64,000 nucleotides of DNA from Octopus vulgaris. Its lineage: Eukaryota. The stretch is from assembly GCA_951406725.2 (NCBI GenBank), contig OX597821.1, positions 88,846,001-88,910,000 of the forward strand, given 5' to 3'. Position 1 is the first letter of the stretch. Each line of letters begins with the position of its first letter. Position numbers and translations under genes: made by a program. Positions 1 to 64,000 of this stretch are shown in pieces. The notes below the pieces were generated by a model. The model did no database searches and was not told where the DNA came from. It saw only the letters and a list, made by a program, of their open reading frames with translations.

Positions 1-170
1 CGTTACGTTCTGAGCTCAAATTCCGCCGAGATCGACTTTGCCTTTCATCATTTCGGGGTCGATAAATTAAGTACCAGTTACGCACTGGAATCAATGTAAT
101 CGACTTAATCCGTTTGTCTGTCCTTGTTTGCCCCTCTATGTTTAGCTCTTTGTGGGTAATATAGAAATAA
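1..170 (+). mobile_element. SINE family A, cut by the window edge; tRNA-derived with a Meta-like central domain
   Basis: Matches the full copies at 23542, 37296 and 54634 (aaattccgccgag.tcgactttgcctttcatc.tttcggggtcgataaattaagtaccagttacgcactgg). Confidence 0.9.
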
Positions 171-393
171 AAATACTCATTGAGAGTATTTGAAATGTAG
201 AGAGCGGAGAGAAAGCAAATGAGAGAAGAAAAGGACAATAGCAGTGTATTTGTGAGCAAAAGTATTCGAATGGAGAGAAGGAGATTAAGAGAGAGAGAGA
301 GAGATAGAGAAAAACATTTAAGGAGAATTATGTCAGAGAGAACGAGTGTTGGGAAATTGTCAATGAGGGACTTTAAAATTAACGGGCAGTTCA

Positions 394-428
<35 letters not shown>

Positions 429-430
429 CT

Positions 431-474
<44 letters not shown>

Positions 475-484
475 TATTCTTTTT

Positions 485-752
485 CTTTTATTCTTTTACT
501 TGTTGTAGTTATTGGACTGAGGCCATGCTGGGGAAACGCCTTTAGTGGAACAAATCGAACCCAGAACTTATTCTTTGCAAGCTTAGTACTTATTTTATCA
601 GTCTCTTTTGCCGAACCGCTAAGTTACGGGGACCTAAACACACCAGCATCGGTTGCCAAGCGATGTTGGGGGGGGTCAAACACAAACATATACACACACA
701 TACATATATATACATATACATATATATATATATATCGAAATGTATATACGTG

Positions 753-808
<56 letters not shown>

Positions 809-950
809 TAAGACGGGCTCCTTTCAGTTTCTGTCTACCAAATCCACTCACAAGTCTTTGATCGGCCCGAGGCTATCGTAGAAGACACTTGCCCAAGGTT
901 TCACACAGTGGGACAGAACCCGAAACCATGTGGTTGGTAAGCAAGCTACT
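485..950 (-). mobile_element. SINE family B (tRNA head, CORE-like ccttgggcaagtg, internal TA/CA microsatellite), lacking the first ~22 nt
   Basis: Reverse complement of the copies at 15411 and 59727; breaks off at gcaagctactt (950). Confidence 0.88.
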
Positions 951-1239
951 TTATTTCATAAAATTAGTCATATAGACTGTACAAAGATTGGGTAGCTTTG
1001 CGGGCTGGAGAAACACATTAATGAACGAAAATGAAATAAAATGAATAAAAGAGAGACGAAACCCAACACTCGCCGATTGAATTTTTCAATATGAGGTTTC
1101 AAATCTCTTACAAGAAGGAGACACTAAAACCTCTTACTTAACATGTGTTTCTTTTTAAACACACAATTGACGTTATAAACCACTACAAATAATACAATAA
1201 GATGAGGTTTCAAACCCTCTAACGAGGTTTTTTCACCTC

Positions 1240-1434
1240 CTACTCATCGATGTATCCATCATCATCTTCAATGCTGTTTGAGTTCCTGTATCTAGCCATT
1301 TCCCATGCCTCACTCATGTAGGACATGTAAGTCGTGTAAGGGTCATCCGGCCATAGGCGACACGCCTCCCCAAATCCTTTAAGACTTTCCCACAAGGAAA
1401 ACTTATGACCTCCACAGCTATCTGCGGAGGCCAT
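1240..1434 (-). CDS. Candidate 64-aa intronless ORF of unknown function
   Basis: Non-repetitive, balanced composition with an acidic tail. CCAAT (1522-1526) and CATAAAAAG (1464-1472) lie upstream and AATAAA (950-955) downstream on the same strand. No family recognised. Confidence 0.25.
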   Translation of the reverse strand: MASADSCGGHKFSLWESLKGFGEACRLWPDDPYTTYMSYMSEAWEMARYRNSNSIEDDDGYIDE

Positions 1435-1574
1435 TCGGATTCCCCTGTCAATGGCATATCTGTCTTTTTATGTTCTAGTATTTACAATGGGGTTATTTAC
1501 ATTAAATGATATATATCTGTCATTGGATGGTGTATATTTTTGTCTTTATCTTACTTTAACGGAACAGTAAACTA

Positions 1575-1669
<95 letters not shown>

Positions 1670-1823
1670 CGAAATATCATCAGACTATGGATGACTAAAT
1701 TACAACAGGTATATAGCCCTTCGCTTGTATTATAGTGTGCTGTTGTACCATTCAAAACTTTCTATTCTTTATATATATAGATCAATAAATGGTGGGGTTG
1801 TGTTGACCGCACGTGGAGAAATG

Positions 1824-1928
1824 ATAAGCAAGGAAAAATTGTAAAAATGCAGAATGCTCGATTGAAAGAAAATTTTAATGAAATGAGAAAATGAAAAAGA
1901 GCATTCTGCATTTTTAGAATTTTCCTTG

Positions 1929-1933
<5 letters not shown>
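1824..1933. repeat. Inverted repeat (~35-bp arms, 39-bp spacer) abutting a (TA)n tract
   Basis: ataagcaaggaaaaattgtaaaaatgcagaatgctc (1824-1859) vs gagcattctgcatttttagaattttccttgcttat (1899-1933). Confidence 0.8.
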
Positions 1934-1988
<55 letters not shown>

Positions 1989-2051
1989 GTGTGCGCATAC
2001 ACACATACACACATACATATATATATATACATAGATGAACATAGACAATTC

Positions 2052-2096
<45 letters not shown>

Positions 2097-2108
2097 TGAG
2101 AGTAAGAG

Positions 2109-2170
<62 letters not shown>

Positions 2171-2269
2171 TAGCATATATTTTAATCTGCATATTAAGAG
2201 AGGGCGGAAAGGAGAAAGAAGCTAAGAAATGTTGATCAAAACAAATATGTGCTTTATGCTTTGCGTGCA

Positions 2270-2300
<31 letters not shown>

Positions 2301-2392
2301 AAGAAGAAGAAGAAGAAGAAGAAGAAGAAGAAGAAGACGAAAAAGAAGAAGAAGCAGGAGAAGAAGAAGAAGAAGAACAACAACAACAACAA
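1931..2392. repeat. Compound microsatellite cluster (TA)n, (AGAT)n, (GA)n, (AAG)n, (AAC)n
   Basis: Directly visible. Confidence 0.95.
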
Positions 2393-3021
2393 GATAGAGA
2401 GAAGGAGGGGGAGATATAAGGACGCAGAGATTGATAGATTAATATAGGGAAGAGATGGACGGAGGAAAATTGACCAATGGTGGTCTAGGCAAACAAAAAT
2501 ATAACGAATAAGGGAAAGCCTGTGAAAAGCAAAAATGGCGCACAAAGCCGAAATGCGACGAGCCTGAAGCGTGGTGCACAGAAACTGGATTGGCGAGGGA
2601 GACGGAGCTGTAGGTGGGTGGTTTAGTGAGAGAGGGTCGGTGGGGAGAGTGTGAAGCAGAAGTCAAAGAAATGTATACTACATTGCCATAAATCAGATAA
2701 TCACTGCCGAGAAGTGGAAAAACAATGGTAAGATAGAATCAGAGAAATATCACATATGGAGATAATGGCAGAAATGCAAGACGTAGAATAGGAAAATAGG
2801 AAAACGAATAATACGAAAACAACAAGAATAAAAGTAAAAGTGAGTGTTACGTATCCCCTCTGCTCGACCATATAAGAAATAAAAGAAAAAAAAATCAGAA
2901 ACATAAAACTCAAAAGCAGAATCAAGGTGACACACAGACAAGGAATGAATCAATATAGAATATTCGAGGTTTCGAGGTGTCTAATGGTGAAATAATAAAT
3001 TATATAAATCAGACGTGTGTA

Positions 3022-3082
<61 letters not shown>

Positions 3083-3384
3083 CGTGTCTGTGCGCGTGTG
3101 CATGTATGTGTGTGTGTCAATGCATGTGAGTTGATGTATGCATACATACACTAACATACGTACACATATGCATATTTTATACATATTTATATACATATAT
3201 ATATATATATGTATATATATATATGTATATATGTGTATATATGTATATATATGTATTATATATATATATACATATATATTGGTGGTATGGTAATAGTGTG
3301 GATACGTTGGAAATAAGGCATAAAGTGTGAAACTACATGTAAAAGTATGTTAAAGTACGAATGTATGCTTTCCCTCAGTCTCTA

Positions 3385-3427
<43 letters not shown>

Positions 3428-3502
3428 AGTTCTCTGCTCACACATACTTACACGCGCGCACACACCGGTATATATGTACATATATTCACACATATATATT
3501 TA

Positions 3503-3601
<99 letters not shown>

Positions 3602-3709
3602 TTATATACATATATATATGTATGTATATATGTATCTTTGATATCTGTCTACCAATATATTTGTGTGTGTATTCTTATACAGTGTGCACGTAAATTTATA
3701 TAGTAATAC

Positions 3710-4380
3710 TTGACAGAACATTTTTTGGCCGTTTTTTTAAGCAGCAGAGGATTAAGCTAGAATCTGTAAGGCATAATATGTCAATTATGTTCATCTGTGG
3801 AAATATTGACCAACATGTTTTAACATTTGAACCACGCAATAAATATAACTTCCTCGTGTTGTGTTCCGTCCCAAAATACCACACTTTTTTTGTAATTCCA
3901 TTTTATTTTCTTATGTAACATTCTCGTTATTTTGAGCGCCAAATGTTGAGGCTTAACAGAGCAAAGCATATTGAGGGATATTCTGTATGGCTGATCCCGC
4001 CCATCGCACTGTTTTATAACCCCAATTCTACATTTGTGAGTATTTTTAGATGACATGATATGTCGGATTTATAAGAAATAGGATAGGATATTTTGCCGTT
4101 TCTTACCAGAAAACTAGTACATAGTCCCATTATGGCTTGTGTACTCTTGATCACGGTTGAAGAAATTTCCCTCTAGCATTACATATGTCAATTAGCAATT
4201 GAAAATTAGAAGAACTTTCTAGAAGTTACCGATGTGAAAACATGTCGTCTAATTGTTAGGTTAGGGAACTCATGCTTGCTGAATGGGGGGCCACTCATAC
4301 GCTAATTCAATGAGAAGACAATACCTTGATCAAATACCTGTAACTTCATCGTCGAAATCAACGGAGGCCCATATGATTAT
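3710..4380 (-). pseudogene. Possible highly decayed Ty3/Gypsy pol (RT-RNase H junction) remnant
   Basis: Fragments KKSVVFWDGTQHEE and ILCLTDSS resemble the 'F.W...HEEAF' and 'L.TDAS' motifs in the expected order; many stops and frameshifts. Confidence 0.3.
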
Positions 4381-4603
4381 CTTCCATATGATTATTTGCT
4401 ATATAATTATACTCTTTTATAACCACAAACATCTCACCTGTTTCACAAATAATTTATCAGCGATTAGCGCTAACGAGAAAACTTGTTCTTACTAATGACC
4501 AATAATAACGTCACACCTCTCTGTGATATTTCCGATGAGAATTAATTTAAGGAATATTGAATAATTATAAATTAATGACAGAGATATTTAATATAAATTG
4601 TAT

Positions 4604-4652
<49 letters not shown>

Positions 4653-4683
4653 TAATAACAATAATAATAATAACAATAATAAT
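4604..4683. repeat. (AAT)n microsatellite at the 5' flank of the LINE
   Basis: Directly visible. Confidence 0.95.
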
Positions 4684-6179
4684 GGGACGAAATCAAATAT
4701 TCAGTGATGAGAGAAAGGATCAGAAGAGAATTTTATCGCAGGGTAAGGGCAATACTCAAGACAAAGTTGAATGCAAGAAACTGGATCGAAGCGATCAATA
4801 CTTTAGTCATACCAGTTGTGACTTTGTTTCAATATCATTAACTGCTCAATTACTGAGATATGTAATCTCGACAGAAAATACGAAACTAGTTGACAATGCA
4901 TAGAAAACACCACCCTAAGGCAGATGTAGAACGACTTTACCTGCCAAGAAAAGCGGGTGGCAGTGGATTTTTGCAACTGGAACTAATAATGAAGATTGCT
5001 GCAATTCGCTTAGACACCTACCTGAAAAACTCTGATGACTGGATATTAAAACTTGTCTCAAAACGTGAAAATAAGAAAGCATAATACTCAGTAACAAAAC
5101 AGGCAAAGGAATATCTAAGTGAATTCCAAATAAACAAATTCCAGAATTATACTTACTAGAAACAAGCACATAAAAAGTTAAGTGTATGAAAACCCTTGCT
5201 AAAAGAGATACTTTAGATATTCTTATTGATAAATGGCAAGAAAAACCTCTCAATGTCAAATAGCCAAAGAGAGCTAATAGTGCCGATGTTGACAAAGCCC
5301 TTACCCATCAATGGCTAGTGGCTTCTGGCTTGAAATCAGAAACAGAAGTGTTTATCATAGCAGCCCAAGATCAATGCCTACCTACAATGAGATACCAGAC
5401 CAACATATTAAAGAACGGCAGTAGTTCAACATGTCCTGTATGTCAACAACAAAATGAAACCATTGATCATGTTGTCTCCATGTGCAATCTTCTTGCGCCT
5501 ACTGAGCATCTCAACAGGCATGATAGAACAGCACAATATATTCACTGGGTAATTTGCAAAGACCTGGACCTGCCACATGATAAAAACTGGTGGGAACACA
5601 AACCACCTCTAGTGCGTGAAAATGATCATATCAAACTCCTCTGGAACTTCACCATTCAAACTAACAGAGAGATAGATACGAATAGGCCAGACATCATATT
5701 GAAAGACTTCAGACAAAGAACATGCCTCCTCACTGATATGACTGCCGCAATCTGGATAAATGTATCTGTCAAGACCTACCGAAAACTGAGCAAGTATAAA
5801 GATCTTGAAATAGAAATTGGCAAGATGTGGAACCTCAAGACTAAAACAGTACCTATTGCCGTAAGTTCTCTTGGAACGATAGCAAAAGGGACTGATTGCT
5901 CCTTAGCTCAGATACCAGGAAACCCCAAAATGGCAGAAATTCAGAAGATAGGGCACATGGGAACTGCCCATATCCTACATAACATACTGTCTATGTGATC
6001 TCAAATTTTAAAACAAATTCATAATTTTCTTAAGTTTTCTTATACATTCTGCAGAAAAATACTATGTGCAAAACCAAATATATGGCATAACAATAACATG
6101 AACTTCTAACTTGTCTCTTGAGGTCTCGGGGTGAGACTTCGAGTCAACTTGTACAAACACAAAGCAAAAGTGGAACGTA
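4682..6179 (+). mobile_element. 5'-truncated non-LTR retrotransposon with restriction-like endonuclease (R4/Dong-like), pseudogenised, with 3' UTR
   Basis: HHPKADVERLYLPRKAGG.G motif, then CCHC knuckle CPVC...ETIDHVVSMC, RHD, RPDII and KLSKYKDL (ORF 5318-5998). In-frame stops at 5171 and 5261. Confidence 0.92.
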
Positions 6180-6206
6180 ATGATGATGATGATGATGATG
6201 ATGATG

Positions 6207-6248
<42 letters not shown>

Positions 6249-6257
6249 GTAATAATA

Positions 6258-6310
<53 letters not shown>

Positions 6311-6346
6311 TTAAAAAAATAAATAATAATGATAATAATAATAATA
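6180..6346. repeat. (GAT)n(AAT)n microsatellite at the 3' flank of the LINE
   Basis: Directly visible. Confidence 0.95.
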
Positions 6347-6405
6347 AAAACCCACTTTGATATTGATAAACTACAATATATTACACTAAAAACCACCGAA
6401 TATCG

Positions 6406-6460
<55 letters not shown>

Positions 6461-6918
6461 AACATTCTTATATATATGTACGTATGTATATGTACGTTAG
6501 TTAAGTTTTCATTTGGAAGCACAGTAGAATTGTCTATCTTTCTAGTATAAAGTATGATGCTTTTTTCTCTTCGCTAAATGTGATACTTGTGAATATTGAA
6601 AAATAAGAATTAACAGTTGACAATAGAAAATGGCCGATTTTGGAAAAAGCGAACTACAAGACCCTTATTTTGTAATTGAGAAACCAGTTGACAGGCAATC
6701 GATGGAGATATAGCTCGCAGCTCTTGTTATCCTTTTTAATTGCAATTATTAGGTTTATTGGATTTATCATTTATTGCAATTTCTTTATAAGACACGAAAA
6801 ATTAAACGAACCTATTATATGTATGTGTGCGCTTGAGTGTTTATGTGTGCTTAAGTGGTTGTGTGTACATATGCATTTATGTTAGTGTATGCGTTTATAT
6901 ATATGTGTATGTACACGT

Positions 6919-7832
6919 ACACGAAGGGGTTCCCAAAAGTAACCGGAAACCTTCACTGTAGAAGGCTTCCGCTACTACAAGCCACTTGATGTGACACTCA
7001 GGCCTCCGTTTGCCAACCGGTGTTGTCGCATGAGGTCCTACTGTCATGTGGTGCATATTTGTTTTGCGGTGCTTTCTCATGTTCATCGATTTTTGCGATG
7101 GCTGAAACGCAGGAACAGCGTGCTTCCGTGAAATTCTGTTTTCTGCTGTGGAAAACGGCGGCTGAAACAGTTGTCATGCTTCAAACAGCTTACAAAAACG
7201 ATGCCGTGATCAGAACACAAGTTTACGAGTAGATTTCACTTTAGGAATGACTGCTTGTCGCTTAAGACCAATCTTGTTCAGGACGACCGTCGACCTCGCA
7301 AAGGAATGAAAACAACATCAAAATTCATGAACTGAACTTAGAGGAACGTTACCGAAGAATTGACGAGCTTGTTGATATGACTGGTGTGTCCTGGATGACT
7401 GATGTGTCCTGGTTGACTGACGTGTCCTGCCAACGAATTTTGAGCGAGGAATTGCGAATGGAAAGAGTTGCTGCAAAATTTGTGGTTCGCTCGCTCACGG
7501 AACATCAAATGCAGCCATGACTGAATTCGTGTCGTGAACTGAAGAAACAGCCGGAAGTTGATCCGGACCTTTTTAAAGTGTCCTCACTAGTGACAAAAGC
7601 TGATGCTACGGAATTTCTAGATGTGTAAGAAGTGAAGGAAATAACGATGGCAGCGTTAAAAGCATCTCTTCGCAAGAGTTCTAAAACTGCTTCGAATAGC
7701 GGGAAAAAAACCCGCCTGGCCCGATGCTTTGCTTCACATGGAGAATAATTTGTGGGCGATAAAAGTGTAAACATGTAAAACTGAGTAAAATAATATTGTA
7801 AAATTAGGGTTTCCATTGCCTCCCACCTCGTA
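6919..7832 (+). mobile_element. Internally deleted mariner-type DNA transposon
   Basis: ATG at 7098 gives MAETQEQRASVKFCFLLWKTAAETVVMLQTAY (mariner N-terminal HTH), then SGRPSTS and RVAAKFV. The catalytic region is missing; degenerate ends acgaagggg / cctcgta. Confidence 0.85.
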
Positions 7833-8496
7833 TATCTATAGTCAGCGAGTATATTTACATATATTACATATATGTGGTGTTTGTGATTTTGTATTATATA
7901 TATTTACTCACAGACAAATACGCGCGCGCAACACACAGATACTTGCCTCACCTATCGTAAACGACGCATGAGAATGTCGCAAATTTCGGATCAGCAACCT
8001 GCGCAAATTATTCTTTTATAACGATCAAATGTTCGGGCTGTACAATCGCTCACACACTCATTAAAATTGACATTGCGTGTACAGGTGCATGCTGTTCTAC
8101 ACGTCAGTTGTTGAAATGGTCGCAGAGCAACTTCAGATGAAGTGTTTTACCCAAAAACAAAACGCACTCCAGAGAACGGGTCTCAAAAACAACCACGATG
8201 TTGCGACTACACGTGTATTGGTTTCGATTACCAAGGATAATAATAAAAAAAATTATCTATTCCCGAGAATAATAAAATAATACCTTGAAAGATCGAAACA
8301 TTGCACAGCTTCTCACCAATCACTGCATATACGTATAAATATTCATACTCGGCAAATTTAAATAAATAAATATATGTATATGCCTGTCTGTCTGTATGTA
8401 TGAATGTGTGTATGAAGCTTTCTTCCCCCACCCTCTTTCCCCCCTCTCTCCCCATATATAAATATATAGATAAACACACAAACATATATATGTCTG

Positions 8497-9680
<1,184 letters not shown>

Positions 9681-10365
9681 TTAATAACGTATGTTATTAA
9701 AGCACAAAGGTAGACCAAGTCTCGTTAATCCAGTTAAATGTGAGGAGGATATTATGGGTAATAAGAAATTACACAGACTAATCAGTAGCCATGAAGACCA
9801 AATTCTGCATAATACTGTATAAGTCTTATAGCTAGATATTTTGGATTTTAATATTTGGGGTTTACTGTCATCTGAGATGTGACCAGAATAATTTTTCCCT
9901 AATAAAAAATGGCCCATAATATTTGTAATTTTATTTAAATGTTATCGTAGACTACTTTGATGCCGCGTACATTGCCTTCAGAAACGCGTAGCGGCTTTCT
10001 AGAAGGTGAGCTTCATCACTTGAAATTGAGAGCGATTTCACCATTGGTCTTTAAGACAAAGGACAAAATAGAATAGGTGTGTATGAAGTGTTGCACTGAA
10101 ATGAATGAGACTTAGAGATTTTGCTGTGAGCAATATTTAGGGATTGTATATGGAATATTAGTGTACAACTGATTTCAAATAGTGCATCGTCTGCGCTGGA
10201 AGTTGTGCTGATTTGGCAGAATCAAATTCATTCCTTGGACGGGACAAGGTATATATTTCCGTTGTTTCGGGAGAGAAGATTATCTAAATGAAAATATAAT
10301 CGCAATTTTGTTATTCTGAAATTAACTCTTTCTAGATAAACAAGCATATATTTATATATGCATGT

Positions 10366-10386
10366 ATCTATCTATCTATCTATCTG

Positions 10387-10436
<50 letters not shown>

Positions 10437-10507
10437 CATCTATCTATATATAAATATATAGTAGTAGTAGTAGTAGTAGTAGTTGTAGTAGTAGTAGTAG
10501 TAGTAGC

Positions 10508-10543
<36 letters not shown>

Positions 10544-10573
10544 TGTTGTTGTTGTAGTAATAGTAGTAGTAGT
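10366..10573. repeat. (TATC)n followed by (TAG)n microsatellite
   Basis: Directly visible. Confidence 0.95.
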
Positions 10574-10681
10574 TACAGTAAAGAGGAATTTCGTCTATCC
10601 CCACGTGGTGAGTTGTAATGTATATAAGAAATTAAAAAAAGAAAATACGCACACTTACATAGTTTTAATATAATTTTTAAG

Positions 10682-10716
10682 ATATCGACCGGTTTCGCTA
10701 TCGCTATTCATGATAT
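10682..10716 (-). ncRNA. Degenerate minimal type I hammerhead ribozyme motif
   Basis: AUAUC-AUGAAUA-GC GAUA GC-GAAA-CCGG-UC-GAUAU: 5-bp stem I, palindromic stem III, GUC site, two substitutions relative to CUGANGA. Confidence 0.55.
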
Positions 10717-10778
10717 TATGTTTTATTTATTTGAATATATTTTTTCTTAAGAAGAAATTTGGTCCATGTTGTGCGTGA

Positions 10779-10817
<39 letters not shown>

Positions 10818-11651
10818 AATAGTCCAGAAAAATAGCATATAGTATAGTTCAGTATAGTTCATAGCAGTTTGTTGTTATACTCATTAGCACACAACTTAGA
10901 GTTTTGTGGACGTGCCCTATAAATACCAGAAGTATGTATATACGTATGTATACATACTTACATGTATATGTATGCCCATAAATGTACTCATATTATTCAT
11001 GACATATTTAATGGTATATAAATAAAATAATTATAATAATATACTTATTGTACATAGTTACAATCATTAACTCATGCACGGAGAGACATACATTGCAGCA
11101 ATTCTCTTGAGACAATAAATTCTACATATTGACAATTCGTGTGAAATAAATCACACCATTTGGGATGTAAATCATATCATCGTACTGTAGTCTACACGAA
11201 CATGTTACCTATGATTTTACTCACCTATATGTCATTCAACGCAGTCTAGTGCACCTCTGGTTAATTTATTCCACCTTGACAAAACATTGTGCACATCAGC
11301 AAATATACCATTTTTTGTTCTAATATAAAGGCAGTAATTACTTAGTGGCTATGAACGACAACTCAGTATTATCGGCTGATAAAGTATGTGAACAGAGAAA
11401 AGCAGCCGGACTGTGGTCCGATAGCACCGTACAAGCTAAGTGGTGTGTTTTTCTCTATTATTGTTTACAAGTAAAAAGAAAACTTTCTAGATATAATTTA
11501 TCCAGTGTATGTCTATCCATGTCCGAATGTATTTCAACATGTTAAACAGAACTGCACAAATCCCACTCTTTCTCTATATATATATACATATCTATTAACA
11601 GAATTAGATAAAAATACAAAGCTGTGAAAGATTTCAGAACATTTAAAAAAT

Positions 11652-11700
11652 GGTCTTACAGCTGTTTCTGGGATATTTTATATATCCCTTCATCGAAGAC
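11652..11700 (-). ncRNA. Hammerhead ribozyme motif, core mutated (UCGAUGA)
   Basis: GUCU-UCGAUGA-A GGGAUAU auaaa AUAUCCC A-GAAA-CAGCUG-UA-AGAC. Confidence 0.6.
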
Positions 11701-11803
11701 GGTGTGAGAAAATGGTTAAGCAACAGTTATTCTTCACTTCCTCCACTTCACTCTCTATTTCATATTTTATCTAGAATAACTATTGCTTAGCCATTTTCTC
11801 ACA

Positions 11804-11854
11804 CCGTCACTGATGAAGAGATATAGAAAATATCCCGGAAACAGCTGTAAGAGC
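11804..11854 (+). ncRNA. Hammerhead ribozyme motif, core intact, stem I eroded
   Basis: CUGAUGA (11810-11816), stem II GAGAUAU/AUAUCCC, GAAAC AGCU GUA (11838-11849). Confidence 0.7.
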
Positions 11855-12034
11855 TTCTATTTATAAAGTTCTGATATCTTTCACAGCCTTGGATTTTTAT
11901 CTCATTCTGTTAATTTTTTTATATACACACATGTCCTACGTTGTACACCTCATTCCCATAATCACCGAACCTTGAACTTAACTATAGTCTCTCCATAGCA
12001 CTTAGCATTACCTGACACCTTTCTCTCATAACCT

Positions 12035-12078
<44 letters not shown>

Positions 12079-12083
<5 letters not shown>

Positions 12084-12493
12084 TATCAAGGGAGGAAGGG
12101 CGAAAACGACCTGTCCCGAGCATGCTTGAATTGCCGATACCTTCAATAAACTACCAAAAAATCCAGATAAATATACACATAGCTGAAAGCTCACTAATGA
12201 GATGAAATTAAAATGACCTCACGTTAATTGTGAGTTGGTTCTAGTTTCTGGATTGAAGCAAAACATAAGCCTTCTTCCTTGTGTTGATGAAAGGGGAAGG
12301 CTTATTTTTTTTGCTTTAATCCAAAAATGTGAACCAATTCGCAATTAACGTGAGATCTTTTTAACTTTCTTTCACTAGCCCGCTTTCAACTATGCGTATA
12401 TTTATCTGGAGTTTTTGGTAGTTTCTTGAAGGTATCGGCACTTAAAGCATGCTGGAGACAGGTCGTTCTTGCCCTTACTCTCTTGATATAATT
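12079..12493. repeat. Long imperfect palindrome (~195-bp arms, ~20-bp loop) next to (TA)n
   Basis: 12079-12274 is the diverged reverse complement of 12296-12493. Confidence 0.85.
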
Positions 12494-12938
12494 TTATACT
12501 TATGTATATTATTATTAATTTAATGTATAAATAGCCTATAAATTTTTATAGCCAGCTGATTATTTGATAAAAATCAATAACGTGATTTTTATCCTTATAT
12601 ACTATATATATCATTAAAGGATAAAGTTATTAAATTAATGAATTTTATCAGTGGACAGCATATAAAAATAACCTATTAGGTAAAATTCATATATAGAGAT
12701 GGACGTATTTGACTTCTCTTTCTAACATATAGGCATGATAGCTTCTGTGCCCTTGATTATAATTGTATTCTATATAATTACCTCTCTCTGTCTATGACTC
12801 TCTCTGCCTGTGTGTGTGTGTTTCTCTCTCTCTATATATATATATTTATATATACATTTATGCGTTTATGTGTATGTTTGAATGTGAATGATATTTGTTT
12901 ACTGCAGATAACATTGTGAGATAGACACATCTAATGTT

Positions 12939-13309
12939 CATTTCAAATTTCGGCACAACCGCAGCAATACTGGGGTATGCAGCAAGTCGATTACGTCGAC
13001 CTCATTACTCAACTGCTGCTTATTTTATCGGCCCCGAAAGGATGAAAGGCAAAGTCGACCTCGGCGGAATTTGAGCTCAGAATGTAGCGGTAGACAAAAT
13101 ACCTATTTCTTTACTACCCACATAGAGAAGACAAACGGATTAAGTCGGTTATATCGACCTCAGTGCGTAACTGGTACTTATTTAATCGACCCCGAAAAGG
13201 TGACAGGCAAATTCGACTCGGCGGAATTTGAACTCAGAACGTAACGGCAGACAAAATACTGCTAAGCATTTTTCCCGGCGGGCTAACGATTTTGACAGAT
13301 CTTTGCCTT
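12939..13309 (-). mobile_element. SINE family A, dimeric form
   Basis: Two body units joined at ...aaatacc|tatttctttactacccac, the same junction as in the trimer at 50914. Confidence 0.85.
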
Positions 13310-13340
13310 AATATTATATCTGATATTACAATTTAATATA

Positions 13341-13550
13341 GGGCGGCTTGGTGGCATTATCGTTAGCACACCACACCGCGGCATTTCGTCCAACTTTACG
13401 TTGTGAATTCAAATACCGCTGAGGCTAGGCTGATTTTACCTATCATTCTTTCGGGGCCGATAAAATAAGTATCAGTTGAGCACCTGGGTCGTTGCTATTG
13501 ACTTAATCTTTTCCCATAAATTGCTTGCGAGTGCCAAATTTTCAGGCCAA
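13341..13550 (+). mobile_element. SINE family A, older diverged copy, head-to-head with the 12939 copy
   Basis: cattctttcggggccgataaaataagtatcag core plus tRNA-like head. Confidence 0.75.
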
Positions 13551-15410
13551 TATTAAAACAAAATATAAATGTATTAAAACCGACTTCAAATTCCTTAAAA
13601 TTCAAATTTATATTCTTGACTTCCTTCCATCCATGGATTGGAATATTCAGTAGCAGCCAATTGTTGCTGTTGTACTGTTCTTGTTAATAATAGCAATACA
13701 AATTTTAAGGCACCCTCTCAGCCATAATCGAACTTTTACATTGGTATACACTCTTTTCTATCCCTTGTATATTTAAGACATCTTGTTAAGCAGTAAGTCC
13801 TTACTTGTTAACAAGAAAGAAATGTGATGCTGTTACTAGTTAGCATGTTGGACTACCACTTCGCCAATACTTTGAGGGGAACAGTAGGGAAAATATTGCT
13901 TGAATGAGTAATGTCTTAAATTGACAGAAACCATAGTAGGTCTGTATAAGGCTAGACCACTTACTACATAGGGATGTCTCTTTAAATTGCGAGTTCAAAA
14001 CCAATCGGAGTCTCCTCTCTACTCAGCATTTCTTCCACTTGGGGGCCAAGAAAATAAACTACCAGTCAAATATTGATTCAAACACTAATTCCTGAGGGAA
14101 GTCAAGAGTCAATTAAATCCACACTAGATTCAAGAAATTGTCGTCTTATGTCAAAAACAAAATATTTTGGAGTATTCTAAAAAAAGAAAATGCAATATTA
14201 ATTTAAAGAAATATAAAACACTGGTTTCTGGAGATGAAGTTGAAATCTACCTTGAAGATATTTTCACGTAGAATATTTTCAACGTAAATAGAAACTCTAT
14301 TATATCTAATAGAGTAAATATTTGTGGTATAATATACATTCAGCTGCTGCTGAGTTCTAATGTAGTGAAAATGTCTCAATATCTAACCACTCGTTGATTA
14401 ATATTTATGCCTACTTTAGAAGAGCAGTAAAAGAAATTTCCCTTTTGAGAAATATATATATGTATGTGTGTACATATATTTACGCATATATAGACATACA
14501 TTCATTAGTAGATAAATATACACACATATGCGTGCGTGTGTGTGTGTGTGTATGTGTGTCTGTGTGTGTATGTAAATGCAGCAAATGAATATGTGTCTGT
14601 AAGCATATAATTTTGACTTTATATTATGATTTTTCACAACTTAAATGTACGGCTCTTTTACTGGTATTCAAATATGAAACAAGTAGTCTCACATACATAA
14701 GTACACACTCGCACACACGCACACATAAACGTACATGTATGTATATGTGCGTGCATGTCATTTTCTGAAGTGTTGTATTTACATTTCTGCTTGTTTTAAT
14801 GCAGGCTTATGTACCTGTTACAAGATAAATATTTTACATGTTGCCACTCTTCCATTAAGGGCTTTCAATGGTAATTTCTCAATAAAATCTGGCAACTTCG
14901 TGTGGGCTAGATAAGGCTCCAATATTCACAGTTATAAATCTTAGTCCTGTTAAAATATTTGCAGATTTCTTAACACTTCAGTAAAACATCTTAATTATAT
15001 TTTGAACTTGCGTTCATTTCTAGACAAAAAATATTTCTTTTATTGTGTACAAATTTTGTCTACCATGTATCATCATATCTGCTCTGTTGTGCTAACATTT
15101 TACGGAGATCGTCTAATGAAAATTGCACCAATATTCACTCTCATCACGAGTTAATATTTCTTTATAATCGTTGTGACTTAAGATATTTTATTTTGCACAA
15201 CAGTCTCACTAGTGTTGCTTTCTGAAGCTTTTTCTTGTAAGTGCTTTGTAAAAACAGACCCTTTAATGTGGGAACTATTGCTAGTAAAGTTTGATGAAGT
15301 TACACCTAGAAAAACCAGTATACCAATGTCAGGCCTTCAAGCTCTGTTTTATCCTCGAAGGTTTCTAATGCCGTGCTACTTTTATTATAGTTGAAAATTG
15401 TAACACTATA

Positions 15411-15585
15411 GGAGTAGGAGTGGCTGTGTGGTAAGTAACTTGCATAACAACCACATGGTTCCGGGTTCAGTCCCACTGCGTGGCACCTTGGGCAAGTGTC
15501 TTCTACTATAGCCTCGGGCCGATCAAAGCCTTGTGAGTGGATTTAGTAGGCGGAAACTGAAAGAAGCCCGTCTTATATATGTATG

Positions 15586-15618
<33 letters not shown>

Positions 15619-15858
15619 GTGTGTGTGTGTCTGTGTGTGTGTGTCTGTGTGTGTATTTGTGTGTCTGTATTTGTCCCCCAACATCACTTGACAACCGATG
15701 CTGGTGTGTTTACGTCCCCGTAATTTAGTGGTCCAGCAAAAGAGACCGATAAAATAAGTACTAGGCTCACAAAGAATAAGTCCTGGGGTTGATTTGCTCG
15801 ACTAAAGGCGGTGCTCCAGCATGGCCACAGTCAAATGACTGAAACAAGTAAAAGAGAG
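15411..15858 (+). mobile_element. SINE family B, full length
   Basis: A box tggctgtgtgg, B box ggttcagtccc, internal (TA)/(TG) tract, tail ggtgctccagcatggcc.cagtcaaatgactgaaacaagtaaaagag. Confidence 0.92.
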
Positions 15859-16537
15859 TACTCGTGTAACGCAGCGAACATATTTCAGTCTCATTTATTC
15901 TTCCAACAATGCAAACCGTGTTAAACTCTGTTTCTCTCTCTAGACCTTTCTTTAGAATGTACTAATACTTTCCTATGGAACCTATTCGATTCTGCGGTCC
16001 CTTTCTTTTTATCTCCATGCAGACTGCTAACTGATTTCACCTTTATTTTTCCCCAGTTCTTCTCTTCTGACGATTGAGATTTACCTTGACATGATTTGCC
16101 TTCTGCCCGAAGTTCATTTCATATCCTTCATGCTTTCTCTCCTTTAATAACCACCATACTGTTTTTCTTAATTGCTTTCCCCAATTTTTGGAGAGAAATA
16201 AAGTTAGATATCTGTATTTCACAACAACTTCTACATAACCTCCCCAAGACAAACAATAATCTTTTTGTTGTTTTTCATCAACATATTGGTAATTTCTATT
16301 CTTTTCCCTTTGGCCGTTCAAGATATTGCTTAATAATTTTACAAAGGGAATATAAAGTAGTGTTTATTTGCTAATGTGGTGGTTTATTACTCTGCAGTAA
16401 ATATCTCCATCCCTGATATTTTTGATGAGTGAATATTAACATAGCAGGTTCCTTATCAATTATGATCTCTCTTCATTAAGAATACATTTCTGTTGTTCAT
16501 ATTTTGCGCTCTCTTAGTTCATCTTTTTTGCCGTGGC

Positions 16538-16877
16538 TGCTGTTGCTGTTGCTGTTGAGCGGAGCGGTTTTCGTCCCAGAGTGGGAGAAGTCCGAAACAT
16601 GGTCCTTTGCTATTCGTAAGACCCGCAGAAGAGAAAGCAGGTCAACCCCCGACACCTAGAGCATCAACGGATGGATGAATGCGCATCCAGGCTCAGTGGT
16701 TGCGTAGAAAGTCGGGGATAAGAAACAAGAAGAAAGAGTGAGAGGAAGTTGAAGCGAAAGAGTACAACAAGGGTCGCCACCCTTTTTACCGGATCCTTGT
16801 GGAGCTTTTAGGTGTTTTTGCTCGATAAACGCACACACGCCCGGTCTGGGAATCGAAACCGCGATCCTCCGACCGTG
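16538..16877 (-). mobile_element. SINE family C (head truncated) with an alternative tail ending in (CAACAG)n
   Basis: Shares B box and central domain with 18375-18755; the 3' portion is unrelated. Confidence 0.8.
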
Positions 16878-18207
16878 CCGTGGCTACTTATGGTAAGGGC
16901 TGCTAGATATAGTTGGTCATCCTTATTGCGATATAACATAGTACAGTAAGTCTCTGTTTCTTTCACATGCAGTGTCGGCATGTATATTCAAGAAATATGA
17001 TAATTTACAGTTATTCACCTTGTTTGCACTTTTGTGAATAAAATTACAATCATCAGTATTCTGCATTCAACAAATATTGTCGTAATTGTTTGGTCGTGAA
17101 ATTTTTTGTTTAATTCTGAGTGACGCCCATCCTTGTATAATCTCAATATATTCACACAGCCAACAGAGGGATTATTTTGCCCTTTTACAGCAATTATACA
17201 AATCAGCAGTAAAACCATAATTATAATTTCAAAACCTTCTGTGTTTTAGCTTCTATGCTTTTCAACTTTCTGTGCTTGTCAGAACAGAGAGTCAGTTAAA
17301 AACTGGGGTTGATTTAATCATATGTCCTTCGCTAAAAATATCTGGCCTTTTGCAAACGTTACAAATCAAAAACTAGACAACTAAATAAAAAATAGGCGTG
17401 GAGAGTAGAATCAGTACAGCGTTAGGAAAAAAAAAAACGTCATGCGTTCTATAATCACACCTCTTTATGCCGAGTGTTTCAATACCACCAGAGTCAATAT
17501 TACTTTTCTTTCATCCTCTTGGGTTTATGAAAATAAAATACTAGTCAAGTTCTCCGGTCGATTCAATCGACCATTTCATTCGCCATAATTTATGGCCTAA
17601 AGCCAAAGATGACCTGGGCGGGAGCTGACCTAACAACGTAAGTTCACAACGCTGGATACAACAAAGCATTTAGTAAAGCAATCAAATACCTCCTGCCACA
17701 CCACTGCATCTATTATAATAATGATAATCATCAATATAGATTAATTCCCGTTGATTATTAATGATATAGCAATTAATATTAACTAGTGTAAGAGCGGTTT
17801 AATTGCACCAGACATTCGTACTCGTCACTCGCAATATTATCTACATATCTAGTTGGAGGGGGTTTTCAAATATTTTTGTCATGATTAAAAGTCTGCGACA
17901 CTGTTCTTTGCAGTCCATCGCAGACTGGTGCCATCGAAGCGGTAGGTGTTCGACTTGAATTGGATAATGACAGCTGCTGGTAACAGATAAAGAAGGGACC
18001 AAAATACAGGTGACGAGAGAAAATAACCCGAGTATATCAGGTGAGACTAGCCACCACATCAGAAGCAGAGGCTGCGACGTTATAGATACAAAATGATATT
18101 AGAAGTATTATGGTAATGGGTTAGCGTGTGTTGAGGGTGATATAATAACCAAAAGTCGAACAGGTTTGGTGGTGTCTGGGATGTATACATCCCCACTCCA
18201 CACACAC

Positions 18208-18239
<32 letters not shown>

Positions 18240-18374
18240 ATGTGTGTGTGTTTTCTGTCTGTGGTTGCCGCTCTACTACCGCCTGACATATACATACATA
18301 CATATAAGATGTCATATTTCATTGCATGTGACAATTTAGAGTCATGGAAATCGAGGCTGTATATATTTACTATG

Positions 18375-18755
18375 GAAGCACTCCGTCGGTTACGACGACG
18401 AGTGTTCCGGTTGATCCGAATCAACGGAACAGCCTGCTTGTGAAATTAACGTGTAAGTGGCTGAGCACTCCACAGACACGTGTACCCTTAACGTAGTTCT
18501 CGGGGATATTCAGCGTGACACAGAGAGTGACAAGGCCGGCCCATTGAAATATAGGTACAACAGAAACAGGAAGTAAGAGTGAGAGAAAGTTGTGGTGAAA
18601 GAGTACAGCAGGGATCACCACCATCCCCTGCCGGAGCCTTGTGGAGCTTTAGGTGTTTTCGCTCAATAAACATTCACAACGCCCGGTCTTGGAATCGAAA
18701 CCGCGATCCTATGACCGCGAGTCCGCTGCCCTAACCACTGGGCCATTGCGCCTCC
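18375..18755 (-). mobile_element. SINE family C, full length
   Basis: A box TGGCCCAGTGG, B box GTTTCGATTCC; the 3' half is shared with the SINE at 56583. Confidence 0.9.
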
Positions 18756-19440
18756 ACGTATATTTATATATCCATTTGCTGAATGAATATGATTTGCAAT
18801 TTGTGTTTTAGCATCATGCAAGAAAATATCTTGGTTGTACTCAAAGTTTCCATTGCAGTAGATTGAACGGGTGAGGCTGGGATCTATATACAATCACTAG
18901 CTCACTTTAGAGCTTCTAGAGAGGGATGGTCAGAAAACCCAGTTCATATTATCAATGATGCTATGTTCGTGTGGGTAATACGATGAAGCAGAGTATGATA
19001 CTGGCATTGAAATTAAGAGAAAGTTTAGGAGCTGGATCAAAGTTGAGAGTGCAGTTCTTAAATGAAACTTTTAACGATCGTGATATAAAAACAAATCTCC
19101 ATAAATGTGGCATCACCATTAAAATTCAACTAAATCCATTAGGACTCGTAGGGAAACTTACATTATTATGACATTTAAGAAATGAAATATAACACGGCAT
19201 TAAGATAAAAAGCATTTACGGATCAAAATGACATTCATAGCTTTTTTAGATATTCTCATGTTACCAATGTTCCTCCTAAAACCTAAATATAACTGTAACA
19301 TTTGCATTCTGGTAGCTGCCTGACGGTCTTTTAAGTGACGAGCCCTTCATAGGTAAATAATCTTTAATGCATATGTAGTACGATCCCAGACCAGAATATG
19401 TTAATACACACCTAAGTTAAAATGATATAAAAATATACAT

Positions 19441-19519
<79 letters not shown>

Positions 19520-20224
19520 TACATACATATACTTTGATATATATATATATTTACATATATGTGTTTATGTGTATGTATGTACGTATGTGTTCGTGCGTGT
19601 ACGTGTATCAGTGTGTTGTGTAGTTATATCGTATAGATATTCTGTAGTAACTGATTTTCTGTTGCTATATTGATAAATATTTGCAAGTATTTCATAAAAT
19701 AATAGGCATCCATGTTGCATTGAATTAACAGATTTCAGGCAAAACTACATCCCTCAATTGTCTAATCTAATAGCTTGTGAGCATGTAAATTATTTTCGAA
19801 AACGGTAGCTGTTTATGGTTGTGTTCTAAGGATTGTATTTCTATGAGAAGATGTTAAAATTATTTGGAAATGAATGGAGGTGTATTTATTTTCTGGTGTA
19901 CATCTTAAATAACTCACAATGTGACAATCACTTTATTGCAAAGAAAAAAACATTTAGTAGAATAAGAATGCATTTTCCATATGGTCCGAATACTTATTCT
20001 GTGTAATAGAAAGACGCAATATTTATAGTCATAAAAAACATTAAGGGCGTAATAATATACATTTGTAAGATTACATTTGAAGTAGGTTAATATGCTATAG
20101 TGTATATTAATTCGATCAGCTGCGCATTTCAGCAGGATTTAAACACGGACCCTCAAGAGCTGAAAGATATGTGGGGTATGTATCATTTTCCTTTCCCGCG
20201 TTGTAACAATTTTGCCGGCTTTTA

Positions 20225-20415
20225 ATAAGGCTTTCTACTTTAGGCAGCAGACCTGGAATTTTGGAGGAGAGCAAGTCTAGTCGATTAAATCGACCTCAGT
20301 GCTCAACTGGTAATTATTTTATCGACTCCGGAATTCAATCTCAGAAAATAAGGATGGCCGCAATGCTGCTAAGTATCTTATTTGACGCGTTAACGGTTCT
20401 ACTAGCTCGCCACAT
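20225..20415 (-). mobile_element. Old SINE family A copy
   Basis: gtcgattaaatcgacctcagtgctcaactggta.tta.tttatcgac core. Confidence 0.65.
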
Positions 20416-20696
20416 TCACCGCCTTTAATATTGGCTCCGAATTTTGACACAAAACCAGAAGTTTTAGTTGATATCATCGCTCCTAGTAATTGGCTTGTAT
20501 TTAATGTTATCTATCCCAGGGAAATGGGAAACAAAGTTGAACTCAGTTGAACTTGAATCGAAAATGTATTATACCGAAATCATTCTTTTCGGTTCTCTGA
20601 CAACTGTGCGAACTCGCTTCGTTTTTAACAATCATCATAAAAATGGTTTCTGATGCTAGAAACCATTTTCTGATGATAAGCACAAGGCTAGCAATA

Positions 20697-21852
20697 TTGC
20701 TATCATTCCCAGGGCACCTATGACAACAGGCATTGTTTTAGTTTTCATGTTCCACATTTTGCTGATTTCTATTTCAAGATCTTTATATTTGCTCAGTTTT
20801 TGGTAGGTCTTGACACGTTTATATCGATTGGGACAGTCGTATCAGTGAGGAGGCATGTTCTTTGTCTGAAGTCTTTCAATATGATGTCTGGCCTATTTGC
20901 ATCTATCTTTCTGTCAGTTTGAATGGTGAAGTTCTAGAGCAGTGAGATGTGGTCATTTTCAAGCACTGGAGGTGGTTTGTGTTCCCACCAGTTTTTTTCA
21001 TGGGGCGAATCCAGGTTTTTTCAGATTACCCAGCGAATATATTGTGCAGCTCTATCATGCCTGTTGAGATACTCTGTAGGCGCTAGAAGACTGCACTTGG
21101 AGACAGCATGATCAATGGTTTCATTTTGTTGTTGACATACACGACATGTTGGGCTACTGCCGTTCTTTTATATGTTGGCCTAGTAGTTTCTTGTTGGTAG
21201 GCATTGATCTTGAGCTGCTATGATAAACCCTTCTGTTTCAGATTTTAAGCCAGAGGCCATTAGCTATTGATGGGTCAGGGCTTTGTCAACATCTGCATTA
21301 TTCGCTCTCTTTGGGTATTTGCCATACAGAGTTTTTTCTTGCCATTTATCATTCAGAATATCTAAGGCTGCAGTTTTAGCACGGGTTTTCATGCGCTTAG
21401 CTTTTTCTGTGCTTGTTTCTTGTATGTCTACTTCCGAAATTTGTTGTATTCGGAATTCGCTTAGATATTCCTTTGCCTGTTTTGTTACTGAGTATGATGC
21501 TTTCTTGATTTCATGTTTTGAGACAGGTTTTAACATCCAATCCTCAGAGTTTTTCAGGTAGGTGTCTAGGCCAATTGTAGCAATCTTCATTGTTATTGCC
21601 AGTTGTAAAAGTCCACGTCCTCCCTCTTTTCTTGGCAGATAAAGTCGTTCTGTATCTGCCTTAGGGTGGTGCATTCTATACATTGTGAACAGTTTTCGTA
21701 TTTTTCTGTCAAGATTACATATTTCAGTAATTGACCAGTTAACGATATTGAAACTGTAAGTCACAACTGATATGGCTAAAGCATTGTTCGCTTCGCACCT
21801 GTTTCTCGCATTCAGCTCTGTCTTGAGTATTGCTCTTACTCTGCGGTAACAT

Positions 21853-21855
<3 letters not shown>
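20697..21855 (-). mobile_element. Second R4/Dong-like LINE fragment, 5'- and 3'-truncated
   Basis: ORF 21264-21764 (MHHPKADTERLYLPRKEGGRGL...KYPKRANNADVDK) and the downstream CCHC/REL region are colinear with 4682-5885. Confidence 0.92.
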
Positions 21856-22055
<200 letters not shown>

Positions 22056-22553
22056 TATCACAGCATTTAAGGAAAATGTTTGATTGAATTTCAATCTTTC
22101 AGTTAGTATAGACAATATTCTCTAAAATGAATTCCGTTTCTTTTTAAAATTTTATTTAATTTATCTTTTTATATTTTATATTCTGTTTAATCTAATGGAT
22201 TTCCTCAAAACTATGGTTGATATGTACATTTATAATGAACTGAACCCCATTTTGTTTTTCTCCCGTTACTCTTCTTTCTTCACCTTTTCTCACAATGTTT
22301 CCTCTTAATGCTACTCTTTATTTCAGATTCAAATTGTCTAAGACAGGAAAGAAAGGAAGGACAACTGAGACGAGGGAAAATATTTCTATAGCATTCAATT
22401 CATTTTCTTATACCATCTTCTATTGTAATACCCTATAATTTAGAGATTTATATGAATTGCAAATGAATTCCTCGACACAAAAACATCATTTAGTACAAAA
22501 TCCTACAAATATAAATACACTGACTCACACTAACATTCACAAATTCATACATT

Positions 22554-22666
<113 letters not shown>

Positions 22667-23541
22667 ACACATATATTTACATACATATATATATGTAAAG
22701 ATATATATATACATACATATATGTATATGCATATATATATACATATCTATCTATATATATATATATATATATAGTTACACATACACACACATGCATATTT
22801 ATAAAGATATATACATGAACACTCACAAAATATATATGTACGTAACGTGTTCCTATAAACATATACATACATAAGCACACTCGCACATACACTCATAAGC
22901 GTATAGAGGTAATTACATATTCATAGTTGACATACAATATAGCACATACGCAAAAGGTATATGTATGTGTATATGTGTATATAATAAGGAACAAGCGCAT
23001 ATGTATGTGTGTGATAGAGACAGAGAGAGAGACACACACACATACACACTGCCAGAAGTAGGCACAGAGTGTGAAAGGACAGCTTAGGAGACAAAAAATA
23101 AAGGTATAAAAGGATAGTTACATATTTATATTCCGAAGCATAAGTATGTGCGTGTTTGCGCTTGTGTAAGTATTTTAATGTGTTCAATAATGTACAACGG
23201 CCTACCGACCGCCAACTGTTACCACCCCACGCATACTTACAGTTATGCATAGTTATAACGTGAACAAATCACTCCACTTACATTCACTACTTGACTAAAG
23301 TAATTTTGAATTTCTTGATAAATCTGATATTTCTCTATTGTGATATATAATATACGACAGCAGTAATAAATATGCTGCTGTCTCCAAAATTGTTGCTGTT
23401 ATTGACTCCATAAGCAGAAGTATGTAGTAACTCTTAGAAATGCAAGAAATAGTAGTCAAATGTACGTTATGCTGCAGTCTGCTGTCTTCAAAATATGAAG
23501 GCGACAGCAGATATTGTTGTTCTCCAGGAATTAAGCACAAA

Positions 23542-23775
23542 GGCGGCGAGCTGGCAGAAACGTTAGCACACCGGGCGAAATGCTTAGCGGTATTTCGTCT
23601 GCCGTTACGTTGTGATTTCAAATTCCGCCGAGGTCGACTTTGCCTTTCATCCTTTCGGGGTCGATAAATTAAGTACCAGTTACGCACTGGGGTCGATGTA
23701 ATCGACTTAATACCTATGTCTGTCCTTGTTTGTCCCCTCTGTGTTTAGCCCCTTGTGGGTAATAAAGAAATAGGT
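23542..23775 (+). mobile_element. SINE family A, full-length young copy with TSD
   Basis: TSD attaagcacaaa at 23530-23541 and 23776-23787. Confidence 0.93.
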
Positions 23776-24078
23776 ATTAAGCACAAATGTGTTTTGTATC
23801 ATAGGACATCTCAATAAGACATTACATAGGGATGAATACCAATAGAAAATATACAAATGCGTATCAGTTAGGAAGTATTTATGGTGACACTTCATCTGCT
23901 GGAGTTCACTATCAAATCTCTGACCGTTTACATCATGTCGTCCTGTATAAGATAAAATAGGGAGGAAAACATAATAAAAGACAGTGTATTCATGGTTCAA
24001 ATACCTTACTATGGTCAGTCCGACCCATAACTAATGCCAAGAAATATTTGTAAGGACTTACTGCCCTACCCACACATA

Positions 24079-24290
24079 TACGAGAGGGGTGATGAGAAGT
24101 TTTCTTTCGGTAAAAGAAAACACATGAGTATCAGTTAATTTTATTCAATATATTCACCTCTCAGATTCTCACACTTATTTCAGTGGTCATTCAGTTTTTC
24201 GAAGCTCTGCAAAAGAACTTTGAATGTTTTGCCTCTAAACAGGCCTTTCGTGATAACCTTAAAGCCAGGAATTTTTCAGCACCCTTTCTA
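24079..24290 (-). mobile_element. Mariner-derived MITE (~210 bp), copy 1
   Basis: Degenerate TIRs (tacgag.gggtg.tga.aagtt / aggaatttttcagcaccc); homologous to 25813 and 30946. Confidence 0.75.
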
Positions 24291-25449
24291 ATTGCAATAT
24301 GTCCGTCAATTTCTCCATATTTTGAATTGCTTTGACTGGGAGAGGTTTACATAAGGGACGCATTTCATAGTATATATTATGGAAACCTGTAACGTATGTA
24401 TTAAATAATTTCAAAATTTCATTATTATTCCTAAGTATTCGACTCGGTGCCAGTACAAACGAGCCAGCAAAGACTCCACTTATGTGGATATTCTAAGAAC
24501 GATTTGGAGTAGTTTCTTGTATTTGACACTTATGGTAGCATTCACCGCTTTTTAATGTAACACAATGTGTATGTGTGCGTGTGTGGAGTGGCGAACGAGC
24601 GCATGTGCATGTGTGTTTATGTGTATACATGACTTCCAGTTCCGTGCTAAGTTGATACCCTAACTTCATCAGTTAAGCAGTGTTAACCTGAATGTATAAC
24701 GCTCCCTTCTAGATGATCTATATCTAGATCATAAGCTTTATACGTAAACTGGAATTATGAACATCGGTACCTAATATGTTCGGCATTGTTCAATATTTTA
24801 CATCCTTACAATATTCAAATTATAAAATGTATATCAGAAAAATCTTTAAAAGCGAATTTAATTCAGGCCTAATGAAAGCTTTGTGTAAGCTCTTTTCATT
24901 CAGCTTTTCTAAGGCATCTTCAAACACACACGTTATTACGTGTGTGAATGAAAGCTAAAACAAGTAAAACGCCTATCCAAAATCCACTTCCTACAATTCT
25001 GTGTTAATCTGAATTTTTGATATCTTTCTTGTGTAATACTTGGTAATTTTCTATCGAAAGACAAACCCAGAAATGCAATTTAGCCAGAATATATTTTCCT
25101 ACTACCAGTAAATATAGCGTATTTCCATATGTTTTATTATCTGTGAAGCACAATACGAAGTTTCATGCTAAATTTACTGTATGAAGAGTAGTTTCTGTGA
25201 GTGATATGCCGTGCTCTTGGGTCACATTTTCAAATTGTCGAGTCTCCAAAATGATATGAGATGAAGAGGTAGGATTAATTTTGTTTCTAATGAATATTTA
25301 TCGTGTAATTATGTGAAAGAGTGATATGGGCTCAACGAATAAAGGGTGGTTTCACTTTCACCGCTGCAATGATGGCCGGCAGCAGTAGCCTATTACTCTA
25401 CATATTCTATTATACAAAGAAGCATCTGATGAATAACGACTAAGAGGGA

Positions 25450-25481
25450 TCGGTTCAACAAACACAGACACACAAACATTT

Positions 25482-25579
<98 letters not shown>

Positions 25580-25754
25580 ATATACATATATACCACGGGC
25601 TTCTTTCAGTTTCCGTCTACCAATCCACTCACAAGGATTTGGTTAGCCCGAAGCTATAGTAGAAGACACTTGCCCAAGGTACCACGCAGTGGGACTCAAC
25701 CCAGAACCATGTGGTTGGTAAGCAAGCTACTTACCAGGCAGCCACTTCTGCGCC
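25450..25754 (-). mobile_element. SINE family B, 3'-truncated, with an expanded internal (TA)n
   Basis: Head and CORE-like region at 25595-25754. Confidence 0.85.
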
Positions 25755-25812
25755 TACACAATAAAATATTGTTATGATGGATCGTTGCAGATGTGCAGTT
25801 CTAATTATGTCA

Positions 25813-26027
25813 ACGAGGGAGTGTTAGCAATTTCATGGCTTTGGGTAAAAAAGAAAAAAATACTCGAGCATCAGTTAATATTACTCAACATATTCCCCTC
25901 TCAGATGCACACACTTATCGCAGCGGTTCTTCAGTTTTGCTACGCCCTGTAAAAAAACTCAGATGGTTGGGCTACCAACCAGGTCTTTTGCGACACCCTT
26001 AAAGCCAGGAAGTTTTCAGCACCTCTG
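25813..26027 (-). mobile_element. Mariner-derived MITE, copy 2
   Basis: Colinear with 24079-24290; ends ccttaaagccaggaagttttcagcacc. Confidence 0.75.
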
Positions 26028-26967
26028 TTTGTTGCTCTAACACCACGATATTGAAAAGATGCCTTTGGCGGAGTTCACTTTCATACAAATATTCATACAA
26101 TATCTTTTCTCATTCACCGAGCCACATTTTAAAAACTGATAGTGACTGAAAAATATACGGATTTTAGTCATGTCTATCTCAATACTAGCGATGGTCTTGT
26201 ACAGATAATGAGAATAGTTGAAGCTAATCAGGTCATATAAAACGAATAATACTGATTTAAAAATAAATGAACGCATAAAATTACAGCAACATCGCAGTCA
26301 GCTTTGGGAAAACTAGTGTAACGGAGCGTTATAATTACATTCACGTTTTGACACTAAATTATCTGTGGGTCGAAGAGCTACGATGTTTTACCGATTATAG
26401 TATTTATATATTGTATCTGATGAATATATTTTTTTATCGATGATAACTTTCAGACATATGAGAAATGTTTGATATTATGTGGGCTTTTGTCTTAGGGTAG
26501 GAATTAAAATTAATTATTTCACTATCCTTTCAAAAACAAATGAAATGGGTAAAATTATGTAGAAGCACAGACACGCATACGTGTGCCAACACATGCAAAC
26601 ATACTCAATTATATATTACGACTGCCTGCAGAGCATGTAGATACACATAATTTTATATGATATGAAAGTGGATGTTTTTTTTTTCAGAATATAATTTTAG
26701 CATATTTAGTACACATCAGTAATGGTCTTTATGGAATACATTATGGCGGATTGTGTATGTGAATGCCTCTCTGTGTATATTCATAGATGTATTCCAGGAT
26801 TTATATTAGCAGCTTTAATAAACACAATGACATATACATTGATTTGGGCTCACACACACACACACGCACATGCACGCGCACACGCACACGTATGCGCAAA
26901 CAAACACACACACGCTCGCGCACATAGTTATATATGAGTGTTGAGAGTTGATATATATATTTACGCT

Positions 26968-27028
<61 letters not shown>

Positions 27029-28023
27029 GTATGTATGCGTGTTACTCATGCGTTTCAATTTTTGCATACACACACACACTCACACGTTCGCAATAACGCA
27101 AACCAATATACAAATATACACATATGCCCATGTGTGCGTCTATGATTTATTTAGATTATTATTATTATTATTATTATATTTCTTCCCCCCTTCCCCACGA
27201 AATCATCGTCAGTAACATCCGCACACCACCGCATATATATGGAATCAAGATTTGCGGACTCATATTTGCAGCTGATTAAAAATCTGGAATCAGATTGAAG
27301 CCCTAACCTTTGTATTTTAGCAGTCGATATTTCTATGAATATTCTTGACTTCTGAACTGGCAAACACTAGAAGTTATTTTGGCCTCTTCGCATAGACGTC
27401 TCTGTGTGTGTGAGTACTCGCACACATTTATGTTTGCTTTCGTTTTTCTCTCTAATATTTTGTATTGTCGCTTTGTATAGATATTTCGCGGAAAGTGCTA
27501 TGTATTAAACGGAATGCGTACGTTAGTTACGTAAATACGTATACGAAATATACTATGATTATATGTCAAAGTGTTTTTGCGTGCTAAATATATTATGATT
27601 GTATATCAGTGTTTTTGTGTTCGTGTGCATGTGTTTTTGCGTTCGAATGTGTCTACTTATATGTATAAAAATATGTATGTGCTTCATTTATGTTTTTGCA
27701 TATACGTATACTTCGTTGCATGAGGTCTGTGTTGGAAGTATGTGTTTTGATTAAATATATGTTTGTAAATGTATACGTGTTTGTGCATATATTCAAGTGT
27801 TTGAGTTTCTCCTGTGAGAATATTGAACTACGTGTGTCATGAGTGTGCGCCTGTAAAAGTGACAGCGCGGGAGCATGCATATGGGTGCATCTTGATGAGA
27901 ATATATGTATATATTTATATGCATATATGTATATTTGTAAGTATACTTGTCTCTCTCTCTCTCACTCTCTCTCTCTCTATATATATATATTATATTAAAA
28001 ACTCGCCAAGAAAAATTTTGAAA

Positions 28024-28086
28024 CCACCTGATGAATGACTGCGACTCAAAAGTTTGATGACAGCAGACAGGAAACGATCGTAGTGG
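28024..28086 (+). ncRNA. Type I hammerhead ribozyme motif, core intact
   Basis: CCAC-CUGAUGA-AUGACUG...CAGACAG-GAAA-CGAUCG-UA-GUGG: 4-bp stem I, palindromic stem III ACGAUCGU, GUA site. Confidence 0.8.
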
Positions 28087-28437
28087 ATATTAATTATATT
28101 TTTTAATAATTGTTACATATTTAAATAATATAAACTAATTTATGTATTGGCTTAAGTCTTTCATTGTTTGATTTGCCTAATAGTGGTTTGGTCTCTAATT
28201 TAATATAATATAATATTTTACTATAAAATTGGATTCAATCCTAAATCTAATTTTTCCCTGTAAGTTTGGATTTATTCCCTAATATTTATTATATATATAT
28301 ATATATTATATTAAATTAGAGACAAAACCACTATTAGGCAAATCATAGAATAAAAAACTTAAGCCAATACATAAGATTATTTAATTTATATTATTTAAAT
28401 ATATAACAAAATTATTAAAAAAATATAATTAATATAT

Positions 28438-28502
28438 CACTACGATTGTTTCATGGCTGTTAATTTCTTTAAATTTTCAAGTCATAGTCATTCATCAGGT
28501 GG
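28438..28502 (-). ncRNA. Type I hammerhead ribozyme motif, core intact (mirror copy)
   Basis: CCAC-CUGAUGA-AUGACU...AGCCAU-GAAA-CAAUCG-UA-GUG. Confidence 0.75.
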
Positions 28503-28639
28503 TTTGAATATTTATCTTGGCGAGGTTTAAACAATGAATTTAATAATACAATTTAATATAATACAATATTTTACTATAAAATTGGATTCAATCCTAAATC
28601 TGATTTTTCCCTGTAAGTTTGGATTTATTCCCTAATATT

Positions 28640-28680
<41 letters not shown>

Positions 28681-29086
28681 TGCTATGGACAGACCATAGT
28701 TAAGATCCAGGTTCGGTGATTATGCGAATGAGAAGTCCAACGTAGGTCATATATTAGCATCCATGCATATATATAAAAATTTAACAAAATGAGATAAAAA
28801 TCCAAGGCTTTGAATGATTTCATAACATTTAAAAAGAGAAGGTCTTACAGCTGTTTGTGGTAAAATTTTATATCTCTTCATCGGAGACGGTTCGAGAAAA
28901 TGGTTAAGCAATCATTATTCTAGAAATTAAATCTTATATATATAATTTTTATATATATTTATGCTTATATATGACCTACGTTGGACTCCTCCTTCGCATA
29001 ATCACTGAACCTGGTGCTTAACTATAGTTTGTCCATAGCATTTACTCAGCATTACCTGAAGCCTATGGGTCTTCTTGACACCATTA

Positions 29087-29095
<9 letters not shown>
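28681..29095. mobile_element. Fold-back element (arms 28681-28760 / 28961-29040), same family as 11595; decayed hammerhead on the minus strand at ~28841-28890
   Basis: 28783-28922 matches 11595-11733; 28971-29060 matches 11931-12015; bounded by (TA)n on both sides. Confidence 0.8.
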
Positions 29096-29149
<54 letters not shown>

Positions 29150-29602
29150 TGTGTGTGTGTATAGATAAATAGATATATATTTATATGTGTATATATATAT
29201 ATGTATATATGCATGTGTGTATATAAATATATGTATATATATGTATATGAATATATATACATATATATGCATATATATATGTATATATACATACATATAC
29301 ATATATATCTATATCTCTATATATAAAATATACATATACAAATATATATGTGTATTTATATGTTTATATATTTATATGTATGTCTTTTTATATACATGTA
29401 TATATATATATATGTATATATATATGTATATATATATATGTATATGTACACACACACATATATATATATATATATATGGTTACGTACCGGGTGTCCCCGT
29501 TTAATGTGACGATTTGCATAAATGGAAAAGAAAACGCAATATCACATCCAGGATATAAATTTGTCTTCATAATAATCTAAAATATATATGCCAATCTTTC
29601 TA

Positions 29603-29733
29603 CCCTGAAGACAGATGCCAAATATACCTAATGTCCGTATGCATCCACCAACACTTGCGTAGTTATCACCGTGTTTTGAACTGCATCTGCCAATATTCTT
29701 ACATAATCCCGAGCTTCTAGAAACAGCCGTCGG
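29603..29733 (+). ncRNA. Possible hammerhead with a very long stem II insert
   Basis: CC-CUGAAGA (29605-29611) ... GAAAC AGCC GUC GG (29720-29733); similar architecture at 32793. Confidence 0.35.
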
Positions 29734-30945
29734 ACCTGATTTTCCTTACCCACTCCCCTTAGTTGTCAGTGCTTTTGTCATCTGTGTAAATCTGCTCTGT
29801 TAATTTGTTTCCATGTATTTATACATATATGTCCATTGCCTGCGTATCTTCAGTCTTTGTCTCGGTTTACATGTATAAATGTATGTATATTTTTTATATC
29901 TAGCCCAAGTAGTCTTATTTATTTATTTCAATCATTACCCAACTCTCTCCTTCTCTCTCTGCCTCCCTCTCTCTCTCCCGCTCCCATCTTGTCTAATAAG
30001 ATTATCGAGTCCTTTGTTTCCCAATATTATTTCAGTGACTTATGAGCCATAACCATATATACGTGTGTAAGAATATACATACGTATATACATACAAATTT
30101 GTGAATGCATATACATGCTTGTACATAGATTTGCATGCCTATTTGTTTGTCCAGCTACGTGTTTGTAAATAAACATATTTAAATAAAATGTTTTTAGAAA
30201 AGTGATCTTTGTTGAAGCATTGGAAAATGTATATATTCATACATACATACACGCACATATGCAGGCATACACACTGAAACATACACACGCGCGCACACAC
30301 CCATCTACACACACACACACATATAATATATGAGCATATTATTGAAGGCGACAGATAAATTAACAGTCTAGATTGTTAGCATGCATAAAGGATGTGATAC
30401 GCCAAGGAAATAAACACTTTTTCATTTCATTTTTTACTTTCTTTAAAGGTTTGAAAAGGAATTTTAACTCGAAATATCAGAAACAATGAAATATATCTCT
30501 TATTATAATCTTAAATAAAACTTCATTATCGCTGTTACTGTTATATTTTAATGCTAATGTTCGAAAGGCATAACTGTCACATTCTGTTATTTATAACTCC
30601 TTTTTTCCATTAATATTTCTGTAATTCATGTGAGAAATATTCAACTGGTAGATTTGGCAAATTTTTGGTTTATTCAGAACTGAATTCGTTGTTGAAATCT
30701 TGCAATGTAAAGTGAAGTCTTTGTTTCGTCCAATGCAGAAAAGTCGGTATGATATATGTGACAGATATATTTGGTTTAATGAACTTTGAGTTTTCTCACT
30801 AAAATTATTTCATCCAGGAACACCATAAACAGAATATAAAAATACCAACGCACAATATTCTCGGCTTTTGAGTGACGTATGTGATTTAAAGTTAAAATAT
30901 ATTAAGACTGCATATACGCCTTTCTTATAAGGCAATGAAGTAAAG

Positions 30946-31146
30946 CGAGGGGGTGCTGAAAATTTACAAGCCTTAAGGAACTCGCGAAAGGCCTGGTTGG
31001 AGGCCAAACCTCCCGAGTTCTTAGAAAAAATTAAGGTCGTTGCGAAAAAGTATGAATCTGAAAGGGGAATATGTTGAATAAAATCATAATGAACTGATCT
31101 TCTTGTATGTTCTTTTACACAAAGCCAAGGACTTTACAGCACTTCA

Positions 31147-31150
<4 letters not shown>
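30946..31150 (+). mobile_element. Mariner-derived MITE, copy 3 (opposite orientation)
   Basis: TIR cgagggggtgctgaaaattt; internal remnant AWLEAKPPEF...KGEYVE* resembles a mariner transposase C-terminus. Confidence 0.75.
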
Positions 31151-31205
<55 letters not shown>

Positions 31206-31274
31206 ACATAGTGAAATGTGTACTTACATATAAGAGAACAAAGTGTACGTACGCTGCTATATATATATATATAT

Positions 31275-31655
31275 ATAAAATAAAATGCAAAATGGGACAA
31301 GAACGCAAAACATCCGGACAACTAGGTGATATAAAAAGGGAGAAAACATCCAGATAGACGATACAAAAGAACAAGGAGAGGTCATTCGAAGCCTTTTGTC
31401 TTCAGTCAAGAACCCGATCATCCTCGCAATTTCGTCTGATTAATCTTGAGATTGCTCCAATATGGCCAGCCCCAAGGAAGAACTAAGCTAAGAGCATTAA
31501 ATTACTTGGAAAAAAGCATCGAATGTATACGAAAACAAAGACGGAAAAACAGACGATGTTACACGAATATAAATACAAAAATACAATAAAAATAACAATA
31601 ATAATAATAATAACAGGACATAACAACAGACGTCTTTCGACTGGGGACGAATTTA
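31275..31655. other. Unclassified probable repeat abutting a (TA)n tract
   Basis: Abrupt change in composition at the TA tract and strong A bias; only one copy in the window. Confidence 0.3.
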
Positions 31656-32395
31656 TATAATTATATCTTCATAGATTTCGCAACACTTGGATATAAGCTT
31701 CAACATTCTTAATGACCACCTCTCGACAGTAATATAGCTTCTATGGCCATAAACATCTCCGTTCATCACTAACTACAAAATATAGAAATATCCCATTGGG
31801 ATTTTTGAAACTCGACGTATATTACTTTATCTCTCTATCCCTTATTATGAGCAGAATGAAAACATAGTTACTTATTGCTTATCTGCTATGACAAATAAAA
31901 CTGCCCTCCCCTTCGCTAGGTATTTAAAAATTCTGCCACCTAAATAAATGCTATAGTTATGCGACGCTCATTGAAGCCATATTACGCACCTAGACAAATT
32001 TATGTACAAGTGATAAGTAATCGCTGAAGATTTTTCAGACTAATCTCCGAAGAGAGATTTTATTTAATATATATAACGTTAAAAACATGTGAGATGATAT
32101 AGAAAAATATTTATTTCTTCATAATTGATTATAATAGTTTGAATTCTAATTTTTCTTGTAAAATTTAAAAACCGAGAATATATGCAAACATTTACTCACA
32201 AATGCTCAAGTTTATATATATTTTTTCCGCTGCTGAAAATATTGTTCTGCTCTTTCTTTACCAACTGTCAAATGACTAATACGCATGTAAACTATATTAT
32301 GCATCTTCATTCGAAACACAAGCCTATATCCAAGGAAAACCACACACAATTTGTTTGAGTGTCTATGTGCGTGTATATGTACAATTGTCTTTATC

Positions 32396-32595
<200 letters not shown>

Positions 32596-32629
32596 ATGAC
32601 ACAAAAGTGACAGAGAGTATTAAATGGTA

Positions 32630-32692
32630 CCGGCGTTGCTAGAAATGAGAGCTATTGAGTTGTTTTGACTCTTATTTCTAACAATACTAGTG

Positions 32693-32693
<1 letters not shown>
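32630..32693. repeat. Collapsed remnant of the 62901-63300 fold-back family
   Basis: ttgctagaaatgagag...tgagttgttttgactcttatttctaacaatactagt matches both arms of 62901-63300. Confidence 0.65.
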
Positions 32694-32729
<36 letters not shown>

Positions 32730-32792
32730 AGTAAATGTAGGTAAAGCAGTGATTCCATCTTTGAACTTCTTTCCTCAAATGTAAGATGTCCT

Positions 32793-32882
32793 CCCTGAAG
32801 CCGGAGGCTCATCTCATCCCAAGATGGAATCGAACAACAAAGATTATTATGGACCACCGAGCACCTGGAAACAGCTGTTGGA
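32793..32882 (+). ncRNA. Possible degenerate hammerhead with long stem II
   Basis: CC-CUGAAGC...GAGCACCUG-GAAAC AGCU GUU GGA; one core substitution. Confidence 0.35.
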
Positions 32883-34627
32883 TTTGTAATATTTTTCCTC
32901 ATCTCTTTTAATTCTCTATATCATTTCTATTCGGTGTAAGTGGGATTTTTTATATATATGTATATATATGCATTTTTTTTGTACTTCATGTATACAATAT
33001 ACTTTATATATTGATCTGACTAAATTGCATTCCCTACATTTACACCTATACCCTCTCAAGTTTAAATATATTGAACATTACTATGTGTATTCTATACGGA
33101 GAATATTTGGATCTCATCTATCAACTATATATATTCATGTATCGCGAACACAAACTTGCTCTTAGACACAAGAAAGCACACATACATATACATGCACACA
33201 CATATACATACAAACACGCATGCACACATATATGTGTGTATGTGAGATTTATTACTTAACATATTTAATCAAACGCTATATTTCCTATTAGAGCTTTTGC
33301 TAAACACAAACAAGTTAAAATTAAAAATAAACGCATGTTATGCAAGAGACAGAGACAGATAGTGAGATAGATAGGTAAGCAGATAGACTGATAGATAGAT
33401 AAATAGAGAGACAGAGAGGGGAGGGAGAGAGAAGGAAAAGGAAACGGTCGAAACAGAGGAAACAGAAAGAGTATATACACACAGCAGAAATATCAAATTA
33501 TAGTTATTTACTCTGCTATCATTTGGAGATTAAAAGCTTACACGTATATCATAGGTACATGCATGCATGTTAATATACATACAGGCATACATAAATACAT
33601 ACATACATACATACATACATACATACATACATACAAACTTACATACATACATACACGCAATATAAATGTATGAGTGTAATTGTGCGTATGTATGTACGTA
33701 TGTATAATCGCAATGAAATAAATATTTGAAATTATCTGACAATTTCTAAAGCAAATGGAAACCTTTATATCAAAGTTAGAAATCAAATTGAAATATTGTG
33801 TTTGTATTTTCAATTACCGTATTAACATTTCTCTAATACGCTAGTATTAACATGTATTTAATTGCGTAATATTAACATGACATTTTAATAATGTATTAGC
33901 ATGTATTTTGTTCATACATTAGCATTACTGTAGAATTTCATAAACATATTATATTATATATGAGGTAGATATAAGGATACACGTTTGGGAGAAAAAAATG
34001 GGTACAGCTGATTAAACAAAACTTAGTACTTACTGGGTACTTGATTATTTAAAAAGGCAAGATCATGCAAAGATAAACCTGGTGGAATTTGGAATCAGAA
34101 TGTAGAATACAATAAAAAAAAAGTATTAAGACAGTATTGTGCGTGATGTTTGAGGTAGAAGGTATGTTGGCACGTCTGTTGAGTTATTTGTGTTTCAACA
34201 ACGACACTTTTAAATTAAGTCTTCTTTCAGCAATTTAGATATTTCCATTGAATCCTAGAAAGCTCAGCATGTACAGCGGTTATCCATCTACAAAGTGCTT
34301 TGACAGTTAGAATAGACCATGTAATGGTGGTCTATGTATATCAAGGATGCTTCTTTCCAGACATAAAAATCAGTTTTTGACATTGTGGATATAATAATGG
34401 ACTCAACTGTCAAGATGCTTCTTTCAGAAAGTGTGGAATGAAAGTACGACGAGACATTTAAGAAATATTAGCATCCGCTTCATTCTGAACTATCTTTTAT
34501 AGTCTTGATCACGTTTATCCTTGGATCATGACGGACATCGGACTTTGATTTAAACCTAAATCATGGCAGCACATATCTAGGTCATCATCGTTTTCATTGA
34601 TGTACAGGTGAAGACAATATTTCTATA

Positions 34628-34815
34628 ATATTGGTTTCAAAGTTTGGTATAATAACAGCAATAACAGGCGAAGTCGATATTCAATTACATCAGCACCAGA
34701 GCTCAACTGGCACTTCTTTTATCAGCCCTGAAAGGATAACAAGCATTTCGAAATGAGAACGTAAGGATGGACGAAATGCTGCTCAGCATTGTAACGATTC
34801 TCTCAGCTTGCCGCC
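34628..34815 (-). mobile_element. Old SINE family A copy
   Basis: Diverged core and older tail (tattggtttcaaa.tttgg). Confidence 0.6.
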
Positions 34816-34959
34816 GTATATTCCCGTAATATTAGCATGAATTCAATGCAAATTTCAAATCTGTTTATTTATATATTAATATAGTTGTACACGCACAGAA
34901 CATAGCTGTAACTACCATTCTTCCCGTTACTAACTTTGAAACTCCAAAACGATATCATT

Positions 34960-35181
34960 TTTATTTATCATTTTATCTAGTTTTAGCTCACGAGCTGTGG
35001 CCATGCTGGGGCACCACCATTCAAGAGTACAACAGGGGTCTCCACCACCCCCTGCCAGAGCCTCGTGGAGCTTTAGGTGTTTACGCTCAATAAACACACA
35101 CAATGTCCGGGCTGGGAATCGAAACCGCGATCCCCCCGATCATGAGTCCGCTGCCCAAAACCACTGGGCCATTGCACCTCC
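34960..35181 (-). mobile_element. Chimeric SINE: family C head and central domain with a family B-like tail
   Basis: Head matches 18755; tail ggtgccccagcatggccacagctcgtgagct.aaactagataaaa resembles the family B tail. Confidence 0.8.
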
Positions 35182-35765
35182 ATTTCAAGTTACATTCTTC
35201 AGCTGGTAATTATAAGCTACATTTGTTTAGCCACATTCCGACAGTAACATGCCTGTACTATTGCCAAACCATACTGACGTTACCATAGAATATTGAGGTT
35301 TCTTGAACTCATATCGTAGCTTGCTTTCCTGTTTGCACATCTTTTGCTATCTTACAAATACGCTGAAAGATATTCCCCTTCAGTTGTCGCATCTATATTC
35401 TTGCTACGACTGAAGATGAAGTAATGTCATAACATTATTTTATTAGAATATTACAATCTCATTAATACTTGCTGTATTAATGTATAAATATCTTTGTAAT
35501 AATACATTAGCATGATTATATGAACGTATTAAAATGTTTGTATTCATGTATTTGCATGTATTTAACACAATATTGACATATCTTTATTAATAATATAAAC
35601 ATGATTCGAGTAATGTCTTGGCATGTCTATATTAACTCATAAAATGCTTGTGCCAATTTAACAACTCGCTATTTAGTCCTAGGGAGAAAAGATGATTTTT
35701 AAGCAATATATATGTGTGTGTATGCAAGTATATATACATATATATATACAGATCGCCATGTTGAT

Positions 35766-35965
35766 TCACTAGCCTCTGCACGCATTTTTTTCTCTCCTTG
35801 TTTCTTTCTGTGTTTCTTTTCTGTGTATCTTTCTGTTGAAGAGCGTAGGCTCGAAACGTAAAAGACTTGTTTTATTTATATTCCTGAGCGCCATACTAAT
35901 ACAATTGTTTGTTTGTATTCCACCTGCATTCGTCTTTTGTTTATTTTCATAAAGCTTCCCGTTAT
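35766..35965 (+). mobile_element. Solo Penelope pLTR-like fragment ending in a TA-rich tract
   Basis: T-rich ~200-bp segment carrying a minimal hammerhead at 35828. Confidence 0.65.
35828..35865 (+). ncRNA. Minimal type I hammerhead ribozyme motif (one core substitution)
   Basis: UCUUU-CUGUUGA-A-GAGC GUAG GCUC-GAAA-CG-UA-AAAGA: 5-bp stem I, 4-bp stem II, palindromic ACGU in place of stem III. Confidence 0.75.
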
Positions 35966-36829
35966 ATATACATATATATACATGTATACATGTGTATGTA
36001 TGTATATATGTATATGTATGTGTGCGTGTGCGCACGCAGTTATACGAACAAAAACCTACACATATATTCATTCACATATAGGAACATTTAATTATCTAGG
36101 TCAATTTAAATAACCGCTTCTGTATTTTAGAAATGACTCCGACAGGTCATATTAAAGGAGTTATTTTATTTAAAAGAAAAAATAATTTCTAGCTCTTGCC
36201 ATCATGTTGCTTAAGACCTGGTCTCTATTCTCACTCCTTAGTTATGCAAAGGATTGAGTTTAGATGTCATGATTTTCAATCATAAATATAGTTTCTAAGA
36301 AAGATTTGAACGAAATGGTTCAAGCAGGAATTGAAAATGTATTGCATATGTAACTTCCTGAAAATTACCATCACTTAGAAAGCTGGTATTGCAATAACAG
36401 TATTTTAATGTAGTATATATTAATGAATTAAGATGGCTTCTTTTAATATTTAATTACATGTATTTAATGTTTAATTACATGTCATTAACAAAGTATTAAC
36501 TTTATTTTCATATAGTATCAACTTGACTTTATTAAAGTATTAACTTGTCTTTATCAATATTGGTAGGTGCTGATGTTTATTGATTTCTAAGATGGTATTT
36601 TTGTATTATAGGAAAGAGAACGAGTAGTCGTGTTGATTGATATTGGACGACTGTCTGGAGGTCAGCAGATCTTATCGTGTCATTCGACATTAATTTCCGA
36701 CTCTCTGCGATTCCATCCAACACTAAATGTTTTTCAAAGCGTGTTATAGCTAGATTTCGCTTTACAAGCAAAAGAAGCACTACAACAAGAATGAAAGATT
36801 CATGGGGTTTCAGTGACAGGTTCAATTAC

Positions 36830-37912
36830 TCTTCAAGTAAGTCTTCAAGCAACAGACCACTATTCTATCTAAGAATAGGTGTACCCTTCTTCTCTTCCCA
36901 GACAAATTAAACAGAATTTATTATGCATTCCCATATGAGAAAGTATATTCTTTTAAGTTGCCAGTCTTGAAGATATATGTCCCGTCAATGATGATACACA
37001 TGATTTCAACTTACAGAGATGAAAAAAGGAAATCTAAAGGCAGGTACATCTCACTGTTACTCACAATGGTTCTACTATTTAACTAATCACTAATATTAGC
37101 ACAAATCAAGGACGTCCATTACAGTCCAGAGTTTAGTAATTCTAATATCGATGTCCTTTTTTGATGAACCTATTCAGCTGCCATATATACGAATTCATCC
37201 ATTCGATTTAGCATACCAGTATCTAGTGTGACAAGTTTTCGGTCTTCATGGTTTAGTGACATGTTCTCTGTTTTGGTAACATATATATATATAAAGGCGG
37301 CGAGCTGGCAGAAACGTTAGCACGCCGGGCGAAATGCGTAGCCGTATTTTGTCTGTCGTTACGTTCTGAGTTCAAATTCCGCCGAGGTCGACTTTGCCTT
37401 TCATCCTTTCGGGGTCGATAAATTAAGTACCAGTTACGTACTGGGGTCGATGTAATCGACCTAATACCTATGTCTGTCCTTGTTTGTCCCCTCTGTCTTT
37501 AGCCCCTTGTGGGTAATAAAGAAATAGGTAACATATATATGTGTAGACTAATTTTCATAAAATAGAATTCGGTTTTATGAAGAATTTCTTGAGCTTGATC
37601 AATGGTATTTGGTAAAAGGGCTATGTGATCAGTAAAGTCTGCATCACATATAACAGCTGCTGAGTTTCAGTTACTTCCTCTTTGTGACTTTGTAAAGCCA
37701 AGATTTTATTCATTAACAATAGCTTCCCTCAAGGCAAAATCCAGAGCGATTATGAAAAGATATGGCACAAATGTATCATCTTGATACATTTGTATCACAC
37801 TCGCTAGGATTTCAAAATACTCGATCTCACCCTCAGCAGAGAGAATACAAGTTTATATAGAATCTATGGCATCAGATATGCTATATGCAACTAGGATTGT
37901 CACAAGCTTTGA
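36830..37912 (-). pseudogene. Decayed RTE-like LINE reverse transcriptase fragment, interrupted by a SINE
   Basis: Manual translation: EGEIEYFEILASV..QDDTFVPYLFIIALDFALREAI and ICDADFTDHIA (decayed QGD..P.LF and FADD motifs), continuing past the SINE as KTE...DEFVY...DIDIRI.K.W. Confidence 0.75.
37296..37530 (+). mobile_element. SINE family A, full-length young copy nested in the RTE remnant
   Basis: TSD ggtaacatatatat at 37275-37288 and 37527-37540. Confidence 0.93.
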
Positions 37913-38419
37913 AGTAGCTAGTTTATTGCAAAGAATTACTAATATTTAAAGAATTAATAAAATGCTTACTCATACAATGTTTCAAATACAGTATGTCTCT
38001 AAGAATCAAACTGAATAAACTGAGTAGCATTTATTACATTGTGCGTGTCATGGCAAACTAAAAACACTTATTTTTCTTCGCTGTACAAAATCATTCTAAT
38101 AGAACAGTGCGTTTGATTGTGCACAAGGCAGAGACAGCCATGGCATGCTAATTTTATTTTTAGATAGTTATCTTAGGCAAAAAATTTTGATTAAACGTGA
38201 ATGTTTTACCTTGAGGAATGAGAGGTAGGTAGAGTAGTTTCGGTTTGTTAATGTAACGGGATAATGTAGATGAGTTTGGATGTTTCGGGTAGATTGTATA
38301 TGAAGAAACAGGGAATGTCATGGGTTAGAGATTATTATAGTAACAAACATTATCCCACCAATTTTTAGTTATTATTCTGTTGCCTTTGTGTCCACGGTTA
38401 TTGTGCAAGATTGATGATT

Positions 38420-38860
38420 CGAAGTTCGCTATTAAAAAACAAATTGTGCGATTTCTTATGGGTTATAATTTGTCATAAGAAGAGAAGTAAAAATTGCACA
38501 TTCAAGCAACACTTGCAATTGTCAGATGTCATTGTTGTTCGTTACAAGCCTATCTCTAATTCGGCATACCAACCATCGAGCACTTTCCAGCCGTGATATA
38601 ACTGCGTTCCCGATACAGACTGCCAGGATTGCATGCATTATTTGTTTTCCATTTTCACAAGACTGTAATTTGTGATGTGGAAGAGATTTGTCTGCTATAT
38701 CTAATACGATGGACTGCATGACAACTTCCTCATCGGTTCGTGGGGGCAGAGTATATATCAATCTCAAAACAGCTTTAACCAAAAGCATTCTGACTTTGCC
38801 AGTTTCAATGATTTTTTCAGATGCATTATATCTAAGATTATCTTTCTTAGAATGCCTTTC
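38420..38860 (-). pseudogene. Possible decayed APE endonuclease region of a CR1-like LINE
   Basis: Fragments SECFWLKL, IYTLPP, D.SLPH and DRLVTNNNDI occur in the order of APE motifs. Confidence 0.35.
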
Positions 38861-39109
38861 CCTTTCATATACAGTAACGTGTGATCGGAGTGAGATTTAA
38901 CAAGTTCTTGTACTTATTTGTAGTTTTTTTATTAACAGGCTTTTACTATGAGGGTCTACAGTATGCCTTGTGTGTGTGAATATTGATCAAGTAAAAAAAG
39001 AGGTTGTTGAGGTTTCCGTAGTCACTGAGTGTTCTTTCCAGACTTTACAGGACTTTATACCTGATTCTATAGAGAGATTCAGTGTTTCAAAACGCATCCT
39101 ATATACATG

Positions 39110-39705
<596 letters not shown>

Positions 39706-40070
39706 GAAGGAAAAGAAAAGCAGATGAAGATCTAGAAAGTTGACATGTCATCAAGATAAAATTCCATTAGAATTTGAAATGTTCTGCCCGAGTAGAATTT
39801 CAATTTTCGCTCACAAACCCTGTTCTTTATTTTGTTTTTTTATGTTTTTGGTTCTTCGCTTGTTTTTTTCTTCTTATGTTTTCTTTCTTTCTTTCTTTCT
39901 CGGCCTCTTCTTTACTGATGTTTTGTTTTTATTTAGCTCCTCATTATTTTCACGTATCTTATGTTCCCTCACACTTCGATATGAATATATATGTATATAC
40001 GTACTTACATACATATACGCATATATGCATATATATATTTATATATATATACATGCACATATATATACAT

Positions 40071-40182
<112 letters not shown>

Positions 40183-40368
40183 ACACACGCACACACACAC
40201 ATATCTACACGTTTATGTGTATATTCTACGCTTTATATTCTATTTCTTTATTGCAGTTCTCATTCATTATTTTTCATGCATTTTATGTTTTCTTACTCTT
40301 CGATATGTGTGTGTATGTATGCTGAATAAACATACATACATACATACATACATACATACATACATACA

Positions 40369-40402
<34 letters not shown>

Positions 40403-40494
40403 CACACACATACCCAGAACCATTGTGCTCACCACAACAGTTAACTTTCAGAATATAAAACCAGGCAATCGTATTGCAATGAACTGTTTGTATC

Positions 40495-41713
40495 TATCAG
40501 GCTGAGTAAAAAGTATGCAACGTCTTAAAACATGAAATTCATCACAATATATTTCAATAATGCGGAAATTTTTTTCATCAAAATAAATACTATTACAATC
40601 AACACAATTTTGCCAACAAGTTACAAGTTTGTTTATTCTGGTAGCATAAAATTCTGGAGTTCTGGGGCAGATAAACTCTTTCAACGCACTTTCAGCATCG
40701 GTATGATTTTTGAACTCTTTCACTCGCAGAAAACCATCAGGGTGCTTGAAAACGGTAGGAAAAGGTCTGGGGAATAAGCTCGATGAGGAAGAACTTCGCA
40801 GCTAAGTACCTTAAATTTCTGAAGCGTCATTAGTGAAACGTGTGATCGAGGATTGTCATGAAGAGTGATTGGCCCTCTTCTGTTGACCAGTGTGGGACGG
40901 AGGAGTAGCAGTTTTTCGTTCAATTTGGCAATTACATGGCAATATGTTTCTGCAGTAATAGTTTTTCCGGGTTTTAAGAAGTTATAGTGGATGGGTCTAG
41001 CGCTACACTACAAAACAGTCACCATAGCCTTCAATTTGAAGAACTCGGGTTTAGGGAAGGTTTTCATGCTTCATTTAGGTACAACCACTACGAAGAACGT
41101 TTTTTTATAATTGTACAAAATCCACTTTTCATACGGTCGAGAAATAGATCGCTTTGGTTATGGAGAATAAGCGACGGACAAATTTCATGTCTGCGCATTT
41201 TCTGATTTTCATTCAAAGCGTGCGGTCCCCATTTGTCGAGCTCTTTTGATTTTCCGATAGCATGCAAATGGTTGCAGGTAGTTTTCTGGCTAACTTCTAA
41301 GTTCTTTTGCCAATTCTCGAGTGGTTTTACGTGGCTCCTTCTCAATGAAAGTCTTTAAATGACCGTCATCGATGACAGATGGGCGTCCACTACGCTCGTG
41401 ATCTTCAAAGCCCAGGTCTCCACGTCGAAATAGTTTAAACCATTTTCGAGAAGACTCGTTTCGTTTATATCACGAGCAATTTCAGATGCTTTACACCCTA
41501 TTTTGAATTTGAATTGCAAAATTGCTCGAAAATCGCGCTTTGACAGTTCCATTTCAGATGATTGTAACAACGGTGAAAAAGATATCAATGTTAATTCATT
41601 GATGCATTTGGGCAAGTCTATGTCTGTATATTATCAGACAATTACAAAAACAATGTTTTAAAAAATTCAAAACTCTGTAAAAATCCTGTACAAATCCATG
41701 GTACAAAACGTTG
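40495..41713 (-). mobile_element. Near full-length mariner transposon with a frameshifted transposase pseudogene
   Basis: MELSKRDFRAIL (start 41552), WGPHAL (WVPHEL), EKWILY, HDNPRSH (HDNARPH), PHRAYSPDL, W..CVDCNS.YFD. TIR tatcaggctgagtaaaaagtatgcaacgt at 40495; only a partial mirror near 41705. Confidence 0.92.
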
Positions 41714-42566
41714 CTTCACAGCGCTTGAGCTCAACTTCCGTTTCGACAAATCATTGAGAGCAGTTGTGTAACTTAAGCACCCATAACGTACTGATTTTTT
41801 CTTTTAGATAGTTAAGTAAATTGGCGTAGTGGCGGCATTATGTCACTTTTTAATGCCTTCTAAACGAGTGGAGGAAAAGAGGGCAAAAAATCCCACTTTC
41901 ATCCATTTAAGCTGATGGATATAGGTGCGTCATTTTCCAATGTATTTTGCAAATATATTTCATAGCCTATGTCTCACCCACTGCAGGTCTCTTTTACTGG
42001 TTGGCTGTAAGCTCATGCAAGCTAATCATGGGTACCCAGTGAAGGGGAAATAATCTCCATTTTGCAAAACATTATTAGTGTACGATTATTCTCGAATATA
42101 TAAGTAAAGTATGTACACAGCACAAACCGCGCAGCAACAATGCTCTACTCTCTGCCCAAAGACAGTTATACGGCTCTAAATGTGTAAAATACCGGAAACT
42201 GTGGCAAAATTAGCATTTCTGGCGTATTAGGTGTGTTCAGTATCATGCATACTTCTTGCTGGATTATGACGAGTGAAAGTATGAACGGAACTTTAGCAAA
42301 AAGGCTCAACCTGGTTTACTCAAATTGTTCAGAACAATGTCAAAAAGAATGACAATGGCAATGAATAATGTACTTCGATATAAAGGAAATCTGGACAAAA
42401 GACGAGATAATTACTGCAGCATCAACTTAAGATAACGATAAACTGTTCAACGCTAACGTAGGACAAGCAACAATATGACCAATAAAAACTTATAGACATT
42501 CAAACACTCAAATCTTCTTCCTTCAAGCTATACGCGTTTGAATGTGTTTTGCGTAAGTCGAATACT

Positions 42567-43151
42567 AACTGAAGTTCCTTCTGTGGTGTCATACACAAGT
42601 ATCTGTGGTGGTTATGTTCCTTAAATAGATAGGGTTTGATGCATTTCTAAACTTGCATTCTGGTCAGTAGAGCGGTGCATAATTACTAAAGTAGTGATTG
42701 GCGTCACGAAATTGGGCGTCCACATCAAATGAGAAACTTTTGTTGGCCTTCGTGTTGTCTTTCATAGAAAATGTTACGTTACTTATGCGTATAGTTAACG
42801 TTTATTATATTGAAAAATGATTGTTCATAGCAGACGATTTCCCTTGCATAAAATCTTACCGTGTTGGAAAGAAACTGAATCAACTGCTGTTCCTTCTGTG
42901 GTTTAATACACAAGTGTCTGTGATGGTTATATTCCTTAAATGGGTGGGGTCCTACGCATTTCTCAACTAACATTCTGATCGGTAGAGCGGTGCATAATTT
43001 CTAAGGCATTTGTTCATGTTACGGAATTGGACGTCTACATTAAACGAGAAACTGTTGTTGGCCTTTGTGTTGTCTTTCATCGAAAACGTTACGTTACTTA
43101 TGCGTATAGTTAACCTTTTTTATAATAAAAAGAAACGATCATTTATAGCAG
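42567..43151. repeat. Diverged tandem duplication with a 315-bp period (about 1.9 units)
   Basis: ttccttctgtgg at 42575 and 42890; long colinear matches such as gttacgttacttatgcgtatagttaac. Confidence 0.9.
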
Positions 43152-44094
43152 GTATGAAACCCTACGGTGCGTGAAACCCTACGGTGCTGGAAAAAAACTG
43201 AATCGACTGGATAGAAACATTGTCCAAGATAAAAAAAAGAAACTAGCTATTTCTTCCAAGTCTGTGCTTAGTGACATTGATGTAGAAGGGGATGATGCTA
43301 ATGGTGATGATGGTGATTATGATTCTAATTATCGAAGTGCTGCTGGGAGCGTTGATGGTGAAATAAATAGTGCTTATGTTCATATTGGAACCGATGGTTG
43401 TACTGATGATAATGTTTTTTGTTTTGGTGATGGTGATGGTGATGGTGATGGTGGAGCTATTGATAAAGGCCCTCGAGTCAGTGATGAGAAGACGATGGTT
43501 AGTCTGCTGATGGTAGAATGGTGTGCAGCGTGGTTTGCAGTTTTAATGCGGTTGATGATATTGATGGTGATGGTGATGTTGTGGCTGAATGAGCGATCTA
43601 AATGATGTTTATGATGCTCAGTTAAAGATAAACCGATAGTGGTTGTCGTGATGATGATTGGGAGGGAGAAAAAGGAATATTATGCAGAGAATAGTCTTTT
43701 TCATTGTAATATTGTTCATTGATATCGAGTTTTGTAATAAACGGTTATAGGTCGCAGAGCAGGATGTGATACTCTTATCATATAACAATACATAGCCCGG
43801 AACAGTAAAACAAAATAATCATTCAGAAAATGAAACCGAATTATTTTACTGGTTTCAGTGATTAGACTGTGGCCATAAATGGGCACAACACTAAAATATC
43901 TAGTATTTTATATTTTCAGTATTTAGACTGCGGCCATGCTGATGTACTGTACTTTAATTTATGAAAGATTTTACTTCAGTGAGCATAGTGGGCACTTCAC
44001 TTAAATGTTTTGCAAACTATTTTTCAGTCAACAGCCGGTGACCATAATAAGGCACTATATTCAAAGATATTGATTTCAAATTTTGGCTCAAAGG

Positions 44095-44311
44095 TATTGG
44101 TTTCAAATTTTGGCTCAAAACCATCAAGTTCGGGGAAAAGAAAGAGGTTAAGTCGATTACATCGACCCCAGTGCTCAATTGGAACTTATTTTAGCAACTC
44201 CGAAAGGAATGAAAGGCAAAGTCGATCTCAACGGAATTTGAACTAAGAACGTAAAGACGAACGAAATGCCGTTAAGCGTTTTCCCCACGTTTTTCTGTCA
44301 GCTCATCGCTT
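44095..44311 (-). mobile_element. SINE family A copy with the older tail and a short tandem duplication of the tail end (44068-44120)
   Basis: aagtcgattacatcgaccccagtgctcaa core. Confidence 0.75.
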
Positions 44312-44759
44312 TACTACATTCAAAGATATTAAAAGTTATAAACTAGCTACTAGAATGTTGTCATGCTGGATCAATGCTGTATAAGGTATAGTAGAACGGA
44401 TCGGCTAGTTGGCTGGCCTGTTTGCTTAGACCCTCTTGCAAACTTGTTTAACTGACCTCGGAAAGAAGAAATGCAAAGTCAAAACTCCTCAGGAATTGAA
44501 CTAAGAACGTTAATATATTCGTAAATGCGTATCAAAAGAGCCATTGTGGTGTTTACGAGTGTACTCAACCTGCAAGAAACAGCAGTAAAATATTCCTTAA
44601 TTCACCACTTACTGCCGAAAGTAAGAAAAAGCACCAGATCAGTAAATAAAATTCTGGTCTACCAAAACTTGTCAGCTGACATGAACTAGCTTTAGTCAGT
44701 GCTGGTTTTGTGGGAAAATAACGACAGCAGCAACAGCAGCAACTGCAAAAACAGGATGC

Positions 44760-44970
44760 GGCGTGCTGGCAGAATCAGTAGCACGCCAGGCGAAATGCTT
44801 AGCGGTATTTCATCTGTCTTTACGTTCTGAGTTCAAATTCCGCTGAGCTCGATTTTGCATTTTATTCTTTCATGGCCGTTAAATTAAGTATCAGTTGCAT
44901 ACTGGGGTCGATCTACTTGACTGGCCCTATCTCCCCAAAATTTTCGGGCCTTGTACCTAGAGTAGAACAG
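44760..44970 (+). mobile_element. SINE family A copy (older tail)
   Basis: gctggcagaatc...gagttcaaattcc head and core. Confidence 0.8.
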
Positions 44971-44988
44971 ATTATTGGATTTACCTAA

Positions 44989-45222
44989 GGTGACTAGCTG
45001 GCAGAATCGTTAGCATGCCGGGCGAAATGCTTAGCGGTATTTCGTCTGCCGCTACGTTCTGAGTTCAAATTTCGGCGAGGTCGACTTTGCATTTCATCCT
45101 TTCGGGTCGATTAAATAAGTACCAGTTACGCACTGAGGTCGATATAATCAACTTAAACCGTTTGTCTGTCCTTGTTTGTCCCCTCCGTGTTTAGCCCCTT
45201 GTGGGTAGTAAAGAAATAGGTA
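44989..45222 (+). mobile_element. SINE family A copy directly downstream of the previous one
   Basis: Full head, core and tail ending gaaataggta. Confidence 0.88.
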
Positions 45223-45325
45223 CTTGTTTTGAACATGTTGCTACTAACTGTCATTCACTGGCATATGTAAAATAATATTATAATACATCATTACACACAG
45301 AGGCACACACACGCACGCACACGGA

Positions 45326-45560
45326 CATACATACATACATACATACATAGATACATACATACATGCATACATACATACAGACAGACATACATACATGCAT
45401 GCATGCATACATACATACATAGATACATACATACATACATACATGCATGCATACATACATACATGCATACATACATGCATACATACATGCATGCATGCAT
45501 ACATGCATACATGCATACATACATCATGCATGCATGCATGCATACATACATACATACATA
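45326..45560. repeat. (CATA)n/(CATG)n mixed tetranucleotide tract
   Basis: Directly visible. Confidence 0.92.
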
Positions 45561-45590
45561 TATATATATACACACATCTACATACATATA

Positions 45591-45697
45591 CCGAGGCTAT
45601 AGAAGAAGACACTTGCCCAAGGTACCACGCAGTGGGACTGAACTAGGAACCATGTGGTTCGTAAGCAAGCTATATACCACACAGCCACTCCTACGCC
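45591..45697 (-). mobile_element. SINE family B head fragment
   Basis: ccgaggctatag.agaagacacttgcccaagg...ccacacagccactcctacgcc. Confidence 0.8.
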
Positions 45698-45726
45698 TAG
45701 CTACTTATCAGACAGGCACTCCTACG

Positions 45727-45765
<39 letters not shown>

Positions 45766-45769
45766 TTCA

Positions 45770-45964
45770 TCTTTTACTTGTTTCAGTCATGAGACTGCGG
45801 GCATGCAGAATTTTAGTCGAATCAACACCAGTACTTCCTTTGAAGTTTGGTTCTTATTCTATCGAATGTTTTGCCGAACCGCTAATTTACGGGAAAGTAA
45901 AAACAACGACACCGGTTGTCAAGCGGTAGGGATAAGACAAACACAGACGCAAAAACACATACAC

Positions 45965-46012
<48 letters not shown>

Positions 46013-46172
46013 ACATACGACAGACTTCATTTAGTGTCCATTTACCAAATTAACTCACAAGGATTTGATCGGTCCGGGTCTGTAGCAGAGGACAAGTGGC
46101 ACGTGGTGGGATTGAACCTGGAGCTATGTAGTGTAGGATCAAGTTTCCTACCAGCTCAGCCACGCCTACGCC
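45770..46172 (-). mobile_element. SINE family B, diverged copy with internal (CA)n
   Basis: Tail cttttacttgtttcagtcat through to the head cagccacgcctacgcc. Confidence 0.8.
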
Positions 46173-46246
46173 TAAATATATACATATTAATATATATGTG
46201 TGTGTATGTGCATGCGTGCGCATGTCTGTGCTCATATATATATATC

Positions 46247-46342
<96 letters not shown>

Positions 46343-46993
46343 AACTATTAATTATACGTTAGAGTTTCAGCGCTAATTAAGGCATGAAACTCGGAGTAAG
46401 CAATGCCTAATCAATAATTTGCATTGCTTATTTATATTTTAGTATTTTTCTGAGTGGCCATGGGGCAAACGCATTGACCGATTTCACCAAATCTCTTAGC
46501 TATCATTAAAGGCACGTCCAAGAAAATCGGACATGCTTCAATGAATTCTGAAGCCTTCGTCTTTAATGAGAAGTGGTTTCTCTACCGCTGTTGTTTAGTT
46601 ATGTCAACGACGGTATGCTGAAAGAGTTGCTTCTAGAAATGTGTTCTTTGTAGATGATGTGGGAGTGGGGTGACGAGAGAGCCCTTAAGGGTCTAAGCAA
46701 CCAGACCAGCCAACTAGCCGACCAACCAACAACAGTATAACGATGTGATGCGTTCATTCGGTCATTCATGCATTGTGGAATGTGTTGGAATTGCAAAGTT
46801 AGTTTGTGGGCAGCCAATTAAGGCCTCTGACAATGACGGGTCGGAATAGATGGAGTGGTAGTGATGGTGGTGGTGGTGTTGAGGGTGGTGGGGGGTGTAC
46901 GAGATGGTTTGTGTTAAGCGTGTAGTAGAAGACATATATTTGTAAAACTGGTTCTTGTGGATGTATTTTCAGAGAGAGAAAGAAAGAGAGGCA

Positions 46994-47025
<32 letters not shown>

Positions 47026-47934
47026 TAGGCAGTGCAAGGCAGGGAAAGAGAGAGAAAAAGTGTGTGAAAGAGAAAGAGAGAGTAAAAGAAAGGGAAAGAG
47101 GGTAGTGTGTGTTTGAGTTTGTATGCGCGTGAAAGAGTAAAAGAGAACGTGCGAGAGACGAATTGTGTATATATTTGTGCTCGAGAGACAGAGTGTGTAT
47201 GTGACAGACAGAGTGTGTGTATGTGTGTGTGTGTGTGTGTGTTCGCGCTCGGGTGTCTGTGTATAAGCGAGCCGGTGTGTGCGCAAGTGTGTGTGTTTGA
47301 AAGAGAGCACTTGTAGAAAAGAGAGATTACATGTGTGAGTAAATAAAATGCAAGGGGTGACAAAGAGAGAAAAGGATGTAAGATAAAGGGTGAGGAGAGG
47401 TCAGAGGCAGGGAGATAGATAGTGAGAGAGAATGTGTTGTGTGTGCGCACGCGCGTGTGTATGGGGAAAGTGTTTTACCGAAAGAAAGTGAGTGTTTGCG
47501 AATGAATTTTTGATTTGCTCAGTGTTTTAAAGAGAACACCAATGAATAAGAAAACGTGAGTGGGAGCGTGTAGGTATGTCTCGTGTGTGTGTGCATGTGT
47601 AACTTTCTTTCTTTGTGTGTGCATGTGTATGTGTATGTGTGTGTGTGTGTATCTATGCGTGCGCGAGTGCGTGTTACTGAAAGATCGCAACAGGGGAAAC
47701 TCAAAGACGAGATTGTGATGCTGACTGGAAGAGGCAGAGAGAACGAGATGACAATAACTGAACAAATGAATTTATAAATGAATACACGAATAAATAAATA
47801 AATAAAATAAATAAATTGATAAATAAATAAATAAATAAATAGAATGACAAAGATCTGAGAGTTCTTCGAATGTTTTACTGTGCAGATGTGAGTGTATCTG
47901 TGTGTATATCGTACTATGCATGTGTACATACCAT

Positions 47935-48530
47935 TATGTATGTAAGTATGTATGTATTATGCATGTATGTATGTATGTATGTATGTAGATTTTGTAAGTA
48001 TGTATATATGTACCTGTATGTATGTATGTATGTATGTATGCATGTATGTATGTATGTATGTATGTATGCATGTAGATTTTGTAAGTATGAATGTATGTAC
48101 CTGTATGTATGTATGTATGTATGTATGAATGCATGTATGCATATAGATTTTGTAATTATGAATGTATGTATGTATGTATGTATGCATGTATGTATGTATG
48201 TAGATTTTGTAAGTATGAATATATGTACCTGTATGTATGTATGCATGTAAGTATGCATGTAAATTTTGTAAGTATGAATGTATGTACCTGTATGTAGTGG
48301 GTGCGTGTAGGTATGTCTTGTGTGTATGTATGTATGAATGTATGTATGTATGTAGATTTTGTAAGTTTGAATGTATGTAGCTGTATGGTTGTATGTATCT
48401 ATGTTTGTAGTTTTCTGTATGCATTTACTTATGTATGTATGTATTTATGACTGTATGTATGAATGTATGTACGTAGGTTTGTACTTTTATGTATGTATAA
48501 ATGACTGTATGTATGTATATATGTATGTAT
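47935..48530. repeat. (TATG)n-based minisatellite with a recurring higher-order motif tagattttgtaagtatg
   Basis: The motif recurs six times (near 47986, 48073, 48144, 48201, 48260, 48353), separated by variable TATG arrays. Confidence 0.85.
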
Positions 48531-49246
48531 GTCTTCATGCACGCGTGTGCGTGAACGATTTATGAGCTAGCCTTTGTTCAACTGTATACGAGCGTGTATT
48601 TGCGTATATGAATTTGTATGTGAAAGTACAGGTTTTATAAGTGTTGCATAGGTGGCAATATATATGCAAGTTTGTGTGCCTGCGTGAGTGTGTATGTATG
48701 TGTGTGTGTGCGTGTGTGTGTGTGTGTGTGAAAGGGTGATAAATTGAAAGAGAGTGAAAGGGAGAGGAGAAGAGTAGTTACGAAAGAAATGTAAAGTCCC
48801 CAACGAGAGAAATCAACGATGGGTATATAAGATGGGAAAATCAATTTGGTTTTTAATTGAAAAATAAATACATAAATAAATGGCGAAGACATGTAAAGGA
48901 AAAGATGTAAGGGAAAGAAAATATACAGAAAGTAAGAAAGAATAAAATGAAGATTATATGAACAAACAAATAAATGAGGGAAACACAGCAGATATAGAAA
49001 GACGTGTATGTCCACATGTGTGGAAAGACAAAATGCACAGAAGAAAAAAAAGACATGAAGATTGTGGAAAAAAAAAATTGAATGGAAGACACTTAATTAA
49101 AAAGTCATCACATTGGTTCTTTTAGGCGACAAAGAAACACTGGTAGCCATGAGGAAAAACTCCGAGTAACATTGGTCCTCATCACAATATGTTCTGAATA
49201 ATTTCCTCCCGCTGCTTGTATATAGAAACATGTACTTGTGTGTGTA

Positions 49247-49343
<97 letters not shown>

Positions 49344-49427
49344 CATACATACATATATATATATATGTATGTATATGTATATGTGTCTCTCTCTATATAT
49401 ATATATGTATATATATATATATGTATG

Positions 49428-49459
<32 letters not shown>

Positions 49460-49465
49460 TGTACA

Positions 49466-49533
<68 letters not shown>

Positions 49534-49545
49534 AGAATACGAACA

Positions 49546-49579
<34 letters not shown>

Positions 49580-49586
49580 TGTGCGT

Positions 49587-49915
49587 ATTCTTTTCTTTGT
49601 TTCAGTCATTTGATTCCGGCTATGCTGGAGCACCGCTTTTAGTCAAAAAATCGCCCTCATGACTTATTCTTTGTAAGCCTAGTACTTATTCTATCCGACT
49701 CTTTTGCCGAAGCGCTAAGTTACAGGGACGTAGACACATCAACATCGGTTGTCAAACGATGGTGGTAGGGACAAACACTGACACACAAACACGCACATAT
49801 ACAAAACGAGATTAGCCCGAGGCTATAGTAGAAGACACTTCTCCAAAGTGACATGGAATGGGACTGAACACTGAACAATGTGGTTGGTACGCAAGTTACT
49901 TATCACACAGCCATA
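49587..49915 (-). mobile_element. SINE family B with an internal deletion
   Basis: Tail and head both present; the middle is shortened. Confidence 0.82.
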
Positions 49916-49921
49916 CTTGAG

Positions 49922-49979
<58 letters not shown>

Positions 49980-50649
49980 TGGGTTAAAATAATATTTAAA
50001 TATTAATTTAACTCACAAGGTTCTTTTGTGCGCTGGCCGCTGATAAATTATATATATATATATTTACACACACATACATACAGGTCCGCCTGACAGGGAC
50101 CATGCAAAAAGCCAACAACTGGTAGTCAGATCACCTTTAAACACGATTTAACGGATAATTCATTTCGCTCCTAAAGTGTCGTTGGTATTCAAAGTAAAAG
50201 ATTGTTCATCAGAGTTTACCATCGTGGAGTTTCATGGCACTGGTAACAAACTTAGCTTGCCTGAAAAGCAAACATTGTCGTTGCTTGCAAGATATCCTTG
50301 GTTCTGCTCTAAACGAAACACGAAAACCTGGTTCAGAAAAACAGCATCGGCGAAAATGAAAGAGATAGAGAGAGAGACAGAGCGGGAGAGAAAGATAATA
50401 ATGAACGTTAACTGAATGATAGTCACTAAAAAATGTTCGCGGTTCAGTAACAGAGTAAATGATGAATAATTGGTAGCTAAAGCAATTGAAATCCATAAGC
50501 TGATTGACACGTGTGAGATAAGCGGTTCATTCAACAGGGATAAAATAATCTATACTTCAGTTACAACTAGTGTAACCAACAGCTCCGATATAAAGATAAT
50601 AGAAAAAAAATGATAAAGGAACAAGTGGTCAACAACAATTGATAGAACA

Positions 50650-50855
50650 TTGGTTTTAAATTTTGGCACAGAGCCAGTAAGATCGGAGGAGGGAGTGATC
50701 CGATTACCTCGACCGTAATACTCGACTAGTACCTTTTTTTTCCACTCTGCGAGGATGAAAAGCAAGGCCGACTTTAGCGGAATTTGAACACAGAAGGTAA
50801 AGTCGGAGTAATGCCGCTAAGCATGTTGCCCGGTTTTTTAACAATTCTGCCAGAT
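50650..50855 (-). mobile_element. Old SINE family A copy
   Basis: Older tail attggttttaaattttggcaca plus a diverged core. Confidence 0.65.
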
Positions 50856-50913
50856 CCTTACTTTCTGATTGAAAGACTACAAAATAATTGCTTAATCGTG
50901 ATTGTGTAGCATA

Positions 50914-51508
50914 TTATTTCTTTATTGCTCACAAGGGGCTAAACATAGTGGGGACAAACAAGGACAGACAAGGGATTGATTGATTACATCGACCCCAGTG
51001 CGTAACTGGTACTTATTTAATCGACCCCGAAAGGATGAAAAGCAATGTCGAGCTCTGTGGAATTTGAACTCAGAACGTAGCGGCAGACGAAATACCTATT
51101 TCTTTACTACCCACAAGGGGCTAAATACAGACAGGACAAACAAGGACAGACAAACGGATTAAGTCGATTATATCAACCCCAGTGCGTAACTAGTACTTTT
51201 TCATCAACCCCGAAAGGATGAAAGGCAAAGTCGACCTCGGCGGAATTTGAACTCAGAACGTAGCGGCAGACGAAATACCTATTTCTTTACTACCCACAAG
51301 GGGCTACACACTGAGATGACAAAACAAGGAGAGACAAATGGATTAAGTCGATTATATCAACCCCAGTGCGTAACTGGTACTTATTTAATCGACCCCGAAA
51401 GGATGAAAGGCAAAGTCGACCTCGGCGGAATTTGAACTCAGAACGTAACGGCGGATGAAATACGGCTACGCATTTCGCCCGGCGTGCTAACGTTTCTGCC
51501 AGATCGCC
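50914..51508 (-). mobile_element. SINE family A trimer (one head plus three ~183-bp units)
   Basis: Junctions gaaatacc|tatttc at 51096/51097 and 51279/51280. Confidence 0.92.
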
Positions 51509-51789
51509 ACATATGGGAATCTCTGTTACAGTATTAAGAGGTAGTGATGTAGATGGTATAGATGATGATCATCATAAGGAGGAGGAGAGGAAGAGGAAGT
51601 GGAAGGAGGAAGACGACGTTGATGAGGACGACGATGGGTATGTCGAGGACAATGACGATTACAATGAGGATTATAGCGGAAATGATTATTATGATTAGAT
51701 TGGAGTCATAGTCAGGCAAAACCTTTATAAAGCATTCAAGCCACAAATGTGTCAAAAAAGGTTATAACTGACCATAAATTGATCATCCA

Positions 51790-52260
51790 CTGATATTCGA
51801 GTGTTGATAACATGCAGAAGATTTGATTGAAAGTAAATCATTGTGTTGCAAGTTGATAGTGGCCAATAGAGAGATGTTCTTTTTGATATTACTAAGAGCA
51901 ATAGCTTATTGTACTAGATAATGATACTGAAGCCATTTGGAAAATCATAAAGAAATAAATGTTGTCAAAATCTCAGCGTATTTATAAGGCAGTAGAAGTT
52001 CTTAACAGTATTCTCTGTGAAGTAAGAGCATTTTCTAGCAAGATAATCAACTTCAATGAATTTATTCCAAGGCAAAAATAATGGTAACTGTTTAGGAGGC
52101 TGATGCACATCTTTGTTAATGTTTACAAAGATCCATTTAAAAACATTATGAAATACGAATGCAATGAGACAACAAAGAAATAACTGTGGATGTAACACAC
52201 CAATTAATTAGCCTGGAACAAGGATATGTATTTCTTAAAATGGGACGAAAAATTTTCTTG
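51790..52260 (+). pseudogene. Possible decayed hAT transposase (ZMYM1/DUF4371-like) remnant
   Basis: Fragments HFLAR, KNNGNCLG and DP resemble the 'FLA.Q.L.FRG...NGNFLG...DP' motif. Confidence 0.3.
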
Positions 52261-53506
52261 TAGAGTCAAACATCGTTCATTTTGTTTTATCCTAGAAGAG
52301 TTATGTCTCTCATTCGTTAGACGCAGTGTAATTGTAAGTAAATAACGGTTTCCAGCAGCCTACTTTAGGCTGTTTTGGAGAAATGTATACATGTTTATTA
52401 TTCTTCAACCAAGCTGATAAGTACCATCTCAATATAGAAAAACAGCAATACAACGCCAGACTTGAGGCGGCTTTGCGGCAGTCAGAATATGCTGGAGTAA
52501 AGCTTAGCTTCGGACGATGCTAAACTATTAAACAGATGGCTGTACTAGTTTGTAGAAAACGACAAGAAATAGGAAAGGAACGACTATTCTACCCCAGGGA
52601 AAGTCTATACATTCCCCAGACGGTCGGGAATTTGTAAGTCTAATATCAAATCCTACAGTGAATGATGTTTTTTACAACTCTTCATATTCCAAGAAAACGA
52701 CATTTAAGAAGAGAGATAATCTCTCCATAAAGAAATGTTCTCGAACTACCTTCTCGTTTCTGTTTCTTTCATTCTTTTTTTCTTTCTATCTTTCTCTCTT
52801 CCTTTTTCTTTCTTTCTTTCCTTCTTTCGGTCTTTCTTTCCGAATTTTATTACTCATCTCCTTTGATCGTTGAAAAATCTTCAGGTGTTGCATGAAAATG
52901 CATTTAATGCACAGAGCATATGCATCATGCATCAGAAGATGAAAGTCAAATCGAAGAATGCACTCTTTCGTGTGTCAGTCTTATTATGAATCAGATTCTT
53001 TTATATCGTCCACAATACCTGTAATTTTTACGAAAGCACCGAGAAACATGTAAACACCTGCTTACTGACTCATGTACCCAACTGCACCCGCATGTATACA
53101 AATATACGAAATCACAAACACAAGATGTCGTCATAGTTAATCAGTTTTTACCAATCTTACATATCTTAGTCATGCATTTTGTTTTACGTTTTCTTTCTCT
53201 TCTTGATATTATTATCATCTTTGTCCTCATTACTTCATCTTTTTGGTACAGGATATTATTATGTTGAGTCGGATGTACGGAACTTGAGGCACTGAATATT
53301 TTCTTATGTGTGTCTATTAAGAAGTACATCTGTGTTCGGATGTATGTTTCTGTTTATGCGTAGGAATTTTTGCTTCGATATATGTAAATGAATGTGTGTG
53401 TATGTGTGTGTATGTGTGTTTTATGTATGTGTGTGATCTTGTTTAGACATATGATGTGCGTTTTGTTAGTGCGTGATTTTGTGTTTATTCAAATTTAGTA
53501 GCAAAC

Positions 53507-53588
53507 TAATAATGATAATAATAATAATAATAAAATAATAATAATAATAATAATAATAACAACAACAATAACAATAATAATAATAATG

Positions 53589-53634
<46 letters not shown>

Positions 53635-53664
53635 CAATAATAATAATAAAATAATAATAATAAC

Positions 53665-53717
<53 letters not shown>

Positions 53718-53740
53718 TGATGATAATAATAATACTGATG

Positions 53741-53822
<82 letters not shown>

Positions 53823-53837
53823 CAATAATAATAATAA
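53507..53837. repeat. Long (AAT)n microsatellite with no LINE insert
   Basis: Directly visible. Confidence 0.95.
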
Positions 53838-54633
53838 AGTTATGTACAATAATTTATTTGTTTTCAGTAACCCTGACGCATACCATCACCTGTGTCTTGG
53901 AAACAGGATCTAACATTTTTACGTACGTGTTTGTCGACATGGTGTGTTTGTTTGAGAGACAGGGTGCGTTGTGTAACTGTTTATTTGACTGCGTGGTTAT
54001 GTTTCATGACGAACCCTAACTTAAAAACATTTACTATCTACTGTCAATAATTTCGAAAAACAAGTCTACGAAGCAGTCTCTTAAAGGTGATGATTCGACC
54101 TGACAGAATTAACAGTCAAATTTCCTTTCCACCACCCTTTAATGTCTTAAAAAGGGAAAACACGTTAAAAATTCCATTCCCTTTAAAAGTATTTATGCCA
54201 AAGTAAACAATCTCCAGACCCCAAAATTGAGGAAAAAGTCAAGTAACGTAATCTGACAAGTGATAATGTTTACACACATATGCGGCGCGCGCGAATACAC
54301 ATGTGGGATGTGTGTGATATATGTATGTAGGTATGGATATTTTTCTTTACGTATGTAAGTACACACACACACACACACTTATATATGTATATATATCGCA
54401 CACACACACACATATAATTAAAGTTATAATTAAGGGTATCGAAAGGATACTCCCAGGCTAGAGATAGCAGTCAAAATTTGACTCTAAACCACATCAAGTA
54501 ATTCATACAATATCAGGACCCTTAATTATATCTTTAAGATAGCCTTAATTATTATTTTTTTGAATAATTATCACCTATAAGGTTTTAATTCCCATGCTGG
54601 CCACTTGATATCATCGGTATTTTAAGTAAGTAA

Positions 54634-54868
54634 GGCGGCGAGCTGGCAGAAACGTTAGCACGCCGGGCGAAATGCTTAGCGGTATTTCGTCTGCGTTACG
54701 TTGTGAGTTCGAATTCCGCCGAGGTCGACTTTGCCTTTCATCATTTCGGGGTCGATAAATTAAGTACCAGTTACGCACTGGGATCGATGTAATCGACTTA
54801 ATACCTATGTCTGTCCTTGTTTGTCCCCACTGTGTTTAGCCCCTTTGTGGGTAATAAAGAAATAGGTA
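54634..54868 (+). mobile_element. SINE family A, full-length young copy with TSD
   Basis: TSD ggtattttaagtaa at 54616-54629 and 54865-54878. Confidence 0.93.
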
Positions 54869-54902
54869 TTTTAAGTAACGGTCTTATTCTTATTTATATA
54901 AA

Positions 54903-54933
<31 letters not shown>

Positions 54934-55424
54934 TTACAATGCTTGCTTAAGATATGGTATATTCAAGGGGACAGAAGTTAAGTAGAAAAACGTGTACGTA
55001 AATATCCATAAATATATACGTGCATGTGTGAGTGTGTGTGTGAGTGTGAGTGCGTGTGCGTGTGTGCGTGTGTGTGTGTGTGTAGACACTTATGTTGAGA
55101 TCTATGGATGAATGTAACACTTCTCCGATTAACAGAACTACCTCCTCATTGAATTGTTGTATGTACGTGACTAAGTGTACCAGAGACACTTCAACCCTTC
55201 ACAAAATCAGTAGTTAATATCACAGCGACAATGTGGGACAAGAGTAAGATCTTCAGATTATAGGTTCAGTCCATCCGACTAACTTCCACGTTCACTTCCA
55301 CACACATTTCGTTTAATAAATCACTACATATCTTGGACATCTCTATACCTGTATTGCTCTCCCCCTCTCTCTCTCTCTCTCAAACTAGCTCTCTATCTCT
55401 CACTCTTTCTATATATATATATAC

Positions 55425-55467
<43 letters not shown>

Positions 55468-55536
55468 CATACATATACATATATATATGTATATATATAT
55501 ATATATATACATATAGCTATATAGATAGATAGATAG

Positions 55537-55572
<36 letters not shown>

Positions 55573-56582
55573 GTATATATATATACATACATATATATAT
55601 ATATACATAAATATATATATGTACATACATTAAAGAGATAAGGATTGAGATAGAAAGAGTGTATGTGTGAGAGAGAGAGAGAGTGAGAGAGAGAGATGGA
55701 GAGAAAGAAAGAGAGCAAATGGGAGGAGAAATGGGCTTTAAATACAAGTAGGAGTGGATATGTTTATAATAATACAGTCAAGCCCTTTTATACGAAACAT
55801 GCACAAGTTCTACTATTTTGATATATCTCGATCCAACGTAATTCATAGTACGTAGATACATCTATATAAGAGCATTCAAATATGTTTCTAAGTAGATAAA
55901 TTTACTTGCGCACATCATTTGATCTTTGTATATATTCATACATGTGAAATTTTATGTGTACGGCATAGAGGATCTCGTGTTGGTCTTCTACAGGGTTTAT
56001 TGAATTGTTAAATCACTTGTTATCATGTATAATAAAGTAAGTACTTGAGCATTCCACGTACACTTAATGTAATCATCTGGCAGAATCAACGTGACATTTT
56101 GCGTAGATAAGGCTGGCTCTTTGATTCTAAAGTACAGTCAATGTGATGGAAGCTTCAATGCATTCTCTGTAAACCCAAAATATGTGAATCAATCAAACTT
56201 CAGCGATTTTCTTTTAAAATATTCCATGGTCTCATCTGCAAAATTTTTACTCATAGGTTTACTTCATGTATGACTTAGATCTATTCAGCAACATCAACAA
56301 CAGTAACAACAACAGTAACAACAACAGTAACAACAACAGTACCAAGGCAAGGCACTCTAATTTTATATCTCTTACGTGTTACTTCATCTTCCAGAAACAA
56401 CAACGGGTTTTCTAATATATTTCACCATACCATTTCATAACAAATCAAAGGTGCAGCTGAAAATATCTTCCTTAATGCAGAAAATAGAACTAATATATAT
56501 TATTTTTATAGTTGCAACACTGTTAATAAAAACACCTTTTGAACACGATTAGATTCGATACAGAACTATATTAAAGTAGGTA

Positions 56583-56911
56583 GAGGGCGCGTGGCTTAGT
56601 GGTTAGGGCATTCGGCTCATGATCGTAAGGTTGTGAGTTCGATTCCCGGCGACGCGTTGTGTCCTTGAGCAAGACACTTTATTTCACGTTGCTCCAGTCC
56701 ACTCAGCTGGCAAAAATGAGTTGTACTTGTATTTCAAAGGGTCAGCCTTGTCACTCTCTGTGTCACGCTGATTATCCCCGAGAACTACGTTAAGGGTACA
56801 CGTGTCTGTGGAATGTTCAGCCATTTGCACGTTAATTTCACGAGCAAGCTGTTCCGTTGATTCGGATCAGCTGGGACCCTCGTCGTCGTAACCGGCGGAG
56901 TCTTTTTTTTT
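56583..56911 (+). mobile_element. SINE family D: distinct tRNA head, gtgtccttgagcaagacactt domain, 3' half shared with family C, oligo-T end
   Basis: A box tggcttagtgg, B box gttcgattcc; TSD tatattaaagtag at 56567-56579 and 56912-56924. Confidence 0.92.
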
Positions 56912-57619
56912 TATATTAAAGTAGATACCTAGCACTGCTGCATATCGATAAAGTATAATAAATAAAATAGAAAAGAATCTAAGAAGAGATGTGGCTTCTG
57001 ACGTTAAGGCTGCCCATTTTCGTGGCATACGAACTTATGTTGTATTACAGATTGAAACTTGATTGTTGATTTCGTACTGCTTTCTGCGAATTGGTATCAC
57101 ATGTATCAGGGTTTTGAGAATCTGCTGAAAATCTTAGGCTGATGTATTCTTCATCTGTTAATAGCTCAAAGTGTAGGGAATATTATTCGAATTGTCATCA
57201 TAACACATTATACTGCCTTCAAAATTTCATTTTGAGTGTCTTTGAAAAAATAGTTTGGTTACAACTGCAAATTTTCATAATTTAGGTGAAACAGAATTTC
57301 TCTGAGAAATACGACCAACCACAACACTATTATCCCGACTATTTACATATTCCCAATTGTGAATATCTAAAGTCAATGACTCTTTACATTTTCATATTTG
57401 TTGCTACATATATAACAGGTACGTCTCGCACAATCATAATAAAAAATTCTGTATGGTATTTTGTTACTTTCCTTTAAGTTGTTTTTCCTTTTGAGCCATC
57501 TGAGATTCACTTTCATTTTTATCGCTCATGATTCGAAAACAATTATGCACCCACCATTTAAGAGTCAATTAAATGAAGTGATCTCTTATTAAACTTTTGA
57601 CTATATATTTTATCGTTCA

Positions 57620-57797
57620 TCTTTTTCTTGTTTCAGCCATTAGACTACGGCCATGCTGGGGCTACGCCTTGGAGAATTTTAGTGGAATGCACCGACCCTA
57701 ATACTTATAGTGTTAGGCCTAGTTCTTATTCTATCGGGTCTTTTTTTTACCAAATCGTTAAGCTACTGTGACCTAAACACGCCGATACCAGTTGTCA
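57620..57797 (-). mobile_element. SINE family B 3' fragment
   Basis: cttgtttcagccattagactacggccatgctgggg tail. Confidence 0.7.
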
Positions 57798-59049
57798 GTG
57801 TCAGCTTTATCTACACGTAGTATTACTTAGACTCCACACGATGATTTCCTTATATGTACGTACCTGGAATACACAAATAAAACACTAATCTACTGTGTCG
57901 AATTAAACTGTTTCCCTTTTATTTTCTTAAGTCTACTCAAAAGCATTATTCTTCTGTTCTAGATTATCATCGTCTAATCCAGCTGTCAAAATTGGAAACC
58001 TTGATTGTCTGTTAGAAACCATGATGAATGTTAAATAGTTATATCTTGATGGAGCTTGTTTGACATGGGTCTCATTTTGATATGTCATTTAAGTAGTTTT
58101 CGTTCTCACTTAATTTAGACTGAGTTTCTTATCTTCTTGTTTTCATGACATTGGGGCCAGTGAATTTTGCTGAAAAACACTTTAATGCTTTGGGGTGTCG
58201 CCATAAGTTATGTGCCATTAAAAAAAAAGTTTCTCTCTTTTTAGATTAAAGTAGAGTTTTGACAATATCACTACTGAGAAAATTGTGGAAAACGATTCTA
58301 ATAACAATGGTAGCAATGGAGAGAAATATCTTTAATGGTTAGAACAATTGTGAAAATAATATAGGTTAAACGTCATGCAAAATAAACTATGAACTTTATA
58401 GAACTCAGGAAATAACGTTGTAATTTTGTGTGACGAAATGAAATATAACAACAGAAGCAACAGAGTCGTTATTGACAAAAATGTAAAAAAAGGAACGAAG
58501 AAAAGACACAATTGAAATAAAGTTAGAACAGTAACAACTGAAGACTGAAAGAAAAAGAAAACACCTTTGAAATGGAAGTAAGTGTCACGTATACGTTTAG
58601 ATTCAAATAAGATGGAAGAGAAGACAAAAGTTCGGAAACACACCAGCGGGAGGAAAAGAGATTTTTTTGTACAAAGGATACAACTGAAGAGGATGGTGAA
58701 AAAAAAATGATATTTAGATGTATCTCTCACAAAATTTATGAAGTGATGATCTCGATTAAAGGTCAAAGAAAAATATGCGGAGATAAATGTCTATAGTATC
58801 AACGCTTGAAAACGTTTGCCTCTTTATAAGAGTAATTTGCAAACAGGTTATTTGTGAATCCATACTGTTGCAACGAGTAAATATTCTCTGCGGTATGTAT
58901 TTTCCGGCCTAGTCTCAGCTCTATAAAAAAAAGTTTTATAATGCAAATTTGGAAAAAATTTAAAGATTGTGGGAAGTGGTCGAATGGATTGTTCCTATTC
59001 TAGGCTGTTAGCATATCAGGGTTTCCATTTTAATGCCACCTCGCATGCA

Positions 59050-59660
59050 AAGCCACTATGAAAAACATATCGTTAAACCACCCTCCGTTTAAAAATGACC
59101 AGGATACTGCACCGTTACTTCAAATGTCAGACCCAACTAGCACTGAGAATCTTTCCCGGAAAACATATAGCTAAGACTGATTCGCAAAAACTGTCGCTTT
59201 GTTTCAGAGACAGAAAATACATCGGTCTATATCAATTCATAATTCTTAACAAAGCTCAAATTAGACTCACAATTGAGTACATGCTCCCACATGTAGGACG
59301 GTACTGCTATTACAGACACATACTACATAGCATCCAAAGAGTGGCCACTCGAGTAATTGGCAGAATTGTCAATGTTTGTATAATCGAAAACCGTGGCCTA
59401 CAGATGTGCTGCCTTCATTGTCTCTGTTTTTTCTACAACTCTACAATGGTCTTTGCCACCTACATTCCAACAACTTTGAATCTCTTCGTTTTTCTACCTC
59501 TCATCGTCTATGTTATATCCTTATGCAGGCAGCTCATTAACTACAAATCACAGTCCTTCTTCCCCGACCACAACATTGGCTTTTGGAACTTTATATTGCA
59601 TAAGCATTGACAATCACGAAAGATATGGGACTGATCCTTTTTCAAGGTATATTAAGACTT
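59050..59660 (+). pseudogene. Decayed 3' portion of a Jockey/CR1-group LINE ORF2
   Basis: KAQIRLTIEY and LHSIQRVATRVIG match the 'YKAQIRP.MEY...LD.IQRRA.R.I' motif. Confidence 0.6.
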
Positions 59661-59726
59661 AAAGCGAGAGTAAGACTTGACCACTCGATCTTCTTAAAAT
59701 TCTCAACTTCATTTTGATTGTGTTAT

Positions 59727-59894
59727 GGCGCAGGAGTGGCTGTGTGGTAAGTAGCTTGTTTACCAACCACATGGTTCCGGGTTCAGTCCCACTGCGTGGC
59801 ACCTTAGGCAAGTGTCTTCTACTATAGCCTCGGGCCGACCAAAGCCTTGTGAGTGGATTTGGTAGACGGAAAACCGTCGTATATTTGTATATAC

Positions 59895-59928
<34 letters not shown>

Positions 59929-60138
59929 TTGTGTCTGTGTTTGTCCCTCTAGCATTGCTTGACATCCGATGCTGGTGTGTTTACATCCCCGTCACTTAGC
60001 CGTTCGGCAAAAGAGTTCGATAGAATAAGTACAGGGCTTACAAAGAATACGTCCCGGGGTTGATTTGCTCGACTAAAGGCGGTGCTCCAGCATGACCGCA
60101 GTCAAATGACTGAAACAAGTAAAAGAGTAAAAGAGTAA
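59727..60138 (+). mobile_element. SINE family B, full length
   Basis: Colinear with 15411-15858; ends in (gtaaaaga)x2. Confidence 0.92.
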
Positions 60139-60703
60139 CTAAGTGTATAGTGATGTAAATATTAAGGCAGTGACGGTACTCTGGTAATAGTTTACTACTA
60201 CAAATGTTCTGCGCGATCACTTATACCTCTGACTACACAAGGTCAAATTTAGGGCTTTTCGTTGCTTTCGTGGAAGATTTAAAAGGGCAGCTGTTTTTCT
60301 CAGCAGGGATAAATGAATGTACATCGAAATGATGATAGAGCGATCAAAAATATAAGCTGTTTAATATTTGTAATTAGTGTCAGAACAAGTCTCACAACAC
60401 CTTGGAGTCCGGTGAGATTTCTGTACTTAGTTACTTAACGTTTAGTTCTGTGTCCAAAAAAGAAAAACGAAAAAAGAAAAGCTACCAGAGATAACGTTTG
60501 AGTTTCATCGTCACGTGATCAATAAATAAAGTACAAGTAAAGTACTGGGTCGATTTTATCGGATTACACCTTCACCAAAATTTGAGGCTGTGCGTCTATA
60601 GTCTATAATGGAAATCAATAACTGTTACCAGTAACTTTGATTTTCAGTAATATTTATCCGGAAATATTCTTATTTCAAGCATTCTTACCTAATTTATATC
60701 TTT

Positions 60704-61035
<332 letters not shown>

Positions 61036-61250
61036 AGCTAAACCTATCCCTTCATCCTTGCCTTCTGTTCTGCTCTACACTTTTTTCACACAATACAGCA
61101 ATCTTGCTATTTCTAGTTACACCTTCATTTCTTAATTGACTCACTCACGATATCAACACCTTACTTCACTCCTCGTACGCAAGATTTAGGACTGATTTAG
61201 AGGAAGTGGTTCTGTATACACACACACAAACACACACACACAGATGCATA

Positions 61251-61297
<47 letters not shown>

Positions 61298-61455
61298 CAC
61301 TTATGTCAGACTGTACTTGTGTGAGTGTGTACTTGTTTATGTGTTGCACGTGAGTGAGTATGTGAAGATGCATAGGCTTGTGAACGTGCTGATATGCTGT
61401 ATCTATGTGTGAATAAGCATTCGATTTAACCTGCGATTGTATATGTACATGCATA

Positions 61456-62374
61456 TACTGTGTGCGGCAAAATTATCTGACAGATTTGTAGGTTTAATAA
61501 AAGTGAAATAGAGTAAAGAAGAACGGAAAACGTGCTGTTATTTTCAAAATGTGCATATAATGTAATTTTGTTTCAGTCGGTGCCATTTGTGATATTTTGT
61601 TTCAATTCGTCTTCAGTTTTCAACAAGAATTGGACGAGCGAGCATTGCACTTTCATTGTGGAAACGCTTATCAAGAAAAACGAATCTGTAACTGCAACAC
61701 GAAGAGCGTACCGTGTGCACTTCAGGCCGGGTAGACGCGATCCCGTACCTACTCGAAATTCTGCAGCAGCAGAATTCGGTACTTGGAGGTCCGTACTTCT
61801 TCGGAGAAGACAATGTTACAATGACTGTGAACTCTGATCGATATTGCGTGATGATTGAGACTTTTCTAACACGCAGACTGAATGAATTTGACGATAGGAA
61901 CAACGTTTTGCATCAACAGGATGGGGCAACATCACACATTTCTCGAAATGCGATGGGGATTTTTGAAGGAGATGTTCCTCGGTCATTTGATCACATTGCC
62001 TGTTTACATCGGTTATCCTGACCGATCACCTGATTTGAACCCGTACAATTTTTTTTTCTGTGAGGATACCTGAAATCAGAGGTAGACTCGCATCGGCCCC
62101 TATCTATTGCACAATTAAAAGATGGCATTCCTCAAGAAATTGCTGTCATTCCACATGAAATGGCCCGTCGAGTTATGGATAACTTCGTGAACGCCTTCAA
62201 CAGTGTAAGGAGAGTAACGGCAACCAATTGACTGATTTCATTTTAAAAAGCAAAAGGAACAAAATGGCATTAGATGTACTTTTCGAAAATATAAGCACAT
62301 ATTTTGCCCTTTACTGTATTTTGCTTTTATTAAACCTACAAATACGTCAGATCATTTTGCTGCAGCACGCTGTG
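61456..62374 (+). mobile_element. Internally deleted Tc1/mariner-superfamily transposon (DUF4817-type N-terminus) with ~60-bp TIRs
   Basis: TIR gcaaaattatctgacagatttgtaggtttaataaaag / cttttattaaacctacaaatacgtcagatcattttgc. Peptides NESVTATRRAYRVHF, GPYFF..TVNSDRY, QQDGATSH, RSPDLNP..FF. Confidence 0.9.
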
Positions 62375-62576
62375 TTTGTATATATATATATATATATTTA
62401 AATGTACGCACACCCACACACACGCATATATCTATATATATACAGAAGGAGAGAGAGAGAGGGAGAGAGAAATGTACAGTTATGATCCGAGGATCAAGGT
62501 GTGAGATCTTAGAAAGCTATGAAACATGTAAACTGGATTTAATCTACTCCATTTGCTATATATATATATATGTATA

Positions 62577-62639
<63 letters not shown>

Positions 62640-62749
62640 GTATATATATATATATATGTATGTATGTATATATATATATACATTCGTATATATGCATTAA
62701 TACATACACACACAAATACACACACACACGCACGCACACACGCGCACGC

Positions 62750-62861
<112 letters not shown>

Positions 62862-62900
62862 GGGTGGCTTGTTAGTAATTTTCCAACCGAAGGATTAAAG

Positions 62901-63300
62901 TATATATGTCACTAAAGTGACTAGGCCCCGGTCACCACTAGTATTGCTAGAAATAAGAGACAAAACACAACTATAACCATGATAAGTACTATCTTAATAA
63001 CTGACAAAGAAGGCAAGCTCCCTCAACGTAGAGCGTAGCCAGATCATCAGTGATTTCGCATTTACATTAATGTTCTTCAGTGGCTCGTATCGGCGCCTAG
63101 GGTTAAACTCAACACGTTTTGTCAGTTTGTAAGACGAGCGCAGAAATCATACGCTGTTCACATAAATGTCGGGTGATGAGGGAGTTTGCCTTCGTTGTCA
63201 GTCATTAAGATACTGCTTATCGTGGCTATGAGTTGTTTTGACTCGTATTTCTAGCAATACTGGTACTGATTAGCACCCTTAGTCGCTTTAGTGACGTATA
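62901..63300. mobile_element. Fold-back element (arms 62901-63025 / 63177-63300) with a hammerhead in the spacer
   Basis: Arms are diverged reverse complements with TA-rich ends. Confidence 0.85.
63037..63085 (-). ncRNA. Complete type I hammerhead ribozyme motif
   Basis: AGCCA-CUGAAGA-ACAUU aaugua AAUGC-GAAA-UCA cuga UGAU-C-UGGCU: 5-bp stem I, 4-bp stem III, AUC site; only the first stem II pair is mismatched (A.C). Confidence 0.82.
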
Positions 63301-63343
63301 TATACATATATACACAAATACCTACTAACTAACTACCTACTTA

Positions 63344-63404
<61 letters not shown>

Positions 63405-63408
<4 letters not shown>

Positions 63409-63560
63409 CGAAGTAAGCATAAATGTGAAACAAGGTGGAAAAAAGAGTACTCAAATACCAGAGGTAGAGTAATATGCTTTATTTAAAAGCAGCAGAATTT
63501 TAACAAAAGCTGTTACTCGGAGTAACAGCTTTTGTTAAATTTCTGCTGCTTTTAAATAAA
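63405..63560. repeat. Short element between (TA)n tracts ending in a near-perfect 41-bp-arm palindrome (63478-63560)
   Basis: 63478-63518 vs 63520-63560: one mismatch, 1-nt loop. Confidence 0.9.
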
Positions 63561-64000
63561 CTATATATATATATATATATACTTACATGCATATACATAT
63601 GTGACACAAGAAATAGGAATTTTAAATTTATGCAGAGATGTTAGGAGCACTCTGTCAAAATACTTACTTGGTTAACCACCTAGAATTTTTGGAGACATTT
63701 AGAATCGTTTAGATGAAAGAATAATTGTAGCACTACTATCAATTAGTAAAACTTGAATTCTCTTCCAATAATTTCGTGTAAAATTCTTGAGTATATTAGT
63801 ATGACAATGAAGAATTGAGAATTTTACGTCTGAAATTAAAATTATTCAGCATATAAAAATTCCTACACGTTTTTCAACGTAAGTGTCGTAGGTCCCTTAT
63901 ATGCGAGAGATCTGTACTTTAAATCAATTAAAATACGAATTCTGCTCGAAATATCGACAGTGTTATACAGCCCTTTTCGAAGTATTATCCATATGGGTGG

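What the first reader, a model, noticed from the sequence alone, without database searches (positions are those of the whole stretch)
27995..28650. Inverted-plus-direct repeat architecture with two intact-core hammerheads on opposite strands
The layout is A-B-(TA)-A'(inverted)-B-(TA). Both arms keep CUGAUGA, GAAA and GUA, while the stem II loop sequences have diverged considerably, hinting at constraint on the core or at two different templates. Transcription in either direction would yield a potentially self-cleaving RNA. The palindromic stem III (ACGAUCGU) suits dimeric cleavage.
Basis: partly seen in the sequence, partly recalled or inferred. Interest (0 to 1): 0.75.

Follow-up and report, generated by a model that had tools for sequence, protein, structure and literature searches.

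The report
Spliced Penelope leader copies, two insertions
The two opposite hammerhead motifs belong to two separate, likely dead insertions, each matching the front end of a Penelope-type jumping gene with its intron precisely removed, which suggests these elements copy their spliced message (likely twice per cut), although they are known for keeping introns.

Summary
The layout and both hammerhead cores are real, but this is not one element. It is two neighbouring insertions in a (TA)n tract, from two subfamilies (79% identical) of a Hydra-clade Penelope-like element (PLE) whose full RT/GIY-YIG units lie elsewhere in the genome. Both copies carry an exact exon1-exon2 junction. The parent has a 694-966-nt GT-AG intron there. 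Such spliced copies are common (231 exact matches against about 87 intron-bearing), start at the presumed transcription start, stop at one of two fixed 3' ends, and are interleaved with intron-bearing copies on a tree. 'B' is the PLE tail. In 73 of 76 head-to-head pairs exactly one arm has it, and 0 of 31 long pairs mix subfamilies, which fits one RNA copied from two internal start sites. Copies mutate neutrally in the core (6/684 vs 78/8730), the minus copy has lost the palindrome, and read-through RNA is predicted to pair the arms, so the bidirectional-ribozyme reading fails. Opposite-strand PLE hammerheads are in print; spliced PLE retrocopies I did not find in print. This scan reported the same reading earlier on another genome (e1-9506236).

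The parts
27950..27989 (.). (TC)n(TA)n microsatellite, left part of the target site
   Evidence: sequence
27987..27999 (-). possible 13-nt inverted stub of element 1 (reverse complement of the tail-less 3' end); AT-rich, so weak
   Evidence: read; similar stubs in L051, L059
27995..28291 (+). Element 1: spliced 5' leader of a Hydra-clade PLE, subfamily 1, with tail
   Evidence: exon 2 is 95-97% identical to intron-bearing copies L242, L257, L258, L259
27995..28014 (+). remnant of exon 1; exact splice junction 28014/28015 (703- and 716-nt introns in L225, L236)
28024..28086 (+). type I hammerhead: stem I 4 bp, core 28028-28034, long stem II with A.G at its base, palindromic stem III, predicted cut 28082/28083
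28214..28291 (+). tail 'B' of element 1: sequence between the two 3' end sites; in the parent it leads on to the ORF
   Evidence: L240, L246, L189
28292..28302 (.). short (TA)n between the 3' ends of the two insertions
28303..28538 (-). Element 2, main arm (A'): spliced leader, subfamily 2, ends without tail
   Evidence: 94.5-95.5% identical to intron-bearing L240, L241, L248, L249
28437..28502 (-). type I hammerhead, damaged: palindrome lost, 3-bp stem I, predicted cut 28441/28440
28512..28538 (-). exon 1 of element 2; exact splice junction 28512/28511
28539..28644 (+). Element 2, inverted 5'-truncated arm: tail 'B' only, head-to-head with A'
   Evidence: same layout in L043, L059, L260, L269, L282, L298, L305
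28645..28678 (.). (TA)n, right part of the target site

Best explanation
The region is two separate insertions in one (TA)n tract, each matching the intron-less 5' leader of a Hydra-clade Penelope-like element and likely made by reverse transcription of its spliced mRNA, leaving likely promoterless, dead copies. Shown: the parent has exon 1, a GT-AG intron, a hammerhead exon, the tail B and then an RT/GIY-YIG ORF; both window copies join exon 1 to the hammerhead exon exactly; such copies end at one of two fixed sites; head-to-head pairs carry the tail on one arm only. Inferred: transcription starts about 29 (sometimes about 43) nt before the donor, below two TATA-like boxes; the enzyme cuts both strands of (TA)n and each DNA end primes at one of two internal sites on the same RNA; the two cDNAs are joined head to head by microhomology. 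Because priming is internal, a normal spliced mRNA gives only a 230-330-nt leader copy, while longer copies come from the 3' pLTR, which keeps intron and promoter. The hammerheads are passengers here, copied uncut.
For: I predicted the intron from a sister subfamily, then found acceptor (87 of 91 matches with YAG directly at the junction) and donor (18 of 19 matches); 13 of those 18 donors pair with the acceptor 694-966 nt away. Full units: L240 (period about 4.97 kb), L246 (4.84 kb), L189. Spliced junction: 215 and 231 exact matches. In 71 junction copies the 5' end lies 14-37 nt before the donor and no main arm runs into the ORF. Of 21 copies reaching 42 nt before the donor, 17 are unspliced and continue upstream; 4 are spliced and stop within a few bases. 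TATA-like words at -68 and -57. Tree of 170 exons (113 spliced, 57 unspliced): 29 label changes, at least 16 forced by well-supported branches, 4 identical sets shared. One tail in 73 of 76 pairs, 50% expected. Arms differ by 67/4951; 0 of 31 pairs exceed 6%, against 71% of between-insertion comparisons. In element 2 each arm holds sequence that the other lacks, which a fold-back copy of one cDNA cannot give. In vitro, a PLE protein cut and extended both strands and started at two internal sites that bound the tail (PMC11167929).
Against: No ORF-linked copy of element 1's own subfamily was found among the 7 long stretches of it that I fetched; its nearest ORF-bearing relative is L246 at 90%. 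5 of 18 donors had no acceptor by my pattern. The transcription start is inferred from copy ends only. Samples are best hits and exact-pattern hits, not random; 18 of 188 exons were left unlabelled and out of the tree; the label is still more clustered than shuffles (29 vs 47.6), so some copying of short copies is possible. 3 of 76 pairs break the one-tail rule. L246 seems spliced at its 5' end (7 matching bases only) yet runs through the whole ORF, and the inverted arm of L304 includes the ORF start, so 'spliced means short' is not absolute. One RNA copied twice cannot be told from two RNAs of one locus. No target-site duplication can be read in (TA)n. Twin priming was not tested at the bench.
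Confidence: 0.8

Rival explanations
1. A functional two-way self-cleaving RNA locus: either strand gives an active hammerhead.
For: Both cores intact; + copy keeps the palindrome.
Against: Two separate insertions; 47 of 57 unselected copies also keep all 12 core bases and core and flank mutate alike; - copy damaged; read-through RNA predicted to pair the arms; presumed promoter absent.
Confidence: 0.03
2. The short copies are a self-propagating non-autonomous family (SINE- or retrozyme-like) founded by one or a few spliced retrocopies.
For: Spliced copies outnumber intron-bearing ones about 2.6 to 1; two all-spliced groups of 13-14 rows on the tree.
Against: Spliced and unspliced forms share 8 of the 17 stem II variants seen at least twice and need at least 16 label changes; I saw no head-to-tail arrays of the short unit in the loci read; TATA-like boxes lie outside the copies.
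Confidence: 0.1
3. The inverted arm arises by self-priming or fold-back, on an antisense template as proposed in PMC3846280.
For: Junctions show microhomology; seven inverted arms begin at positions 58-61, where stem III resembles exon 1.
Against: An antisense RNA cannot lose a sense GT-AG intron, yet both arms are spliced in pairs such as L274, L283, L286; in about half the pairs the truncated arm has tail sequence that the full arm lacks.
Confidence: 0.07
4. The junction is a DNA deletion or template jump, not splicing.
For: The junction is A-rich.
Against: It falls exactly at GT and AG, is the same across introns of 694-966 nt, and recurs in the sister subfamily with a different exon 1.
Confidence: 0.02

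Closest known systems
Hydra-clade EN+ Penelope-like elements (Craig et al. 2021, PMC8557442; passages and section 11 read)
   Same: C-terminal GIY-YIG, DKT, CxCX5C linker, CxxC and CxH, no CCHH, canonical hammerhead, (TA)n targets, inverted 5'-truncated copy, tail at one end.
   Different: Unit is 4.8-5.0 kb (paper: generally under 3 kb); tail about 80-95 nt (paper: 30-40 bp); 0.7-1 kb leader intron; abundant intron-less leader copies are not described in what I read.
PLE minimal hammerheads (Cervera and de la Pena 2014, PMC4209133; parts 1-2 of 4 read)
   Same: Type I, short stem I, long stem II, small palindromic stem III; the paper already reports dual motifs 100-700 bp apart on opposite strands, mostly solo motifs, and a D. 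virilis intron ending at helix I.
   Different: No G10.1-C11.1 pair and no extra base after A9 (A-U 113, A.G 42, U-A 28 of 188); the paper ascribes solo motifs to truncation, here most are spliced 5' leaders.
Poseidon from Anolis, in vitro (Frangieh et al. 2024, PMC11167929; parts 1-2 of 4 read)
   Same: Two internal RT start sites bounding the tail; AT-rich targets; both strands cut and extended; uncut RNA used.
   Different: Different clade; there the start sites lie inside the ORF, here upstream of it; no spliced copies or head-to-head products in the parts read.
D. virilis Penelope leader (Schostak et al. 2008, PMC2377424; passages read)
   Same: Internal promoter in the pLTR, intron shortly after the start (46 bp there, about 29-43 here).
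   Different: Intron described as retained in transposition; 75 bp there.
Non-LTR retrozymes (bioRxiv 10.64898/2026.07.22.740005; abstract and passages read)
   Same: Short, non-coding, hammerhead-bearing, pLTR-related.
   Different: Retrozymes are tandem units; these are solo or head-to-head and interleaved with their autonomous parent.
L1 twin priming (recalled, no call)
   Same: Two DNA ends prime on one RNA and give a 5' inversion.
   Different: Here the two start sites are fixed and the arms often overlap by 100-190 nt.

Membership tests
EN+ Penelope-like element (parent) | Single ORF with RT and C-terminal GIY-YIG | tested here: met
   P0001 has YRDD (267) and YIGST (636); Pfam gave no RT or GIY-YIG hit; Atlas neighbours at 0.96-0.97 carry HTH_animal and GIY-YIG on 26-100% of members; motif reading carries the call
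EN+ Penelope-like element (parent) | Direct pLTRs with hammerhead, inverted 5'-truncated copy, optional tail | tested here: met
   L189, L240, L246; one tail in 73 of 76 pairs
Hydra clade | DKT, no GxKF/Y, CxCX5C linker, CxxC and CxH, no CCHH, (TA)n target | tested here: met
   against PMC8557442 section 11
Hydra clade | RWK motif | tested here: inconclusive
   RIKWK at 41-45 in L246, close but not exact
Hydra clade | Groups with Hydra RTs on a tree | not tested
   no reference Hydra proteins were fetched
Penelope/Poseidon or Neptune clade | CCHH in the endonuclease; CX2-5CxxC linker (Neptune) | tested here: not met
   no CX2-5CxxC match and one cysteine before YIG
Processed (spliced) retrocopy | Exact loss of a GT-AG intron; 5' end at the transcript start | tested here: met
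   the start site itself is inferred
Type I hammerhead | Core CUGANGA/GAAA/UH with three stems | tested here: met
   stems imperfect in both window copies; no Rfam match
Type I hammerhead | Self-cleavage | not testable with these tools
   0 of 42 inverted arms start at the cut site (position 72); one starts at 73, which I read as an internal deletion
Non-LTR retrozyme | Head-to-tail tandem monomers | tested here: not met
   solo or head-to-head in the loci mapped; no genome-wide search for arrays was made

The most novel reading that the evidence does not exclude
PLEs copy their spliced sense mRNA, and do so twice per double-strand cut from two fixed internal sites. This one rule yields the inverted pLTR, the one-sided tail and the many solo hammerheads. 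It also explains intron retention: spliced transcripts give only short promoterless leaders, while new active copies inherit the unspliced 3' pLTR. That would settle the sense-versus-antisense template question left open in PMC3846280.
Probability: 0.5. Interest if true: 0.72.

Novelty: new variant of a known kind. Interest (0 to 1): 0.5.

Why it matters
As a locus it is transposon debris. As a class it bears on two stated open points: whether PLEs use a sense or antisense template (PMC3846280, Discussion) and why they keep introns ('significance unknown', PMC8557442). Hundreds of young copies with an exactly removed intron show that sense, spliced RNA is a template, and the one-tail rule gives a testable twin-priming model with the existing in vitro system. 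It also warns that many 'solo hammerheads' in animal genomes may be dead leader copies rather than functional ribozymes.

Tried and rejected
Rfam, whole window (150 of 246 rows listed, all below gathering score, microsatellite matches) and region (2 chance hits): no hammerhead. Pfam GIY-YIG search found an abundant Neptune-type PLE, not the parent. Search for a common continuation after B: 68 matches, none found, because the real continuation is AT-rich. First guess of the donor position: 0 matches. I first filed the parent as Penelope/Poseidon; motifs point to Hydra. Subfamily-level conservation of the core was not significant (1 of 12 vs 21 of 156 columns); the wider set was picked by the core, so it cannot show invariance. 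The ACGATCGT to ACAATTGT change keeps the palindrome but could be CpG decay. RNA: no RNA holder listed on record; the exact 700-nt GT..AG joint appears in contigs of 2 of 4 runs laid, but RNA is a guess there and the joined form exists as DNA, so I give it no weight. Look-up of earlier notes by sequence gave only unrelated phage notes. Literature searches for spliced or intron-less PLE copies and for octopus + Penelope + hammerhead listed nothing on this; I saw only listings for most. Arkhipova 2003, Evgen'ev 2005 and Lunse 2017 were not seen, and no supplements were opened; they may mention such copies or this family.

Full report
1. Observation. The layout is as described. A and A' align inverted at 79% over 554 columns and the B copies at 97-98%. 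Both cores are present, with predicted cuts at 28082/28083 (+) and 28441/28440 (-). Only the + copy has the palindromic stem III; the - copy has lost it (self-duplex +0.3 against -10.0 kcal/mol). The + copy has A.G at the base of stem II. Rfam finds no hammerhead at E<=10.

2. Two insertions. The window lies in a 2.8-Gb genome; I take it to be an octopus from its repeats and from earlier notes, which is inference. A and A' each head a repeat subfamily (1448 and 996 candidates, 40 scored each). Both subfamilies share B at about 96-99%, so the likeness of the two B copies is a family trait. Arms of one head-to-head insertion differ by 67 of 4951 columns (31 pairs with 100 or more columns, of 65 found; none above 6%), while 71% of comparisons between insertions exceed 6%. 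A and A' are therefore two events whose 3' ends meet in one (TA)n tract. Element 1 is A+B on +. Element 2 is A' on - with B as its inverted, 5'-truncated arm, a layout repeated in L043, L059, L260, L269, L282, L298 and L305. Which came first cannot be told.

3. The parent. A sister subfamily led to complete elements: L189 has an inverted 5' copy, a 1.77-kb pLTR, B, the ORF and a second pLTR. For the window's own group, L240 and L246 read hammerhead exon, B, ORF, 3' UTR, hammerhead exon; their ORFs are broken by frameshifts or stops. The 743-residue frame P0001 has YRDD, YIGST, DKT, CxCX5C, CYLC and CRH, with no GxKF/Y, matching the Hydra clade as described in PMC8557442 section 11. Pfam did not recognise it and no tree was built, so the clade rests on motifs. 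B is the sequence just past the pLTR, the PLE tail. No ORF-linked copy of element 1's exact subfamily was found in 7 long stretches.

4. The window copies are spliced. In the sister subfamily, long copies have a TTTTAG acceptor 9 nt before stem I, while short copies have instead a short sequence found upstream in the pLTR beside a donor-like signal. I predicted the same here. A first guess of the donor gave 0 matches. The second gave 91 acceptor matches (87 with YAG at the junction; a few may be spliced variants) and 19 donor matches (18 with GTATG); 13 of the 18 pair across 694-966 nt. Both window copies carry the exact exon join, at 28014/28015 and 28512/28511. With the same 25-nt 3' part, spliced matches number 231. 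In 71 junction copies (from 70 loci drawn from the first 100 listed of 215 matches) the 5' end lies 14-37 nt before the donor, no main arm enters the ORF, and 42 have an inverted arm. Of 21 copies that reach 42 nt before the donor, 17 are unspliced and continue; 4 are spliced and stop within a few bases. TATA-like words at -68 and -57 lie 26-28 nt before the two clusters of 5' ends. Spliced and unspliced exons interleave on a tree (170 of 188 exons, 18 unlabelled left out; 29 changes, at least 16 forced; shuffled mean 47.6). Exceptions: L246 appears spliced at its 5' end on 7 bases of evidence and runs through the ORF; the inverted arm of L304 includes the ORF start.

5. Mechanism. Exactly one arm carries the tail in 73 of 76 head-to-head pairs, against 50% if independent. 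A one-sided tail is noted in PMC8557442 without such a count in the passages I read. In about half the pairs the truncated arm holds tail sequence absent from the full arm, as in element 2, so it is not a fold-back copy of that arm. PMC11167929 (parts 1-2 of 4) shows a PLE protein cutting and extending both strands and starting at two internal sites that bound the tail. I infer twin priming: each end of the cut primes at one site, and the cDNAs join by microhomology. Arms never mix subfamilies, which favours one RNA or one locus. Internal priming on a normal spliced mRNA yields only the leader; longer copies come from the 3' pLTR and keep intron and promoter. Why the 3' intron stays unspliced is unexplained. 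The two-insertion, spliced-leader identity is well supported (about 0.9); twin priming on one RNA less so (about 0.6).

6. The ribozymes. In 57 copies chosen by the junction alone, 47 keep all 12 core bases, 52 keep the palindrome, and private mutations are 6/684 in the core and 78/8730 elsewhere: neutral decay of young copies. Variation between subfamilies (N7 free; A-U and U-A at the base of stem II) fits selection in active parents, but that set was chosen by the core. None of 42 inverted arms starts at the cut site. A read-through RNA is predicted to pair each hammerhead with the opposite arm.

7. What is known. Opposite-strand PLE hammerheads 100-700 bp apart, dimer-type stem III and low activity are in PMC4209133 (parts 1-2 of 4). 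Inverted copies, tails and (TA)n bias are in PMC8557442. A leader intron near the start is in PMC2377424 (passages). PMC3846280 (Discussion read) proposes an antisense template to explain intron retention and head-to-head repeats and calls the question open. I found no report of spliced PLE retrocopies in searches; several older papers and all supplements were not seen. This scan's note e1-9506236 gives the same reading for another genome; I saw it after reaching mine, and it is not independent support.

8. Verdict. Real feature; ordinary as a ribozyme pair; useful as genomic evidence on PLE mechanism. New variant of a known kind; interest 0.5.

Noticed in passing
window 28679-29045 and 11578-12004: A second repeat abuts the right (TA)n: inverted ends (72% over the length, 86% over the outer 100 nt) and a hammerhead-like motif on the minus strand near 28890 with a variant core (CCGAUGA; C in place of G12). 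A related pair with opposed motifs lies at 11578-12004. Probably another PLE family's head-to-head insertion.
   Followed up: partly
L091, L092, L098: A young, high-copy Neptune-type PLE with an upstream ORF and a 781-aa RT/GIY-YIG frame; its pLTR seems to carry a U3-A8 variant hammerhead core (L091 about 5566-5603). Many copies have an open 781-aa frame.
   Followed up: partly
L069:1-575: Another short head-to-head hammerhead family with the same palindromic stem III but a canonical G-C pair closing stem II.
   Followed up: no
P0001 residues 360-480 (L172): Asparagine-rich linker (37% N) between RT and endonuclease, like the N-rich inserts reported for rotifer Penelope in PMC3846280.
   Followed up: no
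window 28261-28268 (tail B) and L189 about 6700: The tail holds a donor-like GTAAGT and an acceptor-like TTTACAG lies just after the first ATG of the ORF: a possible second intron. Not tested.
   Followed up: no
L246:3575-8630: A full-length unit that appears spliced at its 5' pLTR (7 exon-1 bases) and unspliced at its 3' pLTR.
   Followed up: partly
L304: Spliced leader whose inverted arm joins the tail to the first 75 nt of the ORF, showing that the template extended into the ORF.
   Followed up: partly
L189 pLTR and 3' UTR: The exon-1 and donor region is internally repeated (about 1.2-kb period), with GTAAGT in one repeat and GAAAGT in the pLTR copies.
   Followed up: no
window 5264-5998 and 21264-21902: Fragments of a LINE-like ORF.
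   Followed up: no
L129-L131: 7.1-kb segmental repeats holding single-exon C2H2 zinc-finger frames, a LINE fragment and a stub of this element; also a 167-bp tandem array.
   Followed up: no
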